Below the pieces are notes generated by a model. The model ran no database searches. It was not told the DNA's origin and saw nothing but the letters and a program-made list of their open reading frames with translations. 64,000 nt of DNA. It comes from Tetramitus jugosus (Eukaryota; Protista; Heterolobosea). Shown here piece after piece: positions 1 to 64,000 of the stretch. A program made the translations under genes and the position numbers. Every line of letters begins with the position of its first letter. Position 1 is the stretch's first letter. Where the stretch lies: NCBI GenBank assembly GCA_937625935.1, contig OW569349.1, forward strand, positions 124,001 to 188,000, in the 5' to 3' direction.

Positions 1-827
1 TTAGTCCGAGAGGCCCAATTTTGATTCATTGATTATTCAATGAAGAGGTGCACTGTCGGACTTGCTTCAATTTATTTCACACAAAAAAATCAACGACAAA
101 AAAACAAACACAAGCACATGTAGGTTATGTGTTCATTTCGTTCATTGGAGGAAGAATGGCCCTCAGCTGAGAAACAACAACAAGAAAAGGAAATTTTTTT
201 TGACAAGACAATCAAGTGTCCACCACCACTCATGATACTTTACCAAGGAGATTCGACCAGAGAGATGATCAAGGAAGACAATTTGAGCTCTGCGGTCTCC
301 TACTGAGGAATGGTCCACACAAGCTGGATGTTTTTTATGTTTTAGTTCAGTGTTGGCATGTCATACCTTCTTGTATGATATGCGTGAATATCTTGTGATT
401 CCATTATTCTTGTTGATTCGCCCTTTGAAAAAAATCGCCAATAAAAGAAAAATCGATTATTTCTCGAGGAGACACTATTTCCTTTTTTCATTTTTTCGCT
501 TCGGGTTCATGGTCCCCTACTTCTTGAATCGGGTTTGTGAAAAATCCGCGAATATTGTAAAGTAGTTTCCCCGGGGGAATTTGGGTGGGCTCTGAACAAT
601 TTGGACGGACCAGACATTGGTTTAAAAGTCTGCACTTTTGTGCAACCATCTGTTTTTCAACTCTAGAAAGTCAAGAAAACAGGTGCAATCAGCTAACAAC
701 ACACACAAAAGGAACCCACTCTCGAGCTTCCATTCCAACAACACCAAGACCACTGTCTGACCTGCCTGAAACCCAACACCTGACCTCGGAAAGCCGGATC
801 TATAACACACAAAGAACACAAAAGACC

Positions 828-3800
828 ATGTCACAACAACAACAACAACAACAAGAATATCTAGCTGATGCACCATCGGGCAATGGAACAACAAGAACAA
901 CACAACAAAGAGAGGAAGTCAAGGGTCATTTAATTATGGAAGATGGTACCGTTCTGAAGGGTATTTCCTTTGGTGCTCAGGTGCCCATCTCTGGCGAGTG
1001 CGTTTTCACCACTGCTATGGTCGGCTACCCAGAAAGTTTAACAGGTATGATGATGAATGCAAACACTTTCACACCCACAATTGAACAACGCTAGCTGTGT
1101 TGGTGAGGATCAGCCTCTATCTTGCTGCCTTGTCCGAAGTGTGCGACGCTTCGAATATGGGCACGCGAGAATTTTAGTGTGTTATTCCGATAGGTAGAAT
1201 TCCCGCGCTAACCCACCCATTTTTTTTACACAATTTTCATTCAGATCCTTCGTACTGCGAGCAAATTCTCGTTCTCACATTCCCATTGGTCGGTAACTAT
1301 GGTGTGCCTCCTAACGATGTCGATGAATTTGGACTGTTGAAATATTTTGAATCGGACAAGATTCATATCGCTGGTCTCATTGTTCAAGACTACTCGCACG
1401 ATTATTCACACTGGCAAGCCGTCAAGTCACTGTCCCAATGGCTCAAGGAACACAACATACCAGCTCTCTACAATGTAGACACTCGGTTGATCACTAAAAA
1501 GTTGTGCGAGTCTCAATCCATGCTCGGAAAGATTGTGTTTCAATCCAGTGATGCACAAGGTCTGACTTTTTATGACCCTAATGAGACAAACTTGGTGTCC
1601 AAGGTGACATGCAAGGAAGTGAAGGTGTACGGCAGTGGAAACACTTACAAGGTGATTGCTGTTGACTGCGGCATGAAGAGCAACATTATTCGCATGTTGG
1701 TCCAGAGGGACATGGAAGTCAAGGTCGTTCCTTATGACTACAATTTTTTGAACGAAGAGTATGACGGTCTATTTATTAGCAATGGTCCTGGTGATCCAGC
1801 CATGTGCACTCAAACCATTGATTACTTGAGAGAGGCAATCAAGCATGATAAGCCAATCTTCGGTATTTGCTTGGGCAATCAATTGTTGGGATTGGCCACA
1901 GGAGCTTCCACATTCAAGCTGCCATACGGTAACAGAGGTCACAATCAGCCTTGCGTCTCTCAATTGAACGACAAGTGCTACATTACTTCACAGAACCACG
2001 GTTTTGCAATCGACAATGACACATTGCCATCCAATTGGAAACCACTATTCATTAATGCTAACGACGGAACCAATGAAGGTATCTATTGCTTAGACAAGCC
2101 ATTTTTCAGCACTCAGTTCCATCCAGAAGCAACTGGAGGTCCAGAAGACACCTTCTTCATGTTTGATCACTTCAAAGATTGCTTGGCAGCATTCAAGAAG
2201 GGTGAGCCATTGCTTTTCAAGGAGGATAAGCCACAAGTAGAGATAATTAATGCTAAGAAGGTGTTGATTATTGGCTCTGGAGGTCTCTCCATTGGTCAAG
2301 CCGGTGAGTTTGACTACTCTGGCTCTCAGTGTATCAAAGCTCTGAAAGAAGAAGGAATTTCTACAGTTCTCATTAATCCAAACATTGCTACAACGCAAAC
2401 TGCCAAGGGTCTCGCAGACAAGGTATATTTCTTGCCAGTTGACCTTGAGAATGTTGAGGAAGTGATCAAGATTGAGCAACCTGATGCTATTTATTTGACT
2501 TTTGGTGGACAAACTGGTTTGAACTGTGGTATCGATCTATGGAGATCAGGTATCTTGGAGAAGTACAATGTTAGAGTGCTCGGAACACAAGTGCAAACAA
2601 TTGTTGACACAGAAGACAGAGATATCTTCAAACAGAGAATGTTGAGCATCAATGAAAAGATTGCTCAAAGTTATGCTGCTATTAGCATTGAAGAAGCACT
2701 GCTCTATGCTAACAAGATTGGATATCCAGTCATTGTCCGGTCCGCTTTCGCATTGGGTGGTCTAGGTTCTGGATTTGCAGATAATGATGAAGAGTTGTTG
2801 GAGTTGGCTGAAACCGCCTTTTCCTCGTCTAGCCAAATTTTGATCGATGAGTCATTGAAGGGATGGAAGGAGATTGAGTATGAAGTTGTCAGAGATGCTT
2901 ATGATAATTGTATTACCGTTACGAACATGGAGAACTTTGACCCTTGTGGTATTCACACTGGTGAGAGTATTGTGATTGCTCCATCGCAAACCTTGACGAA
3001 CGAGGAGTATCATATGCTGAGAACAACAGCTATTAAGGTTATTAGACATTTGGGAATTGTTGGTGAGTGTAACATTCAATATGCTCTCCATCCTTTCTCC
3101 AAGGAGTACAGAATCATTGAGGTCAATGCTCGTCTCTCCAGAAGTTCTGCTCTCGCATCTAAGGCTACAGGATATCCACTGGCCTATATCGCTGCAAAGC
3201 TTGGTCTTGGAATCCCACTGCCAAGCATTAGAAATATTGTCACAAAGGTTACAACTGCTTGCTTTGAACCAAGTTTGGACTATTGTGTGATCAAGATGCC
3301 GCGATGGGATTTGAAGAAGTTTACTCGTGTATCAAAGAAGATTGGTAGCGCAATGAAGAGTGTTGGTGAGGTCATGGCTATTGGAAGAAACTTTGAGGAG
3401 ACTATCCAAAAGGCAATTCGTATGGTTGATACATCATACAGTGGATTTGATCCGTTGTTCGTTCAAGATGGAAAGAGCATCTTTACAAACCAACAGGAGC
3501 TAGAAGAGGAACTCATGAATCCAACAGACTATCGTATATTCGCAATTGCAGATGCCATGCTCAACTGGCATTACTCTGTTGACAAGATTAACCAACTGAC
3601 AAACATTGACAAGTGGTTCCTCTACAAGCTGAAGAACATCACTGACACAAAGATCACATTGCACAATCTCTCACTGAAGAACATTCCAAAGAAATTAATG
3701 CAAGAAGCAAAGAGATTTGGATTCAGTGATAAGCAAATCGCATCTTATGTTACCGATTCTGATCATGTGGGCGAGATGGATGTACGACGGGCAAGAAGTG

Positions 3801-5491
3801 AAATGAGAGTTAAGCCATTTGTCAAACAAATTGATACTCTTGCTGCAGAGTTCCCTTGCTACACTAATTATCTGTACACGACATACTGTGCCATGGAACA
3901 TGATATTTATTTTGACGATCACGGTATTATCGTGCTCGGATCTGGTGTATATAGAATTGGTAGCTCAGTTGAATTCGACTTCTGCTCTGTCATGTGTGTT
4001 CGCGCACTGAAGAAGATTGGATGCAAGACTATCATGATCAACTACAATCCTGAGACGGTTTCGACTGATTTTGATGAGTCAGACAGACTCTACTTTGAAG
4101 AATTGTCTCTTGAGCGAACGCTTGACATCTACGAAGTAGAATCTTCCCAAGGTGTCATTGTGTCTGTTGGTGGTCAACAACCCAACAACATTGCAATGGC
4201 TCTATACAAGGCAGGTGTGAGAGTGTTAGGTACCAATCCAGAAGATATTGATCGTGCTGAGAATAGAGATACATTCTCTAGCTTGTTGGATAACTTGTCG
4301 ATTGATCAACCTCAATGGAACGCTCTGAGCACTGTGTATGACGCACAGGTATTCTCGCAGAGTGTTGGCTATCCAGTTTTGATCCGTCCATCTTATGTGT
4401 TGAGTGGTGCCGCTATGAACATTGCCAACAATCAACAGGAATTAAATGTGTATCTAAAGGAGGCTAGCTCAGTCTCACCTGACTATCCTGTTGTGATCTC
4501 TAAGTTTGTCGAGGGAGCAAAGGAGGTCGAAGTAGACGGTGTTGCATTCAATGGAGAAATTGCGGTTTTTGCGATTGCAGAGCACGTGGAAAATGCTGGC
4601 ACTCATTCTGGTGATGCCACGTTAGTGCTTCCACCACACACATTGGACAGTTACACCTATGACACAGTCTTGGAAAACTCTAGAAAGATTGCAAGAGCCT
4701 TGAATATCTCAGGTCCTTTCAATATCCAATACTTGGCCAGAGGAAAGACTATCCAAGTGATCGAGTGCAATTTGAGAGCTTCCAGAAGCTTCCCATTCTG
4801 CAGCAAGGTTCTTGATGTTGACTTTGTCAGCATTGCTACCAAATCGATGGTAGGTGTTTTGACCGAAGCTGACATTCCAAAGTATGATCAGAGATCCATC
4901 AAGGATATTGTCGGTGTTAAATCTCCAATGTTCTCCTTCAAGAGACTGCAAGATGCTGATCCAACTCTAGGTGTTGAAATGGCTTCGACTGGTGAAGTGG
5001 CATGCTTTGGATCCACAGTGCATGAAGCATTCCTCAAATCATTCATCTCTGCAGGATTTACCATGCCAAAGAACAAGACAGCTCTTATTTCAACCTTGCC
5101 AGTGTATGATCCTATCACTATTGGACACATGGATGCATTCATCAACTCCCTACGTAAGATTCAGAAGGAGAATGGATATCAGTTGCATGCAACTCCAGCA
5201 GTTGCCGAAGAGTTGACCACCAAGTTCAACATCTCAGACATTCGTGTGGTCGAGTCGACTGAATATGTTGCCAAAGACGGGAGCAAGCTCGCTGCTTTAT
5301 CCAAGCTCTCTCAATCAGAGGAGACTGAAACACTGAAAATGTTGGGAGCTGGTTCCTTTGGCATTGCCCTTAACGTTCCATTCCACGGTGAAACTCAAAC
5401 TAATTATTTGATCAGAAGAAAGGCGGTCAACTTTGGAATACCTTTGTTCAATAACTACGAACTGTTTAACATGTTTGTTTCGAGCATCTAA
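828..5491 (+). CDS. Glutamine-dependent carbamoyl-phosphate synthetase, small and large subunits fused (no DHOase/ATCase domains); 2 exons 828-1044, 1245-5491
   Basis: Exon 1 has [17 protein letters not shown]. Intron GTATGA(1045)..CTAAC..CAG(1244) gives an in-frame join to [14 protein letters not shown]. GATase motif GICLGNQ with catalytic Cys and FHPE; [17 protein letters not shown]; two ATP-grasp halves; MGS-like C-terminus. Confidence 0.95.
1099..1212 (+). promoter_or_regulatory. Putative structured RNA element in the CPS intron (4-way junction whose closing helix pairs the branch point)
   Basis: By-eye pairing: GTTGG1099-1103/CTAAC1208-1212; GAGG1105-1108/CCTC1114-1117; TGCCT..CGAAGTGT(1126-1142)/ACGCTTCG..GGGCA(1146-1163); CGCGAGAATTTTA1164-1176/TAGAATTCCCGCG1195-1207. 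Confidence 0.45.
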
Positions 5492-5540
5492 GGAATAAAA
5501 TCGAATATTATTTGGATACTTATGGTTGTTCACTTGCACT

Positions 5541-8500
5541 TTATTCATCTTGGTCATTCGTTGGACTGGATACAGTCGAATCAGCGTTACCACTGAGGCG
5601 TCTGAATGAACGATTGTTTTCTGAATCGGCAGATCCCATGAAACTGTTCCGCAAATGACTTGCTAGACCAGAGATTGATTGTCTAGTGATGCTCATCCTT
5701 CCACGAGAACCACGGTCAGGTGTTGGGGCGTTGGTGGGTGATAAAGTGTTGTTGTTCACGTTTTCGTTCGAAGGTGAACTGGGTGTGTTGCCCACATTAT
5801 TGGCATTGATACCCAGTTTGTTCAAGAAGTTCTTCATATTAGCGCTCTTACGATCCTTTTCCTTCATATCAGGACTGTCGTCAAAGAGCTTCTCAACCGA
5901 TACAGACTTTCTCAGCTCAGCAATGTTGGACTGTGTGGGGTTTCGATTCGATCCTAACGATAATCGACTCATCTGTTTCATTTGTCGAGCATCATCTGGT
6001 TGTGTCTGCATGATATACTCCTTCTTGCTGTTCAGCTCAGCCAACACAGCTTTCAGATCATACTTCCAGTCATCCTTCAACTGTTCTGAATCAAAGATCA
6101 TTTCGAATTCACCAAAATCACGACCGTTATCATCAGCAAAGGTCACACACAGTGTCTGAGGTGTCTCTTGCGAAATATTTACATCCAACAGGGAATATGG
6201 GTGGACAGGCGAGCTCCTTGATGTCATTCCGAGCGGATTCTTCTTCATTTCTCGCACGAGCAGCAAATCGTTAAACAAGTAGGCTCGTTGCTTGTGCTTC
6301 GAGTTCTTCAAGAACAAATCGCCTTCTCTCACAAGTCTCCGGGATGGTTTGATCAGATCTGGTAGATTGAACAGCTTGCTCAACTGATGGACTTTCATCT
6401 TATTGTTTGTCTCTCTGATCTTTGCGTTTTGGTATTCGGCGCACTCCTTGACCAACTGCACAGCATCTACCAAGTCATCATAATCTACGTGATCATACGG
6501 CGTGTTCTCTAGCAAGTTTTGCAACAGAATCTGATATCTGGGAGTTCTCTGGCATGGCATAATCAGGAGAGAAGCGATATCCAATCCCTCACTCCAAGAC
6601 ATCTTCTTTCTATTCTTCAACCAGCTTTCAAACTGCTTTGAATTGGCTTTCTGCATTCTGATTACACTCATACTTCGTTCATAGGCAGCCAAATAAGACA
6701 CATACACCTTAAAGAACGGAGCAGTCTTCTTAAAAATATCACCAATCTTTAGATTAAACATGGCTTGTGTTTCATGCGAATCCTCATTCCGATCACCCAC
6801 AGCCACTTGACTCTTGTCCTCCTTCTTTGGACAAGAGAATGCAAATCTCTGCTCTAACTTGTCCAGAAAATCTCTGTTGAAACGAATAATCGTTGTCAGG
6901 TTCTCTGGGAACATGTGCTTGATGACGTTGTCTGGTGCAATGGCTTTCTTTTGGAATACCAAACCATGCTCCAAGTTGTCCTTGTGGTCATCGGCCACCA
7001 ACTTCTCCTTGTTATGCACAAGTGGCTGATAGTATCCGTCATAGAGCAAGTTCAGATATTTGACATACTTGCGCTCTGACTCGAGAATCTCCAATAACAG
7101 ACCGATTCTCTCCTTCAAGAGCATGCTCGGATTCTTCATATTCTTCTTGTACCTAGGATCGTGAATAGATTGAAATTGTTTGTACATGGATACACGTAGT
7201 TGATAAGAGAAGTCACTTGTCTGTGGCCGACTAACATTTTGTCTGGCATCAGATCTGGATCTGTGACGTGCAGAGAGTGGAGATAATGGATTCTTGATGG
7301 AACCAGATTTCCGTTTCTGAACTGGTTGGACCTTGAGAATATTGAGCTTATCTGGCGTAGAGGGTGAGAATTTAGTTTGGATAGGACTGGGACTCTTTGC
7401 ACTTGGTGTTGTTTCTGAGTTTGATTGTGGAGATGGAAGTCTCTCCAGAGCGATCGATGGAATGGTAATCTTGGGCTTCTGTATTGCTATTGCGCCTGTC
7501 GAATTAGAGATTGACGGCTCTGGCTTTGGTTCTAAAGATTCAGTTCCTTCATCTTCGTCTGAATCGAAAGAAGTATCATAGTCTGCATCAGATTTTGCGC
7601 TCGAGATATGAAGTCCTTCAATAACATCCCATTCTTCTGCCGATTCGGCTCTAGGTGATTCCATTGGTATCTTGGTAGCATCACTCGAACGCGCAGACGT
7701 GCTCAACAATGAATGATCTCTAGGCGATCGCGTCACAATAGGCCCTGAAACAATAATGAGTGGATCTCTATCTTTAGCCATAGAGTAACGTGGTGAATGA
7801 CGAGGGATTCTGGGAGAACTAGATACCACTTTTATCGTATCCACTTCATTGATTATATCATCGCGATCAATCACATCCATTCCGTACTCATCGTCTGGGA
7901 CTTTCAGAGTCACGCCACTTTCATAGTCAATGACCACGTCTACATCGGAATGGATGTCATGATGGCGATGATGATTCTCTTGGTCATCATCTTCGTCATC
8001 ACTCTGCTGCACAATTTGCTCTAATAGTTTTGCAGTATCAATCTTCTCTCGCACTCTATCCACTTCAGGCATATCATAAAACGAGAGAGAATTCGTTGAG
8101 TGTCGACTCAAAACATCCTTTGTGTGTTCTTGGTCATCATTCACATCGGATACCATGACTCCAATCGCTTCTACGTCGGCTTCGTCCACAGCACACGGAT
8201 AGGCTTCGAAATTTTCTTCGCCATTATCCTCCTCCTCCCATGTGGCATCCTGTGATGAAATCAACTGGTCCACAACCATCAATATATCATCATTGTCCAC
8301 ATCGATAATGTCATCTTCGTCATCATCTGCATCCTCATCACCTGTGCTTCCACTTCCACCCAAATCCCTTGTGTCCTGGTGATGATGGTGATGCATGTAA
8401 GGATCATCAATAATTGCATCCGTGTAATCTGAGCTACCATACTTGTCTCTATAGTTTTGAATCGACGTTGAAGTGTATCCCAAATGTTCCGCATGATTGC

Positions 8501-9821
8501 CCACCAAATGATTCATCACTTCATTCCGTTCTCTCTTTGACCGGAGCATCGGCTCAAAAATCTTGCTCACAATTGAAATTTCCGACTGGAGGAAACTATT
8601 GTCATCAATGCACAGGGTTTTCAACTTTTTTAACTTTTGGAATTCAAGAGGCAGCGTCATCAATGAATTACCACTAATGTCAAGATTACGCAACGAATTT
8701 TTCATCTTGTCAATGTCCGCTGAGAAATTCATCATCATCATAATAATAAAGTAAGTATATCATAATAATCAAACACATACAACAATAACAAAAAACAACA
8801 AATCCAATCCAACAAAAATAACAACAGAAAAAAACATACCTGGAATATTCAACAAGCAATTATCACTAATATCTACAGTTTCGAGCCATCTCATCGTTAA
8901 CAAGCTCCTAGGAAAATATTCAAACTTGTTCATGCTGAGATCAATCTCTTGCAACTCTCTCAACAAGAAAAAGTTGTCAGGCAGCTCAAACAAGCAATTG
9001 CCTCTGAGTCGTAACACCTTTAGATGAGGAAACGCTGAACAGAACCACGATGGAAGACAACTCAGTTCATTCCAACTCAAATCAATCTCTTCAATCACAT
9101 GATGTTGTTGTTGATGATGATGAGTCTGTTTTTGTGGAGATGTAAAATTTTCATTTTCGCCGCCGCCGCCGCCGTTATTAAAGCTCTTGTTTAGCTCTAG
9201 CATCTCATAGGGCAAATTCTGAATGTGCAAGTGACTCAACTGAATAGAGTGACTCTTGGATTGAACACACTCACGAATCAATCGTTTAAATATACCTTTT
9301 GAGTTGGAGAGTGCTGGTGATGATGATGATGAAGGTGATGCAGGAGAGGATGCACTGGACGAAGGTGATGACAATGGTGTGCCATACAAGTAATGTGGAC
9401 CATTTCCACTACTTCCACTTGCACTACCATTTCCACCAATAAAATTACTACTACTATTTCGATTCTTATTATTATTATTGTTACTGTTGTTGCTGCTGCT
9501 ATTGTAAAAATTGATTTTAGAAAAGGGAGAAGTCGGTGATCTTGGTGAATTGTTGTTATTAGAGAATCGCTTCTTACTGGTGGGTGACGAAGAAGGTGAT
9601 GATCGTTTCAGTAACAATGTCGGTGGAGTTGTTAATCTTTTGATGGTAGAACCTCCTCCATTATTATTCTCGTTGTTGCTGTTGGTGGGTTGTTGTTGTT
9701 GTTGTTGTGGAGATGAGGAGCTCATCGGAAGAGAAGAATTGGGTGAGACGGATCCATCTGATGATGAATGATTGTTGTTGCTCACCAAGTGATTCACTTT
9801 TTGTTGCAAATTTTTGAGCAT
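5541..9821 (-). CDS. LRR + RhoGEF (DH-PH) protein; 2 exons, intron 8720-8839
   Basis: LRR repeats (LKVLRLRGNCLFELP) join in frame across GTATGT..CAG (IP-ADIDK). DH motifs EILESERKYVKYL and LLIMPCQRTPRYQILL; PH motif YLFNDLLLV. Confidence 0.9.
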
Positions 9822-10122
9822 TAAATTGTTGTGATGGAGATGGAGCGTGTGGTGATTGGTTTTGTCTTTCGTTGATTTTGGGTGGTGGTGAACCTCTCTT
9901 TGATGTGTGTTTGTGCGAGGTGTTCTTTTTTGTTCGTTGTTGTGTTTTGTTCTTCTGGGAATATGACTTGTTGATGGATGACAGCGACATGTGACAGCGG
10001 AAACTTCTGTTCAAAAACGAAAAGTCGGATAACTGTGGAAGAAAAAAATCTAGTTCAGGACATGTCGCTTCAAAAACAGATTCACGAACAGAGAGGTGAA
10101 ATAAATATCATTGTTTTTGAGT

Positions 10123-13100
10123 TTATTTTTTCTTTGGTGCAGGCTTCTTTTGTTCGACTACAGCTTTTCTCTTGTCCATCATGGACCTGAGTCTTTGATT
10201 GTAAACCCAGGCCTTCACTAGATCTTCATAGTCCAAGTATCCCTTCTTATCTCTGTCAAGCTCGTCAATCACTTCTTCGACTTCGTTGTCTGGCATATCG
10301 TCAAGCTTTGATCTGCTCATCACCTGTTTTACATTATCGAAGCTCAAACTGGCTCTACCGTCTTGTTGAGCGTTAAACTTCTTGAACAGACGCTTCATGT
10401 CCTGACAAGGAGTATCAATACGGTAAATATTCTTCCACTTATCGTCATCTGAGCTGTCAGCTTGGATAGGGCTCTGATTTGCTGCAAAGAATCTATCCAC
10501 AGCAGGTGACATGGACTTCCTGAAGAACAATTCCTTCTCCACTTCGATATTGAACTTGAATCGCTTCACAGCATCTAGGAGAGCATCTCTGATCAAGTCT
10601 GCCTTTTCTCCACAGTCCAACAAGTAGCACTTCTTTCTTCCCTTGCTCCAGAAGTTGATATACAGGATATTCTTGCTCTCTGGATCAACATAGAAGCTTT
10701 GAAGTGTGCTGTATGGAATTTCTCTCTTGATAATCTTTTCACTAAAGTTCAAGACGGAATCAGTAGTCAACTTGAGCAGTCTCTTTTGCAACTTGCCCTT
10801 CTTGTTCTCCTTTTGTACCATGAATGTTTGCAACAGATTCAAACTGCTGCTACGGATACCTGCATCATAAATAGCCTCAACAATCACATCTCTCTGTTGT
10901 TCAGTGTAACAGCTGTACTTTCTTGTTTGAACACCAATGGCAGCGTTCGTCTTTAGGAAGTAACCAGCACCACGGTTCATGATTTCTTGTTCCGTTTCTG
11001 GCAAGAATTTGACCAAAATTTCGTTAGCTCCCTTCTTGGCTCTAATTTCCTGAATTCTTTGAAGCATAATCTCATTCTGGACAGTACCAGCCTTTGGATC
11101 AATATTCAACAGAGATTCATTTGTAATCTTCATCAATCTCTCTTGCTTCTTATCATTGTTGTTAATCTTGATCATGTTGTACGTGATTGGGACAAACTTC
11201 TTGCTGACGAACGGAATCCAAATCTTTGGTGGTTCAATGAAATCAGCCAAATCAGTCCAGTCATGAGCCGTCTTCAATAGCTTATTCTTTGTCTCAGCAC
11301 TCATAATGTTCAAAATGTCCTGAGCAGCATTCATGGTCTTAAAAGTAGGATGCAAAATGACAATATTGGCACAGTTGGCCAAATGTTGAGGTGTCATCAA
11401 TCGAGTAAAACTGACAACAGCACGATAGAACAATGCTTGTAGTTCATCGTTCAAATCAGCCCAACTGAGATCCACGACGAACACATATGGATTGTTCAAA
11501 TCCTTGCCAATCGTCTTGAAAATGTGAATCATCAATCGATCATTCTGCTCCAAAAAGTCTTGCTTCACTCTGTGCATCACCAAGTAAATGGTTGGTACGT
11601 TGGTTCTGGTTGGCTTACCAATGTACAAGAATCGAGATGCATCGAGCTCTGTCAAATCGAACATGTCAATCTTCTTCATCAAATTGTCCAATGATCTCTC
11701 CAAGATGGTTGCTTCAATCTCCTGGAACGTCTTACCCTTCAAATTTTCTCTCTTCTTGATTTTGCTTGCTTCTCCAGTGGTTGGTGAAGATGGCTCAGTG
11801 GTCTTTCCCTTGAGAGCAGTGCCCTTCTTTGGAGTGGCCTTCTTGGATGAAGGAGACTCGGCAACAGCGGCCACAGGTGCCTTTCCTGATGCATCAGGTG
11901 GTGGACCCAAATCTTGAATCAATGCCAAGAAATCAGTCTCGGTGGAAATGATACTGACAGGACGCTTGTCATGAGTCATAATGACTTCGTTCTGCAAACT
12001 GACAATCATCTCATAACCGTACTCGTAAATCATTTGATGAATAAACAACAAGTCCTTCATGTCAAATGTCTTGTAATGAATATCTTCAAAGGTGATTGAT
12101 TTTTGGAGGTCATGGAATGGAAGCCTTCCCTCATACTGTTCCGTATCTTGTGGCAACTGCTTCAAATAAGCAGAGAGCTTAATTTGATTCTGTTCAATAA
12201 ACTTGTTCAGTGGCATGAGATGCGGAGAATCAGTCTCGTACATTTCACCGTTGGCCAACTTTTGCAAAACCTTGGCAATCAAGGTCAAATTCTTTCTCAC
12301 GTTTCCATCGGGCATCTTTGCACAAATGTCCCAACCGTTTGGCAGTGTGATACATGGACAAATGTAACGAAGCATAATGAAACCACTGAGCAATGGAAGA
12401 ATAATGGAGTCAAAATCAAGCTTATAAATCTCACCATTGTCAATCATAAAGTAACAAATGGCTCTCAGTTCACGAGGCATCATATCAATCATGGTCGAAT
12501 TGACGATACGATCGACAAACGACTGACAAATTTTTTCAATCATTTTCAAATTTTCCTCCACTCTTTCATCTAGGTTCTCACCAGTAATACGACTATTATT
12601 TTTCGTTCATTTCAAGTGTTAGCTTTTTTTGGTTCAAGAGCTTTCACAAGGTGTGTGTGTTTTTTCAACAACAGAGCAACAACACAAACAACAGCACAAC
12701 ATCAGCTGTATCAACAAACAACAACAATAATAAAAAACACACAGTCTTCATACCTCTTGTCCAATTCTAGGTCCATATTTGGCTTATCATACAAATCTCT
12801 AATCAAATCACCAATCAGTGTGTTCAAATATTTGGAACCAACCGTCTTGGTATACTTTCCCATCATTTTACTCACAATAGAGTTCACTCTGAGAATGGTG
12901 AATGGATGAGATTGCTTTCTATCGAACTCTAGTCCAATCAATGCCTTTATAATACTTAAACTGGCCTTAATTTCATAACTGAGACCACACAGTGCATCTG
13001 CTAGCTTATCATGTTGAGATGGCGCAGTTACATCAGCCAATGCCTTTGCATATCTACACCATGTACACATGTTTTGTTTCCATATTCATTCCGTCATTCA

Positions 13101-13301
13101 AGGTGTTTGTTTTTATGATATCATCATGTGAAAGAAAATGAAAATTTTGTGTTGTGCTTTTAGTATTTTTTTTGTGTGTGCACACAACAATTATTAATTG
13201 TTTTCATACCTTGGATCTGATGTCAAAATTTGCACCAATAATTTGTACTTTTTACCAATTTCACCACTTAGTTGACCTGTCTCAGCACCCTTCTTTGACA
13301 T
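10123..13301 (-). CDS. RasGAP + Sec14/CRAL-TRIO-like + PH-like + EF-hand protein (neurofibromin-like module); 3 exons 13301-13210, 13053-12754, 12592-10123
   Basis: GTATG..TAG introns give in-frame joins. RasGAP motifs TILRVNS, FIMLRYICPCI, NLTLIAKVLQKLAN; CRAL-TRIO-like FVVDLS..NIVILHP; EF-hand DRDKKGYLDYEDL. Confidence 0.85.
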
Positions 13302-13937
13302 GTTGTTATTATTGTTATTGTTATTGTTGTTGTTGTAATGTTACACAAGTTTGTTGCTCCAACTCTCTCTAATTCTTCTCAAAGAACAAACAGTATACTT
13401 TTCGTTGTTGTTGTTGTTGTGTTGCGCAAACAGGCAAAAAATGTTTCTCTCTCTACGAACGTGTGTGTACGAGTGTGAGTGAACGAGACAATGGATCCTA
13501 TTTAGAGAGTGTGAGATGCCCCGTTTGTTTTTTTTTCGTGCGTTTGTGTTTGTTTGTGTGGATGAGGTTGGTGGTGGGTGCTGTTGATGATGACTGTCAA
13601 TTTGGTGGTATCATCATTGAACGGCAAGAAGAGAAAGGTGAAATTTCCCCCAAGCAAGGACGATAATTCTACTGTCAAAAAACAGAGATAATGTGACAAG
13701 TGACGTGCGACTTGTCATTTGTGTAACTCCGATGAAGGGGTTTCGTAAATGATAATAACACGAAAAAAAGCGGTCGTAGCTGTGTCTGAGCCAGTTTCTT
13801 CCTTTGGTTGATTGGAAGATGCATGCTTCAACCAAATTGTTTTTGGGCAAATTGGGCCCGCTTGTTGCTGCCCGCCTTCCAAGACGTTCCAGAACAGAAT
13901 CGATATCACAAGTAACACGAACACAAAAAAACAGCAA

Positions 13938-15688
13938 ATGAAACACACGTCATCTTTTCTTCTACTTGCACTCACTGTGCTTTTTGTGTGCTTGTCCTTC
14001 CATGTCTCGTACACAAGGGCAAACAACTGCTTGGGTTGCACCATTGCTGCCCGTGTCGTTTATCAGTTTATGGAAGAACAGGAGCCAAATGCTGAGAAGG
14101 CCCTATTCAAATTGTGTGACATGTTGTCTCCAAAGCTCAGTGCACCATGTAAGCTTTTTGTTTCTTTTGAAGGGTATGTGTTTTCACATGAATTTATAGA
14201 AGAGCCTTTGTGTTGGTGCGCAATGTGAATGTTTTTTGAATTGACATCCGGAAATTTGTGTGATCATGCTTTTTTAGACCTGCGTTGATCCAAATGTTGG
14301 AAAACAATGAGAGCCCCGACAAAATTTGTCAACATTTCAAGTTCTGCACCGATCCAACATGTCTCCTCTATCCAAATCATAAGACCAGTGGCCGCAAGTA
14401 CTTTTCAAAGTCTGCAGCTCAATCCGGAACAGAGCCTTGGTGGAAGAAGATTTTGGATATTTTAATGGAACCGTTTGTCAAGATGGCCAAGGATCATTTG
14501 CCACTGATTGACCCAGATCATGACGGATTTGCTGATACCTTCTCCATGAGAGGCAGTGCATGGAGAGGCAAGGATTGCGACAATACGAATTCTCAAATTT
14601 ATCCTGGAAGGAGAGTGGGAAATGATGGAGATGCAACTTCAGATCACAATTGCAATGGTATTTATGGTGTGGATCCACAGACACAAAAGACCTATGAAGA
14701 ATTGTTCTGCTCAGGAACGTTCAGACGAGGTGTTGCTGTTCTTGGTGATTCCGGAAGTGCTCACTTTAGAGTACCACAGCAACTCGTAATGAAGGGTGGT
14801 ATCAACAAGAAGAATTATCAACACATTTTGGGATTGATCCAAAATGAAGCTGATTGGCCTCAATTGAGCACTGTAACTGGTCATATGAATGATACCACAG
14901 GCTTAACTCCAGGTCCAGTCGATTCTATTTATTTGAGAATGAGACAGAGAAACAGATGTGTTCATAGAGATTATCAGAACATTGGTGTGAATGGTGCCAG
15001 TTCTGACAATGTCCGTAGATATATGCACTCGTTCAGACGTAATCAGACACATGACGAACCTGTTCTCTTGTTCTTGTCCTTGATTGGAAATGATGTGTGT
15101 GGTCGCAGAAAGTCATATGATTCATTTACTACACTGACCGAGTTCCATGACAATATTATTGACGTGTTAAACTATTTGGACACTGTTTTGCCTCCAAAGT
15201 CCTTTGTGACCTTTGTCGGGTTGGCTCAAGGAAGTATGCTCTACGATTATTTGTGGAACCAGACTCATCCACTCGGTACAACATACTCTGGTCTGTACAA
15301 TTACATGAACTGTTTGGACATGAGTCCTTGCTGGGGATGGATGAACACCAACAGAACCATCAGAGAAGCTACCAGCAAGAGAGCTGAGGAGTTGTCAACA
15401 GTGTATGACAAGATTATGCTCGAGAAGAAGGGACAGTACAGAAACTTTGATATGGCCTATCACAAGTTCCCTCTCGAAGAGATGGCACAACAGTACATCA
15501 AGAGCGGAGGTAATCCAGTCGATTTGATTGAACCGTTCGATGGCTTCCATCCATCTCAATTGTCCAATTCTCTTGTAGCAAAGGGATTATTTGAATGGTT
15601 AGAAAAAGAGCACCCAGAGGCATTAGGCCCTATCAACCCATACAATGCCCAAATTGACAAAATCTTTGGGGATCAAGGAGGATATTGA
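13938..15688 (+). CDS. AOAH: Acyloxyacyl hydrolase (saposin-B + GDSL lipase); 2 exons, intron 14174-14277
   Basis: Signal peptide, saposin Cys pattern, WRGKDC, DHNCNGIYG, catalytic GDS (VLGDSGSAHF), IGNDVC and DGFHP. Confidence 0.92.
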
Positions 15689-15839
15689 GCTATCTATGCA
15701 CCAACGGACAGTAAATAACCCTTCTCTAAATCGTAGTGAGGAGCTTCCTCGGTGACTCACTAATACAACCTCGCCCGAGAGCTCCTTCATGCCCAATTCC
15801 TATACATACTGCAGAGACCATAAACCGCTTTCTACAACA
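15687..15839 (-). ncRNA. Candidate structured ncRNA (three hairpins, H-box-like linkers)
   Basis: Minus-strand stems TGTTGTAGA/TCTGCAGTA, AGGAGCT-CTCGG/CCGAG-GA-AGCTCCT and GGGTTATTTA/TAGATAGCTC. Two stems need G-U pairs that work only on the minus strand. Linkers contain ATAGGA and AGAGAA (ANANNA). Confidence 0.4.
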
Positions 15840-16179
15840 GATCTTTTGAACCAACACCACCAAAAGGCAAATATTTTTACTTTCCCCCCGCTTTGTGAAA
15901 TAAGTTTTTTCCCTATTTTGTACAAGTTTACAGTAACATTGTCAATGTCACTCCCCATTTGGACAGAGGCGTTGCAAAATTCCCTGTTTTTCACATCTCT
16001 GTGTGCTCCTCATTGCAAATAACCAACAACCATTCCACTCGTTTTTTTGGAACGAATCGCCCCTCAAACACAAACAGTCACTCCACAACAATCCCAACCA
16101 GAACAACCACAGATTGCTTACCTTTCGTTGTGTGACCGAAGACAAAGAAAAACCATTCGATCAAAACAATAATAACACG

Positions 16180-18702
16180 ATGGCTCAAATACTTCGAAAA
16201 TTATTGAACCGCCGCAGTCAGAACAACAATCCACCAGTGGTCGAGGTCCACGACCGAGGAGAGACCAATACGAGTCACAGTAGTTCAGATGGTTTCGGTT
16301 CTGATGATTTCTCAAATTTTATCACCAGTAGTAGTAGTAGTATTACGTCTTTGTCTGCCTCTACGTCTTCCACTTCTCTGTCCTCCACATTTTCATCTTC
16401 ATCCTCTTCCTCATCATCATCATCATCACTGCCGACAACACATCGAGGACATTATCCTCAGAGTTCTTTTGACTCTCTGATGGTCGCACGTTCACATTAT
16501 CAACAACAGCAACAACAGAACAACAATAATAATAATAGCAACAGTAGCAACAAGAAACAAGAAGAAGGAAATTCATCACCGAGAATGATGACTACATCCA
16601 TGTCAATGACGCCCATCTCTAGAAGCAATAGCAGTGGTCATGGCAACAGCTTTTTCAATCGATTAGCTAGCGAGATTTCAACAAGTACGGCGAGGCGGCA
16701 TCATGCTTCTGAAAAGGCCAATATTTTTGATTTGACGGGTGATTGGCTACGGGAAATGACTGGCGGAGGTGGAGGTGGAGGGGGCTCAAGGGTCTCCTCG
16801 TCCAAGCACAATCAGTTGCTCGCGTTACAGGCAAAAATTATCTCACAGGATCAACAACAGCAGCAACAAGCGAGAAAGTCCATTGCTCGCAGCAGAAGCA
16901 TCAGTGATGGCAGTAACATTATCTTGGATGAAACAATGAACAGTCCAACCAGTTCAGTCATTGGTCAACTTGGAAGCTTTCTCAGTAGTGAACTAAGTCC
17001 TCCAACAGCTTCAAACAGTCCATTCAAGTTTCCTTATGACTCCAACAGTCCCATATCCAGTGATCCACTCTCTAGTTTTACCAATAGCAAAGAAAAGAGT
17101 CTTTTGCGAGCGATTCACACACTTCCCGTGACTGTAGACGATAGTTTTGTGCTAGAGGACGATGGTCACGGTGAGGATGCTGATGACGATGATGATGATG
17201 ACGAAGCAGCAAATGAAGGCGTAGGAGTCAGTGGTGACGGTGTAGGAGCAGAGCAGTACAACGCAGGAGACGAGAACGAAAAACATCAGAAGAGAGACAG
17301 TAGCAGCCACAAAAGTAGCAGCACTGTCAATAATAGTAGTGAAAAGAGAAGCAGTCGTCAGCACGTTCAAGAGGAATACGACGATGAAGAGATGATTGGT
17401 GTGGAGACAGAGATTGAAGAGGTGAATACAGAGGAGAATGAAACAGATGAATCGGATGGATCAGATGAGAATGTGACACGAGGGATCACATTGGACGGTA
17501 ACAGTGCTTATGACACATCCATTCTGTTCTCTGATGACTATGAAGGCATCTTCCAGTGTCAAACAATGGCCGATAAGCTATTCTATGCGTGTGCATTGTC
17601 TGCTGATCGAGGCCTGACAACATTAGGACAATTGTTGCAAATGACTGATCGTGGAGTATCAGACGTGAGCATATTTAGAAACAAGAACAGGAATAACATT
17701 AGTTTGCTTCATGCCGCTGCAAGAGCAAACAATGCTGCTTGCATCGAATTCTTGATCAAAGATCATAGGGCCAATATAGACAGCGTCGATTCCATTCTCG
17801 CAACACCTCTGCACTATGCATGCAGTGCCAATTCAAAGGCAGCTGTCATGACACTGTTGGCACATGGAGCCAATGTGAATGCACGTGATCGATATGACAA
17901 CTTTCCACTGCTGATTGCAATGAAGAACAATCATGTGCAAGTCATGAAGACACTAATATTGTTCAATGCGGACATTCATTTGAAAACAAAGGGCGGTGAT
18001 ACGTGCCTTCACATTGCATCTAGAGAGGGATATACGAAGCGTGTGAGGTTCATGCTCGGTGAACTGAAAATGTCTCCTAGCAGGTTGAATACGAACAATG
18101 AAAATGTTTTGTTCACGGGGTTGGCCCATCGTTCCATCACACAAATCATTTGTGATAAGGTGGAGGGATACAAGCTGTTGTGCAGAATGGTGACGGTGAC
18201 AAACTGTTCTGGATCCACAGTATTCCACAAGGCAGCTGAACACGGTTATCTTGAATCCTTCTTGGTCATCATACAAGCACTAAAGTTGAAAGAAGGGGGA
18301 GAATCTGATAAAAACAAAACACTAGAGGAGTTTATTTATCAGAGGTTGAATGAGTACGATATAGCAAAGGGATTCACACCTCTTCAATTTGCTGTTGCAG
18401 GCAACCATATCAGTACTGTAAAGTACTTGGCGTCATGTGCCCAGGTGGACATTGACAAGAAGGATGCAAGGAACGGAAATACAGCTCTTCATTTGGCCAT
18501 TGAGGCTGGAAATCAAACGATATGTGACATACTGATTCAGATAGGCAAAGCAGACACGACGATTAAGAACAAGAGAGAGTCGTGTAGCAAGATGGCCACA
18601 CGAGTTGGCATCAAACTCGAGAATCCAACGAAACGTTTTTCACTTCAAACGCTGAAGAAGAGCACCAGTGTTTTGTTTCGGTCGGGCAACAACTTAAGTT
18701 GA
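16180..18702 (+). CDS. Ankyrin-repeat protein with long low-complexity N-terminus
   Basis: Repeated TPLHYAC, TCLHIAS, TPLQFAV, TALHLAI motifs; first ATG at 16180. Confidence 0.88.
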   Translation: MAQILRKLLNRRSQNNNPPVVEVHDRGETNTSHSSSDGFGSDDFSNFITSSSSSITSLSASTSSTSLSSTFSSSSSSSSSSSSLPTTHRGHYPQSSFDSLMVARSHYQQQQQQNNNNNNSNSSNKKQEEGNSSPRMMTTSMSMTPISRSNSSGHGNSFFNRLASEISTSTARRHHASEKANIFDLTGDWLREMTGGGGGGGGSRVSSSKHNQLLALQAKIISQDQQQQQQARKSIARSRSISDGSNIILDETMNSPTSSVIGQLGSFLSSELSPPTASNSPFKFPYDSNSPISSDPLSSFTNSKEKSLLRAIHTLPVTVDDSFVLEDDGHGEDADDDDDDDEAANEGVGVSGDGVGAEQYNAGDENEKHQKRDSSSHKSSSTVNNSSEKRSSRQHVQEEYDDEEMIGVETEIEEVNTEENETDESDGSDENVTRGITLDGNSAYDTSILFSDDYEGIFQCQTMADKLFYACALSADRGLTTLGQLLQMTDRGVSDVSIFRNKNRNNISLLHAAARANNAACIEFLIKDHRANIDSVDSILATPLHYACSANSKAAVMTLLAHGANVNARDRYDNFPLLIAMKNNHVQVMKTLILFNADIHLKTKGGDTCLHIASREGYTKRVRFMLGELKMSPSRLNTNNENVLFTGLAHRSITQIICDKVEGYKLLCRMVTVTNCSGSTVFHKAAEHGYLESFLVIIQALKLKEGGESDKNKTLEEFIYQRLNEYDIAKGFTPLQFAVAGNHISTVKYLASCAQVDIDKKDARNGNTALHLAIEAGNQTICDILIQIGKADTTIKNKRESCSKMATRVGIKLENPTKRFSLQTLKKSTSVLFRSGNNLS

Positions 18703-18751
18703 AGAAGATATCATAAAAGTCATAAAAATTTTTGTAACTACGATCTCGCCT

Positions 18752-21652
18752 TTATGAAGTGGCCAGTTTGCTTGTTTCCAGTTCTTCAAATTTGATCGTT
18801 GGTGTTATCTCATAATCTTTCAAAAAATTGTAAGCGATGTCAGGATACAACTCCTTGAACTTTTTGCTAATGTTGACTTCAACAGCTCGCACCATCTTGT
18901 AATATCCAGCCATCTTGTGAATCACTGGAAACAATTTCATGAAATCATCTGTATGTCCTTGTTCCAGGAACACTTCAGCCACAGACTCCACGGCCGTAGA
19001 TGACACACCAACACAACAGTACACAAATTCCTTGTCCTCTGTCAACTTGGCCAGTTCCTGGGCATAGTGGAGCGCCATGTCTGGCAGCTTGGCTCGCTTC
19101 AGCGTTTTTGTCAAAGCACCAAATGTCAAAACCTTGAGCAAGAGTGTATTTTGAGGGGTCATCTCTGGTCCGTTCTTTTGTAGATTGTACGCCTGCATGA
19201 GCATGTCAATCAATGACGTCCAATTTGGATTGTCATTGTATAACAGCTCAGTTTCCACCTGACCCACCAGACAATACACTCGATCACTCATGGCACCTCC
19301 TCTTCCAATAGTCTTAAACATCTCTATCCGCTTGTCATATGACTCAACAATGTACGCTGATCCCAGGAGTGCATTCAAGTGCAAGTCTGATCCGAATACT
19401 TTGAGTCCATCCTCTGCAATCGTCTTTGCCAACGAAATGTATTGCATGGCACGTTGAAAATCACACTGTGACATGCAATAGTACGACAAGAGGACAAAGG
19501 AGCACCCGACACGATAATCCATCACATCGAAAGCATCCCCAGCCAATCGCCTCGCAATATGGAAAAAGTCCTGAGACAACTCATAATTGCCCATGATACA
19601 AGCACTGTTACACAGCAACGAATACATGAAAAAGTTGGTTTCGACCGTGTTTGGATTGTCCTTGATCAAATCACTCAACAACTCTGGTATCATGCTCGAA
19701 AAGGATCGAAATCCCGTTGGTATCAGCGTATGATCCGGATGAACATACTTGTCATAAACTTCTACAAAATGTGAAACGATCGATGTCAAATAACCAGTGT
19801 CGCATGAGGCCATGAGACGCGATGGTGAATCGTGGCTTCTCCTCTGTCTCTCCTCTATTGCAAATTGTTCTCGTCGTTCCATTGCGGGCCTATTCATCTC
19901 CTTGCTCATTGTGTTCAATGTACGATTCAAAAATTGATCAAAACTATTATTATTATTAATATTGTTTGCTGTGGCTCCGTTTGCCAGTGTATACGTGGTT
20001 CCACCATTGTTGACAGAGGAAGAGGAAGAAGATGCCAATAGTGCATCACTACTGGTTCCATTGTTGATTGTTTGCAACTGTCCGTGATACTCTCTGACAG
20101 CAGCCGAATCACTATTGTCACAACCGTCTTCATCATCATCTTCTGTCGTTTCTACTCTTCTTCGTTTTCGGTTCATTGCCTGCTGATGAAGAATATTCTG
20201 TTGTTGTTGTTGTTGTGCACTTGTTGCTGCTGCTGTTGTCATTGCTCCTCCCACAGTTGATGATTGCTGCTGTGGTTGCTGTTGTTGTTTGTGCACTAGA
20301 TCCAAATACTTTTGTTTCCAATCTTCTTCCTGCTGTTTCAGTCCTTCATTCTCCCGTTTCATCGTATCCAACTCTTCTCTAATCTTTTTGGCAGCATCAT
20401 TCTTTGGTCCTCTCTTTTTTCTCTTTGTGTAGACGCATTCGACACCCTTGTCAAAACAGTTTTTACATGGCCGATTACCATCACATTTTCGATGATGTTT
20501 TCTACACAGTTCACATGCAATGCTAGACTTCTTTTTTTGTTGTTGTTGATTCTGTGATAATGATGATGATTGTTGTTGAGAGAGTGAGGAGGGAGACAAT
20601 TCTTCATCGTCATTGTCACTACAATAGCTTTCATTGTGTGATACGAATGATGATGATGGTTGTTGTTGATGCAGTTGTTGTTGTTGTATGATTGCTGTGG
20701 TTGCTGCTGATGGTGTGACGTTGCTGGTGGTGGTGGTTGATATTGTTGTTGTTGCTGGTGGTGATGGTTGTTGATTGTATGATTGATTGACTTGTGTGGG
20801 AAAGTGTTGATGGAATTGCAATTGTTGTTTTGGTTGGACATAGCTCTGATTATTGGTTGAATAGGATGGTGATTGTTGTTGTTGTTGATGATGAAGAGGT
20901 GGAGGAGGAGTATCGGATGGAATCGTAGGCAAATACTGTTGTTGTGGTGTTGGTTGTGGTTGTAACGTTGTTCTAAACACTTGATTATATGATTGTTGTG
21001 GTTGTTGTTGTTGTTGTCTCGTGTGAGCATACTGTTGTTGTTGATTGTTCATGACAGCAGCAGCAGCAGCAACCACTGCAGATGTTGCTGTGGTGGTAGC
21101 AGTAGCAGTAGTGATCGGAACAAATGAAGATTGCACTTGTTGATATCGTGAGACATTGTTCGTACTATTGTAAACGGATGGTGAAGTGGATGTTTGTTGT
21201 GTAGTAGTAGGAGTATTTGTCTGATTGATTCTGATTGCTGCTGCTGCTTGTTGTTGTTGTTGATTATAGGCTACACTATTCGAAAGCATCTGTTGTTGTT
21301 GTGCTTGTTGTTGAGGTGATGGTTGTTGATATTGTTGCTGTCGTTGTTGTGGCTGTTGTTGTGTATATCGATAAAAATTCGTTCCATACTGCTGTTGTTC
21401 TACTTGTTGTGGTTGTTGTGGTGGTTGACCAACAAATGGTTGATAAATGGTTTGTTGTGATGACGATGATGTCACAGTGTTGTTACTGCCACTATTCGTG
21501 AATGCAAATTGTTGTGGTTGTTGTGCTTGTTGGGCAGTCATCAACGTAGCTGATGATGGAATTGGTTGTTGTTGTGATTGTTGCTGTGGTGAATAGAATG
21601 GAGCACCACCAACATGTTGTTGTTGTTGATGAGGTGGAGTTGAATAGTTCAT
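18752..21652 (-). CDS. Zn(II)2Cys6 binuclear-cluster transcription factor with poly-Q N-terminus
   Basis: ACELCRKHHRKCDGNRPCKNCFDKGVECVY followed by KKRGPK and a coiled coil. Confidence 0.9.
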   Translation of the reverse strand: MNYSTPPHQQQQHVGGAPFYSPQQQSQQQPIPSSATLMTAQQAQQPQQFAFTNSGSNNTVTSSSSQQTIYQPFVGQPPQQPQQVEQQQYGTNFYRYTQQQPQQRQQQYQQPSPQQQAQQQQMLSNSVAYNQQQQQAAAAIRINQTNTPTTTQQTSTSPSVYNSTNNVSRYQQVQSSFVPITTATATTTATSAVVAAAAAVMNNQQQQYAHTRQQQQQPQQSYNQVFRTTLQPQPTPQQQYLPTIPSDTPPPPLHHQQQQQSPSYSTNNQSYVQPKQQLQFHQHFPTQVNQSYNQQPSPPATTTISTTTTSNVTPSAATTAIIQQQQLHQQQPSSSFVSHNESYCSDNDDEELSPSSLSQQQSSSLSQNQQQQKKKSSIACELCRKHHRKCDGNRPCKNCFDKGVECVYTKRKKRGPKNDAAKKIREELDTMKRENEGLKQQEEDWKQKYLDLVHKQQQQPQQQSSTVGGAMTTAAATSAQQQQQQNILHQQAMNRKRRRVETTEDDDEDGCDNSDSAAVREYHGQLQTINNGTSSDALLASSSSSSVNNGGTTYTLANGATANNINNNNSFDQFLNRTLNTMSKEMNRPAMERREQFAIEERQRRSHDSPSRLMASCDTGYLTSIVSHFVEVYDKYVHPDHTLIPTGFRSFSSMIPELLSDLIKDNPNTVETNFFMYSLLCNSACIMGNYELSQDFFHIARRLAGDAFDVMDYRVGCSFVLLSYYCMSQCDFQRAMQYISLAKTIAEDGLKVFGSDLHLNALLGSAYIVESYDKRIEMFKTIGRGGAMSDRVYCLVGQVETELLYNDNPNWTSLIDMLMQAYNLQKNGPEMTPQNTLLLKVLTFGALTKTLKRAKLPDMALHYAQELAKLTEDKEFVYCCVGVSSTAVESVAEVFLEQGHTDDFMKLFPVIHKMAGYYKMVRAVEVNISKKFKELYPDIAYNFLKDYEITPTIKFEELETSKLATS

Positions 21653-22741
21653 AATTGATTACAAAATTTATACTACTACTTGTTATTGTGATATAGCTCT
21701 TGTTGTTGTTGATTTTTGTTGTTATTGTTGGATGGTGTAATACAAATTTTTGGTGATCTCTATGGGAAAGGGTGATTTTTGGGGGAGATATCTCACGCGA
21801 TGGGTTTTATGGAAGAAAAAAAGTTGGTGGGTGTGGTGGGTGGTGTTGGAAGTTGGTTAAACTTGTGGTGGTGAGAGGGTTTCTGATGCGGGTGAGTGGT
21901 GTGGCTTTTTTTCAATTTTTTGATTCGGTTGTTGCGTTCTGTTTCAACGATAACTGATTTGACGCTGCACTTTCCAGGCAAGAAACCGCGAAAGGTCACT
22001 TTTCTTTGATCGGATTTAGGCCTTCGATTTCTGCGTTTCCCCGAGGAGATGTTGGAAAGAGGCAAGGTTGAGAAAATCCCCTAAGAAGAGGGAGCTCCAT
22101 CAATCAGATGGATAGATCATCTGTCCAGCTCTAAGATATCCAAGCATTTTTTCAGGTGGTGGAACAGCAATAACAAGCAGGTCGAATCATTTCATCAAGA
22201 ATTTCTTCGTTTTATCATGCTCATTTCTATTTGCGAATCCCCAACTCATTGTATTTGGTCCAAACGCCAGAAGCACACAGAGGGGGATAAGAGGTCGAAC
22301 GTCATGTGGCAAGTTGGCACTTTTGAAACTGAATTTTAGCAATACCTGACGAGGTGCTTCGAGTAGCTCTTCATTGAATTGCAAAGAAAGGACTGGTCCA
22401 TAAAAGAAGGTGGTTGTTTGATGGCTCTATCACTGGCCAAGTCTAATAATGTTGTCATGAGTATCAAGGTTGTTCTTGTTTTGGGTTGAATTTTCTTGTG
22501 CCACAATCACTGCAGGTGAAGATTTCATCGACAACTTGTTCAAACTGTGCTAAAAACCATTGGTTCTATGTATGGAGTTGAAGTTCAGATTTCTGAGCAG
22601 AAAATACTGCACCTTTGATGCAGAAAAAACTTTTCTTCTGTCCCAGTATGTCAAAATTACCGCTCCCCAAAACCAATCCCGACTTCGGAAAATCAGAATA
22701 CTAATTTATCCATCAAAAACCCAAAGAATTCTGAGAAGAAG

Positions 22742-23221
22742 ATGAGGCTCTTTGAAGCTTATGGTACATGTCAGAATGGTATGTTTCTTATCATTTGTCT
22801 TGAAATTTCAATGATCATCACTCACTTATGCTGCGATGATCAACGACAGTCATGTTCAGACAAACATTGATTCGTGCATGTTTGAAGCGAGGTCTAGCAG
22901 CAGGTGCATCAAATGACAAGTCCAATAAATCGAGAGTGTTGTTTGCTGTTGAAGGACCCAATGATAAGATTGATGAATTGGTGCTCATTTTGAAGAGTGG
23001 CCAGAAACTGAACTCGTGGTATGTGCTCTGATCAGGTTTGCATTTTACATGACAATTCTGACAACCATTGTGCAATTATTAGGGGCGCCAAATGCGACAG
23101 CGTAGTAGAGCAGCAGATGCATTCGATTGAAGAAGATGCCATCTGCCTGGACCAATATCAGGTTACGACCAACAATGTGGACAACTTTCGTTGGAAATCC
23201 AATGTAGAGTTCTTCATTTGA
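22742..23221 (+). CDS. Small acylphosphatase-like protein; 3 exons 22742-22778, 22850-23018, 23083-23221 (not in ORF track as one gene)
   Basis: Two GTATGT..AG introns splice in frame to MRLFEAYGTCQNVMFRQTLIRACLKRGLAAGASN..LNSWGAKCDSV..VEFFI*. G-x-x-Q-x-V-x-F-R resembles the acylphosphatase GxVQGVxFR motif. Confidence 0.75.
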
Positions 23222-23284
23222 GTCAGCTCGTCATTGCTTTTGCATCATCAAGGGCAAAGAGGAAAGAGCCATGCAACAAGTATT

Positions 23285-24760
23285 CTACAATTCCTCGGCT
23301 CGCCGGAACACAAAAATCTTTTGCTTGTACATGTCGGCTACTGCAATCGTTGATCCATCAGGGGATAGAGCAGCCCTCGTAGGACACGAGAACAGATCGT
23401 CATTGGTTGCGCCAGCCTTGAATAAACACTTGCCTTCGTTGTTGCTCAAAATCTGGAAGCGATGATTGTCCGAGTCACAAACAAGTAGTTTACCTTGATC
23501 ATCGACTAATACTCCCTCAGGATTATTAAACTGACCGTCTCCTGATCCCTCTGATCCCAGCACTTTGATCAGAGTGCCCTCCCGGTCCAGCACATATATC
23601 TTGTTGGTGTCCTTGTCAGACACGTACATTCCTCCATCCACAGAGACAGAGATGGCACATGGTCTTTGATCCTCGAGTGCAATGGACCTTACATGCTCAC
23701 CCGTACTCGAGAAAATTTGAATTCTATTGTTGAAGTAATCACAGACGTACAATTGACCAGACGTTCTCTCAATAGAAACATCCATGGGCATGATAAATTG
23801 ACCATCTTGGATGCCCTGAGATCCAATCTTGAAAAGAAAAGTACCATACGTATCAAACACCTGTATTCTATGATTTCTCATGTCTGCAACAATAATGTTG
23901 TCATCCTTGTCTGTGACGACTGATTGAGGCCACATGAGCTCTCCATCGCCGTGCCCCTCTGAACCAAACGTTCTCAGAAATTGTCCCTGAGAGTCAAAGA
24001 CTTGTACTCTGTGATTTCCCTTGTCCGATACAAGGATATGCCCTTTGCTATCGATTGCAACACCAAAAGGATGAATAAATTCGCCATTTTGTGAACCACA
24101 AGATCCAAAGCTATTCACCAGTTGATACCTGTTTGCCAAATGATACTTTTTTGCCTCGTGATCATGAAGAGAAACCTTTCCACTGATTATTCGACTACTG
24201 ACATCAACACTACTACTACCACCATGACGATTGACACTATTCGTATTAAACACCGTCATGTTATTGAGCAATTGATTCAACTGATCCGACAATAACTGAA
24301 CTGATTGTTGAGTCAACTTCAATTGCAACTCCAACAATTGAAGTGCATTGTTATAGTTACTCCCATCTTGATTTATTGATTGAATTCCATGTTTCTTGCA
24401 CTGATTGTCCAAAAACATGACCAATCCATCCGGGTACTTTACTTTTCGCTCCATTGGCAATGCACCCCAATCATTCAAATCAAAAATTCGATTCTCGTTC
24501 AATCGTTGCAAATCCTGCTGGAAAAAATCTCGTTGTTTCGAACTGGTAGAGCAATTCTGTATCACATGTGAAATGTCCTGTACTGGTGATGATTCTTCTT
24601 CATGATGTTTTTGTTGTTGTTTTTTATTCGACGTCGTGTGATAGTCATGATATTGATGTTGGATCAGTAGTACTCGTGATGCTCTCTGATGAACGTGAAT
24701 AGGAGGAGAAAATAAGGGTTGTTTCCTCCTCATGAGATTTGCACTGCAACGAACAAGCAT
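23285..24760 (-). CDS. NHL-repeat beta-propeller protein
   Basis: Repeats such as FGSCGSQNGEFIHPFGVAIDSKGHILVSDKGNHRVQVFD; Arg-rich presequence-like N-terminus. Confidence 0.9.
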   Translation of the reverse strand: MLVRCSANLMRRKQPLFSPPIHVHQRASRVLLIQHQYHDYHTTSNKKQQQKHHEEESSPVQDISHVIQNCSTSSKQRDFFQQDLQRLNENRIFDLNDWGALPMERKVKYPDGLVMFLDNQCKKHGIQSINQDGSNYNNALQLLELQLKLTQQSVQLLSDQLNQLLNNMTVFNTNSVNRHGGSSSVDVSSRIISGKVSLHDHEAKKYHLANRYQLVNSFGSCGSQNGEFIHPFGVAIDSKGHILVSDKGNHRVQVFDSQGQFLRTFGSEGHGDGELMWPQSVVTDKDDNIIVADMRNHRIQVFDTYGTFLFKIGSQGIQDGQFIMPMDVSIERTSGQLYVCDYFNNRIQIFSSTGEHVRSIALEDQRPCAISVSVDGGMYVSDKDTNKIYVLDREGTLIKVLGSEGSGDGQFNNPEGVLVDDQGKLLVCDSDNHRFQILSNNEGKCLFKAGATNDDLFSCPTRAALSPDGSTIAVADMYKQKIFVFRRAEEL

Positions 24761-24826
24761 TTTTTTCGAAAATTGTTAGTCTCTTTGCTTCGTTTCTTGT
24801 TGTTGTTGTTTTCTTTTGTTAAATTC

Positions 24827-25189
24827 TCACACTCGAGCTACGTGTGGTTCAAAGATTTGCGCAATGAACACGAGATGACAATCATCAACCAGGAAACACA
24901 AGTGACGGATCGAAGGCACATAATAGCTGAACACGGCACCATTTTGATCATTTTTGCGATGACCAATCACACATGCCCAATCACCTCCAAACTTTTGTGA
25001 GAAGAGTGATGTGAATTGTTTGGCAATGGAAGCGTAGTATTCAGCATTGAAACGATTGGTGAGTTGAGGAGAATTGTTTTTGTTGTTGGTCAATGTAGGT
25101 GTTGGTGTGGTGAGATGGAGAGTGGCACATTGATAGGCATATTGAGTGTGGTCCGTGTTGAACCCAGAGTTTTCCCCTAGTTGGATCAT
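24827..25189 (-). CDS. Divergent dynein light chain LC8-like protein
   Basis: IAKQFTSLFSQKFGGDWACVIG resembles LC8 IA..IKKEFDKKY..TWHCIVG; start uncertain. Confidence 0.6.
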   Translation of the reverse strand: MIQLGENSGFNTDHTQYAYQCATLHLTTPTPTLTNNKNNSPQLTNRFNAEYYASIAKQFTSLFSQKFGGDWACVIGHRKNDQNGAVFSYYVPSIRHLCFLVDDCHLVFIAQIFEPHVARV

Positions 25190-25250
25190 GTTTGTTGTGT
25201 TTTCCAAGTGATGTATTTGTTTTTTGTTCTGCGATTGAGCTTTTTGTGCT

Positions 25251-26992
25251 TCAAGTGGTTACCGAGGTTTTACTTGATTGTTTCACGAGTTTGGGTGGTT
25301 TTCTTTTGTTTCCAAGCTCTGATGTTGGCTCAATGATTGTTGGTTGGGTTGACTGAGGTTGAGTGCTGATCAATTCCAAGTCAGGATCCATGTCATCCAG
25401 ATCGGAATCCGGGTCGAGCAAGTTGGTTTCCTCCAGAGGATCTACAGTTTGTTTTACAATGTTGAAGAATTGGAACTGGGTGGTGTATATCTTCCTCCGT
25501 TTAGATATCTCTATGAATCGAGCTATATCGTACCTATTGTCGTCTGTTGTGGGTGCATCGTCTTCCTGTTCATCATTCACTTCGGGTAGCTCTAACGGAG
25601 TGATACGCGTGGCAGCGGCAGCAGTTTTCTCTTCCTCAAGCATCAAGTTATGATTGTAGGTTCGATGAACTAGTGTAACTCTATATTCTCGTTTCTTCAT
25701 GACAAATTTACCACTAACCTGTTTGCTCGTTGTACCTGCTGAACCAGGTCGACCACCATAGGATCGAGCTGAAGAAGGTCGAGATCCACTACTCGCAGAT
25801 GCAGCGCCTGGGGATTTAGGAGGTTCCATTGATGCATAGAGATCATCCGTGTTTGAGTTGTTAAGAAAAGTGAGTTGATTACCATTTATCAACGCCCGAG
25901 TTCTATCACCTGGTTGAATTAATAAGATATAGGAGGCTTTTGTGGAGTAGATCTGGGAGGAGACAAAGATTGAGCTCAAAAAATCTTCGTATTCTTTGGA
26001 CAAACCCCGGTACAGTTCAGGTAATTGACTCTCAGGTTGCATTTGATGTTTCTGCTCGTTCTCTAAAATACTGAACAATTCACAAATAGTATCAGAGTCA
26101 TAGAATCGGCGCTGAATTCGTAAGTACCTTTCTTTCTTCGACAGAACGGTCTGTACATTGACGTCATCAACAGGATTCATATCATCCGAAGTTTCTGTAT
26201 CAGGAAGCGAGAAACTCTCGGTTTTTGACAGCTTCAAGGTTGTCAGCAAGTCAACAAATTTTCTCTTTCCATTGATCATTTTCATACTTAGAGTTTGCAA
26301 GGAGTTGTCAATTCCAGGTGTATCATCAATCGTGTATTCTCCATGCATGAGCTCGTACGCGCATCTATTAGGATCCCTGTTCGAGAAGAAGTACAGACCA
26401 TCCTGCAATGATCCCAACAACAGATTGAAGGGATCAAGCTTAGATGACTTCGAAGCAATTTTTGAGATGTATTGCATTGGTTGGATTTCTTCGTTCAATA
26501 AGTAATCTCTCACCATTAACTTTCGAGCGTCGTGCTTTAATTGCCGAATTCGTTCTGACTTGGATTCGGAAGGTTTACTATCACTTGAAGTTGTATCATT
26601 CTTATCCTCTTTCTTGATTTCATTATTTGAATTGCTCGTTGATCCGTCAAGTTCAACATGTCTCTTTTGAAACTCGGTGTTCATCTGTTGACCGACCCTG
26701 ACATCGACCATCAGTGCAATCCTGCCAGTCTTTGTCAGTCCAAACCATATACTTTTCTCCTTGTGAAAGAACAACTTTGTTTCTTCTTCACAAGATAACA
26801 AATGAGGATTGTGAGCTGAGAATTTCGGAGGATTCAGAGATATGTGATTGAATTCATCCCTGTTCGTAAAGAGCACCATTAGTTCATCTTAAACTTTCAA
26901 ATCCCACGGAATGAGTAAAGTGCATACTTGTTTGCTAACAACAATAAATAATAAAAAGGATTTCGTGGTTGATAGGAAAGAATAACACTCAT
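25251..26992 (-). CDS. TANGO2/NRDE-family protein; 2 exons, intron 26860-26927
   Basis: Spliced N-terminus MSVILSYQPRNPFYYLLLLANKDEF; WFGLTKTGRIA, PFNLLLG, LSSIFV..YSTKAS. Intron GTATGC..ACTAAT..CAG. Confidence 0.8.
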
Positions 26993-27173
26993 CACCCACT
27001 TCTCTGCTTGAAACTGTAAATTTCCTCTCTCAATTTTCACTTCCACTTCGGAGTTCTCCCATTCTCCGGTCTCTCTTTTTCACAAGCGACAAGTTTCCTC
27101 CAAATTTCAGCTGTGACTTTTGCACACAAGCAAACAGAACAACAACAAATTTTATCCACTCCATCCAGTTGTA

Positions 27174-29054
27174 ATGAGTAGTTACTCCTCAGTATCTTCT
27201 CTCGAAGAACACATTTCACTCACTCACAATGTCAATCGAAACTATCAATACTATTCTTCACCATCCTCACCTCACAACAACAACCACAACAACCACAACC
27301 ATACCATGATTCTAGATGATTCTGATCTTCCATTCCGTCAAAAGTACAGTGGAAGTCACGAAGCCGATCGTGATGATGAATACTCTGTCAACAACAACAA
27401 CAACAACAATAGTAGTAGTAGTAGAAACATGAGTCATTCCACTTCTCCCAAAAGCTCTTCTTTTCTCTTTGGTTTTTTTCAAAAAGGAACAAATGCTGAT
27501 CATAATGGTGATGATGTAGAAGGTGGTGGTGCTAGTGCTGGTAACAAGAAGACCACCGTGATGGTAGAGTACAAAAAATCAAGGCCATTCCAATCCTTTA
27601 TCAACATTATCAAGACGTTTGCTGGTGCGGGGACATTTGGATTGCCGTGGGCATTAAAACAGTCGGGTCTATTGGCCGGTTTCATTGGTGTTTTGGTAAT
27701 GGCACTGTTGGCCAATTACACAATGCATTTGTTGGTCAAGTGTCGAAGGTTCATTCAAGCTCAGGAACAGTACTATGATACGAGTGATTATTGGAAGACG
27801 AGAGATTTGAGGCAAAAGATTCAGGTGACTGATGAGACAGAGATTGAAGAGATGAAACGTACTGCAAAACCTGCAAAGGACGAATGGGAACAAGAACAGA
27901 GAAACAAGGGATTGTTCTATAAGAAGGCCAAGAGAACGAGACCGTTGCATTGGCGAATGAAGTATGAAGGTGTTCCGGATGAAACAGAGGAGGCAAAGAA
28001 AATGCTCGGAGAGGATCAGAATGATCCCAATGACTATATTTATGATCAACATCGGATCTTTACCTATATGGATCTGGGTTATGAAGCAATGGGCAGCTGG
28101 GGTAGTGCAATGGTTTATTTTTTGCTATTTATGTGTAACTTGGGTGTATGCACTGTCTATTTGACAATGATTGCTGAAATGATGAACAGTATGGTGCCTC
28201 ATATCCCTCATCGTGTATGGCTACTGTTTACGATACCGATTTTTGTTCCAATGAGTTGGATTCGATCTTATGCGCTCATGACACCAATCAGTATTCTCGG
28301 TACGATTAGTTTGCTCACTGCACTGATTTCAGTGCTCGTGTACGGATTTACGGAGAGAATATCGTTCATTAAGGCACCTTGGCATTATCCAGCGCAGTAC
28401 TCATTGTTCAATGCCCAGTACTTTACTCGTTTTATTGGTGTTGTGCTCTTCCTGTTCAACACACATACCTGCGTGCTTCCAATCGAACAGTCTACTGCAC
28501 CAAGAAGAAAGTATGGATGGGCACTAGGTCTCGGTTTCTCCTTCATTGTAGTCATTAATCTATCTTTTGCTCTGATTGTATTCCTGTTCTTTGGAACGGA
28601 TATTCAACCGAACGCACTGAGTAATCTACCAGGAGGAACTGTTTGGGTCTACATTATTAAGGGTTGCTTGGTCGCAGAGGTTGCATTTACTTTTGCTGTT
28701 GTTCTCATGCCAGTATCTGAAGCATTTGATGAAAAAGTGATTTACAAGTTGAAGGACAGATATTGGCCATTTATTCTTACGGGGTCGGCCATCAGAACAC
28801 TGCTGGTGCTGTTCGTCGTGGCCGTCGCCGAGATTTTTGGAGACAACTTTGGCATTGCCATGTCGTTTATTGGCGGTCTAGGACCTAATCTGCTCGGATT
28901 CGGTCTCCCTAGTTTATTCTACTTAATCTTGATGCGTAGGCACTATGGCTTCATCACATTTATGTTCAATTGTTTCATCATTGTGTTTGGATTGTTTGCG
29001 CTCGTATACAATACTTATTCCACATATGTCGATCTCAGATATCCATCTTCATAA
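27174..29054 (+). CDS. Amino acid/auxin permease (SLC36/38-like) transporter
   Basis: SFINIIKTFAGAGTFGLPWALKQSG and multiple transmembrane segments. Confidence 0.9.
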   Translation: MSSYSSVSSLEEHISLTHNVNRNYQYYSSPSSPHNNNHNNHNHTMILDDSDLPFRQKYSGSHEADRDDEYSVNNNNNNNSSSSRNMSHSTSPKSSSFLFGFFQKGTNADHNGDDVEGGGASAGNKKTTVMVEYKKSRPFQSFINIIKTFAGAGTFGLPWALKQSGLLAGFIGVLVMALLANYTMHLLVKCRRFIQAQEQYYDTSDYWKTRDLRQKIQVTDETEIEEMKRTAKPAKDEWEQEQRNKGLFYKKAKRTRPLHWRMKYEGVPDETEEAKKMLGEDQNDPNDYIYDQHRIFTYMDLGYEAMGSWGSAMVYFLLFMCNLGVCTVYLTMIAEMMNSMVPHIPHRVWLLFTIPIFVPMSWIRSYALMTPISILGTISLLTALISVLVYGFTERISFIKAPWHYPAQYSLFNAQYFTRFIGVVLFLFNTHTCVLPIEQSTAPRRKYGWALGLGFSFIVVINLSFALIVFLFFGTDIQPNALSNLPGGTVWVYIIKGCLVAEVAFTFAVVLMPVSEAFDEKVIYKLKDRYWPFILTGSAIRTLLVLFVVAVAEIFGDNFGIAMSFIGGLGPNLLGFGLPSLFYLILMRRHYGFITFMFNCFIIVFGLFALVYNTYSTYVDLRYPSS

Positions 29055-29163
29055 TACCAACAACAAGTATCAATGATAAAACCTGAAATATTAATTCTTG
29101 ATAATTGTGTTTTTATAACAAGGACTTCCTAGTCGAGAAACCTCCTTCATCGATCATAGGTGG

Positions 29164-29883
29164 TTACAACTTGTTGCTCTGCAATTGCTTTACTCTTTCT
29201 TTGAGGCTCTTTATCTCCTTCTTCATAGAGATCTCTTTCGCCAACATCAGCTCATTCTCCTTTTGGGCCAACTCTTTATCCTTTTGGGCCAACTCTTTAT
29301 CCTTTTGGGCCAACATCAGCTCTATATCTTTCTGGATAAGTTCTTTCTCCTTTTGGACCAACATCAGCTCCATATCTCTCTTGGCAATTTCTTTCTCTGT
29401 CTTGGCCAACGTAACCTTTGTTTCCATCAACTCCTTGAACAGTGAAGTTGACCCACGAGAGAGGGAACTTACTTGAGAGGAGGAGGAAACGGAGATATCA
29501 TCGGAAGAACCATCTGAACCATCCAAGTCCCTATTAGCCCTAATGGTATGAAACTTCTCCCTGTCTGATACCATCTCGTCTTCGGCTTTGAGGTACTCGT
29601 ACTCAGCATTTTGAATGCAAAGGGTTTTTGCCCCGGTCTTGAGAAACTCCAAGGCATGATCGGTGTGTTCGCATCTTACCAGGTGAATTTGAAAGATCTT
29701 TTTGTCCTCTTCGGCATTGAAAGCTACCTTCCTCACGATACCTGGTTGATTCAATATCATTGGATCTTGAGATGGAAGAGGGACCCTCCCATTAAAGATG
29801 TCCTTGAGGAATGTTCGAAAACCGTGATATTGAGATGAAACTTCAATTGTGACGACAACTCCTGGCACTTCTTCTTGATTCAT
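29164..29883 (-). CDS. Hypothetical protein with C-terminal heptad coiled-coil repeats
   Basis: Open frame. Start MNQEEV (29883) is preferred because an upstream paralogous fragment begins at the same residue. Repeated KDKELAQ/KEKELIQ units. Confidence 0.6.
   Translation of the reverse strand: MNQEEVPGVVVTIEVSSQYHGFRTFLKDIFNGRVPLPSQDPMILNQPGIVRKVAFNAEEDKKIFQIHLVRCEHTDHALEFLKTGAKTLCIQNAEYEYLKAEDEMVSDREKFHTIRANRDLDGSDGSSDDISVSSSSQVSSLSRGSTSLFKELMETKVTLAKTEKEIAKRDMELMLVQKEKELIQKDIELMLAQKDKELAQKDKELAQKENELMLAKEISMKKEIKSLKERVKQLQSNKL
29230..29372. repeat. Imperfect 21-bp coding tandem repeat (KDKELAQ heptads)
   Basis: CTTTTGGGCCAACTCTTTATC occurs in direct tandem, with CCAACATCAGCTC variants nearby. 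Confidence 0.8.
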
Positions 29884-30020
29884 TTGATGTTTGATGATTT
29901 TTGCCCGTCCAACTGTAGAGAATTTATCGCTCGTATTTGGCGCCTCGGAGAAATTTTGCGACAATCTTCCGAACGAAGCCACGTCGTGAGTTGATTCAAG
30001 CACCTTGATGATTGACAGTG

Positions 30021-30118
30021 AGCCCATTGAAGATGCTCTTTAGGCATGATCGAAAACTGTGATATTGGGATGAAATTTCAATTGTTACCATTACACCTTG
30101 CACTTTCTCTTGATTCAT
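30021..30118 (-). pseudogene. Truncated tandem duplicate of the 5' end of the 29164-29883 gene
   Basis: MNQEKVQGVMVTIEISSQYHSFRSCLKSIFNG vs MNQEEVPGVVVTIEVSSQYHGFRTFLKDIFNG. Confidence 0.8.
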
Positions 30119-30322
30119 TTCCTATTTCGATCTTTTGTTTATCTCATTCCAAAAACTTAAAAGTTAGTCGTTTTGGCCCGAGGTATCACTGCTTGTGCAC
30201 ATGCAACATGGAAAAGCCTCGAATCTAAATATGGTCGATAGCAACATTAGTAAACAACTCAAGTCATTCGTTAAACACAAAATTTGTTTAATTTTGGAGC
30301 CGCAGCAACCTTAAGTCGCTCC

Positions 30323-31381
30323 CTACCACCTTTCATAAATTAATTGTTCCTTTCCCACCCCAATGTCTGACAATGATTGCACGATTCCTTGAATCATTGG
30401 ATCTGGACCACAGACATAAAACAATCCGTTCCGCAAATTGTCCCCTCCTTCATCATCCTCTGCAAAGAAGACCTTCTCAAGCAACGACCGATCCAATTGA
30501 CCCGAACTCATATTGTCTTTGCTTGGACCAGCCACATGATCACCAGTGTCACTCTCTTCATCCGATACATTGTAATACACTTGCATCCTTGCATGCTCAC
30601 ATGTTCGACTCGATTCCTCCAATTCGCGCCAAAATACTAAATCCTCCGCTCTCCTCGCACCGTAAAGCATTTTAACGCGCGTATTCGGCAATGGATGACT
30701 GAGATGTCGTACATGGTTCCAAATGCTCAACATGGGCGTAATTCCAATGCCACCTCCAATTAAATTCACTCGCGTATACTTTTCATAGTTCCTTCTTGAA
30801 TCACCATCACCATCATTGTCATTCGTCGTCAACTCAGGTTGCAAATACATGAATTGTCCATCTGGCCCTCGAATATCCATGACTGTTTCACCTGCAATGC
30901 ACTCATCACTGTGAATGAACTGTGTCATACGATGATTGGACAACTTGATTGCAAATTCAAGTTCATTCGGGTGGAAATGATGCGGTGAATTGCTCGAATT
31001 GATCATTGAAAATCCAGCAATACCATTCAGATCATGATGATATTGATGCTGCTGCTGTTGCTGGTCATTTCCAATGATCGTTGCCTTGTTCCTATGGCCT
31101 TTGTGATGATCATTCCATGTGGGCAGTGGATAAAAATCGACCCATTGACCAGGATAGAACTTGAATAGCACCGGTGAGTTCATGGAACCATTGCTGTTAT
31201 TGTTGTTACTGTTATTATAATCAATAGAGTTGTTGCTGTGGTCCCATATCGGTTGGAATGGCAACAGAGTCAATTTGGTGATTTGGTCCGAGAGTTGCGA
31301 TTTGCAGAGAACTTTGGCCTTCCAATTCTGAGGTGCAATTCTCTTTGCAAACGAAAAGGGCGATCTCATCATGTGTCGCAT
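30323..31381 (-). CDS. FNR-family FAD/NAD-binding oxidoreductase (OXNAD1-like)
   Basis: FKFYPGQWVDF, AGFSMINS, LIGGGIGITPMLSI, FYVCGPDPMI, terminal YERW. Confidence 0.88.
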   Translation of the reverse strand: MRHMMRSPFSFAKRIAPQNWKAKVLCKSQLSDQITKLTLLPFQPIWDHSNNSIDYNNSNNNNSNGSMNSPVLFKFYPGQWVDFYPLPTWNDHHKGHRNKATIIGNDQQQQQHQYHHDLNGIAGFSMINSSNSPHHFHPNELEFAIKLSNHRMTQFIHSDECIAGETVMDIRGPDGQFMYLQPELTTNDNDGDGDSRRNYEKYTRVNLIGGGIGITPMLSIWNHVRHLSHPLPNTRVKMLYGARRAEDLVFWRELEESSRTCEHARMQVYYNVSDEESDTGDHVAGPSKDNMSSGQLDRSLLEKVFFAEDDEGGDNLRNGLFYVCGPDPMIQGIVQSLSDIGVGKEQLIYERW

Positions 31382-31522
31382 GTTTTGTGTTGGTGTTTGT
31401 TGTTTGTTGTTTTGTCATGCAACAAATTTCATCCGATGCGGAGAGAGTTTGTTTTGGCGATTTACTGAAATTGGGAGTAAAAGAAGAAGACATGACATAA
31501 TTGATAGGGAACTCACGTGAGT

Positions 31523-32524
31523 TTATTGTTTGTGATCATCATCTTCGTCAGATGATTCCTCTTCTTCCGATTGTTCCTCTTCCTCTTCGCTTTGCTCTTC
31601 TTCTTCCTCTTTCTCGTCATCATCGTCATCCTCGTCTTCTTCCTCACTCTCCTCCTCTTCACTGCTCGTCTCTTCTTCTACTTGATTCCATTTGTTCCGG
31701 TTTGGATTCGCATTCATTCGATTTGGATTCCTGTTTGGATTCACAATGATATCATCTTCATCGCCACTCCCATCATCCTCATCAGAACTCTCTCCAATGT
31801 CATAATTGCTTCGATCGTAACCATCTGCTCCCTTTCTCAAAGCTCTCTCTCTTCTCTCCTCTTCACACATGGCCAAGTATCGATTCTGTGCTTCAATCAC
31901 CTCTTGTCCCGTCTGACATTGACTGTACTGTGTCAACAGTTCAAAATTCAAATCAATAAACGTTTGTCCCCACGTAAACTTTGCCAATAGCTCTTGTGCT
32001 CGATCTTGGAAACCACAAATGAATAGAGTGGCAGCCAACGCTTCCACACATGACAATTTGAGTGGTCGTCCATAATTGACCGGATTGGCCGCAATTAAAA
32101 ATGGCAACAATCTCGGATTGCCCATTCTCAACTTGTGAAACGCAATACTGCCACCGGACGTGACTTCATTCCACGAACAATCAATGACACATGCACCTGA
32201 TTTTTCCACAATTTCCTTATCTTCCAAACTCACTGCTTTTTGACCAGTGGGCGATAGAACAATGCCCTTGAATGAAGCATTGAGTGGAAGTGATTTGAGC
32301 ATGCCCATGCGCTCCAATTTTTTTCCTGTGCAACGCTTGGCGTCGCACTGTTCAAAGTCCCACATGGCCAGATTGATGGGAAAATTGAATGGCTTGTTCT
32401 TGGATGTGTTGACCTTGTTGTAAGAGTGTTTGCTCTTTTTGTGTTGATGTGGTTGATGAGAGGAGGAGCTCTTGTTGTTGGATTTGTTACCACCGAGTCC
32501 ATCGATACCGCCTTTTCTGCCCAT
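31523..32524 (-). CDS. TSR3: 18S rRNA aminocarboxypropyltransferase
   Basis: LAMWDFEQCDAKRCTGKKL, RLLPFLIAANPVNYGRPLKLSCVEALAA, acidic tail. Confidence 0.95.
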   Translation of the reverse strand: MGRKGGIDGLGGNKSNNKSSSSHQPHQHKKSKHSYNKVNTSKNKPFNFPINLAMWDFEQCDAKRCTGKKLERMGMLKSLPLNASFKGIVLSPTGQKAVSLEDKEIVEKSGACVIDCSWNEVTSGGSIAFHKLRMGNPRLLPFLIAANPVNYGRPLKLSCVEALAATLFICGFQDRAQELLAKFTWGQTFIDLNFELLTQYSQCQTGQEVIEAQNRYLAMCEEERRERALRKGADGYDRSNYDIGESSDEDDGSGDEDDIIVNPNRNPNRMNANPNRNKWNQVEEETSSEEEESEEEDEDDDDDEKEEEEEQSEEEEEQSEEEESSDEDDDHKQ

Positions 32525-32760
32525 GATGTTGTTTTTCTTGTGAGTTGGTGGGTTGTTGTTGCTGGTGTTTTTTTTCGTGTGAATGATTTTTTGTGCCCGT
32601 TTATTCAAACTCTGGGTTGAACATTTCACACGTGAAGCTGAAGAAGGCTATTATTGGGAATAGTGCTTTATTATTGGTGAACAAAAGTTCAAAAGGATCT
32701 TGGTGGTAGTAGGTGTGTGAATGGATGGTGGTGCTGCTGTGTGAATGGACGAGGAGGGAT

Positions 32761-35700
32761 TTAGATTTGCAATCCTGCAGCATTCAAGTAGCCTTGCAAT
32801 TGTTGTTGCTGGGTTGTCAATAGTGAATTGATGCCATGCATGATGAGTTGCTTGGTGTTGTTGTCAGCAGAGCTCAGAGTTGAATGGAGAACTTGTGCCA
32901 AGTGGATCCGTGCATCTTGGACATCACTGGCAGGATCTTGCTCAGATTTGGAAGCAAAAGACAATTTTGCAAAAGCAACCTTGTAGCCGGCACCAGACTC
33001 ATCTTGAACAAAAGAAGGTGCTTCTTGCTCTTCCTCCTCGATGATATCTTGTTGCACATTCTCTGGCACTTCCAGCAGGTTCAAATTCTCCTTGAGCAAC
33101 AGAGAGATTGTATTTCCAGCATCAGGTGAAGCAAGGTACAATGGTTCAAATGTTAATCTGGTCAATGCAACAGAGCATGTCTTTCTTTCCTTCTTGCCTG
33201 ATATCTTTGGAAGACCTGCCAACCACACGTTCTTTAGAATTTGAGAGAAAAGACCGGCTTGAATACCCTCAATGACAGAAATGATTGATGACGCTCTGTG
33301 CTTAATTGTAAACAGAGAGAAGAACAAAACCAAGCATCTCTGGAATTTGATCGTCTTTCTGGTTTGTAGTCTTGCAAACAAGATGGAGAAGATTTGGTTA
33401 AAACTTGCGCTGATGATGTCCTTTGGAGCATGCAGAATAACAGCATCTAGGATAACAAATCCATGGTGGTCGTGACTCTTCGTGTTCACAAGCTTTCTAA
33501 AGATTCCAAGGACCTTATGCAAGTTTTCTTGCTTCATAATTTCAACTTTGTCCTTGGCCAAAAATCCAGTGACCATGTTGACAAGACCAGGAATATTACC
33601 TTCGTTGGACCACAAATTAAAGTCCAAAATTCGAGGCAGAAGCTGTTGGTACTTATCTGGGATTGGAGCTGGTCGCAACTCTAAGAGTTGAGAGAAGATT
33701 TGGAACACATATGGAGTAAACTCTTGAATATCACTCTCGAGAATACTCATAAAGGCTGGGAATAGCGCATTTTCGAATGCCTCAACAAATTGCGGATTAA
33801 ACTTAATTACCGTAGCATAGGACTCGAAAATAAAATGGTTGAAGATAGGGTTCCTGATGTTCTTACAAACAGCAGCCAGAATCGATGTAATCTTCTCAAT
33901 ATATACTCCCATTAATTGTGCCATCTCCTCCCTCAATACAGCAGTAACTCTCATAATCGCTTTCATAATATATTCGTTTTCAGTTGATGATTCGTACTGC
34001 AAAGCACTAAACAAGTTGGTCAGCAATTGTTGAGTGTATTGCTTAATGTCGTCCTTTGTATATCTGGATTGTGTTTTTTGATCAGGAGTTGTGTCCTTCA
34101 CACTCAACATCTTCTCAATGCACCATGCAGCGTAAGTATGGACAACTCTTTCCTTTGATGTCAACACATTGACGACCAATGGGAAGAATTGGTGGAACAG
34201 TTCCTTTGATAAATGTTGTCTAAAGATACACAAGAACTTTAGCGCATCAGCCTTCACAATAGGCAAGCTATTGACATCTCGATTGGACAGTTGAGGCAAA
34301 ATTTGATTCAACAAGAAATCGTGAACAGGTACCAATGGATTGATTTGAGTGGCACCTTTACCTCGTGTTTGTCCCTTGACTGACAAGGCTGTGACCAAGT
34401 AGATTGCTACATCCAATGGTTGCCAATTATCAGGACTAGCCTGACCCAACAATTCGCCAACCTTACGAACAAAGATATTGGTCACTTGTGATTCGTAGTG
34501 GATACAGAGGCCTCTGATCAATTCACTCGCAGCTCTTCTTCTCGTCTCACTATCTGATCCTTCAATGTCTCTTCTGATGTATTCGATTGGGTCGTCCTCA
34601 AACATTTCAATATCATCTTCTCTCAGTGTTACATTCGGTACGATAATGCGTTCGCAAATGGTTGTAATGGTTTGTTCGTTGAGGAATGATTGCTTTCCAC
34701 CTCTGCTAATGGTTGTCAGGAAGGAGAGAGCCTTTGAAACAAACTAATTGATCACGAAAAAAATAACATAAAAACAAGCAGGTGTGAGAACAACAATACA
34801 AGAAGGAAAAATGCAAAATGGTTTCGAGAAAGACATACGCGATCGTGCTTCACAGTCAGTGACGCCTTGGACAAGAGATCCCAGATATCAGCAGCAAATT
34901 GAGGCAACAGTTTCTCAAATTCCTCATCATACTTTTCCAAATACAAGTTCACAATTTCAGTGATCAATGACTTGCTAATGTCCAACAAGCCTGCTTCACT
35001 ATCGTCATCACTCGTCTCTACAAACACGTTGGAGTAGATGAGGATACCGTGAAACATGGAGAAGAACTCGTTCATGTGATCTTCGAAAAACTCTGGCAAA
35101 TCAACCCAGTTCAACGAATAAAAAATTTGAAGCAAGAGATTAATATTGTCGAAAATGAGCTTGATAACAGCTTCGTTTTGAGAGAATTGAGCATTGTTCA
35201 ATGTTTGATAAAATGAGGTAAACAATTGAAGCATTGGTTGAGCAAATTGTCCAACAATGTACACCAATTCATTCTCAATCTCATCTGTCTTGCTCTGATC
35301 TCTATACTTTTTGAAGATTGAGTTTGCAGTGAGCAATAGGCATCGAATCACTTGAAAATCATTGGTTGCCATTTTGCTGATCAATTCCTGCTCATCACAA
35401 CAAGTCATTTAGAAAAAAAAAAGCGCGTGTGAGCACACAAACACATGACATGAAAAACAAACAATAAAGGTACACTCCAAGTTGAGACATACAGGCAACA
35501 ATTGAGGCCACTTTTGATGGAAATCATATTCACAAATAATCGAAATCATTCCTGACATTTGAGTTTGAATGTTACCAGTTGTCGACAGCATCAAATCCAA
35601 TGCATTTTGTTTGATTTGAGCTCTCTCTGGTTCCTTCAATTCATCTTCATTCTCCCACTTTGTTCTCACAAAGTTCTTTAGTGCGAGTGCACCTGACAAT

Positions 35701-35997
35701 CGTATCTGAGGTGGTATGGACTGATTCTTGACCACTGCCATGAGAACAAGGGAATAATTGGGTGTTTTTTCTGCTCCTTTCAATTGTGCTTCAGCTATAC
35801 ATGTGATTATGAATTGTTTTGTGTGTGAGTGAGTGAGTGAATGACATGTATTGATGTTGAGATCAAAACGAATTCGAATGATCGATCATAGCTAAAAATA
35901 ACAACAACATACCATTCTTTCTCACTGTTGGATCAGGGTTGAGTGTGTGCTCGAGCAGTTGTGCTAACTGCATCACGTGCTCTGTTGGGACTTGCAT
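32761..35997 (-). CDS. CSE1: Exportin-2 (importin-alpha re-exporter); 4 exons 35997-35913, 35794-35493, 35387-34839, 34743-32761
   Basis: Importin-beta N-terminal motif ALALKNFVRTKW; DLPEFFEDHM; FEDDPIEYIRRDIEGSDSETRRRAA; three canonical GTATG..AG introns in frame. Confidence 0.93.
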
Positions 35998-36198
35998 TCG
36001 ATCTTTGTGTATTGTTTTTGTTTTTTCTTTGCTCAATGTTGTTTTCCTCCAACGATGAAGATCAATTTTCGTCCACTTTTCTCCGCTTATTTCAAAAAAC
36101 AAATTGAAGTTTGAGGTTCGGAAAGTTTTGTGACAACGCCAAATACAACAGATGTGGTATCGACGTGTGGTTTTTAATTTTCCTCAAAGTTTATCTGT

Positions 36199-39041
36199 TC
36201 AATCTTTACAGTCAACTTTCCATTCCTCCACAATCCCATCAGGTCCGATTATCGTTGTTTCGGACTCGGATTCTTTCTGTTCGGTTGTGGCAGGTTCTGT
36301 GGGAGTTGACTCAATTGAAAGTTTGGTGGTTAGTGAATAACTCTTTTGATTAATTTCTGTTTGAACATGAATGGCTTCTTGGGTTTTGTTAGTAGCCATC
36401 AATTGTTCATGTTCTGATAGTGCTAGAAGTTGTCGCTCCTCTTCAGTCGTTTTATGCATATTGTCAATCGTTGGCTCGAGAGAAAATTCTAAGTCGATTT
36501 TCTTTTTAGCTCTGTACTTTGTTTTTGAAGATTGAATTCTTTGGATTAGTGGTGCTGCTTCATGAGAAACAGTTACCTGAGTAGGATCTGACGAGTATCT
36601 AGTTGTAGAGTCCAAGTTAGCGTGTTTCGACTTTGGGAATTTGAGTGGCTGAGGACGATATTTAGCAATGTACTTCCTCCAAAATCTTTGAATCTGTTTA
36701 GCAGCTAAATCTTTTCTTTGATGGTCCTGTTCTTTCTGGTACTTCTTTACCAGATATTGCCTTGCATTATTCTGTCGCTCAAGCTTCTCCTTCTCCAATT
36801 GCTTTAATCTTTCTCTGTCCTTTCGAGCAAATAGTTCCTCCTGATTCTTTTTGAACTCTTCTATCTGCTGTTTCTCCTTTTCTCTTTTCTTCCTATCGGA
36901 TTCTTTTCTCCTTCTTTCCTTTTCTTCTTTGGCTCTCTTCTCTTCTAGTTCTTCTTGATGTTTTCTTTCCAACTCTCTCTTCTGCTGAAGTTTATACTCT
37001 AGTATTTTCTGGTTCAATTCCTTTTGTCTCTTTTCTCGTTGTAACATTTGTATAAAATCCCATTCTCTTTTCAGTTTGTCCTGCTTCTTCTTTTCCAGTT
37101 CTATTTGCATTTTGTGATGTTGTATGGCCGAGGAAACACCCTTCTTCTCATCCAATCCACTTACAGGTGGTCCATGATCTATTCTTGCCATTCTTCTCGC
37201 TTCTTTCCTCTTCCAATGTAGCTTTCTTCTTTTGTTGTTTTTCTCAACCATCTTCGATTTTGCTGCTCCTGAAATCACTTCATCGATCATCTCCTCAATC
37301 ATATTGAGACAAAACAACGCTGTGGCCCTTTGATTATGTGAGAATTTCGTGAAGAACCTTTTCTCAGAACATTTAGGTCCAGAGAACCTTTTTGTTCTGT
37401 CAGAATATCGCCTGTTCTCAAGCGCCGAAGTTCCATCCCCTTGATGGATAGTCTGGTTGCATTCTTCAAGATAAATCCCAACCGAAGAAGTTATAATATC
37501 ATTCAAAATTTCAGAGATTATCTTTTGAGGATCCTCATGCTCCTCTGATAGAATGGAATTTGTTGATATCTTCCCTTCCCTGTTGCACAAACTGAGTTCT
37601 TCTAGATATGTTGATGAACCCTCTTTTCGCTTAGTCCTCTTGTATTGATTTCGAAACTTTTTCTTAATTCGCTCTTCTCTCTCTAATTGCTTCTCTTTCT
37701 CCACTCTCTCAGCTTCTAATTTCTCTCTTCGTTCTTTCTGAATTCTACCAATTTCAAGTCTTCTCAAACGTAGCAACTTTTTTCTTGGCTCAAGTGAGGA
37801 GTTGATGCTACTAGTGTCTCTTCTTCGCTCCGAACAAGTGGTTGGTAGAGGTTCGCTTTTTGTTGAGTGATTATCTTCAGGGATTTTACCCTCTGAAGTC
37901 CTCATTATTTGTGGCAATTTAGTAATCTCGTACCTATCATCCATCTCCTTTTTTGAACGGATATGAGTGAGAACATCATAATGTCTCTCGACTTGATCGG
38001 GAGGATATTGAACGTCTTCAATCCATGTATGAATCCCGGGGTAAGAGTTAATGACTGGGATTTGTTCGATAGTGCCTAACTTCGACACTCCCAATTGATT
38101 TGAAACTTTCATCAATGAGATGTCATCATAGCCATGCATTGAGTAAAACCTTATCTGAGTGTCTTGGATGATATCACACAGGTCTTCGTTGATTGACTCG
38201 ATACCTAAATGAATAATCTTTTGAATGAGGGTAGTTAATAACCGTTTATCAAATGGAGATCTAAATTCATTCTGATCCCCAATTTGATATGTGCTTCTCA
38301 AGGTGGTGGTTATAAAATCTGAAAAGAAGGTTCTTAATTGGTGATTGGCTGAGAACTTCTTAACAAGAACGCTCAAGATTGTCAAGGAGCAGTCAAACAA
38401 CATATTGTCTTTGACACAGATTGTTAAGAATCGATCGGCTAGTAGTATGGCGTCGTGAATGTTTAAAGCTTCATCACAAACAACGGCCATCAAAAACTGA
38501 AAATCTTCCATAGTTAATCTAGTATTCATTGAAGTCCTAGAGTTTGACATGAATTAGTTTGGCAGAATCTCCGATGAGAAAAGTGCTCTCCCTCTATCAT
38601 CACATACTCTAAAAAACATTTGATGAGTCTCGTTACTGGAAAATACTCCATCGAATGCAACATTCCGATAAAATGAGAAGTCAATTGGTTTCGAATGAAG
38701 TCGTCAGAGAAATGGTAGGATAAACTCGTTAAGAGAATGGTGTAGATATGCTGATAGTTCCTATCCCTGCTTATTATTAACTCTCGCATTACTTCGAACA
38801 GAGCTTCATGAATGGGATACAACTGAGAGATATCGTTTTTCAACACTATAGCTTTTTCAATGGATGAGAAGACAATTTCGATTGCTGATTGATCAAACGC
38901 CAATTCCTCCGTGTTTAAACTCCAAATGTACTCCACAATGGTTAACATATTTTCTTTCACTTCCACCTCTTTCATCTCATTCACCTTCACTAGAATGTGT
39001 TCGATGATTAAAGAAATGGTCTGGTAGGGTTCTCTTCTCAT
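36199..39041 (-). CDS. Hypothetical helical/coiled-coil protein with IQ motif; intron 38537-38607 joins the two ORFs
   Basis: GTATGT..AACTAAT..TAG splice gives FLE-TSMN in frame; AAKQIQRFWRKY is an IQ motif. Confidence 0.75.
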
Positions 39042-39928
39042 TTTTGGTTTTTGTCAGGGTTTAATCGGTTTTTCAACCCATAAAATCCTTGAATTTTTCA
39101 TTCTTAATTGAACGTTCAGTGATGACACCATCTCTATCTCATAAAGACTTTCTGAGCTGAGAACAACCTTAAATCAGTTTCACGGACATAGTCCCGTTTT
39201 AAGATAACAAAAGGAACAAACAAGTTTGGATATCAAGGGCCGCGAAGTAAGTAGATGTCTCAAGAAACAAACTGAAGCCTTGTTCCGATAGTTACTTCGA
39301 TCATCGGTATTGCAAAAAATGCTCATTTGTTTCTTAAGACGAACAACAGGTGAAATTTTAAGAATGTTAAATTACAGGAAGATTGCCAAAGTGATCCAAA
39401 CTCGATATGACCTTCAAAAGTGGTATCATTCAATGAGACTTCGACTGTTGATTCACATTGTTAGCACCGAATTGAACACAACATATCAGGTGCATATCAT
39501 CGTGTATCACGATATGAGTGAGAGCTTGGAGACGTTGCGGATGCAGATGCATCCAAACAAGCTCGAACTCTTTGTCAGGTAGCCGAGACGATATTGAAGA
39601 ACACGAAAATGGTTGCTAACTCCAGAGTGCCTACCAAATGTCCAAAGGTGCACTTCTGTGCCATCGGGCTATTCTTCAATCTCCAAGGCAAGACTAATCA
39701 ACAGATGGTCAAGAAAAGGCTATTGCTAGAAGAGCCAATGAACGTCTCCAAGTCTTGAATCATTAGACCCAGCAATTGCTGTGCCAGTGGATGAATAAGG
39801 AGCTGCATCAAACAAAGGGATTCATTTATGTCATCAGATTCAGGAGCTGTTTCTCTCCAGGAATGTAAGATAGTCATATGTCGAGATTCGCAATGTTGGT
39901 TGCAAGTCGCTGCAATGGAACACAAAAA

Positions 39929-40460
39929 TCATAAAGGAGTGCTAGGGTCACACTGCATCTCTTCGCTACTGGGTCCCATTAACCCTGCTAAGATTTCTTC
40001 GGTGGTTCGACTTGGGCTTAGTGGTACCAATTTCCCGTCATCGTATACCCCTTCATCGAACCATATCATTAGCTTGGCTGGTCTCATAAACTCCAGCATG
40101 TCCAATTTGGCTTTAAATTCCTCAACCAGTTCTTTTCTTACCCTTTTGGCTTCAATCTTTCTAGGCCAAAAGGACACTTTAGAAATTCATTCCACTCTTT
40201 TTCTATCTGTAATTCAGCCTCCAATATCCATTCAGGAACTGATTCTATCGATTTTGCCCTCACGAAGTGTTCCACCTTCTCTGACATTTGGGTTGCTCAA
40301 AACTTTGTCACCCACAGACACTTCCGAGTGTCATTCGGTGTTTGCAGCTCCTTCCATCTCTTCAAGGTTTACCAAGAATTTTCAGATAAGCTCTTGTCCT
40401 AGAGTAGCTTGCTGGGTCAATGCCCTTCAACTGAACTTCCTCCTTCCTCTTATGGGATGA
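39929..40460 (-). mobile_element. Non-LTR retrotransposon fragment, copy B (older, zinc finger deleted, tail lost)
   Basis: EAELQIEKEWNEFLKCPFGLERL and KRVRKELVEEFKAKLD..IWFDE..LAGLMG align with copy A. It abuts the copy A TSD. Confidence 0.8.
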
Positions 40461-40472
40461 GATATTGCTCGA

Positions 40473-41256
40473 TTTTTTTTCCATACAACGTTTGTTGCCA
40501 CTTTATTCTATACACTACTTACTGTGAGTCATGATTCCACTCGTCACCGTCTGAGCAGTGTTTCACTCCTCTGCGCGACAGAGTTAATACATATCTTGTA
40601 TAGTGCCTTGATGCACGACCTCTTGATTGAGTCAATGACTCCTTATCTTTTGCTCTGCTTCTCTGCTCTTCTTACCAGAGAGCTTCATTTCGTCCAGGAG
40701 TTCCTCCTAGAAATCTCCTTCATTTTCCATCAGTCCCTCCAGCGTACCTTCAGGTGTTCGCTTAACATTTCGTGGTTGTATCTTTCCACTCACATACAAA
40801 ACATCCTCGAACCATATAGGGGCCTTGACAGAGTCTGGCAGACTCAACTTGTCCAGCTTCACCTTCAGCTCTTCAACCAACTTGCTTCTTGCAATTCTTG
40901 CGAGTTCGCACTCCACGAGTAGATGCACAATGGTTTCTGGAGCTTTGCAACAGTGTGTGCAAGTGACATCGAACAGAGGATTGTACAACTGTCGAACGAC
41001 AGTCCGTGTGTGGAGAGTTCCACTTCTCACCTGATGATAGAACCAAAGTCTTTCTAGACCAAATGGGCGCTTGAGAAAGTTATTCCTCTCCTTATCTTGC
41101 TGCAATGCAACCTCATGTTTTGAGATAGTATCACTCCTACTCATTGAGAAGTGATCAGCCAGTTCCTTCCTGACGTTATCCTCAACAAGCCCTCTACCAC
41201 TTACAGACACTGAGACCTTTTGCTGCACGGTTCTCCGAGCCACATTTCATCACATC
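40473..41256 (-). mobile_element. 5'-truncated non-LTR retrotransposon, copy A, 41 bp upstream of tRNA-Asp
   Basis: zf-RVT-type CTHC..ETIVHLLVEC; AATAAA..GCAAC..TTGTAT then A8 (T run 40473-40480); exact 12-bp TSD GATATTGCTCGA at 40461-40472 and 41257-41268. Confidence 0.92.
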
Positions 41257-41297
41257 GATATTGCTCGAGAAATTGAAGTTTTCGATGATAACAACGA

Positions 41298-42371
41298 TCG
41301 GGCATGGTATAGCTGTTGTAGTCACCCCAAAAATCCAGTATCGGCACCCCTAAAAATTATCGACACACCGGGGAAAATTTTATCGGAACTTCATCAAAAA
41401 CCAATACAACAAACAACAAAACAACAACAATTCAACCCATCATACACTTGATAATCATGTGAAAATGATGATTTGTTGGCAACTCATTCTGGCTTCTGGT
41501 TGAGCAAAAAATCGGAGAAACAGGTGTGAGTGGAGTTTACAACCTAAAGCACTGTTTTGATATGGATATCGTCCCTCGACTCGATCATCATTATCAAGGG
41601 GCTCCAAGTAATGATGACAGACAATTGTCTGTCAAGATCATTGTTTTTTTTGTCCAGAGAGTTGGTTGGAAATTTTGCATAGGTCAAAGTATGAGAAAGT
41701 GCGTAGCGCCATTTACTAATCAAGTCGTTTCTTGTGTCTCCCTGTAATCGGTGGAACTGTAGGTCAGCGAGCCACCAAAGCGGCAAAAGTTGGGTTACAA
41801 AGATTGATGGGCGAGATACCTCAACGATTTTGGGAAAACACAGCCCGAATGAAAAGAGCAACCAAAGGTCATTTTTCCTCTAATTCTCTAATGGTATAAT
41901 GTCCTGCATGGTAGAAGAGCGTACGTCTGTTTTTCAATCAGAAGGGTAGCAGCCTAGAGTTGCTACACACTCATCCTTCATCTTGGAAGCAGTAGGGAAC
42001 GCCTAGGAGGAAGTAAGTCGGGCAGGATTCGAGCTTTGCGGTAGCTACTGTGCGAAGGATCATACATCCCTCCGCCAAGACATACTGTTATACGATGTAG
42101 TTATCCTGCAATCAAGCAAAACAGACTGTTCATTTTGTTCATATTTTGAAGAGGTCAAATTGATTGCACTCATAAGATCGACGAGGGAGTTTTATTGAGA
42201 GTTCCCATCGGCTGAACAGAATTCAAACTGATTAGAATTCTCTAATACAATGTTTTTTGGTTGTATTGATCGAGGTGTGCCTATAATATTTGAAGGAGGT
42301 GTCGATAACAGATAGGGGTAGCATTCCAGACTGTCACTCTGGCGACCCGGGTTCGATTCCCGGTGCTCGAG
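41298..42371 (+). pseudogene. tRNA-Asp(GTC) gene split by an insertion (5' part 41298-41313, 3' part 42317-42371)
   Basis: Acceptor TCGGGCA(41298) pairs 7/7 (one G-U) with TGCTCGA(42364). Anticodon arm CCAGA-CTGTCAC-TCTGG, T arm CCGGG-TTCGATT-CCCGG, TTTT terminator at 42375. Rejoined length 71 nt, with one A-C mismatch in the D stem. Confidence 0.9.
41314..42310. mobile_element. 997-bp non-autonomous DNA-transposon-like element with TGT..ACA termini inserted in the tRNA-Asp A-box
   Basis: 37-bp imperfect TIRs (23/37 identical, ungapped), repeated TATCGRCAC-like motifs at both ends, and an imperfect 6-bp TSD TATAGC/GATAGG. No intact ORF. Confidence 0.8.
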
Positions 42372-42403
42372 ATCTTTTAGAATTCTTCTTGAAATAATCT
42401 CCA

Positions 42404-43836
42404 ATGTTCTTGAGTAAGTTCGCGAACACAGGAATGAGACAACCCAAGAAGGTTGAAGTGTTTGTCGCTGGAGTCATCACAACAAAAGTATTGGGTGGAT
42501 CTGAAGAGAACCATTCTCCCTCGAAGTTTACCCAACTTTCTCTTCAAGATCTGGATGGAACAATTGTTGATATTCAGGGAACAGACAACAATGTTTACAT
42601 TCTGACGAGCACTGGAAAACTGTACTCTTCTTATTCAATTTCAAAGCTCCACAAAGTTGCCAACTGCTCTATATACTTGGTTGAATCACTGTTCGATGTA
42701 TCCATAGAAGCCATTTACTGTGGTGGATTGTTTGTTCATGTCAAATCTCGAACAGGTCAATTGTACACAATGGGTGACAATGCAACTTATCAGCTTGGTT
42801 TAAGTTGCACACCAGATGCTGCATCTGAGAAATTTCTCCAGTTAGATATGGCGATGTTCGATGACATGACCATCATGACGAACAACAATTCAGATGATTT
42901 TTATCAACAGCGCTGTCCCATAGAGTTAGTGAGTAGTACGGACAGAACAGCCTTTTATTTGGCAAAAAATCGTAGAGAATTGTTTGCGAGTGGAGCCCTG
43001 GTGAATTCGACCGTTACTGAACCGATCCGACCAGTTCTGCCCTCGGCTGTCGTGTCTGAGCTTCAAGCACAACCAGAGTTGCACATCAAACAAATTACAT
43101 CGGGCAGTAAGCACACTCTTGTCTTATTCAGCAATAATAGAATCATGGGATTTGGACGGAATGATCACTCTCAACTGGGATATACAAGTTCAGGTGAATT
43201 AGGTCAGTGGATTTCATTTGATTTTGGAAGTCCGATTCGCTACTTGTATGCCGGTAGTTTTCATTCATTCTTCCTAACAGAAAACTCTACATTTTCATGT
43301 GGATACTCTAGTGATGGTCGATTGGGACACTCTGGCTCGAACCTTGGTCAAATCACTTGTTTCACAACCGATCCAACAACCAAGGAATCATCATTTTTCG
43401 TAGAAGACATTATTGGAGGAACTTCGACAATGTTTGTCGTGCGAGACAAGGAAAACAAACGCAGACTATTCAGCATAGGCAGGAATCACTATGGAGAGGC
43501 CGGTATAGGCAGCACAGGTCCCTTGTCTTCTGCTGTAGAAACAAAGGACCCACAGATTTGTTCACTCATTAATGATCCTTCATACACAATGAAGCACGCA
43601 TGTGGATACTACTTTCGATTTCTCTATTTTACAGGTAAGCTCTCTTCATTCGACGTCATTGTTGGTTTTCAAACTTGTTCATCTAACACGCTAATCTTAT
43701 GATCCATCGAGCAGCGAATGCAATGCAAGACCCTCTATTTTTCAAGCGACTTTATGCTGCAGTGCCCAAGCAACGATACACTGACATTTCCATCAGTTGT
43801 TCCTCCCATCATCTGCCAGATGAATACTACTACTAA
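42404..43836 (+). CDS. RCC1/BLIP-II repeat protein; intron 43635-43714
   Basis: LYTMGDNATYQLG, ITSGSKHTLVL..GFGRNDHSQLG, AGSFHSFFLT..SCGYSSDGRLG. GTAAGC..CTAAT..CAG intron leads to a short last exon. Confidence 0.85.
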
Positions 43837-44019
43837 ATTCATGATCAAATCAATTCAATGTCAAGAGAGAATATCGATCAGCGTTTATGTTCATCCTTTT
43901 GTAACTTTTTTCGCTCCGCTTTTCCACACGACACGCACACACCAAAGAAATCCCGCGATTGCCACGACAATAACAGAAAAAAATCCACACACAAAACAAC
44001 ACAGAGTTAGCTGACACGA

Positions 44020-45211
44020 ATGAGAGCATCATCAAAGCTTATCAAGACCGCATTCAACAGAGTTCAACAACAGAGAAACTTTTCCTCCTCCATTGTCAAC
44101 AACGGTCAAGTATGTAGTAGTCAGTCGTTGATCATGTTTTTTTTCACCAGGAAAAGCTTTTTTCCTTTTTCGATTCCAATACCTAACACTTTGATTTTTT
44201 TATCATCAGATCAATGTTCGTGATGCTTTGAATCAAGCACTCGACGAAGAATTGGCAAGAGATGACAAGGTGATCCTCATGGGTGAGGAAGTGGGTCAAT
44301 ATCAAGGTGCCTACAAGGTCTCCAAGGGCCTCTATCAAAAGTATGGTGGCCAAAGAGTCGTTGATACACCAATTACTGAGATGGGTATGGGTGGTATTGC
44401 TGTTGGTGCTGCATTGGCCGGTTTGAGACCAATTCTCGAATTCATGACCTTCAATTTCTCCATGCAAGCCATTGATCACGTTGTCAACTCTGCTGCCAAG
44501 GCTTATTACATGTCTGGTGGTCAATTGACTGCTCCAATGGTTTTTAGAGGCCCTAACGGTGCTGCTGCTGGTGTTGGTGCTCAACATTCTCAATGCTTTG
44601 CTGCATGGTACGGCAGTGTTCCTGGTCTCAAGGTTGTGGCTCCATGGAACGCTGAAGATGCCAGAGGTTTGTTGAAGGCTGCCATCAGAGACAACAATCC
44701 AGTTGTCTTCTTGGAACATGAAGTCATGTATGGACAGACCTTTGAAGTGGCTGATGAAATTTTGAACAACAAGGACTTTGTTTTGCCAATTGGTAAGGCA
44801 AAGGTTGAGAGAGAGGGAACTGATGTGACTATTGTTGCCTTCTCCAGAATCTTGAACTGGTGCATGGATGCTGCAAAGCAATTGGAAAAGGAAGGTATAA
44901 GCGTTGAAGTGATCAATCTTAGATCTATTAGACCATTAGACATGGACACCATTATCAAGTCTGTCAAGAAGACCAACAGATTGGTCACTGCTGAAGAAGG
45001 ATGGCCACAATCCGGTGTCGGTGCTGAAATAACAACTCAGATTATGGAGTCTGATGCATTCGACTACTTGGATGCCCCTGTTGTTCGTGTCCACGGTGCT
45101 GACATACCAATGCCATACGCTGTCAATTTGGAACAATTGGCTTTGCCACAAACTGAAAACATTGTTGACGCTATCAGAAGAGTCTGCAAGGGCAAGAAGA
45201 GCCAAAAGTAA
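44020..45211 (+). CDS. PDHB: Pyruvate dehydrogenase E1 beta subunit, mitochondrial; intron 44110-44209
   Basis: Presequence; [46 protein letters not shown]. Confidence 0.97.
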
Positions 45212-45388
45212 ACGATTCTTTTCATTTTTCTCAAAGACATTCTGCTCTCTCAGCCAATGAACTTGTTAAGCGGGGATATTTCTTTCTTTTGAATAACACC
45301 GCCAAGGGAAGATGTCATCATCTCTCCACCATCGCACACAAACATAAAACAGCAGTTGAACCCTTCAAGAGAGAAGTACACACCACTC

Positions 45389-46429
45389 ATGATCACCACC
45401 TCATCTGGTTTTTTCCAAAAGGCAACAATTCTCGTTGTTTTTGCACTGGTAGTCGTGCTGCTGTCCATCATGACTGCCACCAACCTCCATGCTGCCACTG
45501 CAAAGTCCATCTCTAGAAGTCACAAGAAGAAAATGGTTCGTGGATCTTCAACAACTAACAGAGGTTCCTCATCCAAGAACAGCAATGGAAAGCTGCCTGT
45601 TTTCATTATGCACGGTATCAATGGTCAATTCTCCAATTATGCACGGTTGAAGCAGTACCTGGAACAATCTGGCTTTGAGGCACATGTTCTGGCTGTTGAC
45701 TACGGTTTGGCCAGTATCTATCAGAGTCTGGACACTCAACTGGCACACATGGAAGAAACGATTGATAAGGTCAAGAAGGAGAACAACATTAGGGAGCATC
45801 ATCTCATTTGTCACAGCATGGGTGGTCTCTTGTGCAGAGGTTACTTGCAAACACGTGCTGATCACTCGGTCCAAGTGTTTATTTCACTGTCATCTCCACA
45901 CATGGGTCAATTTGGAATACCAAAGGAAGGAGAAAAATTCTTGCCAGCACCGTTTAGAAATGTGACAAACGAAGCTCTGCACGATCTCCTTTATCAACCA
46001 GCGATCCAAAAGGTGTTTTCTGTTGCCAACTTTTGGAAGGATCCTTTCCACTATGGTCAATATCAGAAGGTTGTGACCTATCTACCTAGAATTAACAATG
46101 AAACTGGAAGTAGCAACAATCCAGCCGTTCTTCAATATAAGAGTAACTTTATGAAGTTGAAGAAGGCTGTGTTCTATGGCAGTTTGGCTGATGAAGTCAT
46201 TCAGCCACCAGTCAGTGCATTGTTCCAGTATTGGAAGATCAGTGCCTCTCCAGTTTATCAATTAGTCCCAATGACCGAACAGCCAATCTATACATCGGAT
46301 GTCTTTGGATTGAAAACAATGCACATGGATGGACGATTGAGTGTCATTGAAGTACCAGGAGTGAAACACACTGGTTGGGTAGAAGTCAAGTCCATTTACA
46401 CTCAGTACATTGAGCCATACCTGTATTGA
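45389..46429 (+). CDS. Palmitoyl-protein thioesterase (PPT2-like)
   Basis: Signal anchor; PVFIMHGI, CHSMGGLLCR nucleophile elbow, SLSSPHMGQFG, D..I.P and terminal His (GVKHTGW). Confidence 0.88.
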   Translation: MITTSSGFFQKATILVVFALVVVLLSIMTATNLHAATAKSISRSHKKKMVRGSSTTNRGSSSKNSNGKLPVFIMHGINGQFSNYARLKQYLEQSGFEAHVLAVDYGLASIYQSLDTQLAHMEETIDKVKKENNIREHHLICHSMGGLLCRGYLQTRADHSVQVFISLSSPHMGQFGIPKEGEKFLPAPFRNVTNEALHDLLYQPAIQKVFSVANFWKDPFHYGQYQKVVTYLPRINNETGSSNNPAVLQYKSNFMKLKKAVFYGSLADEVIQPPVSALFQYWKISASPVYQLVPMTEQPIYTSDVFGLKTMHMDGRLSVIEVPGVKHTGWVEVKSIYTQYIEPYLY

Positions 46430-46517
46430 ATTTGTATTCCATTCGAATGAATCAATTCAATAAACGACTGTATTTGTATCAGAGAGAACACAGGAAAAAA
46501 ACAATCAAACCAAAACG

Positions 46518-47423
46518 ATGAGCGAAAATGATGAAAATTTGTTTGAAGAGTGCTTTGAAATGCAACTAAATGAATTGCAAGTTTTGGAATCCATGCTGTT
46601 GTTGGACAGTGCTGATTCGGGTGAGGAGGTCCGAAGTGACACAGACCCGGACAATGGTCATTTCAAGGTTCATTTCCATCATAAAAACAGTGGATCGAAT
46701 GACTCGACAACTGCATCCTTTCAGTTTGTTATCGAATGTAGTTCTGGTAACATGAATCAAGAGTTGAGCGGGTGTAAAGTGTGTGTCAAGTGCAATTTTG
46801 ATCGTACCTATCCTTTGAAGAGCCCACTGAGAGTGTATTCGATTCGGTTCTTGTTTCCTCAGATAATCGTCAGTAACAAGCAAGAACAGATGATGATTGA
46901 TGACTGTAATCGATACTTGGAGAGCTTAAGTGGATCTGAGTCAACATATGATCTCATCACCTATCTGAGGGATCACGTAGTTGAGTTGTGGGACAGTATA
47001 TCAGAAAAGAAAGAGACAACGACCGATAAAATAATAGATAATAGAGTTTGTCTCAGCACAGTCGGCATCCACTTCCATCACATCTACTCGGATAACAAGA
47101 AAAGACAGATAGTGAATCAGGCTGCACAACTTGGTCTCAAATCTGGAATATACAAGTTTGGGAAACCGGGAAAGATTATAATACAGGGATTGAAGGAAGA
47201 TGTGGATCAATATGTTTCCATTCTAAAGGGTTTACGGTGGCAGAAGATGGTTGTAAAGATTGAGAAATATTCCAACCATGATATTGATCCTCAAGGGAAG
47301 GACAAGGACTGTGCTTCCAATATTCACCAATTTTTCAGGAAGTACAACTTATTGCTGTTTGACTCCTTCTCAGAAGTTGTAAACGATTTCTTCTTTGAGA
47401 AGATATTAGATGTCGGGGAATAG
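46518..47423 (+). CDS. RWD + DUF1115 domain protein (RWDD2-like)
   Basis: QLNELQVLESM, TYP; HHIYSDNKK..GKPGKIIIQG..LRWQKM. Confidence 0.8.
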   Translation: MSENDENLFEECFEMQLNELQVLESMLLLDSADSGEEVRSDTDPDNGHFKVHFHHKNSGSNDSTTASFQFVIECSSGNMNQELSGCKVCVKCNFDRTYPLKSPLRVYSIRFLFPQIIVSNKQEQMMIDDCNRYLESLSGSESTYDLITYLRDHVVELWDSISEKKETTTDKIIDNRVCLSTVGIHFHHIYSDNKKRQIVNQAAQLGLKSGIYKFGKPGKIIIQGLKEDVDQYVSILKGLRWQKMVVKIEKYSNHDIDPQGKDKDCASNIHQFFRKYNLLLFDSFSEVVNDFFFEKILDVGE

Positions 47424-47561
47424 ACAACCGAATTCGTATTTTGGTTTTTGACTAATAATATTCACCACGGAATACATCAATAAAGAAGGGATCAATCTTG
47501 TGCCAAAGAAATCTGGCAACACAACAAACCCCTTACGGTCACTCATCTCATCATAACAAGA

Positions 47562-47861
47562 ATGGTTGAAACAAGAAAGGCAACTCCAGCAATTAACAAC
47601 AATCTGCTCCCACAGGAGAAACGATATCAAACATTGAAGGAAAACAGTGGGGATCATTTTCTCTCAGGGGACAACCAGGGTATGAAGAGAACAGGATCTC
47701 AAAATACGATGGTCACACTTCATGCATCTGAAGTACCTGAGATGAAACATGAGACATACCGCGAGTATCCACCTCGACCAAGAACACCGGATATGGACAG
47801 CTTTATGCCATCGTTTGACGATGTTCCTGTCTTTCTTCGCAAGAATAACTCCAAACTTTAA
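47562..47861 (+). CDS. Small hypothetical protein
   Basis: 99-codon ATG-initiated ORF with coding-like composition followed by AATAAA; no recognised motif. Confidence 0.4.
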   Translation: MVETRKATPAINNNLLPQEKRYQTLKENSGDHFLSGDNQGMKRTGSQNTMVTLHASEVPEMKHETYREYPPRPRTPDMDSFMPSFDDVPVFLRKNNSKL

Positions 47862-47917
47862 GAAATACTCTCAATAAAAAATTTTCTCTTTCAGAGAATT
47901 TGGCGAGGACAAAACTC

Positions 47918-47997
47918 TGACGAGGGCGGGATTTGAACCCGCGCCCCGAAGGACTGCGGCCTTAACACAGCGTCTTAGACCACTCGACCACCTCGCC
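47918..47997 (-). tRNA. tRNA-Leu(AAG)
   Basis: GGCGAGG/CCTCGTC acceptor, TGGTCGAGTGGTCTAAG A-box, CTGTG-TTAAGGC-CGCAG anticodon arm, long variable arm, GGTTCAAATCC B-box, TTTT terminator. Confidence 0.95.
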
Positions 47998-48042
47998 ATC
48001 TTACTAAGTACTCCGAAAAGAGCAATTTAGAGAATTACTTAA

Positions 48043-48305
48043 TTGGTGAAGAATGGAATGAAGTTAGAACTAGCCCATCGCAAGGCACGAAGCTTTGTTA
48101 GTTGGGTAAAGAGTCGCTGCATCGTTACTTTGCACAAACTCTACCAGCAATCAAAAGACTACAAACAGCAGTAACGCTCTCCGAGCGTTACTGAAAGGAA
48201 AGATAAGTGCCGCTCTTCGAGCGGCACGGTGAGAATAAGAGAAACGATTTGAAAGAATGATACACAATAAATTGAGCAACTACGTGTTGTATTAAAAAAA
48301 AAAAA
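48043..48305 (+). mobile_element. 5'-truncated non-LTR retrotransposon, copy C (young), 45 bp upstream of tRNA-Leu
   Basis: Open C-terminus LVKNGMKLELAHRKARSFVSWVKSRCIVTLHKLYQQ..*, two 3'-UTR hairpins, AATAAA and an A-run at 48294-48306. Exact 14-bp TSD AGAGAATTACTTAA at 48029-48042 and 48306-48319. Confidence 0.93.
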
Positions 48306-48319
48306 AGAGAATTACTTAA

Positions 48320-48998
48320 AAACTGAAAAAACGCAACCCTATGTCTGGTGATTCAACAAAATTGGTGGAAGGAATACGGCAACATAGATTTCTCAGGGAT
48401 AGAAAAGTCCTGATCGAGGTAGAGCCACGCTGGTGGTTACCAGCTGTGGAAATGCAGCAAAAGAATCAATTTGATTTCCTAAAGAACCCCTTGATAGAAG
48501 TTTGCAGTGGTTTCATGCACAAGTGCGTAGCGGAACACGAAGGTCGTTTGTAATCGCCTCTACAACGACGATAGCCAGACCTCAGCCCAAGATGTGGGAC
48601 TTCGTCTGACACCATCCTCCACTGTTTGGTCGGATGCAAGTACGCTATTGATGCACGTAAAAAACTGGTAACCGAAGTTCACAACAAGTAATTAAAAATG
48701 CCACTGCACCGAGGGTCCACTGTCAACGTGGTTCGACAAGGTGAATTTCAGGAAGGTTTTCTCTGGCCGACACAGTGAAGAGTAGCAAGGAGTACCTCTG
48801 TGGGATGATGGGCATTGAAAGTGAAACCCTTGATCAAGTAATGGACGCGTTGATTAAGAATGGGATGAATCAGGAAACCACCCATCACAAAGCACGCAGT
48901 CTTGCGAGCTGGGTGAAGAGTCGTTGTATCAGTACGATGCACTCTACCAGCTGACGAACGACGAATAAAGAGCAACTCTGCATTGTATTAAAAAAAAA
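48320..48998 (+). mobile_element. 5'-truncated, frameshifted non-LTR retrotransposon, copy D (older)
   Basis: Frames give QWFHAQVRSGT, CNRLYN, PRCGTSSDTILHCLVGC..ARKKLV, LCGMMG and SWVKSRC, matching copies A and C. Ends in AATAAAGAGCAAC..TTGTATT-A9. Confidence 0.88.
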
Positions 48999-49274
48999 CA
49001 ATTAGAATTTCCAATTATTTCTGTCAGTATGCCACCGAGGATGCATTGCTACTTTGAAAGAGGTCGTTGATGACATTTTGCACCTTTCTGTGGACATCAC
49101 GCCAACACTCTTGGCTACTGCAGTTCCCCTAGTCAAGATACAAAATGATTCCCCAAGTTCAAGTTCTCTGAAAGTTCCCAAGAGGGAACTTGATTTTGAT
49201 AAAAAAGATAAAGATCCCTGATAAAAGATTTCATTTCAGAAAGAAACAACAACAATCCACCTACACAAACAACC

Positions 49275-50513
49275 ATGTCCTTTCTCTCTGACATTCGAAA
49301 TCTTTCTTCCCTACAACAGCATCTGAAGCATGTGGATGCACCAGTCGAGCGTCAATTTCTCACTGAGGGCACATGCACCAACGACGAGGACTATGACCAG
49401 TTGCTGTCTGATGCATCCATGGAGAATTATCTGTCTGTTATTGAGCCATTTACTTTCAAGTCTCGGATCTTGCCAATTTCCATCGAAGAGTGTCAAGCTC
49501 TAGTGGTCGAACATGAAAAATTCAAGCAATTCAGATTGGAGTACGTGCAAAAGAAGTGCACTGAAAAGGCACAAGCAGAAGAACAAGAAGAAAAGCAGCG
49601 AGTGAACATCAGGAGTTGTGATTATCCAGAGTATAGCTCTTGGAAGCAAGTGGAGATTTTGAAATTGTTGGCCAACAGGATTCAAAAGGTGATTGATGAG
49701 GAGGAGAGAGTGAGGGATGATAGGAGCTCTGATTTTGGAGTATTTGTTCGATTGAGTACCATATCTCCAAAGGATGCTGTCATCAATCGAACTGACTTTC
49801 TCGATTGTGTACAGAGAGCCGAAAACGAGTATATTTCTCATTTGGAAACGGTAGAGAATATTGATTTCTTGAGTGAATTGAATAGACGAGTGTATGCACT
49901 GTACATAGCAGGTACCACTGGCATGAAGGTAAGGAGTGGTGACTATGCTGTCCAATTGTTTATTGAAAGCGAACGAACAAAGCAAGAATTCCAGTCAAAG
50001 CTAAAACATAGCAGCGACAGCAATGACGAGAACAAGGTACTCAATATCATTGTAAGAGAATGGAATGATTTCGATGTTGCTTTAGAATTTAGAGCTTTCG
50101 TTCACAAGAGACGATTGACTGCCATGACTCAGTACAATCCATTTGTCTTATTCCCACATTTGATTAAGCAGAGAGATGCAATTGGCAATCTGTGCAAAGA
50201 TTTCGTCGAGAATCAAATCCTTACACAATCGAGTTTGAGAATGGAGTCCTTTATTGTCGATTTATTGCTTGTGCTTAAGCCTGGATGTAAATTAACTGAT
50301 TCAGTGGATGATTTATCACAAAAGTATCAGGTAAAGGTGATCGAACTGAATCCATTTGCAGAGTTTGCTGGTACAGGGCTTTTCTCACTGTCAGATGACA
50401 TCGATCTGCTCCAGGGCACGAATCCCGATCATCAATTCACATTCCGTATGGTTGAACAACTCCCAAAGTTTGTTGCTCAACAACTAGAGCCTTCTTGGCG
50501 TCAATTCTTGTAA
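49275..50513 (+). CDS. Cdc123/D123-like ATP-grasp protein
   Basis: VFVRLSTISPKDA, IVREW..LEFRAFV..TAMTQY, FIVD, VIELNPF. Confidence 0.85.
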   Translation: MSFLSDIRNLSSLQQHLKHVDAPVERQFLTEGTCTNDEDYDQLLSDASMENYLSVIEPFTFKSRILPISIEECQALVVEHEKFKQFRLEYVQKKCTEKAQAEEQEEKQRVNIRSCDYPEYSSWKQVEILKLLANRIQKVIDEEERVRDDRSSDFGVFVRLSTISPKDAVINRTDFLDCVQRAENEYISHLETVENIDFLSELNRRVYALYIAGTTGMKVRSGDYAVQLFIESERTKQEFQSKLKHSSDSNDENKVLNIIVREWNDFDVALEFRAFVHKRRLTAMTQYNPFVLFPHLIKQRDAIGNLCKDFVENQILTQSSLRMESFIVDLLLVLKPGCKLTDSVDDLSQKYQVKVIELNPFAEFAGTGLFSLSDDIDLLQGTNPDHQFTFRMVEQLPKFVAQQLEPSWRQFL

Positions 50514-50537
50514 TAAATATTAAAGCGAGTGTTTTTA

Positions 50538-53500
50538 TCATAACCCAGATTGACTTGCGATTTCGAGCCATTGGTCAAAAGTAAGACCATCGGGATCAGG
50601 CTTCTCTGTTTCTCTTGTCACCCCATATTCAGCCAATAGCATTGTGATACCATCAAAAAGATCAGGATCTCCTCGCGCCAATCTGTGGTAAGTTAGACGC
50701 AATGCACTCATATTACAATTCTGATGATAGGAATTATTGCTGCGAAAGAATAGGGTTGGATCTGCACCGCACTTGAGCAACCATCCCATTTTCTTCAAAC
50801 TATTTTCTGTATACGAAGCAGCTGAGATCAAATTCAGTAGAGGTGGGAACTCCAAATGCCCAACTAAATTCACATTGGCTCCATGTTTCGTAAGGAATTG
50901 GTAAACTTCGAAAGAGAATCCATCATACATAAATGTGTCGAATACTTTAATTTGGGCCTTGATGTTTCCATACACTTCATTATCAATGGCAACACCTTCT
51001 GCTTCCTCAGGTCGAGCAAAGTAGATACCAAATCCACAGTTTTCATAGATTTGGTTATCATAAATCTTACACGTGACATCTTTGGAGTTAACTGAGACAC
51101 CATCCCACTGATTCTGACAAATCTCATTATTATCAATGGCAACTCTTCCTTTGGTGTTGATATAAAGACCATTGTAAGAATTGAGGAACACCTGACTCTG
51201 ACGAATAGTCATATCACTATCACCAACTACGTTGATTCCGTCCCACCCATTTTCAGTGATGATATCATTCTCAAACAGACCACTCGATGTGCCCTTGAGC
51301 CATATACCATGTAGCTTACAGTCAGAGACCTGACAGTTTGTCAATGTGATCTGACACTCTTGTTGACACTCGATTCCACAACCGGATTCAGAAGAAACTT
51401 CACAGTGCTCCATGATGACGTTGCCTTGTTTGACCAACACGCCACACATTTCCTTCTCTCCAGTCTGCTTGATTGTCATATTGGATATCTTACAGGCAGC
51501 GGCAGCCTCCATCATCAATGGCGTACTCTTGGACTGGATAGTCACATGACCACTTCCCTCAAGAATCAGAGATTTCTTAATAATGACCTGCTCGGTGTAG
51601 ACACCATGCTTGATCAAAATACGATCCAAGTCCTTTGCTTTCACAACAGCTTCTTGGATTGTCTTGAATTGTTCGTTTCCGGATGATGATTTGTTGGATT
51701 TGGCGTTACAGTTAACTTCAAGGGTATTAGAACCGAACAAGAGCGCAGCCTTTCTTAACACAATTGCCCATTCACTGGCTTCTTGTTCGTGCTCTGCATA
51801 CAAGTACCAAGTTCTTTCTGAAGTGTAAATCTGGATAACATTTTCCTTTTCAACTGTTGATTGGGCTTCTCTTGGAGTCAATAGACGAATCATCTGACCA
51901 GCCAGTTTGACACGACCCTTTGGCTCCTTGTCACTAGGATCTTTGAAGTAGTAGAGATAAGTTCCCTTCAATACACAGAATCTAGTCTTCCAACTCTTGT
52001 AAGAACCACCTTGCTTCGTCAAATAGCCACTCTTTGTGTAAGAGTTAGCCACAGTAATCTTTGATATCTCCTTCAATACTTCGATCCAACAATCGCACTC
52101 ATCATCACACTGAGCACCGAGATAAATTGTGCTCGTGTGTTCAATCTTGAATGTAAATGGCCTTCTGGTTTCATTGTTTGCCTTGGTCACCATTTTACCG
52201 ACAATGTTCACCTTTCCTAGAACGTCCTTGGCCTCCTCATCCTGGAAGAAATACAAGTGAGTATTACTCACGACAAAGTACTCCAACTTCCAAATATAGG
52301 TCCTGTTGTCCTTGGGTACTCTTCTATATAGCCATCCTTTCATCAATGCATTGTTTGTTGCCCATGAATTTGTCACATCATCCACCTCATTGTGCAAAAC
52401 ACCTTCCCAGATTGGAGAATCTTCATCTGTTGCCCTAAATCGTATCACATCCTTGCTATGCATTTGTGCTGATAATTGAGCAAAAAAGTTGGATGGATCC
52501 ACTCCTGTCTCAGTGGCTTTCTTGACTCCTAAGGATTTTCGAATTGACATTCGCGCCGTTTTCATTGACAATCTTGCTGTTTGTGGTGGACTATCTTCTG
52601 TATTACTAGATGAAGAACCTCCTGAACTATCATACAACTTGGCGAGTTCAATGACATAATCCGAATCTCGAATCAACTCCTTGTCTTCACACTCCTCGGG
52701 CAACACTCTTTTCACAACGGCTCCCTTGAGGTCGAACTCTCTTTGTGACATAACGGTAAGTGGGACAATTCTCCACCAGCACCCAACAGCAACTCCATGC
52801 ACTCCATTGCTTCTTGTTCCTCCTTAATTCCATACTTGCGCAAGACTGACATGAAAGGATCATTTAAATGGTTATAATTTTCTGCTAATTGACCATTTCT
52901 CATTCTTAATCCCTGTGAACAGAAGTATTGTATCAACTCGTAGGGTGTCGATGAAGAATTGGATCTGGCAGCCGAACAAAAAACTTGGTCTGAGAGCATT
53001 GACACATCGATTTGATACTTTTCTATCATGGACTTGATCCAAGACAATTTGTAATCCAGAATAGAGTAGTTTTGATAGTCGCGATACGCTTGGCGAGAGT
53101 TCAAAACAGCTGCAATCATTTCTTTTCTATTTGGTTCGTAAACTTCTTCAAGTATGAGGTCAATCAGATCGGTACGAACAAATTCTTTGATGGCAATAGA
53201 AAGAGGCAGTAAATACATCAGTGCATCCTCTCTCATCTTCTTTGGATCAAACAACATTATCTTTTGAGCAGAGTGGTCCTGAACAATACTCTGGTTGTGC
53301 AGAGGAATACATGCTCTCAAAATATCCAAATTGCGAATTTTGATTGCGAAGAGCAATAGTGTCAGATCGTCATGGATTTCAGTTGCACTCAGACGAAACT
53401 TGCTCACAAGTTGCTCAAGTATATGAATGATTCTTTGCACCAAAGAGACACTGTTTGCCAGATCTCCCTTTCCTTCAAGTACTGAATTTAGGAAATAGAA

Positions 53501-54145
53501 AAGGAAAGTTTTGCTTCGACTCCTGATAGACCAGAGAAGAGACTCTTGTTGCTCAATTCTCTTTAGTTCCTCCTCACTCTCCAAAACCACACTACTCTTG
53601 AGCACACTCAAATCATTATTCTTTACAGCTTCTTCAAACAGCTCAATCGACATTTTTATCGATTTTGCAACCTTCATTCGCTCCACAATATCATTCATTT
53701 GAGATCTCAACCTTCGAACTACCTTACAAAGGTACAATTGCTTCACAGTGTTATAAATTGAAAAAGTAGTGTACAAAGCTTCATCTACCTCTCCTTTGTC
53801 TTCTTGATTCCTATTTTCAAGACCACTCTCCTCGTTCTTCTGTTGTATGGCTGAACCAAATCGTTTCAATAGCTTCTTTTGATCCTTTAGTTGACCGTTC
53901 AATCGACGAATTTCTTTACAATTCTTGTTGTACTTTTTGCTCTTGCCAGTCATCTCCAGGAATTCAATCTCTGCGATCAGGAAATAATTGAGTTGAGTCA
54001 TCCAGATGAACTTTGAGTCGTGCGATATGGTCAATTGACTGTGGAGTGACGAACTTGTGAGAAGCAAAGATCTCACAGAACCTAAGCCGAGGAAGGATGA
54101 GATGTCAAAAAGACAATCGAATGGAAGGTGAGCTAGTGATTTCAT
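50538..54145 (-). pseudogene. F-box + ankyrin-repeat gene interrupted by the PH/beta-helix CDS (5' part 54145-52752, 3' part 50942-50538)
   Basis: F-box LAHLPFDCLFDISSFL. Ankyrin-like ECMELLLGAGG before the insert continues as EVYQFLTKHGANVN and GWLLKCGADP after it; removing the insert restores the frame. Confidence 0.75.
50943..52751 (-). CDS. Inserted intronless CDS: tandem PH domains + right-handed parallel beta-helix; has no stop and reads on into the ankyrin tail ending at 50538
   Basis: MKGWLYRR..WKLEYFVV; KSGYLTKQGGSYKSWKTRFCVL; FKTIQEAV..GVYTEQV; beta-helix repeats (NGWDGINV, NSYNGLYI). Confidence 0.85.
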
Positions 54146-54329
54146 TTTGTGTGGATGAACTCGCGTTTTTTTGGTTCGCAAGTTCCACAAAAACTCCCAC
54201 TTGCGGAGGTTAAATCTTGTCCTGCTCATTAACTTCACGCCATGATGTAGAGATAGACTTGCATTTGTCGAAGGCAACCTCTCAAAGTTTGAACTCCCAT
54301 ACAACAGATGTAATCCGTGTATTTCCTGT

Positions 54330-55967
54330 TTAGATGGTTCTTGTAGTGGATTTCATCGTACTTGTGATATGTCTCCGAATGTTCACACGGTCAACGATGT
54401 CACAAATGATAACATTGTCAAATGTTCGTTGCTTAATTCTATCGTTTTTAACACACTTGAGGAATTGATTCACAATGAATTCAACGTTCGAGCAGTATCG
54501 CACACCTCCTGTCATAAAGTACTTGTAATAGAGGTTTTTGTCATTCAGATTGTTCATGTACAAATCTCTTTTTAAGTAACGCTTGACTGACCAGGATTCC
54601 TTGTTCTGTGTATAATATGTTGAATTATCACTGTATATCTCGTTTAGGAAGGATGCAATGTCTTCTTCAGAAGTGAAATCGAATCCTGCGATATATCTTG
54701 AGCAAAGACTTTTCCAGATGGCATTGCTAGTTGCAACAGAGTATGACACGCGATCAACTGTCGTGTATTGCACAATGTCTCTCCACGGCAAGTATGATAA
54801 AATAAGGGTCATGATATCCGGTATGCACAGTGCAGAAAAATTTAAACTTTGGTCATTCTCGGTACAGTGTTGCGTTCGTTGGAGAGCATAGTTCAATTTT
54901 TCCTCATATGGATTCCAATTCGGCAAGTCCATGGTTGGTTCAAATAACAAGTCCTGAGGCACGTTACTAAACGTTTGAGAGAGATCTTTCGTGTGTAAAT
55001 AATATTTGAACATCTCTGTCGTATTAAAAACGATGACTATTCGATTCAACTGATTCAAATGTCTGTTGTTCATCGTGGCTTCCCATTCTTTAAACTTTAA
55101 CATTAATTGATTCACTCCTCGTTGGACATTAAAATAGCTACACAAAGGAATGCAGTACATCAAGACATCGGAAGCAGCAAAAAACTGATCACGTAGCATG
55201 AATTGGCTCGCTGTTACAAAATACTCACGAACATTAACCTTCAAACCTTCGAAGCTACCGGTAACAACATTAAAATACGGAGCATCCTTCTTCATCATAG
55301 TGGCCAACTCTATGCTCGATAGGTCATTGCAGTCCAACAAATCAGAATAATGTGCGGCAATTGCTCCAAAGTTTACACTCAACGATGACGCATATGTGAG
55401 CAAAGAAGACGCCTCGCGCTGAAACAAACATACAAGCTCATTCCTCAACTGACTATTACGATTCAACAATTGCTCCAATAAACTCTCATCAAACAGCATT
55501 TTCTTCATGTTTGCAACATTCTTTGCGTTCAATAGCGCCGCACTCTTGTCGCCCATATTGTCTTTCAACTGCTGCCTCTGTTGAAGCTCATTTTGGAAAA
55601 TGGTTGTCAACCGCTTCACAAATCGCCGCGATTCATCATGACACCACACATACGGATTGGATCCACTACTTGCAACCGCACCACGATCTCCCATCGTTGT
55701 CGGAGGCATCATCAGAACACCTGTGTTGTTGGTGTTGATCGAACTTGGAGTGAATCGAGCAGCCAACATTAAACACAACTCTGTCATGAGATAATACGTG
55801 ATTGCATTCCTGACAGTGGTCACCTCGGATACATCCACTGGTTCACACGTGCTGCCTGGAGTGGTTAGAGATGAGGAATTGTAGAGAATTGAGTTCCAAT
55901 GGTTGCACATGAGAGTCTTGCCCGTTCCGCACACGAGAACATTGATATGATCCTTGAGTCCATCCAT
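54330..55967 (-). CDS. Divergent G-protein-alpha-like protein with internal F-box
   Basis: VLVCGTGKTLM (degenerate P-loop), DVLMYCIPLCSY and IVIVFNTTEMF resemble G-alpha AIIFCV.LS.Y and IILFLNK.DLF. F-box IPDIMTLILSYL..NAIWKSLC. Confidence 0.65.
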   Translation of the reverse strand: MDGLKDHINVLVCGTGKTLMCNHWNSILYNSSSLTTPGSTCEPVDVSEVTTVRNAITYYLMTELCLMLAARFTPSSINTNNTGVLMMPPTTMGDRGAVASSGSNPYVWCHDESRRFVKRLTTIFQNELQQRQQLKDNMGDKSAALLNAKNVANMKKMLFDESLLEQLLNRNSQLRNELVCLFQREASSLLTYASSLSVNFGAIAAHYSDLLDCNDLSSIELATMMKKDAPYFNVVTGSFEGLKVNVREYFVTASQFMLRDQFFAASDVLMYCIPLCSYFNVQRGVNQLMLKFKEWEATMNNRHLNQLNRIVIVFNTTEMFKYYLHTKDLSQTFSNVPQDLLFEPTMDLPNWNPYEEKLNYALQRTQHCTENDQSLNFSALCIPDIMTLILSYLPWRDIVQYTTVDRVSYSVATSNAIWKSLCSRYIAGFDFTSEEDIASFLNEIYSDNSTYYTQNKESWSVKRYLKRDLYMNNLNDKNLYYKYFMTGGVRYCSNVEFIVNQFLKCVKNDRIKQRTFDNVIICDIVDRVNIRRHITSTMKSTTRTI

Positions 55968-56125
55968 AGCTGTCTCTCTCTTCTCTCGCTTCAGTGCTTT
56001 TGCGCAAAATATCTGGGGAGGATCATGCTTCATTTTTTCGACCGACTTGGAAAAGGCAAATATTCCGATCAGCACAAGGAAAAACCCCAAAACTAAAAAA
56101 AACAATAGGCTCAATAAACATTGTA

Positions 56126-56806
56126 ATGCAAAGCTGGATCCAAAAGACTCGCAAGATTATTTGCTTGCTCAGAAACTATGAAGCACATGCTGCTGAAATG
56201 AAATCTGCACCACCTACCAGTGTCGACTTTTTCATTAAGCCAACCACATCCATCTTGTTGCACCGTTCAGAACAGCCGTATGCTGCCATTGAGATTCCTA
56301 GTTTCACTGGATCGGATGTTCATCATGAGGTTGAGTTGGGTGTCGTCATTGGATCCGACGGAAAGAACATTAGTGAGGAGAATGCGTTTGATCACGTGGC
56401 TGGCTTCTTCCTGGGACTAGACATGACTGCTCGTAAGCTTCAAGCTCAGGCAAAACAGTCTGGAAGACCTTGGACAGCAGCAAAGGGATTTGACACATTT
56501 TGTCCTATTGGCGATGAATTTATTGCCAGAGATGAGCTGTATGATGTGAGCACTGGTCGTTTTAGAGATGTGAACCTGTCGTTGAAGGTCAATGGACAAG
56601 TGAAGCAGTATGGAAACACCAAGGACATGATCTTTTCGATCCCACAGTGCATCTCTGCCATTTCAAAGGTTATGACACTGCAGGAAGGTGATTTAATATT
56701 AACTGGTACCCCAGAGGGTGTTGGCCCCGTTAACGCAGGTGATCTCGTCGAAGCGGAGATTGAAGGTGTGACAAAGATTTATCGATTCGAAGTAAAGAAT
56801 ATTTAA
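56126..56806 (+). CDS. FAHD1: Fumarylacetoacetate-hydrolase-domain protein (acylpyruvase/oxaloacetate decarboxylase)
   Basis: RNYEAHAAEM, FFIKPTTS, VHHEVELGVVIG, LDMTAR, AKGFDTFCP, GDLILTGTPEGVG. Confidence 0.92.
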   Translation: MQSWIQKTRKIICLLRNYEAHAAEMKSAPPTSVDFFIKPTTSILLHRSEQPYAAIEIPSFTGSDVHHEVELGVVIGSDGKNISEENAFDHVAGFFLGLDMTARKLQAQAKQSGRPWTAAKGFDTFCPIGDEFIARDELYDVSTGRFRDVNLSLKVNGQVKQYGNTKDMIFSIPQCISAISKVMTLQEGDLILTGTPEGVGPVNAGDLVEAEIEGVTKIYRFEVKNI

Positions 56807-56838
56807 TGATTATGATGTGAATATGAAGTAGTTACATA

Positions 56839-57762
56839 TTAGGCGCTACCATCTCCGTTGTCTCGGGGATCGTGTTTGCATGTTGGACAAGATGGGTGTT
56901 GCTTCAACCACTGCGTGACGCAATTTGTGTGGAAACGATGCGTGCAAGGGAGAGTCGTGATGATCTGGGAGTCAAATGCGTCCAGACAGATGGGACACTC
57001 TTCGTCTGGACAAGTAGTAGCACGGCCTTGGGGTAAAGCTCTTAATTGAAAGTTGTTCAATCCAATCCGTTGTATTGAATCATCGAGAGCTAACAAAGCC
57101 TCATAATCATTCTCATCAAATAAATTAGGTTGAACAGTGGCATAAAGTTCCTGTTCTCCTTCTTCCGTGCCCCATTGACTAGGATAAACGTATTGATTGG
57201 AAGAGAGTCTGCTGTTCTCCTCGTTGAGAGAAAGTGCCAAGTAGTGATCCTTCTCTATTTGCCTCATCCTTTCTAGATCCTGGATCCAAGATATGTTTGT
57301 ACTGTTTCTTTTGACAGTGCCGGTACTAGTATTTGTAAAGCTTCTTCTTCGGGATCCAACACCATACCTGCTTGTACTGTTATGAGACTCGTCATTGTTT
57401 ACTCTCGTCAATCGTGCTAAATAGTCTGAAATGGTATTATCCTCTATTGTTGGCTCACTTGTCCTGGTGGGGGGAGCTGCTGAAGATAGAGCTTGCAATT
57501 GATCACACAATTGTTTCAATGCAGCATTCTTTTGTTCAGACATTGCCAGCTTCCTTTTTGTTTCTTCATGGTTCACTCGTTCCTCCTCGAGCTCTGCAGA
57601 TTGTCATCATCACATTAAGCATGTTGTGATTACAACAATATTGTTGTCAAGTGAAAAACAAATGTCCATACCTCTCCTCAACTTTCGAATCAACTCTTCT
57701 TTCTCATCATCTCCGGTGAGTCGTAATGGATGTTTTCCCTTTCTATCATTAAAATTGTACAT
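56839..57762 (-). CDS. RING-H2 E3 ubiquitin ligase; intron 57594-57671
   Basis: YEALLALD, CPICLDAF..LPCTHRFHTNCVTQWL..CPTCK; upstream exon MYNFNDRKGKH joins in frame. Confidence 0.88.
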
Positions 57763-58218
57763 GTGTTGTTTTGTTTTTTTCTTTCAAAAACACCCTTCCT
57801 TCAAAAAATTTCCCGCAAAAAAGAGATGTCAATTGAAGTCCGTCTTGATCTTTCAACTTTTGGTGATAGATGTTGAAAATGAGTTTCTTCTGACCTCATG
57901 TTCCAAAATCATCATTTTAGTATTTGAGCTCTTCAGTCGCAGAAATCTCGATTCGTTAACCGTAGTTTCGGGGTTTTCCCTTATTGATGGCAATGCATGC
58001 AAAATCAGCTGCTGCAATTCCAAGAGAGCAAGCACACTTTTTCGCATTTCTATTCTCGCTTCAAGACAAAAAATATCAAATAGAAAACAAGAGTTCAATT
58101 TGCGTCAATCACACAAACAACCACAACAATACCAACAACAACAAACAACAAGATCAACACCAATAATGCTCTTCCTATAAAAACGTTCAAACAACAATAG
58201 ACCAACACATATAAAATA

Positions 58219-60435
58219 ATGACATTGAATCATCATCATCCAAACAATCACAACGACCATAATCATCATCGCATAGATTATTCAAAAGCAATAGCGACAA
58301 CAAGTGCACCAACCAATCATCATCATCGCAACAACAACAACAATAACAATACTCAACAAGGCAATGAAGACGATCCAACAACCATCACTTCTTTTGTCGA
58401 TCCCATCATCACAACAAACACCACTGACACATCATTAACAACAATCATATCAAACATGGATGCACACTTGCACAAGCATCACAACAACAATAATAATAAC
58501 AACAACAACAATAACAACGTGAACAATTATAGTAAAACACTGATTCAATTACCAATGGAATCAATTGTACACTGTCTATCCTTCTTGCACTCCAAAGACA
58601 TTTTCAACAGTGTCATACCAGTGTGTCAACTGTTTCAGCGGTTGTCTCATACGAGGCAATTGTGGGACAGTGTTTTTTTCTGCACACTCAAAAACGCTAA
58701 TGTGTCTCCAGAGGTGCTCGATCAATTTCCAATCAGACACATTATTGTGAACTCTAAGCAGTTTTCAATTGTCAATTTGATTCGTATGAACAGTGGATTA
58801 GATGCATTGAGAAGTGTCATTTTGAGTTCAATTGTCATTGATTATCGAAACTTTATCTACATGATGAACGTGTTGACGAATATGGAGAGATTGACACTTG
58901 ACAGGTGTAAAGTGATTAATTATTTTGAGCCGCCAATGGAAGACAGTTTAATTACGAATCGTTTTGAACGGTTGACCGTGTTGGAGTGCAAGGGATTGCA
59001 AGGCGACTATGAAACAAAGCTTAAGATTCTTCAGATTATTGTTTCAAGGTGCAAGAATGTGACGAGTTTGACCATGAGCAAAAACAGTCCACTTTTGCTT
59101 CAGGAGATGATTTATCAAAAGTTTCATCCAGAGATGCAACTCGAGAGTCTATCATTGGAAGAGGAATACTTGTTTGCTCAGAATCAGGAGACACACGTTC
59201 TCGATCAATTCTTTCAGAGTCATTGCAATCGTCGATTGAAGAAGCTTTCGTTGGTGAATTGCAGACACAGGTTCGACACGATGCTCTCTCACTGTTCTCA
59301 CACGTTAGAGTACTTGATTGTTGTCAGTGGATTCTGGCATCATCCGTTCAATGAATTACCGTATCCAACGCTGCCATTGCTCGCTCGATTAACAATGATT
59401 AGTTGTCATATTCAAGTTGTTGAGAGAATTCTATCGGATTGCGTTTCTGAAAATATATTGCAGATCAAGTTGGCTGGTCCATCCAGAAATCATCAATGCA
59501 ATGTTTTCTTCCGTACGCCGAAACTGAAATCATTGAAATCAAACTATGCACTGCCTTTTCCAACGCTGGCACCGATCATTATGACATGTGACAAGAGTTT
59601 GGAGTGTCTTGAATTTGCATTCGCAAAGAGAACGTTACTCACATTTGATCCCTGGCATCCTGTTGCTCTTTCGCTGAGTGACTCACTCGTGCACTTGAGT
59701 ATGGACAATGTTCGATTCGATGATCAATGGTGGTTACTCAAACTATTGCGTGATCTCAAGCGATTAGAAACATTGCGAGTAGAGACAGCTTCAAGCGAGG
59801 CATCAGAATCAGAGGAAACATGTGTCATTATACCGCATGACTGTTTGCTTCGTGTTCTTGTCTTGGAGGATTGCGATATAACAGCAGAGTGCTTTGATCG
59901 GGTACTGCAGTATTGTGGTTCTCAACTCTTTAGATTCTCCTGCGATTTCAGTTATGACAAGAAGGGCGTGGTTTCAGAGAAGATGCAATCAATAGCTTTG
60001 CAATGCGAGGAAGCTTACTTAACCATCAATTGCATGGATCAAGTTCCAGCGAGATTGGAGCTCTTCTCCTACGATCTGCCTCTTGTCACAATCAATGTTC
60101 GGGATCTGTCCTTGGAAGATATGGTTCTGTTGACCATTGTTTGTGACAAGGTCAAGAATCTTGAGTTCAACAAGGACCAGGGTGCAATGAACTTTCCAAG
60201 TGAAAGTGCAGAAGCATTGGTCGAGCAAAAGATTGACTATGCCACAATACAGGAAACTATGGCCCACGTGATTACGAATCGAGTTGCAAACCTGAATCAG
60301 CAAGAACGAGAATTACTGTTAACCAAGTACAAATCAATCAACCTGTCATCTGATGTTCGATCTGGAAATATCAAAGGATTGCTCCGTACTCTTGCGATCC
60401 AGAATCCAGATCCAACAGAAGACAATAAACCTTGA
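58219..60435 (+). CDS. F-box / LRR protein
   Basis: LIQLPMESIVHCLSFL..VCQLFQRL..LW followed by LxxLxL repeats. Confidence 0.85.
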   Translation: MTLNHHHPNNHNDHNHHRIDYSKAIATTSAPTNHHHRNNNNNNNTQQGNEDDPTTITSFVDPIITTNTTDTSLTTIISNMDAHLHKHHNNNNNNNNNNNNVNNYSKTLIQLPMESIVHCLSFLHSKDIFNSVIPVCQLFQRLSHTRQLWDSVFFCTLKNANVSPEVLDQFPIRHIIVNSKQFSIVNLIRMNSGLDALRSVILSSIVIDYRNFIYMMNVLTNMERLTLDRCKVINYFEPPMEDSLITNRFERLTVLECKGLQGDYETKLKILQIIVSRCKNVTSLTMSKNSPLLLQEMIYQKFHPEMQLESLSLEEEYLFAQNQETHVLDQFFQSHCNRRLKKLSLVNCRHRFDTMLSHCSHTLEYLIVVSGFWHHPFNELPYPTLPLLARLTMISCHIQVVERILSDCVSENILQIKLAGPSRNHQCNVFFRTPKLKSLKSNYALPFPTLAPIIMTCDKSLECLEFAFAKRTLLTFDPWHPVALSLSDSLVHLSMDNVRFDDQWWLLKLLRDLKRLETLRVETASSEASESEETCVIIPHDCLLRVLVLEDCDITAECFDRVLQYCGSQLFRFSCDFSYDKKGVVSEKMQSIALQCEEAYLTINCMDQVPARLELFSYDLPLVTINVRDLSLEDMVLLTIVCDKVKNLEFNKDQGAMNFPSESAEALVEQKIDYATIQETMAHVITNRVANLNQQERELLLTKYKSINLSSDVRSGNIKGLLRTLAIQNPDPTEDNKP

Positions 60436-60522
60436 CAATATGAAAAACAATCCATCCACAGAAGGCACCAACATTTGTTCAAAAAATAATTTATATGTGT
60501 GGTGTACTACTTACATGGCAAT

Positions 60523-61194
60523 TTACAGGATATTATTCACTTGTAAATGCTTAATAATCTTATCACAATCATAGTCAAACTTGCTCACATCCACTGTAAA
60601 GTCCCACAAGTGACTATACTCCCGATCATACATGTCATAAATATGATCCAAGTGATCTTTGTTTGCCTCATTCAACTGTAGTCTGCTTTCATCCATTCTT
60701 GACTGAATCCGATCCCATACCACATTGACATCCGGTACCTTGAGATACACTGTTGTCAACTCAATGTTACACTCTTTCAATTCTTCAATCGAGTGCTGTA
60801 TCATGTCGGACAAGTGTCTTCCCCGATTGTTCCTTGTGTAGAATACGGCAGAGTACGGCGATCGATCCACAATAATGACTGGATGTTTTGTCGAAGATCC
60901 GCTCTTGCTTGGTGAGTCATCTGACTGTGTGTGAGAGTGTGGTTGTTGTTGTTGTTGGTCAACATCAGCTCCGACAGCAGTGTTGAGGATTCTTTGGAAC
61001 CAGCATGCAGTCCAATAGGTTTCACTGATCAGTGACTGTGGATGAATGGCATTGCTCGTGCATGGAAACGAGTGAATAAAAGCTTCGTCTAGCACTTTGA
61101 ACTTGTTGCTGATGCTAGCTTGTTGTTTAATGTGGGAACACAGAGTGGTTTTACCCGATCCGTGAACACCTTCGATGCATACGACTCTTCTCAT
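60523..61194 (-). CDS. Thymidylate/deoxynucleoside kinase-like P-loop protein
   Basis: VCIEGVHGSGKTT and IIVDRSPYSAVFY. Confidence 0.8.
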   Translation of the reverse strand: MRRVVCIEGVHGSGKTTLCSHIKQQASISNKFKVLDEAFIHSFPCTSNAIHPQSLISETYWTACWFQRILNTAVGADVDQQQQQPHSHTQSDDSPSKSGSSTKHPVIIVDRSPYSAVFYTRNNRGRHLSDMIQHSIEELKECNIELTTVYLKVPDVNVVWDRIQSRMDESRLQLNEANKDHLDHIYDMYDREYSHLWDFTVDVSKFDYDCDKIIKHLQVNNIL

Positions 61195-61403
61195 TGTTTG
61201 TATTGTGTATTGTGTTGTTATCTGTTTGTTTTGAGTGGAACAGTTAACGGAATTGAAGAAGAGCTTTTTCATAACAGCCTGGGAAAACGCCAGCAACAAC
61301 AAGTTTTTCCTCTTCCATCAAACGCTCGACCTCAAAATTTTTCTTTACGTGGCGCCAAAAATTCTTAATTGTCCGCAAATTTCTTCAACCAGAAACAACA
61401 CGC

Positions 61404-63149
61404 ATGATCAACAACAATAACAACAAACAGCAGTCACAACAATCATCAGATGATGACAAAAATGAGCTCATTGATCAATATATTCACACTGTGAATCGAA
61501 AGCTATTGGACTTTGACTTTGAAAAAACATGTTGCGTCACATTGTCCAACGTCAATGTCTACCTGTGTCTCGTCTGTGGCAAATACTATCAAGGAAGATC
61601 ACTCAACACACCAGCATGCATACATGCCATCAATGATGATCATCACATTTTTCTCAATGTCTCCACTGGTGCTCTCTACATTCTACCTGATCAGATACCA
61701 GTATTGATCAAGAAGAATAGAGGAGAGGCATCAACAACAGCAGCAGAAGTGTTGAATGACGTCATTTGTAATTTGAATCCCAGGTATTTGAGTTTGGATC
61801 AAGTCAATCAATTTGATTGTCCATCTTCTCACTATCATCATCATCACAATCACAATCACAGTCGCAATAGTGAAAATGATGATGATGATAAGAATAGTGA
61901 GAATAGTGAGAATAGTGAGATTGTGAATATGAGTGAGAAGAGAGTGGATATCAATGGTCAAGTTTTCTATCCAGGTTATCTCGGATTGAACAATTTGAAG
62001 AACACGGATACGATCAATGTTGTGATTCAATCGTTGAGTCATGTCACATTGATTCGCAACTATTTTCTATTGTTGGAATGGAGTGCAGGGACATCTTCTT
62101 CTTCATTATCAGCATCATCTCCACAGATGATGGTTGTGAATCGATTCGGGGAATTAGTGCGGAAGATTTGGAATGGAAGGACGTTCAAGGGTCATGTCAG
62201 TCCTCATGAGCTGTTGCAGGCGATATCGATTGCGAGTGAAAAGAAGTTTGGTATTGGATTAGAGAGGGATCCAATAGAGTTTTTGACATGGTTTCTCAAC
62301 ATGTTGCACATGTCATTGAGCAGTACTACCGCCACCAAGAGCAATGATACTTCTGTGTCGGTGGTTGCTGCTACTGGTAGTTCTGGTTCTTCACAGCAGG
62401 TGACGGGAGGAACCTTGTCAAAAGCAGGTACGACCAATCTGAAGAGAAAGAAGAGCAGTGAGGGTCGACCGACAAAGAAGCGACGAATTGGTGATCATGA
62501 GCAAAAGACAAGTATTATATCAGAAACATTTCAAGGAATGATTCGTGTCACTCAGGAAACGGTTTCGATTCAGAATAAGGATGACAAGGAAGAGGATGTG
62601 ACTAAGAAGCAACAGAAGAAAAAGACGACTCGTGATGTGCCGTTCATGTATCTTACGCTGGATATACCTCCTGCTCCTCTGTTCAAGGATGAACAGGAGA
62701 GGAACATTATTCCTCAGATTCCAATCTATCAGTTGTTAAACAAGTACAATGGAAAAACAGAGACGATTCAAGCAATTTCAAACAACTTGCTTGAAAAGAA
62801 GACTTATTCGATCACGAAACTGCCAAAGTATTTGATTGTTCACATGAAACGATTCTCTGCCAACAACTTTTTCCATGAGAAGAATCCAACAATTGTGAGT
62901 TTCCCCGTGCAAGGATTGGATCTGGCTTACTGTTGTGCTTGCCCTGAAGGCTCCAACACCAAGTACGATCTGGTGGCCAACATTTGCCATGAGGGAGACG
63001 CCAAGTCTGGATTTTTCAAGGTGCACATTCTCCACAGACCAACCGGGAAGTGGTTAGAAATGCAGGACTTGGATGTGAAGGAGATTATTCCACAAATCGT
63101 AAGTGTTTCCGAAGCCTATATTCAAATTTATGAGCAACAAAAGGAGTAA
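61404..63149 (+). CDS. USP39: U4/U6.U5 tri-snRNP-associated protein 2 (inactive USP)
   Basis: LDFDFEKTCCVTLSNVNVYLCLVCGKYYQGR zinc finger; GLNNLKNTD (Asp in place of catalytic Cys); FKGHVSPHELLQA; EKNPTIV. Confidence 0.93.
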   Translation: MINNNNNKQQSQQSSDDDKNELIDQYIHTVNRKLLDFDFEKTCCVTLSNVNVYLCLVCGKYYQGRSLNTPACIHAINDDHHIFLNVSTGALYILPDQIPVLIKKNRGEASTTAAEVLNDVICNLNPRYLSLDQVNQFDCPSSHYHHHHNHNHSRNSENDDDDKNSENSENSEIVNMSEKRVDINGQVFYPGYLGLNNLKNTDTINVVIQSLSHVTLIRNYFLLLEWSAGTSSSSLSASSPQMMVVNRFGELVRKIWNGRTFKGHVSPHELLQAISIASEKKFGIGLERDPIEFLTWFLNMLHMSLSSTTATKSNDTSVSVVAATGSSGSSQQVTGGTLSKAGTTNLKRKKSSEGRPTKKRRIGDHEQKTSIISETFQGMIRVTQETVSIQNKDDKEEDVTKKQQKKKTTRDVPFMYLTLDIPPAPLFKDEQERNIIPQIPIYQLLNKYNGKTETIQAISNNLLEKKTYSITKLPKYLIVHMKRFSANNFFHEKNPTIVSFPVQGLDLAYCCACPEGSNTKYDLVANICHEGDAKSGFFKVHILHRPTGKWLEMQDLDVKEIIPQIVSVSEAYIQIYEQQKE

Positions 63150-63184
63150 ACACGTATCGATTTATGTAATAATTTAAGTTTTGT

Positions 63185-64000
63185 TTATTGTACATTTTCG
63201 GTAATGGATGTTTGATAATCATAAAGTGTCTCTCGCATGCTGGAGATTCGAGATCTTTGTTCTCTTGTCTCGGTTGACAAAGTGAAGCATTTCACCGCGT
63301 TGTCAAGGTCTCCTTCCATCTCAAAATACACTCCCAGTCTCTCTGTCTCTTGAGCACTCCAGTCTGAAACGGAGGCAGAGAGATAGCGGGCGACAAGGTC
63401 TTCAATTGGTTCCATCTGTTTGCTATGGTCTACACCCGTCTCATCGCTAATGGTTTGGGATCCCTGCTTCACGAGTTGCTTAAGGCGCCTCATGTGTTTC
63501 TTGAACGGTTCACTCGATTTCATGAACGACAAGTAACTCATTTCATAGTATTGCGACTCTCTCGTGGCGTGATAAATTTGCTGGAACATGTCCTCATCAC
63601 TCAAAGTCGCTGCAATCTGGAACGCTTTCTCATAGTATCCATGTCTCAGCGTATAAATAAAGTATCTTCGGTAGAGGTTGTGCAGCTGTGACAGTCTAGA
63701 CGTATTATCTTGCGAGTAGGCATCCAACATGGAGTGTGAGGTCTCTTTGAATAGATTCGCGTATTTGTCTAGGATTATATCCAAATATGCCCTCGCTCTC
63801 ACACCATTGAAATCCACATCCACTTGCCTCAATAAATAATTAACAAATATACAGAGAGCGCAGTACAACTCAGAAGGATTGGATATGTTCCTAATAAGCG
63901 TTCGACTCTCTTCCATACAATTATTATGAATGTGCATTGTTAAGAGGTGAATACTACTCAATGGCTTAATATCGTACATTGAGTGACACAGTGTCAAATC
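63185..64000 (-). CDS. C-terminal part of a WDPCP/Fritz-like ciliogenesis protein (runs off the window)
   Basis: RRYFIYTLRHGYYEKAFQIAATLSDEDMFQQIYH resembles the WDPCP C-terminal RRFFHHLLRY..FEKAFLLA..DLF motif (recalled, not searched). Confidence 0.6.
   Translation of the reverse strand, partial: DLTLCHSMYDIKPLSSIHLLTMHIHNNCMEESRTLIRNISNPSELYCALCIFVNYLLRQVDVDFNGVRARAYLDIILDKYANLFKETSHSMLDAYSQDNTSRLSQLHNLYRRYFIYTLRHGYYEKAFQIAATLSDEDMFQQIYHATRESQYYEMSYLSFMKSSEPFKKHMRRLKQLVKQGSQTISDETGVDHSKQMEPIEDLVARYLSASVSDWSAQETERLGVYFEMEGDLDNAVKCFTLSTETREQRSRISSMRETLYDYQTSITENVQ

Follow-up and report, generated by a model that had tools for sequence, protein, structure and literature searches.

A non-autonomous inverted-repeat element at one base of the tRNA-Asp(GTC) A-box: evidence for probable site-specific insertion

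The window analysed in this work is a 64,000-nucleotide stretch of contig C6 from a eukaryotic assembly of 26.35 Mb in 56 contigs, and all genome-wide searches were run against this assembly. The window contains a tRNA-Asp(GTC) gene that is split into pieces of 15 and 56 nt (Table 1). The 56-nt 3' piece comprises the remainder of the D-loop, the anticodon arm with the anticodon GTC, the T arm with the B-box, and the 3' strand of the acceptor stem. When joined, the two pieces match base for base the 24 intact tRNA-Asp(GTC) genes that were found by genome-wide pattern search, and the acceptor stem of the rejoined tRNA consists of seven pairs, one of which is G-U. This bears out the original prediction that a piece located at 41298 completes the tRNA and restores a full 7-bp acceptor stem. 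In the genome-wide pattern searches the 3' part of the gene was detected 27 times and the 5' part in 26 credible copies; 24 intact and two split tRNA-Asp(GTC) genes are present in the genome.

The surroundings of the split gene were inspected as well. On the reverse strand, positions 40707-41243 of the window are occupied by an ORF of 178 aa with a weak match to zf-RVT, representing the tail of a non-LTR retrotransposon. The end of this reverse-transcriptase tail lies about 55 bp 5' of the split tRNA gene, in the manner of dictyostelid TRE5, and an RCC1-like gene is located downstream. Comparison of the 10 bases 5' of each tRNA-Asp gene (41287-41297 in the window) revealed the motif AACA, often as TAACAACA or TAACAACGA, immediately before base 1 in 13 of the 24 intact genes; it is a possible Pol III signal. 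A slight resemblance to this motif is seen in the right end of the inserted element described below (GATAACAG). A first-look Rfam search returned about 1600 tRNA candidates in 26 Mb (a rough count), which suggests a very large tRNA gene complement; this would make tRNA genes a safe target. Contigs C54 and C56, both AT-rich, yielded identical matches at identical coordinates in the pattern and tRNA searches, and they probably represent one organelle genome that the assembly contains in duplicate.

The tRNA-Asp gene in the window is interrupted between bases 15 and 16, that is, in the D-loop and inside the A-box. In all 24 intact paralogs the sequence GGTATAG is directly followed by GGGTAGC, and hence neither the C at 41313 nor the G at 42311 is a tRNA base. 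As these two bases are foreign, the repeated target is ATAG, and the intervening element has a length of 999 bp with the ends CTGTT..AACAG. The intact paralogs limit the target duplication to 4 bp at most. Comparison with them, which had been proposed as a check, thus both matched the upstream piece exactly and fixed the duplication as ATAG. The insertion postulated in the original prediction is real, but the element is not the 997-bp TGT..ACA sequence described there, as its ends lie one base further out on each side; the imperfect 6-bp duplication NATAGN that had been proposed does not exist.

Table 1. Features of the split tRNA-Asp(GTC) gene and of the inserted element (positions refer to the window).
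Feature	Position	Strand	Basis or remark
5' piece of tRNA-Asp(GTC), bases 1-15, G5 subtype	41298..41312	+	Shared without change by 12 intact G5:C68 paralogs
Left ATAG of the target duplication (tRNA bases 12-15)	41309..41312	+	Single ATAG in intact genes, one per side in split genes
Non-autonomous TIR element, 999 bp, ends CTGTT..AACAG	41313..42311	+	Missing from 24 intact paralogs
Left terminal inverted repeat	41313..41350	+	Inverted match to the right end
Three TATCGRCAC-type sites: 41339-41347, 41358-41366, 41381-41389 (offsets 27, 46, 69)	41339..41389	+	
Right terminal inverted repeat	42274..42311	-	Inverted match to the left end
Two inverted TATCGRCAC-type sites: 42299-42307, 42277-42285	42277..42307	-	Offsets 5 and 27 from the right end
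tRNA look-alike: last 10 bases of the element, ATAG and 3' piece	42302..42371	+	ARAGORN, 70-nt tRNA-Asp(GTC)
Right ATAG of the target duplication	42312..42315	+	Single ATAG in intact genes
3' piece of tRNA-Asp(GTC), bases 16-71, C68 subtype	42316..42371	+	No mismatch to intact paralogs

With the ends of the element set independently by the paralogs, the two termini proved to be inverted repeats of each other, with identity at 10 of the first 13 and at 24 of the first 38 bases. In a control with 200,000 random pairs of sequence windows at the same spacing, the fractions reaching these values were 2e-4 and 5e-6, respectively. Inverted ends beyond chance, which had been noted before as imperfect repeats of 37 bp, are thereby upheld, except that they are shifted by one base and extend over 38 bp. 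Both ends carry sites of the type TATCGRCAC (Table 1), and the left end has a fourth, weaker one at offset 5. Offsets 5 and 27 are common to both ends, with the sites in inverted orientation. A close pair of such sites occurs only here and in the second copy of the element (see below) in the entire genome. Paired ends with phased internal sites, if these are bound as we presume, is the anatomy of a transposase substrate. Sub-terminal repeat arrays are also present in EnSpm/CACTA elements but are not specific to them; assignment to this group was rejected given ends that are not CACTA, a duplication of 4 bp rather than 3 bp, and the lack of relatives.

ORF lists were made for the element, and a comparison between its two copies revealed no ORF that is open in both. 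Pfam searches with E values up to 10 yielded no match to the element, and an Rfam search detected neither a family nor an intron. The element is therefore classified as non-autonomous.

A genome-wide search with the whole element resulted in exactly one other match, at C42:364306-365303. The copy on C42 is 998 bp long and shows 54 differences that are spread along its length (32 transitions, one gap), corresponding to 5.4% divergence. It interrupts a different tRNA-Asp gene at the same base, in the same orientation and with ATAG on both sides. In an alignment of the two loci, similarity extends from tRNA base 1 to base 71 (the discriminator) while the flanks are unrelated, which rules out a segmental duplication. 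The search for other copies that had been called for thus turned up only this one, and together with the paralogs it agrees with the earlier view of a non-autonomous mobile element inserted in a tRNA A-box. Bases 5 and 68 distinguish the two host genes, forming G5:C68 in the window and T5:A68 on C42. Since each of these subtypes is common to 12 intact tRNA-Asp genes, the hosts were different genes before insertion. For a randomly landing element, the chance of a second insertion into one of ~26 such sites in 2 x 26 Mb is ~5e-7 by arithmetic.

A possible trace of another insertion was found in a tRNA-Asp gene at C48:241719 (about 1490-1557 of C48:240219-243267), which has a score of 39.3 bits in the Rfam tRNA search and an A instead of a G as discriminator. 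It reads TCGGGCA-GATAG-GGGT, i.e., bases 8-15 are replaced by GATAG. The G in front of ATAG is absent from intact genes and equals the last base of the element. An occupied allele is converted to this sequence by a single deletion that has the CA dinucleotides of the acceptor strand and of the element end as its breakpoints, whereas two separate ones are needed to derive it from an intact gene. For this reason it is read as the scar left by a third insertion, which either was excised with resection or disappeared in a later deletion. The presumed targeting of tRNA-Asp, which a single insertion could not establish, is now supported by the second copy and this apparent scar. A solitary 16-mer with the sequence of the left junction, namely 15 tRNA bases and the first C of the element, is located at C8:231910-231925, in a spacer of roughly 160 bp between a cofilin gene and an alpha-galactosidase gene, and no 3' half is present within 10 kb. 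It may be the left-junction relic of a fourth insertion; as about 0.1 chance matches of a 15-mer are expected, it is not counted as evidence. An orphan 5' tRNA-Asp piece of 19 nt (through GGGGT) at C35:453595-453613, followed by unrelated DNA near the contig end, is unrelated to the 999-bp element and was rejected as a relic of it.

Judged by the sequences, independent and site-specific insertion is the best explanation for the two copies, and we consider it a likely one. The alternative is that one chance insertion in a tRNA-Asp gene was followed by gene conversion or ectopic recombination that copied the element to a paralog, without participation of a target-specific enzyme. The tRNA-Asp genes are nearly identical and apparently kept alike, some exchange among them probably occurs, and the genome contains only two copies of the element, all of which would be compatible with such an event. 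However, the homology available on the left side amounts to 15 bp only, and the recipient kept its own bases 5 and 68, so that the left tract would have to end within 10 bp of the insertion. Moreover, copying leaves unexplained the first insertion in a tRNA gene, the C48 scar and the 5.4% divergence. We therefore regard this explanation as unlikely. The tRNA halves of both split genes show no changes in about 140 nt, where ~3.8 would be expected under neutrality (P about 0.02). In view of the 5.4% divergence of the copies, this suggests that the two copies had split before the insertions took place. It fits copies that diverged elsewhere and moved later into their present sites, as cut-and-paste elements do. 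The argument is weak or fails if gene conversion still homogenises the split halves.

At the right junction, the tRNA predicted by ARAGORN takes TCGATAA from the element end (Table 1). The last 10 bases of the element plus ATAG are alike with the first 15 tRNA bases at 10 of 15 positions, with one gap. In the Rfam tRNA search (cut-off 29 bits) this look-alike scored 27.1 bits in the window and 32.3 bits in the C42 copy, compared with 52.8 bits for an intact gene. Six of the seven acceptor pairs form in the C42 look-alike; that in the window is devoid of U8. The likeness may be an accident of the TCGA core in the putative binding site. Alternatively, the element end and the target may be read alike, by analogy with what has been proposed for Dada sub-terminal repeats (PMC3706591).

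The look-alike also bears on a further explanation, in which a tyrosine or serine recombinase performs a crossover within an ATAG core common to the joined element ends and the tRNA gene, ATAG then not being a duplication. The same four bases are present in all events, and the right end together with ATAG resembles the beginning of the tRNA, particularly in the C42 copy. Integrative elements are known to enter bacterial tRNA genes via site-specific recombinases, and repeated arm-type sites are also a feature of recombinase att sites such as lambda attP. Against this, the tRNA DNA around the core, as read from its sequence, has no inverted arms like those of the element ends, the rebuilt tRNA is poor in the window copy (low score, no U8), and inverted ends of 38 bp with matching site offsets represent the usual anatomy of DDE transposons. 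A crossover of this kind seems quite improbable to us. Yet, with all insertions at one site, ATAG might not be a true target duplication but belong to the element or serve as a recombination core.

Even less probable is an origin from an LTR retrotransposon with tRNA genes as targets, of which a solo LTR would be left. This would account for the length of ~1 kb, for TG..CA near the ends and for the 4-bp flanking repeat, as LTR elements are flanked by duplications of 3-6 bp (PMC10045372). However, TG..CA is situated one base inside each end and not exactly at the terminus, inverted site arrays at both ends are not an LTR feature, and the genome contains neither a full-length element nor any other LTR copy, both copies being solitary. 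It is barely conceivable that the insert represents a giant tRNA intron, with splicing of the transcript keeping the gene functional: both halves of the gene are undamaged and a pair in the acceptor stem co-varies when the two split genes are compared, but (i) each stem variant is found in 12 intact genes, so that the co-variation is inherited and not selected; (ii) 24 of 26 genes are without the element; (iii) the position is 15/16 and not 37/38; (iv) direct reading of the element shows several internal T runs, which stop Pol III; (v) there is no match to group I or group II introns or to any other Rfam family; (vi) the folded 1074-nt precursor displays no bulge-helix-bulge at the junctions. 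Two other candidates were discarded, namely a spliceosomal GT..AG intron, whose removal would leave 6 extra bases, and retroposition of a Pol III transcript, which the several internal T runs make unlikely.

Further copies or an autonomous partner of the element were searched for genome-wide using (i) the whole element; (ii) each end (80-90 bp); and (iii) the pair of TATCGRCAC sites. Only the two copies described above were retrieved. Terminal 13- and 17-mers with mismatches did not match the genome above the level of reversed-pattern controls. No transposase gene and no autonomous relative were found in the genome, including the partner with a DDE integrase that the original prediction had proposed to look for. 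Words from the junctions or TIRs had 0 matches in two scans of metagenomes and one of viral sequences, and a lookup of occupied or empty alleles in other assemblies via the neighbouring RCC1-like protein returned no record.

Few eukaryotic DNA transposons are strictly target-specific, and Dada has been described as the exceptional case (PMC3706591, PMC8869645). It is the one superfamily of DNA transposons for which targeting of small RNA genes has been described (Kojima and Jurka 2013, PMC3706591; Kojima 2022, PMC8869645). Like Dada, whose insertions occupy a constant position within multicopy small RNA genes, the element described here is found at the same base of two tRNA-Asp genes and in the putative scar. 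Dada targets include tRNA genes, the A-box is a favoured region and tRNA-Asp is one of the hosts; internally deleted derivatives use the same site, and sequence near the element end can resemble the target (PMC3706591, PMC8869645). There are, however, clear differences. Dada elements have no TIRs but only short sub-terminal ones (PMC3706591), in contrast to the 38-bp inverted ends found here, and they generate duplications of 6-7 bp as compared with at most 4 bp (PMC3706591, PMC8869645). The Dada lineages found in the A-box duplicate tRNA bases 8-13, not bases 12-15, and the lineage specific for tRNA-Asp resides in the anticodon arm, not in the D-loop (PMC3706591, PMC8869645). No host from the Amoebozoa is reported for Dada in these two studies (PMC3706591, PMC8869645).

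The integrase-type DNA transposons of the Ginger2/TDD group include Tdd-4 and Tdd-5 from the amoebozoan host Dictyostelium (Bao et al. 2010, PMC2836005). Their termini read TGTNR (PMC2836005), and the element has TGTTG and TGTTA, each starting at the second base. Likenesses are duplications of 4-5 bp (PMC2836005; lengths also in PMC10045372) and a preference for RTATAY-like targets (PMC2836005), to be compared with the duplicated ATAG and the target GTATAG of the element. By contrast, TIRs listed for this group are 50-300 bp long (PMC2836005) and thus longer than those of the element. Ginger2/TDD transposons are not known to be gene-specific, unlike the element, which was found in tRNA-Asp only, and no integrase-like gene of this type was detected in the genome. 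Judged by its TIRs and the length of its duplication, the element would thus be placed outside Dada, and it appears to fit Ginger2/TDD only loosely. An affinity to IS481/Ginger/Tn7-type elements, as suggested in the original prediction, may exist, but TGT..ACA is situated one base inside the ends set by the paralogs, and the searches yielded no transposase.

The dictyostelid elements TRE5, TRE3 and DGLT-A are retroelements that integrate at fixed distances outside tRNA genes and leave these genes intact. They share with the element the use of tRNA genes for safe integration into a compact amoeba genome. They differ from it in that they are retroelements inserting outside the gene, whereas the TIR element lands inside a tRNA gene and destroys it.

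Overall, the element is in our view probably a non-autonomous TIR DNA transposon with a specific target, the position between bases 15 and 16 of tRNA-Asp(GTC) genes, where its insertion duplicates ATAG. A trans-acting transposase that is now missing from the assembly would bind to the TATCGRCAC sites and pair the element ends, which would then be joined to staggered cuts made 4 bp apart in the D-arm of the tRNA-Asp DNA. Movement would proceed by cut-and-paste and leave scars such as that on C48. The host would tolerate the element because 24 intact tRNA-Asp genes remain. As every event found affects tRNA-Asp, recognition of the target by sequence is favoured over recognition of bound Pol III factors. 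A more far-reaching interpretation, which we put forward tentatively and consider rather doubtful, is that the element is the first trace of an undescribed tRNA-specific TIR lineage in amoeba, the transposase of which, possibly of the integrase-like TDD type, would use one and the same domain to read the 5' part of tRNA-Asp and to bind the TATCGRCAC sites of its own ends.

The two ends with their mapped putative binding sites and the 71-bp target constitute a small, defined substrate that can be used in the search for the enzyme. This substrate would also be suited to work on the recognition of tRNA genes by transposases, within the limit set by a total of two copies. The element strikes a gene of which 24 spare copies exist, a habit that among DNA transposons has been described almost only in Dada, a group that looks unrelated. 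A second element of different structure, with inverted ends and a 4-bp duplication, that is specific for a single base of one tRNA species would mean that this safe-haven strategy has more than one origin. If the interpretation as an undescribed lineage is correct, not only retroelements but also DNA transposons would have evolved precise homing to tRNA genes in compact amoeba genomes, independently of Dada.
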